Virus record (IMG/VR): IMGVR_UViG_3300005964_000010 | Coordinates: 1 to 17,323 of that record | Reading direction: 5' to 3' (one strand) | Length of the DNA stretch: 17,323 nt | Part shown: one piece after another, positions 1 through 17,323 of the stretch | How positions within the stretch are numbered: the stretch's first letter is position 1 | Layout of the letters: each line of letters begins with the position of its first letter | The notes under the pieces: generated by a model | Told to the model about the DNA's origin: nothing | The model's input: only the letters and a program-made list of their open reading frames with translations | Databases searched by the model: none | Program-made: the position numbers and the translations under genes

Positions 1-136
1 AGTATAAGTCGTTTACTATTTCGTTCCATAAGGAAGAGGAAATTAATGAATATTTAGTTGGAGAAGATAATAAATTAGCAATTTGATAAACTGACTGACA
101 GGGGAATGAAGATGTTATACTAGTTACTGCAGACAT
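1..136 (-). CDS. 5' part of conserved rudiviral protein (probably SIRV2 ORF309-like), runs off window edge
   Basis: ATG at 136 on the minus strand, open to position 1: MSAVTSITSSFPCQSVYQIANLLSSPTKYSLISSSLWNEIVNDLY. Lies downstream of the ORF564-like gene as in SIRV synteny. Not in the ORF track. Confidence 0.7.
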   Translation of the reverse strand, partial: MSAVTSITSSFPCQSVYQIANLLSSPTKYSLISSSLWNEIVNDLY

Positions 137-242
137 TTTTACATCACTACATGCTTAGTTCTAAATTTATAATTTGTAACTATTTTTATAATTTTCAAGT
201 TTACAATTTCAAATTTGCATTGATTCATCATGTTTGACCTCA

Positions 243-1880
243 CTAGACTAGTATTATTGTCTTTTGTGGCTGAGAATTTGAAGGCATTACTCCGTTTGGA
301 GGATAAGCTCTAACTCTGACCCAATAAATTATAGATGCTGGAGTATTATTATTATAATGTCTAAATGGTGAGAAATATCCAGAATGTGGAAAAGCTGTTG
401 AACTACCGGAAAGCCATGGACTATAATTAACATATGTATTTATTGTTCCAGAACTTCCGCCAACATCTTCTAAAGTATAAATTGTAAAATTTGAAGAACC
501 ACTACCGCTAGATGCGTTTGCAATATTTGAAAGATTTCCATTATTAAATACAAAAAGCTGATCGTAATTAGGATTATTATTTGGGCCTCTAGTTGTCCAT
601 AAATACCCAGTTGGAACACTTGATGTTGTACTTTCTAAATCAAACCATGGCCCATCATCACCCCAAACTCCAAGAATTCCAGCTTGATCAATTATATATG
701 GTGCTGTAAATGATTGTGAAGAAACGTAATAAATTGTATTGCCAGTATTTATAAGTGATACTCCATTATTTACAGTTATTACTCCAGAAGGAGGAGCTGT
801 AACTTCTATCCATTTTGAACTTAATGTAGTTCCAGCAAAATTATCATAAAAAGTAAATACATTTTCTCCATTATCATATTGTGCATATGTAGAAGTTAAA
901 GTCGGAGACATCCCAATATAAGGATATTGAATTGAATTTCTGACAAACATATATATTGTAATTGATGAATTAGCGGGAATTGAGACTGGTAAATTTACCC
1001 AAATATAAGCATTAGATAAGCTATTTTGTTCAATCCATGCGTAAAGCGGTGTATTACATTGAGCATCAAGGCAAAATTGTAAATTCAAAAGTTGAGACGA
1101 GCTAGATAATATAGATGATAAATTCAAATTTAACAATTGTTGAAATGGTGAAGGAGTTGGGTTTGACTGATTATTTGTTATTGTAATTGTATAAAATGTT
1201 ATGGGAATTGCAACAAATTCAATTTCTTCGCTTAAAAGTGTTGGAGTTTGTGCGGTTAATTGAATTTCACTAGGAGAACTTGCAGTTATTTTTAAACAAT
1301 TTTTAGGCATTAAATAGATAGAATTATTAATTTGAACTGCAGAACTTCCTAAATTCTGAATTATTATCTCTCTCCAAGATTGTAAATATTGAGAATCTAG
1401 ATAGTCTTCTATTAGAGTTTGTATCGTTGCAGTTCCAGAAAATTGAAATTGTGTGCCTGCAATTTGACTCGGAGTTACAATTTTACTTGTAAGTCTAGGA
1501 ATTAATAGTTCTAATTGTTTAGCTAAAGGTTTTAATTGTATTTGAAAGTTTAGAGTTGGCAATACTACAGTTTTTAGTTGGATAGATGGTTTATTTGCCA
1601 TGCTTTGGAATGGCTGTTGTTTTCCTTCCCCAAAGGTATACGCCAAAGGCTCAGAAAGATTATGTAAAACGTTATAACCTTTAACTTTTAAAGCCGAAAC
1701 ATATAGATATTCAGCAATTACATCATTTATATTTCGAAAATTGCCATTTTGGTAATATTTCAAAAGTTGTGCTGATCCGTATTGATTTAGAAAAAGTAAA
1801 TTTTTAACGAAATTATTCCAGTCTTGCAAAGTCAGAAATTCTAAAGGTAATTTGAACTTTACGGGATATGGTGTTGGCAT
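243..1880 (-). CDS. Minor virion structural protein (SIRV2 ORF564-like) with C-terminal DUF2341-like beta domain
   Basis: 545 aa. DUF2341-type motifs (ITITNNQSNPTPSPFQQLL, PLYAWIE, IWVNLP, YAQYDNGENVFTFYDNF, YWVRVRAYPPNGVMPS). Lies immediately downstream of the large fibre gene. Confidence 0.85.
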   Translation of the reverse strand: MPTPYPVKFKLPLEFLTLQDWNNFVKNLLFLNQYGSAQLLKYYQNGNFRNINDVIAEYLYVSALKVKGYNVLHNLSEPLAYTFGEGKQQPFQSMANKPSIQLKTVVLPTLNFQIQLKPLAKQLELLIPRLTSKIVTPSQIAGTQFQFSGTATIQTLIEDYLDSQYLQSWREIIIQNLGSSAVQINNSIYLMPKNCLKITASSPSEIQLTAQTPTLLSEEIEFVAIPITFYTITITNNQSNPTPSPFQQLLNLNLSSILSSSSQLLNLQFCLDAQCNTPLYAWIEQNSLSNAYIWVNLPVSIPANSSITIYMFVRNSIQYPYIGMSPTLTSTYAQYDNGENVFTFYDNFAGTTLSSKWIEVTAPPSGVITVNNGVSLINTGNTIYYVSSQSFTAPYIIDQAGILGVWGDDGPWFDLESTTSSVPTGYLWTTRGPNNNPNYDQLFVFNNGNLSNIANASSGSGSSNFTIYTLEDVGGSSGTINTYVNYSPWLSGSSTAFPHSGYFSPFRHYNNNTPASIIYWVRVRAYPPNGVMPSNSQPQKTIILV

Positions 1881-1923
1881 GTTTTATATTTTATTTGCCC
1901 TCTTAAAAAACTACACACATCTA

Positions 1924-1950
1924 ATTCATAATATTATGAATATAGTATGT
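1924..1950. promoter_or_regulatory. Palindromic operator ATTCATAATATTATGAAT plus ATAGTATGT tail, copy 1
   Basis: Perfect 18-bp palindrome at 1924-1941, just upstream of the minus-strand TATA-like TTTTTAAG of the 545-aa gene. Recurs at 9236 and 12660. Confidence 0.65.
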
Positions 1951-1956
1951 TCTCAC

Positions 1957-4900
1957 TTAGTAATTAGCCCTTAACTGCCAATTCAATAGTATTAGTTGAA
2001 TTTCTTCATCAGTTAAACCGTATTGTTTTAATTGCTGTAAATATGATTGTGCAGTATTTAAATCAATTTTCTGCTTTTCAAATAATAAACTGATTGTTGA
2101 AATTATTTCGTTTATGTAAGTTCTAAGTCTTCTATTTCTTGCATACTCGAGATAAGTATTTTGTAAATCATTAGGAACTTGAAATTCATTAAATACTTTT
2201 TGTAATAATTGCGTTGGATTACTGATATATTCACTAATTTGTAATGCTTTAGATGGTGTTAAGTATAACTCTTGGTAAGCTGTTAATATTTTCTTAATTT
2301 GTGCTGATAATTTGAAAACTCCTAATAATGTTTCATTTATGCCATATTGTTTCATTATGTTCTCTAATTGGATATTTTGAACTCCATAAACTAACAATTG
2401 TACATAATCAGTCTTGAGAGATTGCACATATTGCCCTACTAGTTCATATTGATATAAGTTAGAGTATAAGTTAAGAAATTCAGAAGGTATAAATGAGTAA
2501 TCAATTAATTGTTTTTCTGGATAATTGTACTTTATTGCGGTCTCAATTGTACTTAATGAAGGCAAGTATTTTCTCCAAATTTCTAAACCGAATGTTGAGG
2601 CATATTGTTCCAAGAGAACTTTTATTTGATTTTCCGGAATTCCTAATTGTCTTAATTGTTGTTCTGCATTTCCTAGATTTACGGGTACTTTTCCGACTTT
2701 AAAGAGTTGTCCATTTATAATATTTCCAATAATTGTATGTAAACTATAAATTGTAGGAATATAAGTTTGAACAATTAAGTTTGCCAAATCTTTTTGCATT
2801 CCTAGGCTTTCAAGTCTACTTACCGCATTTGTTGGAGTTATTTGTAAATCTTTCAAGAGGGACTTTATATATTCTATTTCTGTCGTTAGTTGAAAAACTT
2901 GTATAGCGGGCTGAATTTCATATTGGACAATTTCTTTTGGCAAACTTGAAATATTTGCAGATATTCCATGTCTTGCTAATTGTGTATAATAACTTATTAT
3001 TTTTGGATATATGTACTCATAGTAGAACTTTTGAGTGTAAAGATCAATTGCGTTTTTATCTTTTAGAATTTTTGATAATTCTCCAGATAATTGAGTTTGG
3101 TCATAATAAAGCGTTTTAGCTATAGTTTCAATTAACGATAATTGTAATTTAGCTATGCTCACATTATAGTTTTCTTGTATTATTTGACTTGTCAGGTAAT
3201 CATTAATTTTCAATTTCTTTAACTCAGCATCAACACTTTTTGAATCTATCAAAAAGTTCTTTAGTTGTTCCTTTATAATTGAGAGTATTGAGGAAATTGC
3301 AATTTCCTGATTAACGTAATTTATAAATATATCTTCAAATTCCTTTATAACGCCTAATGCATGTAGTTGCTTTTTAATTTCATCACTTGACAAATATCCT
3401 TTTTTCGCTAAACTTTCAATTTGACTAATTTGATATTTTGTTAGAGGGGCTATTTGATATTCAAATATGATTTCAGAAATAATAGAAGGATCAAATCCTA
3501 AAGCTTTAACTCTTTTTCTGCATCTTTTGAACTAATAATGTAATTTTGTAGTTTAAATTGAAATTCTTTAAGAATATACTGTAATTGTACATATTGAAGT
3601 TCATAATTCAAAATTGTTAGTGCAATTTGTTCATTAAAATTATTGGCTTTTAACTCCGCTTTTACTTTCTTTTCGTCAAATATTCCTAACTTAGTAATTT
3701 GTTCTAATTGAGTTAGAAGAAGTTGGTTAGTGTATACAATTTGAGATTGTTCTATCATTATGTTAAAAACGCTTTGGACTTCTTCGGGATAATTTAATTC
3801 TTTAAATAATTTTTGAACTGTTGATTCTAGGAATTTTAGATCAATATATGGCCTTCCAAAATTAGATAACGCTCTCGATAAAAGCGATCTTAAAAATTGT
3901 CTGACAATTCTTTGAACAGAGTAATTATACTCGAGAGAGAAAACTTTTAGATATAAATCTTTTCCAGCTAAATTAACATTTTGTATTATTTCTTGATAAG
4001 CTTTTTCAGGAGTAATTATAAATTGACGAATGCCTTCCTCAACTGCTCTTTGCAAAAGTCTTGCAGTTTGATTATTATAAATTAATTTAGCAGTTTTTGG
4101 AGTTATCAAATTATTATATGAATATTGTGAAACCGCATCAAAATTCAGAAATCCGTATTGTGACCCTAAAATTACATCACGAATTGAAACAGGCCTAAAA
4201 AGCGGATTTCTTGGTATATAATCATCTATTGGATTTTCTAGATAAGCATCAGTAAACCATGCGGGAAAACCCGTCAATAGTATTGTTTCTCTGAGATGAT
4301 CTTTAATTTCATCAAATGACCTAGAAGATACCCATTTGGCAATTTGTACAAACGGCGGGTCAGCAAATGGTAAATCTCCTAGACCAATTTCATTGAAAAT
4401 TTCTCTAGCGGAAATTTTAAAATCGCTTATAAATGGCTCTTTTATAAACTCTTTAAGTGTAGTTTGTATTTCTTGTCTGACTTCATTTAAAAAGTCTACA
4501 CTAGTTTCAGCAAAGGCTTTTACAATTTCTCCAAATTTTATTGGGACTTTTCCGCCAAGTCCAACTGGACTAAGATCAATTTCTACCTCTGGAAGTATTT
4601 CAGCTAATTTATCAGTTATAATCGGTAAAAATTTTCCTAATGTAACTGGTGTAATAAATGGCGTTAGAAATTGCGAAATTTGTGAAATAGCACTAGAAAT
4701 ATGTTTCATATTTTGTCCAAATCCCGTTAGAAAATCAGAAACAACAATGCTTATTATTTGTGCAAAAGAGTTGGCAACATTTTGGAAAAATGAATAAGCG
4801 TCATTCATAAATTGAGATGCTAAAGATGAAAGATTTTGGAACACATTTACAACTTGAGTTTCAAACCAAGTTAAAAATCCAGAGACGACAGGAATTGCAG

Positions 4901-5132
4901 TTTGTACAAAATTCTGCAATATAGTCAAGAAATTGTTAGCAATATTTTGCATAAATGTTGGAATATCTGAAACTGCATGAGAAATGAAAGTTAGAGTATT
5001 CTGAATATCTGAAGTTATACTGTTCATAAAGTTAATAAAGTCTGAGCTGATCCAATTTGTAAAATTCTCTAATGCTGATAACTCATCTGAAAAGAATGTT
5101 CCTAAATCTCCTAAATTTAGTAGGAAACTCAT
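1957..5132 (-). CDS. Terminal (tail) fibre protein, SIRV2 ORF1070-like, about 1058 aa, interrupted by one -1 frameshift at ~3498-3531
   Basis: ORFs 3498..5132 and 1957..3393 join via a -1 shift: ...KDAEKELK|ALGFDPSIISEIIFEYQIAPLTKYQISQIESLAKKGYLSSDEIKKQL... Joined length matches rudiviral fibre proteins (~1060-1070 aa). N-terminus MSFLLNLGDL and synteny agree. Confidence 0.85.
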
Positions 5133-5204
5133 ATAGATTTAATATTTAACTGGAAAGATAATAAACATTGCCTTTAAAACAAAAAACATTTTATATTTTT
5201 AGAT

Positions 5205-5291
5205 ATGAGAATAAAAGAACTTTTAATTCTTCCTTTGATATTTTTTCTCCTCAAGTTGATAAGAAATTGTAATGATGAGTATATAAACTAG
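5205..5291 (+). CDS. Possible 28-aa hydrophobic microprotein
   Basis: MRIKELLILPLIFFLLKLIRNCNDEYIN*, with CTTTAAAA about 26-33 bp upstream. Could be a chance ORF in AT-rich DNA. Confidence 0.25.
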   Translation: MRIKELLILPLIFFLLKLIRNCNDEYIN

Positions 5292-5352
5292 GAACGTCAG
5301 TTTACTAGAAATATTTTTAAACCTTTATCTAACGTGAGTTTGTACTTTTTTA

Positions 5353-5411
5353 CCTTAAGTTAAGGGGAAAGAAGGACGTAAAAACGTTTTTAAATAAAAA
5401 AGTTTTACGTC
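5353..5411. other. Two adjacent inverted repeats / hairpins in the long intergenic region
   Basis: CCTTAA-G-TTAAGG (5353-5365), and GACGTAAAA (5375-5383) / TTTTACGTC (5403-5411) with inner TTTTT-AAAT-AAAAA. Confidence 0.55.
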
Positions 5412-5462
5412 AAAAGATATAGCCCAAATGAGTTGTCTACTTAAAAAGAAAAAAATACTAAT

Positions 5463-5672
5463 TTATTCATTTTTGCTTTCGTCTGGTTTTACTTGTAATT
5501 TTCTCATTTCTTTAACAACTTTTATAACATTAAGTGCTTTTTGAAATACTTCACTCTTCCTAATTTCTTCACTATCACAAGTTGCTAACGCCAATGTTAA
5601 ATCATCAAGAGCTAAATAAAGTTTGGCCGTTATTTCTGAACTTAAATTTGATTTTTTCTTTTCCTCTGTCAT
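5463..5672 (-). CDS. Conserved rudiviral small helical protein (SIRV2 ORF69-like)
   Basis: 69 aa, overlaps the 3' end of hjc as in SIRV. Followed by a T-rich tract on the minus strand (5443-5455). Confidence 0.75.
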   Translation of the reverse strand: MTEEKKKSNLSSEITAKLYLALDDLTLALATCDSEEIRKSEVFQKALNVIKVVKEMRKLQVKPDESKNE

Positions 5673-5988
5673 CTTGCCCCAAATTATATATTATGACAGT
5701 TTTATATTTTTTATAATGAACTAGTACTAACGGTTTACAAGTACAAAAATTGAACATTTCACAGAACTTAAATAATTTATCAATTTGAAAATTGTCTACA
5801 ATGACGAAATCTTGTGAAGTTGATTTCACTTCAATTGGAAAAATTGTATTATCCTTAGTCGCTAGAATATCTGGAATTGGCTGTTTTCCAGTACCAGAAA
5901 CTGGAATTCTTATAGCTTTATAACCGTTTTTTTCTAGATAATTAAGTGTCTTATATTCATAATATTTTCCAGATTGTCTAAAGTTCAT
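5605..5988 (-). CDS. hjc: Holliday junction resolvase (archaeal Hjc family)
   Basis: Motifs G-K-Y-Y-E, GYKAIRIPVSGTG, PDILA and IEVKST (PD-(D/E)xK). ATG at 5988 preferred over TTG at 5991. Confidence 0.95.
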   Translation of the reverse strand: MNFRQSGKYYEYKTLNYLEKNGYKAIRIPVSGTGKQPIPDILATKDNTIFPIEVKSTSQDFVIVDNFQIDKLFKFCEMFNFCTCKPLVLVHYKKYKTVIIYNLGQDDRGKEKIKFKFRNNGQTLFSS

Positions 5989-6006
5989 CAAATCAAAGTT
6001 AAAAGT

Positions 6007-6036
6007 TATGACACATATATGTTTAAATTTGTCATA
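6007..6036. promoter_or_regulatory. Back-to-back TATA+GTC promoters (hjc leftward, 93-aa ORF rightward)
   Basis: Minus strand CATATATGTGTCATA; plus strand TTTAAATTTGTCATA. GTC just downstream of the TATA box is a described SIRV promoter feature. Confidence 0.6.
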
Positions 6037-6060
6037 TAAGAATTTTTAAATTGATAACAT

Positions 6061-6342
6061 ATGGATCCCATTTTAGAAAAAATTGTGAAAATTGCATCCG
6101 ATGAAGTAAAATTAGATACAAAAGAAATTGAAAGATTAAAAAAAGAAGTTAGTTATTTAGAAAATGCTATACTTGATGTATTTAATAATTATCCAGATGG
6201 AAAAATTGACAAGGCTTCTGCATTAATATATTTTGCATATTTTCTTGGAATGATAATTGAAGATGAGAAAGAATTTTCATTTTTCATGTCAATTTTTAAG
6301 GCAATATATGATAGTAAAAAAGATCAAGAATATAAGTCATAA
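6061..6342 (+). CDS. Hypothetical helical protein (accessory)
   Basis: 93 aa with ATG start, upstream promoter and downstream T-tract. Confidence 0.7.
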   Translation: MDPILEKIVKIASDEVKLDTKEIERLKKEVSYLENAILDVFNNYPDGKIDKASALIYFAYFLGMIIEDEKEFSFFMSIFKAIYDSKKDQEYKS

Positions 6343-6346
6343 TTTT

Positions 6347-6634
6347 TTATTTATGAATACATAATTTATATTTTCCATTTTTATAAACAAATATATAATT
6401 TGCATTTTCTAAATAACGTTCAAATTCATTTGTATCTAAGGATAATCTTTTTATATAATCCGTTTTTATTTCTTTCCATGTTTTGTTATCTATGTTTATA
6501 GCAAATTCATTAATAATTTCACAATCTGACAAAATTGTCACAATATCATCATATAAATCTCTATTTCCTTCTTTTAAACATTCTATATTTTCAATTTCTT
6601 TATCTATAATTATAACAATTGTCATTTTAACCAT
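6347..6634 (-). CDS. Hypothetical protein (accessory)
   Basis: 95 aa. Start overlaps the 3' end of the GNAT gene, suggesting translational coupling. Confidence 0.65.
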   Translation of the reverse strand: MVKMTIVIIIDKEIENIECLKEGNRDLYDDIVTILSDCEIINEFAINIDNKTWKEIKTDYIKRLSLDTNEFERYLENANYIFVYKNGKYKLCIHK

Positions 6635-7083
6635 TTCACAAAAACAGGATGTCCAGTTCTATTAGTTCTTCCTACTTCTTGAAATCCTGCCTTCTTATAC
6701 AAGGCGTTAGAATGTTCAGGCATTCCTAAAGTCCATAATACCTCAAGTCCATCATTTTTCAATTTCTCACTTAAATCAACTAGAAATTTAACTAAATAAT
6801 CGCCCGGTGCAGTTTTTGTTACTCTTCTGATAAAATATGATCTATCTGAAGGAATTTTATATTGTTGAGCGACAAAGCGAAAAGGTGTATTATCGTGTAA
6901 CCATGCCACCGCTACAATAAAATTTTGTAATTCTTCTTTGGCAATATACATAAAATATCTTGAGTTTTTTCCCGCACCGCCCCCGTGGGGCATTCCCTGA
7001 CCGTGATAATAATCAATTAATAATCTAAGAAATTTTATCATATTATGATCAGTTGCTTCTTGTAACATAAAATCCATTTTCAT
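6622..7083 (-). CDS. GNAT-family acetyltransferase (SIRV2 ORF154-like)
   Basis: 153 aa with C-terminal GNAT motif (NALYKKAGFQEVG). Divergent from the ORF488-like gene as in SIRV. Confidence 0.85.
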   Translation of the reverse strand: MKMDFMLQEATDHNMIKFLRLLIDYYHGQGMPHGGGAGKNSRYFMYIAKEELQNFIVAVAWLHDNTPFRFVAQQYKIPSDRSYFIRRVTKTAPGDYLVKFLVDLSEKLKNDGLEVLWTLGMPEHSNALYKKAGFQEVGRTNRTGHPVFVKWLK

Positions 7084-7097
7084 CTATTAGGAGATCA

Positions 7098-8570
7098 ATG
7101 TATGACATATATATACATAATGGATCTAGTGAGTTTTTCTTTTCAGAATTCACATTCTTTATGAGAAATATGGGTAGGAAAGTAGGAAATAGGTCAATCG
7201 CATCAATGAAATATCATTTATATCAAAAAGTGCTAAATAGAAAGTCATTTCCCGCATTTTCCATTATGTTTGATGCAGGCGTTTCTTCAGTTTTGCCAAC
7301 TGCATTACAAAATGTTCAAGTTCCTCCAGGTATAAATACAAATTATGGAATTGCATATGCCTCAATAATCTCTTCTTTGCTCTTAGCTCTGAATAATTTA
7401 GCAATTTCAAAGTTTAATCCAAATACAAATGTGCAAAATTTTCTACAATTAGGTCAAAGTCCAATTTTTGGACAAACATCAGGAATTCAATTTATACAAC
7501 AAAGTAGTAAACTATATGATAAATATGTTCAACTTTGTTCAATTTTGTATCAGCCTGCAGTTTTTGATGAAACATATTTCGACTTATCAGTTTTTCAGCC
7601 TTCTAATACAATTATTAATAGAAATGAGGCATGCGGAAAAATAGAAAAATATTTCTCTCAAGTAACAACTACAAATATCTCTATAGATCTTCCGACTCTA
7701 GGAATTGGAAATACTAGTATTCCCGTTTCAGATAATTTTAGTATTCAAAATATTCAAAATACTGGAATCTCGGATTTGTTAAATGCTTTAAATATAAACT
7801 ATAATCAACTTCCTGATTTGGCTAAATTCTTAGTTTCATTTATTCCAAATTTGAATGATATAATTAATAGCGGATTCGCACTTGATGTTGGATGGTTAGA
7901 TAGATGTGTTTTAGCACCGGAGATTGAAAGTTCTCCAACTTATAAGGTACAATTACAAAATGGAATGATTTTGCAAAATTTTGCTGATGTTTTTGGAATG
8001 ATATTGGATTATACACCACTAGACCTAGCTATATTAATTCCTGAATTTAATCCACAAAATGTTACACAATTAGATTTAGTTTCTATTTTATCCGCTGATA
8101 AAACAATAATCTCAATTTTTGGAAGTTTATTTAAATTACATTTATATGATCCGTCACCTGGCGGAGTAAATATAACTTATAGCTCAGAGATTGAAAATTA
8201 TGCAGTTACTTACCAACAATTCTTACATATCCAACAATTAGTAAATAAGAAATATTCTAACGTTTGGTATGCTAAAATGGTCGCAAGTGCAATTTTGGAA
8301 ATTGCTAGATATCCGTATCAACAAAACTATAGTTATTCGACAGGAAAAAGAACGCTTTCATATTCTGATTTCTTGAATTATTGGAAAAATAAGTGGACAT
8401 TTTACGGCCTATCAAGTGCAGATTTACAATTTGCTCAAGAATATGGTGAGAAAATACAGGGACAGGCAAAGGTAGAAAATTCGCTTAAGTTAGCACAAAA
8501 ATCAGCAAAAGCTAAACAATATAAGCCAATTTTCTACTACAAAAACTTTAATAATATAGCAAATAGATAA
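7098..8570 (+). CDS. Minor virion structural protein (SIRV2 ORF488-like); true start probably 7161 or 7170
   Basis: MGRKVGNRSIASMKYHLYQKVLNRK and QPAVFDETYFDLSVF motifs. ATG 7098 falls inside the minus-strand GNAT promoter, so a later start is likely. Confidence 0.85.
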   Translation: MYDIYIHNGSSEFFFSEFTFFMRNMGRKVGNRSIASMKYHLYQKVLNRKSFPAFSIMFDAGVSSVLPTALQNVQVPPGINTNYGIAYASIISSLLLALNNLAISKFNPNTNVQNFLQLGQSPIFGQTSGIQFIQQSSKLYDKYVQLCSILYQPAVFDETYFDLSVFQPSNTIINRNEACGKIEKYFSQVTTTNISIDLPTLGIGNTSIPVSDNFSIQNIQNTGISDLLNALNINYNQLPDLAKFLVSFIPNLNDIINSGFALDVGWLDRCVLAPEIESSPTYKVQLQNGMILQNFADVFGMILDYTPLDLAILIPEFNPQNVTQLDLVSILSADKTIISIFGSLFKLHLYDPSPGGVNITYSSEIENYAVTYQQFLHIQQLVNKKYSNVWYAKMVASAILEIARYPYQQNYSYSTGKRTLSYSDFLNYWKNKWTFYGLSSADLQFAQEYGEKIQGQAKVENSLKLAQKSAKAKQYKPIFYYKNFNNIANR

Positions 8571-8583
8571 GAAGTTGATAGTT

Positions 8584-8769
8584 ATGATAGTTAAAAAGAG
8601 AAAAGAATGGAATAGAGATCCAAATACATGGAACGGGAAATTATATAATCCTTATAAAAACCCATGGAATAGAAAAATTTATATGCCTTATAAAAATACA
8701 TGGAATGGGAAATTTTATATTCCTTGTAAAATTGATAAGAAGAAAATTGAAGAAATATTAAAAAGTTGA
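8584..8769 (+). CDS. Small basic protein with three 12-aa repeats (NxWNxKxYxPYK)
   Basis: ATG at 8584 (or TTG 8575). The repeat unit is in frame, and W, N, K, Y, P and K are conserved across units. Confidence 0.65.
   Translation: MIVKKRKEWNRDPNTWNGKLYNPYKNPWNRKIYMPYKNTWNGKFYIPCKIDKKKIEEILKS
8623..8730 (+). repeat. 3 x 36-bp tandem repeat
   Basis: Units at 8623-8658, 8659-8694 and 8695-8730. Unit 1 vs 3 is 32/36 identical; unit 1 vs 2 is 27/36. Confidence 0.9.
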
Positions 8770-8819
8770 ACAATTAAAAATACGAATTAGAGAAAAATTA
8801 GAGATAAAAAAATATGAAA

Positions 8820-9158
8820 TTAACATAAAGTTACATATGGTAATAAAGTTATTGTATTACCTATACGTCCAATATAATATCTTTGTTCACATGAGCCAAG
8901 ATATTCATCTCTAAATGTTTTACCTTCAACCAACAATTTTAATTGTTTTAACGCTTTTTCTTTTAATGTTTTTGGTTTCTTTTCATGCCTTTTTTGTTCC
9001 CATGCTATTTCTAACTCATACGAAACATCATTATCTGGATCATTATGACTTAGTTCATAGTGAAGATCTAACTCTTCTTGATCTGTAGTTATGAAAGCAC
9101 ATAATTTACAAAAATACAACTTGTTTTGACTTTTAATTTGTCTACTTTGACTTCTCAT
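8820..9158 (-). CDS. C2H2 zinc-finger protein
   Basis: 112 aa, YFCKLCAFITTDQEELDLHYELSH. Minus-strand TTTATATA about 33 bp upstream. Confidence 0.75.
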   Translation of the reverse strand: MRSQSRQIKSQNKLYFCKLCAFITTDQEELDLHYELSHNDPDNDVSYELEIAWEQKRHEKKPKTLKEKALKQLKLLVEGKTFRDEYLGSCEQRYYIGRIGNTITLLPYVTLC

Positions 9159-9235
9159 TCTTTTTCCCTATATACTATTCTCTTTCGAAATATATAAATC
9201 TTTCTATCTAACTCATCATCATATCATAACAATGA

Positions 9236-9264
9236 ATATTCATAATATTATGAATATAGCATGT
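9236..9264. promoter_or_regulatory. Palindromic operator ATATTCATAATATTATGAATAT plus AGCATGT tail, copy 2
   Basis: Perfect 22-bp palindrome at 9236-9257, upstream of the TTTTTATC box of the 122-aa ORF. Confidence 0.65.
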
Positions 9265-9307
9265 GTTTCATGAGAGCTTTTTATCTTCTGAATGAGAAAA
9301 TTTAAAT

Positions 9308-9676
9308 ATGGTCATACAAGATCCTTTTCAAAATATTTTTGGCCCTGTAAGAATTGCAATTGATAAAGTTAGAGAATTAGAAAATAGAGGGCAAATTTAT
9401 GGACTATCAAAATATTTACCAAATTCAATTATAGTTTTAAAAAATTTGGAATTTCCCATGATTGTAGATTTATATATTCCTGGATTTACTTTTTATTTCC
9501 AATTTTTGATCTCAAAAGATCCGAAAACCAATCAAATAGATGTCGGAGACTTCCGAGTTATATATCCTCAGCCTTATGCGAAACAAATTGATTCTGTTTA
9601 CCAAAAATTCAAAAATGAGGAAAATACAAATTTAGATAATTTAGAAGAAGAACTGGAGGAGTTAAAGGATGACTGA
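9308..9676 (+). CDS. Conserved rudiviral protein (probably SIRV2 ORF110-like)
   Basis: 122 aa with acidic tail; core-region synteny; overlaps the next ORF. Confidence 0.75.
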   Translation: MVIQDPFQNIFGPVRIAIDKVRELENRGQIYGLSKYLPNSIIVLKNLEFPMIVDLYIPGFTFYFQFLISKDPKTNQIDVGDFRVIYPQPYAKQIDSVYQKFKNEENTNLDNLEEELEELKDD

Positions 9677-9890
9677 GATATCACTTATTTTCACAATTAT
9701 TTCTACATTCGTAACTACATTATTCGCTATTGTTCAACTTTATTTGAAAATTAAGAATGCATTGAAAGAGGCCGTTAAAGAAATTGTAAATTCAGAATTA
9801 AACAATTTGAGAATTGAAATTGAAGAATTGAAAATAAGTCAGAACGATCTTAAAAAGCAAATTGAAGATATAAAAAAGAAATTAGAATAA
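9669..9890 (+). CDS. Small membrane-anchored coiled-coil protein
   Basis: 73 aa. N-terminal hydrophobic segment followed by heptads. GGAGG Shine-Dalgarno upstream. Confidence 0.75.
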   Translation: MTEISLIFTIISTFVTTLFAIVQLYLKIKNALKEAVKEIVNSELNNLRIEIEELKISQNDLKKQIEDIKKKLE

Positions 9891-10112
9891 TTAACTTTTT
9901 TGTGAAGTTGTATTTTGTCTAATGATTATTGCAATTGTTTTGTCAATTTCATCTATTACGCTTTGAATAATCATTAACATTTCTATTATGTCATGATCAC
10001 TTAATTCTTTATTATCTGAAATTTCGTCCATAATACTTGATATCCATTTCGCCAATATTTTTATTTTTATTAGGTCTACTGTATTTAGCATTTTAATCTC
10101 ATAATCAGTCAT
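9891..10112 (-). CDS. Hypothetical helical protein
   Basis: 73 aa. TTTTTATCTGTCATA promoter-like element at 10117-10131; the start could instead be ATG 10091. Confidence 0.6.
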   Translation of the reverse strand: MTDYEIKMLNTVDLIKIKILAKWISSIMDEISDNKELSDHDIIEMLMIIQSVIDEIDKTIAIIIRQNTTSQKS

Positions 10113-10166
10113 GTATTATGACAGATAAAAAGTATTCGAAAAAAGAAATAATATTTTTAAAAAGAA

Positions 10167-10466
10167 TTATAACTTCTTAATAATTTTCATTACGTTATAT
10201 CTCTGATATTTATTCAGTTTTAAATTTGGATCTTTCAAGATATTTAAGTCGTTAGCCTCCTTGGATAATATCGCTAAATCTCTATAATATATTAATCTCT
10301 TTTTTTCCTGAATATGATAAAACGTTAAATGAATCAGTAGATTTTTAATTTTCATATTACAATAAGGACACCTGTCGTTTTTGAAATGTTTTACGGCATG
10401 TTTTTTAAATTCCCTTCTGCTAAATATTTCCGTTTTGCATAAAAAACAATAATAATGTTTTGACAT
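10167..10466 (-). CDS. Tandem C2H2 zinc-finger protein
   Basis: CFLC..HAVKH and CPYC..HLTFYH. GGTGA Shine-Dalgarno upstream. Confidence 0.8.
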   Translation of the reverse strand: MSKHYYCFLCKTEIFSRREFKKHAVKHFKNDRCPYCNMKIKNLLIHLTFYHIQEKKRLIYYRDLAILSKEANDLNILKDPNLKLNKYQRYNVMKIIKKL

Positions 10467-10595
10467 TTATTCAATCACCTTATATGAAACGCCAAAGTCT
10501 TTACACATCTTAATTATATCTTTCTGCATAGTTCTATCTGATTTTTCAACATGAAATCTTGCCATACCTTCACACTCAATTATTACCTCTTCCAT
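10467..10595 (-). CDS. 42-aa hypothetical protein (not in ORF track)
   Basis: MEEVIIECEGMARFHVEKSDRTMQKDIIKMCKDFGVSYKVIE*. Promoter AAATATATGTATGTCATA about 27 bp upstream; stop abuts the next ATG. Confidence 0.65.
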   Translation of the reverse strand: MEEVIIECEGMARFHVEKSDRTMQKDIIKMCKDFGVSYKVIE

Positions 10596-10645
10596 GATCT
10601 CACAATATTTTTATATATTATGACATACATATATTTTTCGATTTA

Positions 10646-10909
10646 TTAGTCTTTGTCATTTGGAACAATTAAATAGTAATAATTTTTATCTTTCTCAATA
10701 AATTTAGCTTTAAATTTTGAATTTTTAATAGTTGGTGACGAAAAGAAACCTTTTGATATTCTTTCAGTATGAAAATGTTCACATGACTGAAAACTTTTAA
10801 TTGTATTATTTTCAATTTCTACTAACATTGTATTACATATAAAACAAAAATATTGAATGTTTATTCCATTTTTTATTTCAATTAACCTAGATTCATCCAT
10901 ATTAATCAT
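10646..10909 (-). CDS. Small putative Zn-binding protein (CxxC...CxH)
   Basis: 87 aa, YFCFICN...SCEHF. Immediately downstream of the glycosyltransferase. Confidence 0.7.
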   Translation of the reverse strand: MINMDESRLIEIKNGINIQYFCFICNTMLVEIENNTIKSFQSCEHFHTERISKGFFSSPTIKNSKFKAKFIEKDKNYYYLIVPNDKD

Positions 10910-10910
10910 C

Positions 10911-11918
10911 TCATTCTAAAAATCTAGTATATAAATTTTCAATATCATATCTTTTAGCCAATTCTCTTAAATTCCTACTTCTTTCATCTCTATCTTTTAA
11001 TTCACTTGCTATCATAATTGCATTTATCATATCTTGAATGTCAAATTTGTAAATTTTCCATTTTTGACCATGAGTTATGTCATAATATTCTTCAATTTTT
11101 GAAGACTTAATCAATAAATTCCATTGCCAACTAGTAAATTCATCAAATGGGGGCATAAGTTGATGAATGACTGGAGTTCCCATGGCCATGCTTTCTAGAA
11201 CTGGCATTCCAAATCCCTCAGTTCCTGAGGGAACAATTACAAAATCCATAGTTTTGTAAAATGAATATATATATTCTCTAGGATTTAGTCCAAATTCACT
11301 AACAAAGTGTACATTTTGTGGAACTTCATAATTTTTAAAATCTTTGTGAGAAATAACGAAAAAGTGAACTTTTTTGGCCAATTCTGGAATTTTAGTATTT
11401 ATCTCCTGAAAAACTTTCAACATCAAATCCATGTTTTTTCTTTTTGTTAGGCCAGAAACTATGCCAAATTTTATAGAATTTGGAAAATCTTTGTCCAATT
11501 TTTCTTTCATCTGAATTGATAATTTATCAGCTTTTTCTACGGTTTCAAAATTTATACCGTGGAAAACTGGAAGATCAACTTGTAGATCGACTTGCTGAAG
11601 ATTCTGAGCCGTGAACTTTGAATTTGGAATGAATGTTATATTTTCTAATAAGTACTTATTTACAATTTCTAAATTTGGTATGCCGTCACAAGTAGTATAA
11701 AAGTACTTCTTTCCTTTAAATTCTCTAAAAGTATATAAGTAGGGATTTAAAGAAGGGGGATGAAACGGCATGAAAATTATTAATTTATCAGATTGTGGAA
11801 TTAAATACGGATTTGTTGAGATTGTGACAATTTCACCATTTTTTCGTAAAACTTGGGCTATATCATCCGAAACATTCCTAATTGAAGAATAATTCATGGT
11901 CAAAATTACGGTTTTCAT
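10911..11918 (-). CDS. GT-B / GT4 glycosyltransferase (SIRV ORF335-like)
   Basis: 335 aa with RKN and PSGTEGFGMPVLESMAMGTPVI (EX7E) signature. Confidence 0.93.
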   Translation of the reverse strand: MKTVILTMNYSSIRNVSDDIAQVLRKNGEIVTISTNPYLIPQSDKLIIFMPFHPPSLNPYLYTFREFKGKKYFYTTCDGIPNLEIVNKYLLENITFIPNSKFTAQNLQQVDLQVDLPVFHGINFETVEKADKLSIQMKEKLDKDFPNSIKFGIVSGLTKRKNMDLMLKVFQEINTKIPELAKKVHFFVISHKDFKNYEVPQNVHFVSEFGLNPREYIYSFYKTMDFVIVPSGTEGFGMPVLESMAMGTPVIHQLMPPFDEFTSWQWNLLIKSSKIEEYYDITHGQKWKIYKFDIQDMINAIMIASELKDRDERSRNLRELAKRYDIENLYTRFLE

Positions 11919-11924
11919 ATTAAG

Positions 11925-11950
11925 CTTTTTAACGTCATGACATTAAAAAG
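11925..11950. promoter_or_regulatory. Palindromic bidirectional TATA+GTC promoter
   Basis: CTTTTTAA-C-GTCATGAC-A-TTAAAAAG, 26 bp with one mismatched pair, centred between ATG 11918 (-) and ATG 11955 (+). Confidence 0.65.
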
Positions 11951-11954
11951 TGTC

Positions 11955-12119
11955 ATGGGTCTAATGCTTTACGAATGTCCAGTTTGTCATTATATCTCAA
12001 GAAGTAGAAAAAGTATGGCAACACATATAAAAATGTATCACAAAGGCGTCAAAATGAGGGATGTAAAGAGGATAAATCCAAATACACTTGAATATGTAGA
12101 AACAAAATATGAAGAATAG
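11955..12119 (+). CDS. Small C2H2 zinc-finger protein (SIRV ORF55-like)
   Basis: YECPVCHYISRSRKSMATHIKMYH. ATG 11955 preferred because ATG 11937 lies inside the promoter palindrome. Confidence 0.8.
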   Translation: MGLMLYECPVCHYISRSRKSMATHIKMYHKGVKMRDVKRINPNTLEYVETKYEE

Positions 12120-12133
12120 AAAAAAAGAAAAAT
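12120..12133 (-). terminator. T-rich archaeal terminator after major capsid gene
   Basis: Minus-strand oligo-T tract (TTTTCTTTTTT) about 20-35 nt after the MCP stop. Confidence 0.4.
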
Positions 12134-12153
12134 AAATAGCTTAAACGAATTAA

Positions 12154-12558
12154 TCAGCTTACATATCCAGTTGGCGATCCAGTTATTATATTAGTTACTG
12201 CATCTAATACAGTTGGATTTGCATTAAACGCAGAGATATAATATGCCTTCAATCCGTTAATCATATTTGCTAATGCGGGCCCACTTCCAATCCTATTAAG
12301 TGCCCTAGCTACCTTAAGCCCAAAGCCTTGATATATTGTCCTATTAGGCCCTGTTATTCCATACTGGCTTAAAACTGCTGATACTTGTTCATTCACAGCA
12401 GTGAATTTTGGAGAATGAGTTTGGAAATTTTGCTGTGCAATTGGTGCGACATTAGACAATACAGTAGATGCCACGGTAGGATTTGAAAATGAGGTAAATT
12501 TTGCATTCCATTTAGCATATCTTTGTGAATAGGATCTTGGTGTATGACCTCTTGCCAT
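12154..12558 (-). CDS. Major capsid protein (rudivirus ORF134)
   Basis: 134 aa MARGHTPRSYSQRYAKW...YQGFGLKVARALNRIGSGPAL...ITGSPTGYVS, the characteristic SIRV2-fold MCP. Confidence 0.97.
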   Translation of the reverse strand: MARGHTPRSYSQRYAKWNAKFTSFSNPTVASTVLSNVAPIAQQNFQTHSPKFTAVNEQVSAVLSQYGITGPNRTIYQGFGLKVARALNRIGSGPALANMINGLKAYYISAFNANPTVLDAVTNIITGSPTGYVS

Positions 12559-12659
12559 TTTTGGTCAATTTAATCTACACAATTTGATATTTTAAATATT
12601 CACGCCTTATAATAAATATGATGAATATTTATTGTCGTCATTGATCTTTCACTAAGAAA

Positions 12660-12688
12660 ACATGCTATATTCATAATATTATGTATAT
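12660..12688. promoter_or_regulatory. Palindromic operator copy 3 (inverted), midway between MCP and the divergent 99-aa ORF
   Basis: ACATGCT-ATATTCATAATATTATGTATAT is the reverse complement of copy 2 with one mismatch. Confidence 0.65.
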
Positions 12689-12794
12689 GACTAGTTTGCA
12701 ATTTGACTCTTACTTCCCATATAAAATACAGTATTAGACACTATATCTAAAACATGAAAAAAGTATTTAATTGACATATTGCTAAATCTGTAAT

Positions 12795-13094
12795 ATGGAT
12801 GAGATTGTTAAATACGAATGTATAAAATATACAACTCAGCTATTTGAATGGTTAAAAATACGTTACCCTAACAATCTTTATGATTATTTAGTTTTGGAAG
12901 ATAAGAATTTAGTAACTATCAAAATTATAATGAATGTTTCAATAAAATTTTACGAAAAAAAGGGAATCGGAATTCTGAGATATATACTAAAGACTTTCCG
13001 ATATCCACAATTTATATCCATAAATTGGAGATATAACAGAAATATGTTTAATATTGTAGTTTTTTGTGGTAAACCAAAATCTGAAACTTCTTAA
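12795..13094 (+). CDS. Conserved-looking rudiviral hypothetical protein
   Basis: 99 aa. TATTTAAT box about 25 bp upstream; divergent from MCP. Confidence 0.7.
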   Translation: MDEIVKYECIKYTTQLFEWLKIRYPNNLYDYLVLEDKNLVTIKIIMNVSIKFYEKKGIGILRYILKTFRYPQFISINWRYNRNMFNIVVFCGKPKSETS

Positions 13095-13150
13095 TTAGAA
13101 ATTAAGGATGAGGAAAACTTTTTTAAGTGTTTAATAACAAATATTCATAC

Positions 13151-13297
13151 ATGAGAATTGAAGAAAAAGACGGTGAAGGTTACTTAGTGATTGAAAGTAA
13201 AGAAGATTTAGAAGAATTTAGAAAAATGTTAATTGAGGCTTATTATGAGCTAAATCCTGACCACAAACGTTCTTATGAAACTCAATCTTCTAAATGA
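13151..13297 (+). CDS. 48-aa acidic hypothetical protein (not in ORF track)
   Basis: MRIEEKDGEGYLVIESKEDLEEFRKMLIEAYYELNPDHKRSYETQSSK*. Purine-rich BRE-like GGAAAA plus TTTTTTAAG about 25-30 bp upstream. Confidence 0.7.
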   Translation: MRIEEKDGEGYLVIESKEDLEEFRKMLIEAYYELNPDHKRSYETQSSK

Positions 13298-13310
13298 CTT
13301 AAAACACATG

Positions 13311-13330
13311 CTTATAAATTTGTCAGATAA
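13311..13330 (+). repeat. 20-bp direct repeat, left copy (TATA+GTC promoter)
   Basis: CTTATAAATTTGTCAGATAA, identical to 14295-14314. Confidence 0.85.
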
Positions 13331-13374
13331 CTTAAAAGTTTTAAGAACATAATGTCTAAGGGGGATATTGATTT

Positions 13375-14301
13375 ATGAAAATTATATTTGGAGATTCTAG
13401 AAATATGAAAGAAGTTGAAAATAACAGTATAGGTTTAGTTCTTACTTCTCCGCCTTATTATAATGCACCATATGATTTTCCGGACCTTTTTCCTTCTTAT
13501 AACGATTACTTGAATATGATAAATGAAGTAGGCAAGGAAATTTTCAGAGTTTTAGAAGACGGCAGAATTTCAGTTTTCGTTATAGGAGATGTTAGAATTG
13601 ACGGTGAACTTTATCCTATAACTGCAGATTTAATAAAAATAATGCTAAACTTAGGTTTTAAATATCAAGAAAGAATCATTTGGAAAAAACCAGAAATTTA
13701 TATCAAAATTAGTAGAAGAAGTGGGGTCCTTATTCAACATCCTTATCCTCTTTATTATTATCCGGATAATATTTATGAAGAAATTGTAGTTTTTAAGAAA
13801 CCAGGAAAATTTATTCCTAGGAATAAGGAAGAAAGTAAAATAGATATAAATAAATTTCAAAGAGAAAAATGGTATTTGAGCATGTGGGAAATAACTAATG
13901 TATTACCTCAAGATAAATATTCAAAATATACAGCACCATTTCCAGAAGAGCTAGCTAGAAGAATTATTACACTTTATTCTTATGTAGGTGATACGGTTCT
14001 AGATCCTTTTTCTGGATCTGGTACTACATTAAAGGTCGCTAATGAATTAAAAAGAAATGCTATAGGTTATGAAATTGATTTAGAACTAAAAGATATAATC
14101 TTAGAAAGAATTGGAATTAATACGCTTTTCGGAAAAACACAGATAGAGATAATTGAAAGAGAAGATGCTAAAAAATTAAGGTCCATATTAAGTGAAAAAA
14201 TTGAGGAAAAAATACAGATGAAGAAGTCGAAAAAACAGAAAGATCCAGAAACGGAGAAAAATCAATCATCATTACAAGATTGGTCCATTAGTAACTTATA
14301 A
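13375..14301 (+). CDS. Orphan beta-class N4-cytosine/N6-adenine DNA methyltransferase
   Basis: N-terminal GDS..TSPPY (motif IV), IIWKK, APFPEELARRII, and C-terminal VLDPFSGSGTT (motif I) and IGYEI. SPPY suggests m4C. Confidence 0.92.
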   Translation: MKIIFGDSRNMKEVENNSIGLVLTSPPYYNAPYDFPDLFPSYNDYLNMINEVGKEIFRVLEDGRISVFVIGDVRIDGELYPITADLIKIMLNLGFKYQERIIWKKPEIYIKISRRSGVLIQHPYPLYYYPDNIYEEIVVFKKPGKFIPRNKEESKIDINKFQREKWYLSMWEITNVLPQDKYSKYTAPFPEELARRIITLYSYVGDTVLDPFSGSGTTLKVANELKRNAIGYEIDLELKDIILERIGINTLFGKTQIEIIEREDAKKLRSILSEKIEEKIQMKKSKKQKDPETEKNQSSLQDWSISNL

Positions 14302-14314
14302 ATTTGTCAGATAA
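14295..14314 (+). repeat. 20-bp direct repeat, right copy (TATA+GTC promoter), overlapping MTase stop codon
   Basis: CTTATAAATTTGTCAGATAA, identical to 13311-13330. Confidence 0.85.
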
Positions 14315-14336
14315 AGAAAAATAAAAATGACAAAAT

Positions 14337-14612
14337 ATGGATAGAGATTTTTGGAGAATATTAGTCTTCTTAGTTTTTCTATTTTTTACGTTTTTAGCTT
14401 TGATAATTTTATCATTAGGAATTCTAACAAAAAATATGTTAGAAATTATAATAATAGTAATTTTTGCATCTGGAATTTTTGCATTTTTATATACTGTAAT
14501 TTATGATACTTTTGCTGATATTTATGATGAAATTGATGAACTTAAACTAGAAATTGAAAGATTGAAAAGAGAGAGAAGACAAGATATATATATGTCAGAA
14601 AATGAAAAGTAA
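14337..14612 (+). CDS. Small membrane protein (2 TM helices plus C-terminal coiled coil)
   Basis: 91 aa. Two hydrophobic stretches, then IYDEIDELKLEIERLKRE. Confidence 0.75.
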   Translation: MDRDFWRILVFLVFLFFTFLALIILSLGILTKNMLEIIIIVIFASGIFAFLYTVIYDTFADIYDEIDELKLEIERLKRERRQDIYMSENEK

Positions 14613-14614
14613 AG

Positions 14615-14785
14615 ATGAGACGGAAAAACATGACTTTTAAAACCGAATGTGATAAAAGTACAATTAGATGCAATGGTGAAGATTGCTATATATTATGTTA
14701 TGGTCACTGGGTAAAATTCATTCCAACATATCCCCCTGTCAATGATGTTATATTACTTGATGAAGGGTTAGATTTACGTGGCTAA
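14615..14785 (+). CDS. Small Cys-rich protein (56 aa, or 51 aa from ATG 14630; not in ORF track)
   Basis: MRRKNMTFKTECDKSTIRCNGEDCYILCYGHWVKFIPTYPPVNDVILLDEGLDLRG*. Own promoter GATATATATATGTCAGA at 14583-14599. Confidence 0.6.
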   Translation: MRRKNMTFKTECDKSTIRCNGEDCYILCYGHWVKFIPTYPPVNDVILLDEGLDLRG

Positions 14786-14948
14786 GAAAAACAAAATACG
14801 GTTTACTGAAAGAAAATTTAAAATAATAATGTTTTTTTATACTACATTAGATATTTTTCTACTCACACTTATATTTTTAACAATAATTCATGCTTTAAAA
14901 TAACTAGAAATATATACGTCATATTTTAAGTCGAAAAAAAGATCAAAC

Positions 14949-15473
14949 ATGATTTTAAGCGATAGAGATCTAAAGTATTATCTTGAAAAAGGCCTAATTT
15001 TTATTAGACCTTTTTCAGGTGAAATTATAAGAGAAAACGGAATAGATTTAAGAATTGGCCCACAATTTGCCAGATTAACAAAAACTGATAAAGTTTTTGA
15101 AACTGGTAAAAATGTTGAAGATTTCTATACTGTCACAAATTCTAATCATTTTATAGTTTTTCCACATGAACATGTATTAATGACAACTATGGAATATATA
15201 GAATTACCAAATGATGTAATGGCATTTGTAAATTTACGTTCAACTTTCGCAAGACTTGGCCTATTTATTCCACCGACAATTGTAGATGCAGGATTTAGAG
15301 GACAATTAACTATAGAAATTGTAGGCTCAGAATTTCCAATAAAACTTGAAACTGGACAAAGATTTCTACATTTAATTTTTGCCAAGACACTAACGCCAGT
15401 TGAAAATCCATATCATGGCAAATATCAATACCAAAATAATGTAACATTGCCAAAATTTGAAAATAAAGTTTAA
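14949..15473 (+). CDS. dUTPase / dCTP deaminase family protein
   Basis: 174 aa with [34 protein letters not shown] and YHGKYQ. Rudiviruses encode a dUTPase of this family. Confidence 0.92.
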
Positions 15474-15498
15474 TAAAAAAAGATATATTAACTTATTT

Positions 15499-15657
15499 TT
15501 AACTATTATACATTGCCTTAGTTACTCTCGAATAAAGTTTTAGATATTCGCTAATAGCCTGTCTGATCACTTGAGCTCTATAAAGATCATGTTTTTCAGC
15601 ATATTCATCCAGTTCTCTTAAAACTTCATCTGGAATTTTTATAGTTATTGTTTTCAT
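15499..15657 (-). CDS. Ribbon-helix-helix (CopG-like) protein, 52 aa (not in ORF track)
   Basis: MKTITIKIPDEVLRELDEYAEKHDLYRAQVIRQAISEYLKLYSRVTKAMYNS*. ATGA overlap with the upstream RHH gene; GGGGAG Shine-Dalgarno. Confidence 0.85.
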   Translation of the reverse strand: MKTITIKIPDEVLRELDEYAEKHDLYRAQVIRQAISEYLKLYSRVTKAMYNS

Positions 15658-15815
15658 TTAACTCCCCTCTTTTGAAGATATTCAACAATTGCCTCTTCGA
15701 TTGCCTCGGTTAATGTTTTATCGCTCTCAACACAATATTTCTTTAATTTCATTTTTAGGTCTTTATTTATATTAATTCCAAAAACTACTTTTTGACTTTT
15801 CATCTTTTCTGCCAT
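15654..15815 (-). CDS. svtR: SvtR-like RHH transcriptional regulator, 53 aa (not in ORF track)
   Basis: MAEKMKSQKVVFGININKDLKMKLKKYCVESDKTLTEAIEEAIVEYLQKRGVK*, matching the SIRV1 ORF56b pattern VFGI..KDLK..LK.YC....LT.AIEEAI.EYLQKR. Confidence 0.88.
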   Translation of the reverse strand: MAEKMKSQKVVFGININKDLKMKLKKYCVESDKTLTEAIEEAIVEYLQKRGVK

Positions 15816-15840
15816 TTTTCCTCATTCATCAAATGCATAT

Positions 15841-15860
15841 TATGACATATTTATATATTT
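15841..15860 (-). promoter_or_regulatory. TATA+GTC promoter of svtR-like gene
   Basis: AAATATATAAATATGTCATA on the minus strand; exact inverted copy at 16956-16975. Confidence 0.7.
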
Positions 15861-15913
15861 TGATTTTTTGAGAAAAGTTTATTATTGACCATATTCCTAA
15901 AAATAGAATTAGT

Positions 15914-16210
15914 ATGACGCTAAGCACAATAGTACTAGAAGGATTTCTAACATTGATGGGCGTTCTAATTGCCTCATATGTAGTTGGCGAAGTTGTACAT
16001 CTTTTCAATCAAAAGCAAAATAATGAAACTTTCCAAAATGCAATAAATGAAATGACAAAATCTACAATTTCAGCTGTCGAAAGTATAAAAGATACTACAA
16101 CACTTGCCGTTAATGCACTCCTGAATATGGATACATTAAGGGATGTAAATTCATTAGCACAGAAAAAAGTTGAACAACATCAAAATCAGCAAACTCAACA
16201 AACTAAATAA
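15914..16210 (+). CDS. Virus-associated pyramid (egress) protein PVAP, SIRV2 P98 / STIV C92 family
   Basis: 98 aa. N-terminal TM helix, GEVVHLFNQKQ, and ESIKDTT...NALLNMDTLRDVNSLA. Confidence 0.93.
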   Translation: MTLSTIVLEGFLTLMGVLIASYVVGEVVHLFNQKQNNETFQNAINEMTKSTISAVESIKDTTTLAVNALLNMDTLRDVNSLAQKKVEQHQNQQTQQTK

Positions 16211-16211
16211 T

Positions 16212-16580
16212 TTAAGTAATTTTGCTTTTTAACATATAAGTAAAAACTTTTTTTATGTCACTTTTTGTTTTCGGAACTAATTGAATTCTAATATCTGAAT
16301 GTTTCGGCATTTTCTCATGAACTCTAGAATAATTCAATTTCTTATTAGTGAAATATAAAATATGATAATGTAATCCATGAGTTCTTGTGGTATATTCCTT
16401 AACTGAAAACATATGTGAATTTTTATCATGTCCATAAGCATAATTTTTAAATTTCTGAAAAATTGTTGTAGTTGAATAGTAACGGTAATTAGTGGCAATC
16501 GTGACAAAATAAGTGTAAGCGTAAAGAAAGTGAAAGTTAAAAACTTTTTCATAGTCCATAGTCAGATGAAAACCTGACAT
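16212..16580 (-). CDS. rep: HUH endonuclease Rep (SIRV ORF119-like); start may be ATG 16559
   Basis: Motif I FVTI, motif II GLHYHIL and motif III YMLK. TTTAAATGTC promoter overlaps ATG 16580. Confidence 0.92.
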   Translation of the reverse strand: MSGFHLTMDYEKVFNFHFLYAYTYFVTIATNYRYYSTTTIFQKFKNYAYGHDKNSHMFSVKEYTTRTHGLHYHILYFTNKKLNYSRVHEKMPKHSDIRIQLVPKTKSDIKKVFTYMLKSKIT

Positions 16581-16610
16581 TTAAATGTATATGGAACGTT
16601 TATATGTTAG

Positions 16611-16901
16611 ATGAAAGAAGAGAAAAGTATGAAGAAACAAAAAAATAAGTATATAGAACTTAGAATACCTTCAAAGTATAAAAATCTTTTTTATGAAAAA
16701 CGTGAGTTAATAAAGCAAGAGATAGATAAAATAATAAATCAACAAAAAGACTTTAAAGAAACTGAAAGTAGAGATGTATATGATGAAAGAGTGTTTTTTA
16801 CAGTGGACGAGTTATATTATCAAAAATTAGAAGAGTTATCTAGAAAATATAATATTAAAATAGCTAAGATAATAAGATCTATATTCTTCCAAATAAGTTA
16901 A
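16611..16901 (+). CDS. Putative tandem RHH DNA-binding protein
   Basis: YIELRIP...; RVFFTVDELYYQKLEELSRKYNIKIAKIIRSI fits an RHH pattern. Confidence 0.7.
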   Translation: MKEEKSMKKQKNKYIELRIPSKYKNLFYEKRELIKQEIDKIINQQKDFKETESRDVYDERVFFTVDELYYQKLEELSRKYNIKIAKIIRSIFFQIS

Positions 16902-16955
16902 TTATTTTTTTCGACTATTTTTAAGACATAAAAACGTCCTAAGTTACGTCCTTAT

Positions 16956-16975
16956 AAATATATAAATATGTCATA
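16956..16975 (+). promoter_or_regulatory. TATA+GTC promoter of SSB gene
   Basis: AAATATATAAATATGTCATA, 28 bp before ATG 17003. AGGAG Shine-Dalgarno follows. Confidence 0.7.
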
Positions 16976-17002
16976 TTCTAAGTTTTTAGTTAGGAGAAAA
17001 AC

Positions 17003-17323
17003 ATGGCGTCCCTCAAAGAAATAATAGATGAGTTAGGCCAACAGGCCAAACAAAATAATAAGATAGTATCTAGAATATTAAAAATCAAAGGTATAAAGCG
17101 AATTGTAGTGCAACTAAATGCTATTCCTAACGGAAATTCAGTAAGATACAGTATGACTATCCATAGTCAAAATAACTTCAGAAAGCAGATAGGAATAACT
17201 GCTGATGATGCTGAAGATCTAAGACTTATCTCAGAGTTTCTGGAAAAATATGCAGATTTGCTTAATGAATACGTAAGATTTACTAGTAGAAATAATAATA
17301 GAGTCCAAGAAGAAGAATTGGAA
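17003..17323 (+). CDS. Single-stranded DNA-binding protein (SIRV2 gp17 / ORF131-like), truncated by window end
   Basis: MASLKEIIDELGQQAKQNNKIVSRILKIKGIKRIVVQLNAIP...YSMTIHSQNNFRKQIGIT...EFLEKYADLLNEYV...QEEELE, next to rep as in SIRV. Confidence 0.88.
   Translation, partial: MASLKEIIDELGQQAKQNNKIVSRILKIKGIKRIVVQLNAIPNGNSVRYSMTIHSQNNFRKQIGITADDAEDLRLISEFLEKYADLLNEYVRFTSRNNNRVQEEELE

What the first reader, a model, noticed from the sequence alone, without database searches (positions are those of the whole stretch)
3498..3531. Terminal fibre gene split by a -1 frameshift at a slippery-looking G_TTA_AAG two codons before a stop
Seen: the coding strand reads GAA AAA GAG TTA AAG CTT TAG. The -1 frame is open from 3531 through to 1957 and restores the repeat unit ELKALGFD. 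The frames overlap by only ~30 nt, and no other lesion is visible in either half. Known: this protein forms the receptor-binding terminal fibres and is one ORF in SIRV2; -1 programmed frameshifting occurs in Sulfolobales (fucA1); G_UUA_AAC is a functional viral slip site. Inference: three options are (a) a missing A from sequencing or assembly (most parsimonious), (b) a recent or phase-variable inactivating indel, or (c) programmed recoding giving 544-aa and 1058-aa forms.
Basis: partly seen in the sequence, partly recalled or inferred. Interest (0 to 1): 0.68.

Follow-up and report, generated by a model that had tools for sequence, protein, structure and literature searches.

The report
One-base gap splits rudivirus fibre gene
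The tail-fibre gene of this hot-spring archaeal virus contig is split only because one base is missing. That gap is seen in no other sequence, so it is probably an assembly error or a rare defective variant, not programmed frameshifting.

Summary
On the minus strand a 544-aa ORF (5132..3498) ends ...GAG TTA AAG CTT TAG. The -1 frame is open from 3531 to 1957.

The two pieces together are the rudiviral terminal-fibre gene (SIRV2 ORF1070, phrog_7334). They span 3176 nt, where intact homologues have 3177 nt (1058 aa).

Every relative that covers the site has one more base exactly there:
- 12 isolates;
- 23 IMG/VR loci;
- 3 further metagenome contigs;
- the only two Logan contigs from public runs that bridge the site.

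The base is lost from a hypervariable codon (AAA, AGT, AAT, CAT, CGT or CGC in relatives). The nearest variants read AAG CGT TTA/CTA, where the window has AAG C-T TTA.

The deletion allele and its 544-aa product occur only on this contig (JGI 3300005964, Ga0081529_119699).

Programmed -1 frameshifting fails three tests. The heptamer is not X_XXY_YYZ, there is no downstream structure (z = -0.06), and the arrangement is not conserved. There is no repeat tract that could drive phase variation.

Both halves show purifying selection (dN/dS 0.12-0.17), so the lesion is very recent or artefactual.

Odds: assembly or consensus error about 0.6, real defective variant about 0.33, recoding about 0.03. 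Interest is low.

The parts
1957..5132 (-). Whole terminal-fibre gene (homologue of SIRV2 ORF1070 / SIRV11 ORF32). It is 3176 nt here and 3177 nt in intact relatives.
3498..5132 (-). Upstream ORF of 544 aa, the N-terminal half. It matches phrog_7334 profile positions 1-543.
   Evidence: Its exact product occurs on one contig only.
1957..3531 (-). Downstream open frame, the C-terminal half. It matches phrog_7334 positions 545-1078. The first possible start codon is TTG at 3393.
3502..3503 (-). Position of the missing base: coding strand AAG C^T TTA. Relatives have a full codon here (CGT, CAT, CGC, AAA, AGT or AAT).
   Evidence: Alignments. Insertions in Logan contigs behind + strand positions 3500 and 3502.
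3504..3510 (-). Heptamer G_TTA_AAG, ordinary conserved coding sequence for E-L-K. The same bases occur in relatives with an intact frame (L014, L033, L051).
3498..3500 (-). TAG stop. It arises from the out-of-frame reading of TTA GGA.

Best explanation
The window carries the ordinary single-ORF rudiviral terminal-fibre gene with one base missing from a hypervariable codon. The gap is peculiar to this assembled metagenome contig (JGI 3300005964, Ga0081529_119699). Most likely it is a consensus or assembly error, made where many co-occurring strain variants differ at that codon. The real virus then reads AAG-C?T-TTA (ELK-R/H-LGFD) and makes one 1058-aa fibre protein. Shown here: the gap, its uniqueness, intact frames in all relatives and in the bridging run contigs, and the strain swarm. 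Inferred: that the assembler rather than the virus lost the base.
For: (1) The gene is 3176 nt against 3177 nt in 10 of 12 isolates (two carry in-frame length changes). All 12 isolates have one more base at this column. (2) All 23 IMG/VR loci that reach the site are intact there, as are L049, L050 and L051. L049 is 90.4% identical over the whole gene with exactly one gap, at this site. (3) The only Logan contigs that bridge the site carry one extra base, giving AAG CGT CTA and AAG CGT TTA. They are X1 record 4 at 95% identity and X3 record 20 at 97.5%. (4) The deletion allele was found nowhere else. Pattern scans found only the window's own contig. The junction 61-mer is held by no indexed run (a weak test with 2 sampled words). 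The exact 544-aa product is on one contig among 153 billion gene positions. (5) X1 laid 1230 contigs at 90% identity or more on 3.3 kb, so this is a dense strain swarm. Support for the window's own letters is lowest in the bin that holds the junction. The window is mosaic: it is 100% identical to L035 over 4232..3658, then L014-like from about 3540. (6) Both halves have dN/dS of 0.12-0.17 against four relatives, so the C-terminal half has not decayed. (7) Frameshift splits occur in other metagenome contigs of this virus group. L033 has two in 7.6 kb, one of them in this same gene at a different site.
Against: The source reads of 3300005964 were not inspected, and none of the four runs laid holds the window exactly (best word share 0.51). 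The error is therefore inferred, not seen. Logan contigs drop rare variants, so absence there is weak evidence. The lost base is not in a homopolymer if the ancestor was CGT or CAT, which makes it an unusual kind of read error. The rest of the 17.3-kb contig has no other split gene, so the assembly is not generally poor.
Confidence: 0.6

Rival explanations
1. A real, very recent one-base deletion in a natural virus variant. This would be a defective genome with a truncated 544-aa fibre protein, kept going by co-infection with intact strains in the same spring.
For: The deletion is not a typical homopolymer sequencing error. Intact relatives of the gene occur in the same sample: L020 is also from 3300005964, so complementation is conceivable. 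The rest of the contig is clean. dN/dS of 0.12-0.17 in both halves fits a lesion too young to leave decay.
Against: The allele appears in no other contig, run or protein record. A defective allele would need to be abundant to be assembled. The fibre protein is the proposed pilus-binding adsorption protein (PMC7911016), so its loss should be strongly selected against.
Confidence: 0.33
2. Programmed -1 ribosomal frameshifting at G_UUA_AAG, producing a 544-aa termination product and a 1058-aa trans-frame fibre protein.
For: A_AAG is a known -1 shift-prone motif in bacteria, and a nearby stop can stimulate shifting (PMC1616953). -1 frameshifting exists in Sulfolobales (fucA1). The -1 product would be full length and would keep the repeat motif. 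Both halves are under purifying selection.
Against: None of about 38 relatives has the two-frame layout, and the same heptamer sits in relatives with an intact frame. The P-site codon UUA cannot re-pair on GUU, and Z = G is outside the canonical motif. The 104 nt downstream fold no better than shuffles: -10.7 kcal/mol at 37 C, z = -0.06. The host lives near 80 C (my own knowledge), where even that fold would melt. Such motifs are common in this AT-rich gene.
Confidence: 0.03
3. A phase-variable (contingency) indel, transcriptional slippage, or a gene genuinely split into two subunits with re-initiation at the downstream TTG.
For: The fibre gene is described as highly variable, and bet-hedging has been discussed for SIRV-like viruses (PMC9319562).
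Against: There is no simple-sequence tract at the site: only A3 and T3 runs there and A5 upstream. No second population allele with the deletion was seen. The first start codon in the downstream frame is at 3393, which would drop about 36 conserved residues. No relative is split here.
Confidence: 0.02

Closest known systems
SIRV2 ORF1070 (P1070) and its Usarudivirus orthologues (SIRV4-11 ORF32-42; 'minor capsid protein' of V3, V60 and V65; phrog_7334)
   Same: Colinear over the full length. Amino-acid identity to SIRV11 ORF32 is 85.7% for the N-terminal half and 84.7% for the C-terminal half. Same start (MSFLLNLGDL) and same end (NWQLRANY). Same neighbours: the Hjc resolvase side upstream and the DUF2341 (ORF564-like) gene downstream.
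   Different: One base shorter, so it reads as two ORFs of 544 aa and 478+ aa instead of one of 1058 aa.
fucA1 of Saccharolobus solfataricus (programmed -1 frameshifting; PMC1616953)
   Same: Two ORFs in the 0 and -1 frames with a short overlap (about 34 nt here, 40 nt in fucA1), in a Sulfolobales setting.
   Different: [quoted passage not shown] Here the heptamer is non-canonical, no structure is predicted, and relatives carry an unsplit gene.
Frameshift artefacts or defective alleles in metagenome-assembled viral contigs, for example L033 (Ga0074075_12536)
   Same: A single-contig, single-base frame break in an otherwise conserved gene. The same fibre gene is broken in L033 at codon 234-238 by an extra T.
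   Different: The L033 lesion lies in a T run, and that contig has a second split gene. The window's lesion is outside a homopolymer and is the only one in 17.3 kb.

Membership tests
Rudiviral terminal-fibre protein (SIRV2 ORF1070 / phrog_7334) | Full-length colinear sequence homology | tested here: met
   phrog_7334 positions 1-543 (E = 0) and 545-1078 (E = 1e-255). tblastn of SIRV11 ORF32 covers residues 1-539 and 536-1058.
Rudiviral terminal-fibre protein (SIRV2 ORF1070 / phrog_7334) | Conserved genomic position between the Hjc/ORF31-like genes and the DUF2341 (ORF564-like) gene | tested here: met
   compare.
Rudiviral terminal-fibre protein (SIRV2 ORF1070 / phrog_7334) | One uninterrupted ORF of about 1058 aa | tested here: not met
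   Split at 3502/3503 by a 1-nt gap. Reading through with X at the break gives 1058 aa.
Rudiviral terminal-fibre protein (SIRV2 ORF1070 / phrog_7334) | Location in the three terminal fibres and binding to host type IV pili | not testable with these tools
   Literature only, for SIRV2 (PMC7911016; PMC4456609).
Programmed -1 ribosomal frameshift site | Slippery heptamer X_XXY_YYZ in the 0 frame | tested here: not met
   G_TTA_AAG: positions 1-3 are not identical and Z = G (rule as stated in PMC1616953). Only the A-site part, A_AAG, is shift-prone.
Programmed -1 ribosomal frameshift site | Stimulatory RNA structure just downstream | tested here: not met
   MFE -10.7 kcal/mol, z = -0.06; 91 of 200 shuffles fold at least as well.
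Programmed -1 ribosomal frameshift site | The two-frame arrangement is conserved among relatives | tested here: not met
   None of 12 isolates, 23 IMG/VR loci or 3 further contigs has it.
Programmed -1 ribosomal frameshift site | Both termination and trans-frame products are made | not testable with these tools
   No RNA or proteome data. No RNA run was listed.
Phase-variable contingency locus | Indel within a simple-sequence repeat tract | tested here: not met
   Only A3 and T3 runs at the site and A5 upstream. The gap aligns to a non-repetitive codon.
Phase-variable contingency locus | Both length alleles co-exist in one population | tested here: inconclusive
   Only the intact-length allele was seen in contigs of runs X1 and X3. 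The source reads were not available.

The most novel reading that the evidence does not exclude
The deletion is real, and the virus expresses its fibre gene by -1 frameshifting on A_AAG just before a stop codon. This would give a 544-aa N-terminal protein plus a minor 1058-aa full-length fibre. It would be the first recoding event described in a rudivirus.
Probability: 0.03. Interest if true: 0.7.

Novelty: not a real feature. Interest (0 to 1): 0.07.

Why it matters
It matters little. The practical point is annotation: the two ORFs (544 aa and 478 aa) called on Ga0081529_119699 should be treated as one fibre gene with a probable one-base error, not as two proteins or a recoding site. If source reads showed the deletion to be real, it would be a modest example of a defective adsorption-protein allele persisting in a highly diverse hot-spring rudivirus swarm. 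Only the unlikely recoding reading would be of wider interest.

Tried and rejected
- Exact-pattern scans for the junction, allowing 2 or 3 bases at the variable codon, gave no match in viral contigs.
- The same kind of scan in metagenome contigs gave 10 matches. Only the window's own contig has the short form. One relative (L045, the same contig as L033) has the intact form. The other eight are unrelated chance matches.
- A run-index search with a 61-mer in which every 31-mer spans the gap listed no run, but only 2 words were sampled, so this is weak evidence.
- Pfam gave nothing usable: only a sub-threshold BAR hit.
- The sample and contig identifiers were not found in the paper library, so the sequencing platform could not be established.
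- A homopolymer under-call (A4 read as A3, or T4 as T3) was considered. No relative has the GCT or CTT codon this would require.
- An old pseudogene was rejected, because the C-terminal half has dN/dS of 0.12-0.16 and no further stops.
- I tested whether the gap lies exactly at a chimeric join. The switch of nearest relative (L035 to L014-like) lies about 40-150 nt upstream, not at the gap. This is suggestive of a mosaic or chimeric region but not decisive.

Full report
**What the window is.**
The window is a complete 17,323-nt IMG/VR record, linear and estimated about 52% complete. It is contig Ga0081529_119699 of JGI metagenome 3300005964. Its closest named relatives are the Yellowstone Usarudivirus isolates SIRV4-11 and V3, V60 and V65. 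These are 80-82.5% identical in DNA over the gene in question. GC content is about 27-31%.

- The minus strand reads GAA AAA GAG TTA AAG CTT TAG at 3518..3498.
- The upstream ORF runs 5132..3498 and encodes 544 aa.
- The -1 frame is open from 3531 to 1957.
- The two frames overlap by 34 nt.
- Neither half carries any other stop or indel.

**What the gene is.**
- Both halves match one family, phrog_7334 (profile length 1078). The N-terminal half covers profile positions 1-543 and the C-terminal half covers 545-1078.
- SIRV11 ORF32 (1058 aa) aligns to the window as residues 1-539 in one frame and 536-1058 in the next. Amino-acid identity is 85.7% and 84.7%.
- The SIRV2 homologue is ORF1070, a single ORF. 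A review names it as the tail-fibre protein that most plausibly binds the host type IV pilus (PMC7911016; see also PMC4456609).
- Gene order is conserved: the Hjc side lies upstream and the DUF2341 gene downstream.

**The lesion is one missing base.**
- The gene spans 3176 nt. It is 3177 nt in SIRV1, 2, 3, 4, 8, 9, 11, V3, V60 and V65. SIRV7 and SIRV10 have in-frame length changes elsewhere.
- In the alignment the single gap falls between AAGC and TTTAGG.
- All 23 IMG/VR loci that reach the site have the extra base.
- Three more metagenome contigs have it too. L049 and L050 are 90.4% and 90.2% identical over the whole gene with exactly one gap, at this site. L051 is 85.8% identical.
- The affected codon is the most variable one nearby. 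It is AAA, AGT, AAT, CAT, CGC or CGT, giving ELK-K/S/N/H/R-LGFD.
- The flanking ELK and LGFD are conserved.

**Evidence from public sequencing runs.**
- Four hot-spring metagenome runs hold 24-51% of the window's words.
- Their Logan contigs were laid on 1900..5200. Only two contigs bridge the site.
  - X1 record 4 covers 3392..3543 with 7 mismatches.
  - X3 record 20 covers 3387..3551 with 4 mismatches.
- Each has one inserted base. On the coding strand they read AAG CGT CTA and AAG CGT TTA, an intact frame.
- No contig reproduces the window's short form.
- A run-index query in which every word spans the gap listed no holder. Only two words were sampled, so this is weak evidence.
- The exact 544-aa product is on record for this contig alone.
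- Its 90%-identity cluster otherwise holds full-length proteins of 1058 and 1077 aa.

**Context that favours an assembly artefact.**
- X1 laid 1230 contigs at 90% identity or more on 3.3 kb, so this is a dense strain swarm.
- Summed depth is lowest in the bin that contains the junction.
- The window's gene is mosaic. It is 96-100% identical to L035 over 4232..3658. L035 then falls to 79-86%, and L014 becomes the nearest relative (93-95%) from about 3540.
- This could be natural recombination, which is documented in these viruses (PMC5454432), or a chimeric path through the swarm.
- The switch lies 40-150 nt upstream of the gap, not on it.
- Another metagenome contig, L033, has two split genes in 7.6 kb. 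One is in this same gene, caused by an extra T in a T run at codon 234-238.
- None of the 12 isolate genes aligned here is split.

**Context against an artefact.**
- The window has no other split gene among the 25 that have SIRV11 homologues.
- The lost base is not in a homopolymer if the ancestor was CGT or CAT.
- The source reads could not be examined.

**Tests of programmed frameshifting.**
- The heptamer G_TTA_AAG fails X_XXY, and Z is G. PMC1616953 gives the motif as X-XXY-YYZ with Z 'any base but G'. It notes A-AAG as a bacterial single-site slip sequence.
- The 104 nt downstream fold at -10.7 kcal/mol at 37 C with z = -0.06.
- The same heptamer is present in relatives whose frame is intact. 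It is simply the coding sequence for E-L-K.
- Relaxed slippery heptamers occur in frame 37 times in this gene, and N_NNA_AAG occurs 11 times.
- A random 1-nt deletion meets a stop within 3 codons 34% of the time.
- dN/dS of 0.12-0.17 in both halves shows the C-terminal half has been translated through nearly all of its history. That is expected for a fresh lesion or an artefact as much as for recoding.

**Phase variation and transcriptional slippage.**
Both need a repeat tract, and none is present.

**Verdict.**
This is an ordinary rudiviral terminal-fibre gene with a one-base gap unique to one assembled contig. My estimates are:

| Explanation | Probability |
|---|---|
| Assembly or consensus error | about 0.60 |
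| Genuine recent defective allele | about 0.33 |
| Programmed -1 frameshifting | about 0.03 |
| Other (phase variation, split gene) | about 0.02 |

The decisive test is to map the reads of metagenome 3300005964 onto 3400..3600.

Noticed in passing
L033:3690-3710 (IMGVR_UViG_3300005256_000001 = Ga0074075_12536): The same fibre gene is broken in this relative at codon 234-238 by an extra T (GAGCCTTTTTAT against GAGCCATTTAT). The contig also has a second split gene, the SIRV11 ORF27 homologue. Two frame breaks in 7.6 kb suggest an error-prone assembly.
   Followed up: partly
window 4232-3540 (minus strand gene): The fibre gene is mosaic. It is 96-100% identical to L035 (IMGVR_UViG_3300026821_000003) over 4232..3658. 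L035 then drops to 79-86% and L014 becomes the nearest relative (93-95%) from about 3540. This is either natural recombination or a chimeric assembly path, 40-150 nt upstream of the frame break.
   Followed up: partly
window 5132-4400 (N-terminal ~250 aa of the fibre protein): The N-terminal region gives weak hits (E = 1e-6 to 7.5e-5) to several PHROG families of tail length tape-measure proteins of tailed phages. This may reflect shared helical low-complexity composition or a distant relationship.
   Followed up: no
L003 (SIRV7), L017 (SIRV5), L006/L034 (SIRV10), L028/L029: The fibre gene varies in length among intact relatives. It is 1146 aa in SIRV5, 6 and 7 (a 264-nt in-frame insertion) and 1061 aa with a different C-terminus (...RSNLSSS) in SIRV10. 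It is 1016 aa in two metagenome contigs. This fits its description as a highly variable gene (PMC9319562).
   Followed up: no
window 1881-1956: Only 76 nt separate the fibre gene from the DUF2341 (SIRV2 ORF564-like) gene. The window lacks a homologue of SIRV11 ORF33 (270 aa), which lies between these genes in SIRV4-11. The arrangement is the one seen in SIRV2 and in contig L049.
   Followed up: partly
window 3540-1957 (C-terminal half of the protein, aa 479-1058): A recurring unit of roughly 50-60 aa has the signature x-L-x-x-L-G-(hydrophobic)-x8-(I/L)(I/L)-x2-Y. It occurs at least 8 times, and the frame break sits inside one unit. The fold and role of the repeat are unknown.
   Followed up: partly

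What the first reader, a model, noticed from the sequence alone, without database searches (positions are those of the whole stretch)
13311..14314. DNA methyltransferase on a 984-bp cassette bounded by exact 20-bp direct repeats of a promoter
Seen: CTTATAAATTTGTCAGATAA occurs at 13311-13330 and 14295-14314, and the right copy supplies the MTase stop codon. Recombination between the copies would remove exactly the MTase unit and leave one intact promoter for the next gene. No transposase or cognate endonuclease is nearby. Neighbouring accessory genes (14337, 14615, 14949) each start with a related promoter. Known: repeated early promoters bound shufflable gene cassettes in T4-like phages; a beta-class MTase is not among the SIRV core genes I know. 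Inference: a promoter-bounded gene capture/excision array in an archaeal virus, here carrying anti-restriction cargo.
Basis: partly seen in the sequence, partly recalled or inferred. Interest (0 to 1): 0.72.

Follow-up and report, generated by a model that had tools for sequence, protein, structure and literature searches.

The report
Promoter-flanked orphan methyltransferase cassette in rudivirus
A rod-shaped archaeal virus carries a DNA methyltransferase gene, copied from a host-type restriction-modification system, sitting between two copies of its neighbour's promoter; relatives lack it and have one promoter, which suggests accessory genes here are shuffled at repeated promoters.

Summary
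The exact 20-mer occurs only at 13311-13330 and 14295-14314. It brackets a 308-aa PF01555 DNA methyltransferase (MTase) whose stop codon lies in the right copy.

The 20-mer is a canonical rudiviral promoter (TATA box plus the GTC element). It is the best-preserved core of a duplication of about 33 nt (13305-13337 = 14289-14321) around 951 nt of unique DNA.

The window is a whole 17.3-kb contig of a Yellowstone-type usarudivirus.
- **Empty sites exist.** SIRV8/9 and at least six metagenomic relatives have one promoter and no MTase. One empty allele is 98.8% identical in the left flank to an occupied one.
- **The insertion is old and kept.** It appears in more than 10 assemblies and in diverged alleles (dS about 0.3, dN/dS about 0.15).
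- **A second site exists.** Another rudivirus lineage carries a related MTase elsewhere in the same array, between 26-nt exact copies of a different promoter.
- **Hybrid promoters exist.** Two contigs show a neighbouring cassette deleted by promoter-to-promoter joining.
- **The MTase is an orphan.** An 86%-identical Stygiolobus gene sits next to a type II endonuclease, which the virus lacks.

Best reading: an anti-restriction gene in an accessory array remodelled by recombination at promoter repeats, like T4 PeSLs. Active excision is not shown.

The parts
13127..13297 (+). Small left-neighbour gene of 48-56 aa (GTG at 13127 or ATG at 13151). It is the homologue of SIRV9 ORF22.
   Evidence: The same gene precedes the single promoter in the empty-site alleles.
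13305..13337 (+). Left copy of the duplicated core promoter. The exact 20-mer is 13311-13330, the TATA-like box is 13312-13319 and the GTC element is 13322-13324. This copy drives the MTase.
   Evidence: Left-flank homology to the empty alleles ends at 13337.
13331..13345 (+). Palindrome CTTAAAAGTTTTAAG (7-nt arms) straddling the end of the duplication and the start of the insert. It may be an operator or a 5' RNA hairpin.
   Evidence: It is kept in the diverged occupied alleles, and a similar palindrome sits at the same place in L007. Its function is unknown.
13338..14288 (+). Unique inserted DNA of 951 nt: a 37-nt leader with a Shine-Dalgarno-like GGGGGAT (13360-13366), plus nearly all of the MTase ORF.
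   Evidence: a gap between the two HSPs in every empty allele. There are no terminal inverted repeats.
13375..14301 (+). Orphan beta-class type II DNA methyltransferase of 308 aa. SPPY is at residues 25-28 and DPFSGSGTT at 210-218. It is probably an N4-cytosine enzyme.
   Evidence: PF01555, 2.7e-47; PADLOC MTase_II, 5e-90; PDB 2zie, 1e-28; dN/dS 0.15; motif positions.
14289..14321 (+). Right copy of the duplicated core promoter. The exact 20-mer is 14295-14314, the TATA-like box is 14296-14303 and the GTC element is 14306-14308. It supplies the last codons and the stop of the MTase and drives the 91-aa gene.
14337..14612 (+). 91-aa membrane and coiled-coil protein, the native owner of the duplicated promoter. 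Its 3' end contains the next promoter.
14584..14614 (+). Promoter of the next cassette (TATA + GTC at 14594-14596). In contigs L066 and L086 it is joined in register to the upstream promoter.
14615..14785 (+). 56-aa cysteine-rich accessory gene, forming the next cassette.
14905..15473 (+). Promoter (GTC at 14918-14920) and the dCTP deaminase/dUTPase gene (14949-15473). This is the right-hand anchor of the variable array.
12795..13094 (+). 99-aa gene, the left-hand anchor of the variable array.

Best explanation
The window is part of a Yellowstone-type usarudivirus genome. Between the 99-aa gene and the dCTP deaminase gene lies an array of single-gene accessory units. Each unit is fronted by a member of one promoter family (BRE/TATA plus the rudiviral GTC element).

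One unit is an orphan beta-class type II DNA methyltransferase. It sits in 951 nt of unique DNA inserted just downstream of the core promoter of a small membrane-protein gene. About 33 nt of that promoter are present on both sides. The left copy transcribes the MTase through a 37-nt leader with a ribosome-binding site. The right copy still transcribes the original gene.

The enzyme most likely methylates the viral genome. That would protect it from a host type II restriction enzyme of the kind paired with its closest cellular relative.

The array changes by recombination between these promoter repeats, within or between co-infecting genomes. This is the same logic as the PeSL promoter cassettes of T4-like phages. 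As a result the cassette is present in some members of the virus population and absent in others.

**Shown:** the anatomy, the empty alleles, the second site, the hybrid promoter, orphan status and purifying selection.
**Inferred:** promoter activity, methylation and protection, and homology-driven recombination as the cause.
For: - **Repeat and ORF:**
- **Virus identity:** SIRV4-11 match at 80-82% nt. The window also carries the capsid protein, a glycosyltransferase and Hjc.
- **Promoter nature:** TATA + GTC(A) lies upstream of 14 of the window's ORFs. The GTC element is documented for SIRV1/2 (PMC5569661).
- **Empty sites:** SIRV9 and L012-L017, L069, L081 and L084 have one promoter between the same neighbours. 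The blast HSPs end at 13337 and restart at 14289, and they overlap by 33 nt in the empty loci.
- **Polymorphism in one population:** occupied L040 and empty L015 are 98.8% identical in the left flank.
- **Real and inherited:** the same arrangement occurs in at least 10 independent assemblies and in diverged alleles L039, L040, L061 and L088. dN/dS is 0.15-0.16.
- **Second site:** in L007, L050, L051 and L087 a related MTase (85% nt) lies between 25-29-nt copies of another promoter. That promoter is native to the downstream 72-aa gene in the empty alleles L046 and L047.
- **One rudiviral clade:** the rudiviral MTases group together with SH-aLRT 87.
- **Promoter-to-promoter joining:** L066 and L086 have a hybrid promoter whose 5' part comes from the duplicated promoter and whose 3' part comes from the 14615 gene's promoter. 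The 91-aa unit is removed in register.
- **Local repeats are promoters:** most exact direct repeats of 15 nt or more in these loci, and all those of 23 nt or more, are promoter cores. This includes 27-28-nt identical promoters before tandem paralogues.
- **Anti-restriction role:** the 86%-identical Stygiolobus gene is followed directly by a type II REase (PADLOC, 1e-133). The viruses have no homologue of it.
- **Precedents:** PeSLs in T4-like phages (PMC2839356), and direct-repeat excision in SSV1 (PMC6080066).
Against: - No near-isogenic empty site of the window's own lineage was found in JGI metagenomes. No circle or tandem junction was sought or seen.
- The cassette has persisted through dS of about 0.3, so loss through the repeats is either rare or selected against.
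- Presence/absence could spread by ordinary homologous recombination in the conserved flanking genes, without using the repeats at all.
- The original right junction (MTase 3' end joined to the 5' edge of the promoter) has no visible homology. At least one illegitimate event was therefore needed.
- Selection alone would favour products that leave each gene with a promoter.
- The methylation target is unknown. No 4-mer palindrome shows a telling bias.
- Transcription from either copy has not been measured.
Confidence: 0.6

Rival explanations
1. One-off illegitimate (non-homologous or microhomology) insertion of a foreign MTase fragment. The promoter duplication is a by-product kept by selection because both genes need a promoter. 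On this view the repeats are passive and the array is not shuffled through them. Presence or absence spreads by homologous recombination in the flanking genes.
For: - The junctions of the unique DNA show no homology to any known donor.
- The duplicated 33 nt is just the core promoter, from BRE to about the transcription start. That is what selection would require.
- The cassette is stable over dS of about 0.3.
- No isogenic empty site was found.
- The downstream neighbour differs between occupied alleles, which fits flank recombination.
Against: - Two separate MTase sites each carry a duplication of the local promoter ending at the same promoter position.
- The in-register hybrid promoter in L066 and L086 shows that promoter copies do recombine.
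- Promoter cores dominate the local exact repeats.
Confidence: 0.28
2. Gene replacement. The ancestor already had two tandem paralogues of the membrane-protein gene, each with its own promoter, as in SIRV8/9. The MTase replaced the coding part of the first paralogue, so the flanking promoters pre-existed.
For: SIRV9, L018, L019, L021, L022 and L025 have two tandem paralogues, and in SIRV9, L018 and L025 their promoters share an exact 27-28-nt stretch 276-288 nt apart.
Against: - The right copy carries the 5' part (TAGAAAC + CTTAT) that is specific to the first promoter, not to the second paralogue's promoter.
- The closest empty alleles (L013, L015, L016; about 91-95% nt) have a single promoter and a single paralogue.
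Confidence: 0.08
3. A transposable element (IS or MITE-like) or integron-type cassette that made a target-site duplication.
For: There is a direct repeat at both ends and an exact empty site.
Against: - There are no terminal inverted repeats.
- The insert is filled by the MTase ORF, leaving no room for a transposase.
- No transposase or integrase was found in the window.
- A 33-nt duplication is atypical.
- The repeat differs in length and sequence at the second site.
Confidence: 0.02
4. Assembly artefact: a chimeric contig joined at a repeated promoter.
For: Short repeats can mis-join metagenomic contigs.
Against: The same arrangement was recovered in at least 10 contigs from different JGI and ENA samples and assemblers. 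It also appears in alleles about 9% diverged with the same junctions.
Confidence: 0.01

Closest known systems
PeSL (promoter-early stem-loop) regulatory cassettes of T4-like phages (Arbiol et al. 2010, PMC2839356; Comeau et al. 2014, PMC4122927)
   Same: - Repeated promoter motifs bound single accessory genes in a hyperplastic region.
- Close relatives differ by one gene, with a single motif at the empty site.
- Recombination between the motifs would delete, insert or move a gene together with its promoter.
   Different: - This is an archaeal TATA/BRE + GTC promoter of about 25-35 nt, not a sigma-70 promoter plus terminator stem-loop spread over about 100 bp.
- It occurs in a linear hairpin-ended rudivirus that uses host or viral archaeal recombination functions.
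- Mini-circles have not been shown.
Orphan DNA methyltransferases of phages and archaeal viruses used against restriction (for example those of Sulfolobales virus YNP1/YNP2 and STSV1/2)
   Same: - Same PF01555 family: 87.5% aa identity to YNP1 and 59% to STSV1/2.
- No cognate endonuclease is present.
- The closest cellular copy belongs to a type II R-M pair.
   Different: - This is the first example I could find of this MTase in Rudiviridae. It is absent from all rudivirus records searched.
- Specificity and activity are untested.
Conserved early/anti-defence regulatory sequences of archaeal viruses (Nat Commun 2024, PMC11065993)
   Same: A near-identical promoter-containing motif precedes many small accessory genes within one rudiviral genome.
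   Different: - That work uses the motif to predict anti-defence genes near the genome termini and does not discuss recombination.
- The SIRV9 proteins tested here were not in its tables.
- Whether the motifs are the same was not established.
Direct-repeat-mediated excision in the fusellovirus SSV1 (cited in PMC6080066)
   Same: Short direct repeats in a Sulfolobales virus lead to precise loss of the DNA between them.
   Different: Those repeats lie in coding regions (the VP1/VP3 C-termini), and the excision was seen experimentally. Here the repeats are promoters and loss is only inferred.

Membership tests
Beta-class N4/N6 DNA methyltransferase (PF01555), type II | Significant full-length match to the family profile | tested here: met
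   PF01555 at 2.7e-47 over residues 21-243. PADLOC MTase_II at 5e-90. PDB 2zie at 1e-28.
Beta-class N4/N6 DNA methyltransferase (PF01555), type II | Beta motif order: catalytic (S/D)PP(Y/F) lies N-terminal to the SAM-binding FxGxG | tested here: met
   SPPY is at residues 25-28 and DPFSGSGTT at 210-218. Reading serine rather than aspartate as a sign of N4-cytosine specificity is an inference from general knowledge.
Beta-class N4/N6 DNA methyltransferase (PF01555), type II | Methyl transfer to a defined DNA sequence | not testable with these tools
   No methylome is available. Palindromic 4-mer frequencies are uninformative.
Complete type II restriction-modification system | Cognate endonuclease gene next to the MTase | tested here: not met
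   The Stygiolobus homologue has an adjacent REase_II (1e-133). tblastn with that REase finds nothing in the window or in the other viral loci. The viral gene is therefore an orphan.
PeSL-like promoter cassette array | The same promoter motif is repeated at the boundaries of accessory genes in a variable region | tested here: met
   Exact promoter repeats are 20 nt (window), 26 nt (L007) and 27-28 nt (SIRV9, L025).
PeSL-like promoter cassette array | Close relatives differ by a gene, with a single motif at the empty site and breakpoints inside the motifs | tested here: met
   The MTase indel shows a 33-nt overlap. The hybrid promoter in L066 and L086 shows a 24-34-nt overlap.
PeSL-like promoter cassette array | A terminator stem-loop is part of the repeated motif | tested here: inconclusive
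   A palindrome with 7-nt arms follows the left promoter copy only in the MTase leaders. It is not part of the repeat and is absent from the other promoters.
PeSL-like promoter cassette array | Excised mini-circles carrying one chimeric motif | not testable with these tools
   This needs outward-facing PCR or long reads. The assemblies cannot show it.
Transposable element / insertion sequence | Terminal inverted repeats and a transposase, or dependence on one | tested here: not met
   No inverted repeat joins the insert ends. No transposase or integrase domain was found in the window.
Rudiviridae (Usarudivirus-like) | Hallmark genes and nucleotide similarity to SIRV genomes | tested here: met
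   80-82% nt identity to SIRV4-11. The window has the capsid protein PF12193, glycosyltransferase, dCTP deaminase and RHH regulators, and the Hjc resolvase. Gene order matches SIRV9 and SIRV6.

The most novel reading that the evidence does not exclude
Rudiviral core promoters (TATA + GTC) may double as portable recombination sites. Any promoter-fronted gene could then be excised, duplicated or inserted at another promoter, possibly through small circles or template switching in the virus's recombination-rich replication. That would give archaeal viruses an integrase-free gene-capture platform through which defence and counter-defence genes such as this methyltransferase circulate. The palindrome formed at the promoter/insert junction in both MTase sites might be part of that process, or an operator.
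Probability: 0.3. Interest if true: 0.7.

Novelty: new variant of a known kind. Interest (0 to 1): 0.5.

Why it matters
Accessory genes are thought to drive the arms race between Sulfolobales viruses and their hosts. How they are gained and lost has not been worked out for rudiviruses.

This locus gives a concrete, testable case. It has a defined cassette and defined repeats. Natural occupied, empty and hybrid alleles exist, along with a second insertion site and a cargo whose likely target, a type II R-M system of Stygiolobus type, is identifiable.

The locus also shows restriction evasion by methylation in a family so far known mainly for anti-CRISPR genes. It further suggests that promoter-guided modular shuffling, described for T4-like phages, arose independently in an archaeal virus with a different promoter type.

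Tried and rejected
- **Near-isogenic empty site.** An exact pattern with the window's own left flank joined to the downstream leader found no match in JGI metagenome contigs.
- **Exact 20-mer in IMG/VR.** It occurs only in the window's own contig.
- **Recognition-site inference.** Palindromic 4-mer bias gave no useful signal. CGCG and GCGC are absent but rarely expected, and CTAG, GATC and GGCC are not depleted.
- **NCBIfam.** Only sub-threshold hits to adenine methylase equivalogs, so no specificity call.
- **Transposon reading.** Rejected: no inverted ends and no transposase.
- **C-terminal tail as read-through artefact.** I considered that the MTase's tail was created by reading into the promoter, and rejected it. 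The lysine-rich ...L-x-x-W tail is native to the family. Only about the last four codons come from the duplicated DNA.
- **Concerted evolution of the two copies.** Comparing L007 with L087, only one co-varying position was found, which is too weak to use.
- **Kessler et al. 2004.** The paper could not be read. The GTC element is cited through PMC5569661 instead.
- **PMC11065993 supplement.** It does not list the SIRV9 neighbours or the YNP1 MTase as predicted anti-defence genes.

Full report
**1. The observation**

The 20-mer CTTATAAATTTGTCAGATAA occurs at 13311-13330 and 14295-14314 and nowhere else in the window, even with three mismatches allowed. Shuffles give 0.04 matches. Base composition predicts about 0.005 exact 20-mer pairs. 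It is the only exact direct repeat of 15 nt or more within 2.5 kb in the whole window.

Between the copies lies one ORF, 13375-14301 (308 aa). It matches PF01555 N6_N4_Mtase at 2.7e-47, and its TAA stop (14299-14301) is inside the right copy.

**2. What the window is**

The window is a complete 17,323-bp metagenomic contig, IMGVR_UViG_3300005964_000010. It is 80-82% identical in DNA to the Yellowstone Sulfolobus islandicus rod-shaped viruses SIRV4-11. Its gene order matches SIRV9 and SIRV6. It carries rudiviral hallmark genes: the capsid protein, a glycosyltransferase, dCTP deaminase/dUTPase, RHH regulators and the Hjc resolvase. It is an unpublished relative of the usarudiviruses.

**3. What the repeat is**

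Upstream regions of the window's genes show a TATA-like box followed a few bases later by (T)GTCA, 20-35 nt before the start codon, for 14 ORFs on both strands. A GTC element downstream of the TATA box is the documented virus-specific promoter element of SIRV1/2 (Kessler et al. 2004, as cited in PMC5569661; see also PMC1635249).

The 20-mer is therefore a standard rudiviral core promoter, with TATA at 13312-13319 and GTC at 13322-13324. The specific 20-mer is not a genome-wide consensus. Only about 10 nt are shared with the other promoters.

**4. Empty sites and the true extent of the duplication**

In SIRV9 the homologue of the left neighbour (ORF22) is followed by a single copy of the promoter with one mismatch. 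That promoter runs straight into the homologue of the right neighbour.

The same single-copy arrangement is found in L012-L017, in L069 and L081, and in L084, which comes from the same metagenome as the window.

Against the closest empty alleles (L013, L015, L016; 91-95% nt in the flanks), the left alignment ends at 13337 and the right one starts at 14289. The two alignments overlap by 33 nt in the empty locus. The duplicated target is therefore about 33 nt (13305-13337 = 14289-14321) and the unique insert is 13338-14288, 951 nt.

Sister occupied alleles confirm this. In L039 the two copies share 23 exact bases and 30 of 33 overall. In L038, whose MTase is identical to the window's, the right copy differs from the left at position 18. 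The exact 20-mer is the conserved core of a longer, slightly decayed duplication.

The 33 nt span the BRE/TATA box to roughly the expected transcription start. That is the minimal promoter (inference from archaeal promoter geometry).

**5. The cassette is real, inherited and selected**

The identical MTase in the same context occurs on at least 10 contigs from different JGI and ENA samples. Alleles about 9% diverged (L039, L040, L061, L088) keep the same junctions, leader and palindrome.

Between these alleles dS is about 0.31-0.33 and dN/dS is 0.15-0.16. The gene's G+C (28.6%) equals the virus's (28%), against 35-36% in its relatives from YNP1 and Stygiolobus.

The lysine-rich tail ending in L-x-x-W is native to the protein family. 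Only the last four or so codons come from the duplicated promoter. This is not a recent or decaying insertion.

**6. Polymorphism**

In the left flank, occupied L040 and empty L015 are 98.8% identical, while each is about 95% identical to the window. Presence and absence therefore segregate within one closely related population.

The downstream neighbour also differs between occupied alleles. It is the MDRDF-type paralogue in the window and the MGKL-type paralogue in L039 and L040.

A pattern for an empty site with the window's own left flank found nothing in JGI metagenomes. Recent excision from this particular lineage is therefore not documented.

**7. A second site**

Contig L007 (11.5 kb), together with L050, L051 and L087, belongs to another rudivirus lineage. 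It carries a related MTase (85% nt, 83% aa) in the same variable region but between different genes.

That MTase lies between 26-nt exact copies of a different promoter, TAAATATATTTGTCATAAAGTTAAAA. In L087 the copies match over about 29 nt with one mismatch. In the empty alleles L046 and L047, that promoter is the native promoter of the downstream 72-aa gene.

In both lineages the duplicated part ends at the same promoter position (...AAAA). The MTase-specific leader then begins with N-TTTT(T)AA, which forms a palindrome across the junction.

The rudiviral MTases form one clade among about 60 close homologues, with moderate support (SH-aLRT 87). The simplest history is one entry into rudiviruses followed by relocation within the array.

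**8. Promoter-to-promoter recombination elsewhere in the array**

L066 and L086 join the left neighbour's promoter directly to the gene that sits at 14615 in the window. Their promoter is a hybrid. The 5' part, through TTTGTCAGAAAAC, is the duplicated promoter. The 3' part, up to the ATG, is the 14615 gene's promoter. A 24-34-nt stretch is alignable to both. The 91-aa unit has therefore been removed, or never inserted, exactly in register between two promoter-family members.

In SIRV9, L018 and L025 two tandem paralogues are preceded by 27-28-nt identical promoters. L007 has four promoters sharing 15-26 nt.

Several unrelated upstream proteins end in the same peptide...INLSENEK, because they read into the next gene's promoter. 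In these loci most local exact repeats of 15 nt or more, and all those of 23 nt or more, are promoter cores.

**9. Function of the cargo**

The protein has the beta-class motif order, with SPPY at 25-28 and DPFSGSGTT at 210-218. It matches type II methyltransferase models. Serine in the catalytic motif points to N4-cytosine methylation, which is an inference from general knowledge.

It is absent from all published rudiviruses. Its closest viral relatives are Sulfolobales viruses YNP1 (87.5% aa) and YNP2, then STSV1/2.

In the chromosome of Stygiolobus sp. CP850M, an 86%-identical gene is followed immediately by a 372-aa ORF. That ORF matches a type II restriction enzyme model over its full length at 1e-133. 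No homologue of that enzyme is present in the window or in the other viral loci.

The viral gene is thus an orphan copy of the M half of a host-type R-M system. Self-protection from restriction is the obvious role. The target sequence could not be inferred.

**10. Mechanism and rivals**

The best-supported reading is a promoter-fronted cassette array remodelled by recombination between promoter repeats. This is analogous to the PeSL cassettes of T4-like phages, where an ORF flanked by two PeSLs in one phage corresponds to a single PeSL in its relative (PMC2839356). Short direct repeats are known to cause precise excision in another Sulfolobales virus (PMC6080066).

The main rival is illegitimate insertion, with the promoter duplication kept by selection and the presence/absence state spread by recombination in the flanking genes. 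This rival cannot be excluded for the original MTase capture. That event needed at least one non-homologous junction, at the MTase 3' end.

Gene replacement of a tandem paralogue is unlikely, because the right copy carries the 5' part specific to the first promoter. A transposon and an assembly artefact are both rejected.

**11. Novelty**

Orphan viral methyltransferases and promoter-mediated shuffling are both known. I found no report of either for Rudiviridae. The Yellowstone SIRV papers describe variable genes and recombination but no promoter repeats and no DNA methyltransferase of this family. The 2024 study of conserved regulatory sequences in archaeal viruses does not discuss recombination.

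I rate this a new variant of a known kind. It is of moderate interest and has a clear experimental path.

Noticed in passing
window 1924-1941, 9238-9255, 12669-12686: An 18-bp perfect palindrome, ATTCATAATATTATGAAT, occurs three times (two exact, one with 1 mismatch; 0.01 expected). Each copy lies about 50-110 nt upstream of a gene start, including the divergent region next to the capsid gene. It is probably a transcription-factor operator.
   Followed up: partly
window 8622-8731: About three tandem copies of a 36-nt unit (82% matches) lie in an apparently non-coding stretch between the 490-aa gene (ends at 8570) and the 112-aa gene (8820-9158). Their function is unknown.
   Followed up: no
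window 14590-14612; L001 3340-3372; L003 3001-3027: Unrelated upstream proteins end in the same peptide (I/Y-N/M-L-S-E-N-E-K-stop), because their ORFs run into the next gene's promoter (ATAAATTTGTCAGAAAACGAAAAATAA).
   Followed up: partly
window 13331-13345; L007 about 1855-1868: A palindrome sits exactly at the promoter/insert junction of both MTase cassettes: CTTAAAAGTTTTAAG here and TTAAAAATTTTTAA in L007. It is kept in the diverged alleles. It could be an operator, a 5' hairpin, or a trace of the joining event.
   Followed up: partly
L052 4001-5977 (Stygiolobus sp. CP850M, NZ_JBBHKR010000052): A chromosomal type II R-M pair. The MTase is 86% identical to the viral one, and an adjacent 372-aa endonuclease is recognised only by a PADLOC model (no Pfam, NCBIfam or PDB hit).
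   Followed up: partly
L042 655-2777 and L041 4001-4906: In non-rudiviral metagenome contigs the related MTase (82-84% aa) is followed, with overlapping stop and start, by a second 407-aa protein with a methyltransferase domain.
   Followed up: no
window, whole: CGCG and GCGC are absent from all 17.3 kb (4-7 expected), and CCGG is at half its expectation. CTAG, GATC and GGCC are not depleted.
   Followed up: no
window 5684-5711, 10611-10638, 15833-15860: A second promoter subfamily on the minus strand (TGTCATAATATATAA type) is repeated before three leftward genes several kb apart.
   Followed up: no
L001 3058-3084 and 3346-3372 (SIRV9); L025 3686 and 3962: Tandem paralogues of the small membrane/coiled-coil protein are each preceded by a 27-28-nt identical promoter, 276-288 nt apart. 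This looks like a promoter-plus-gene tandem duplication.
   Followed up: partly
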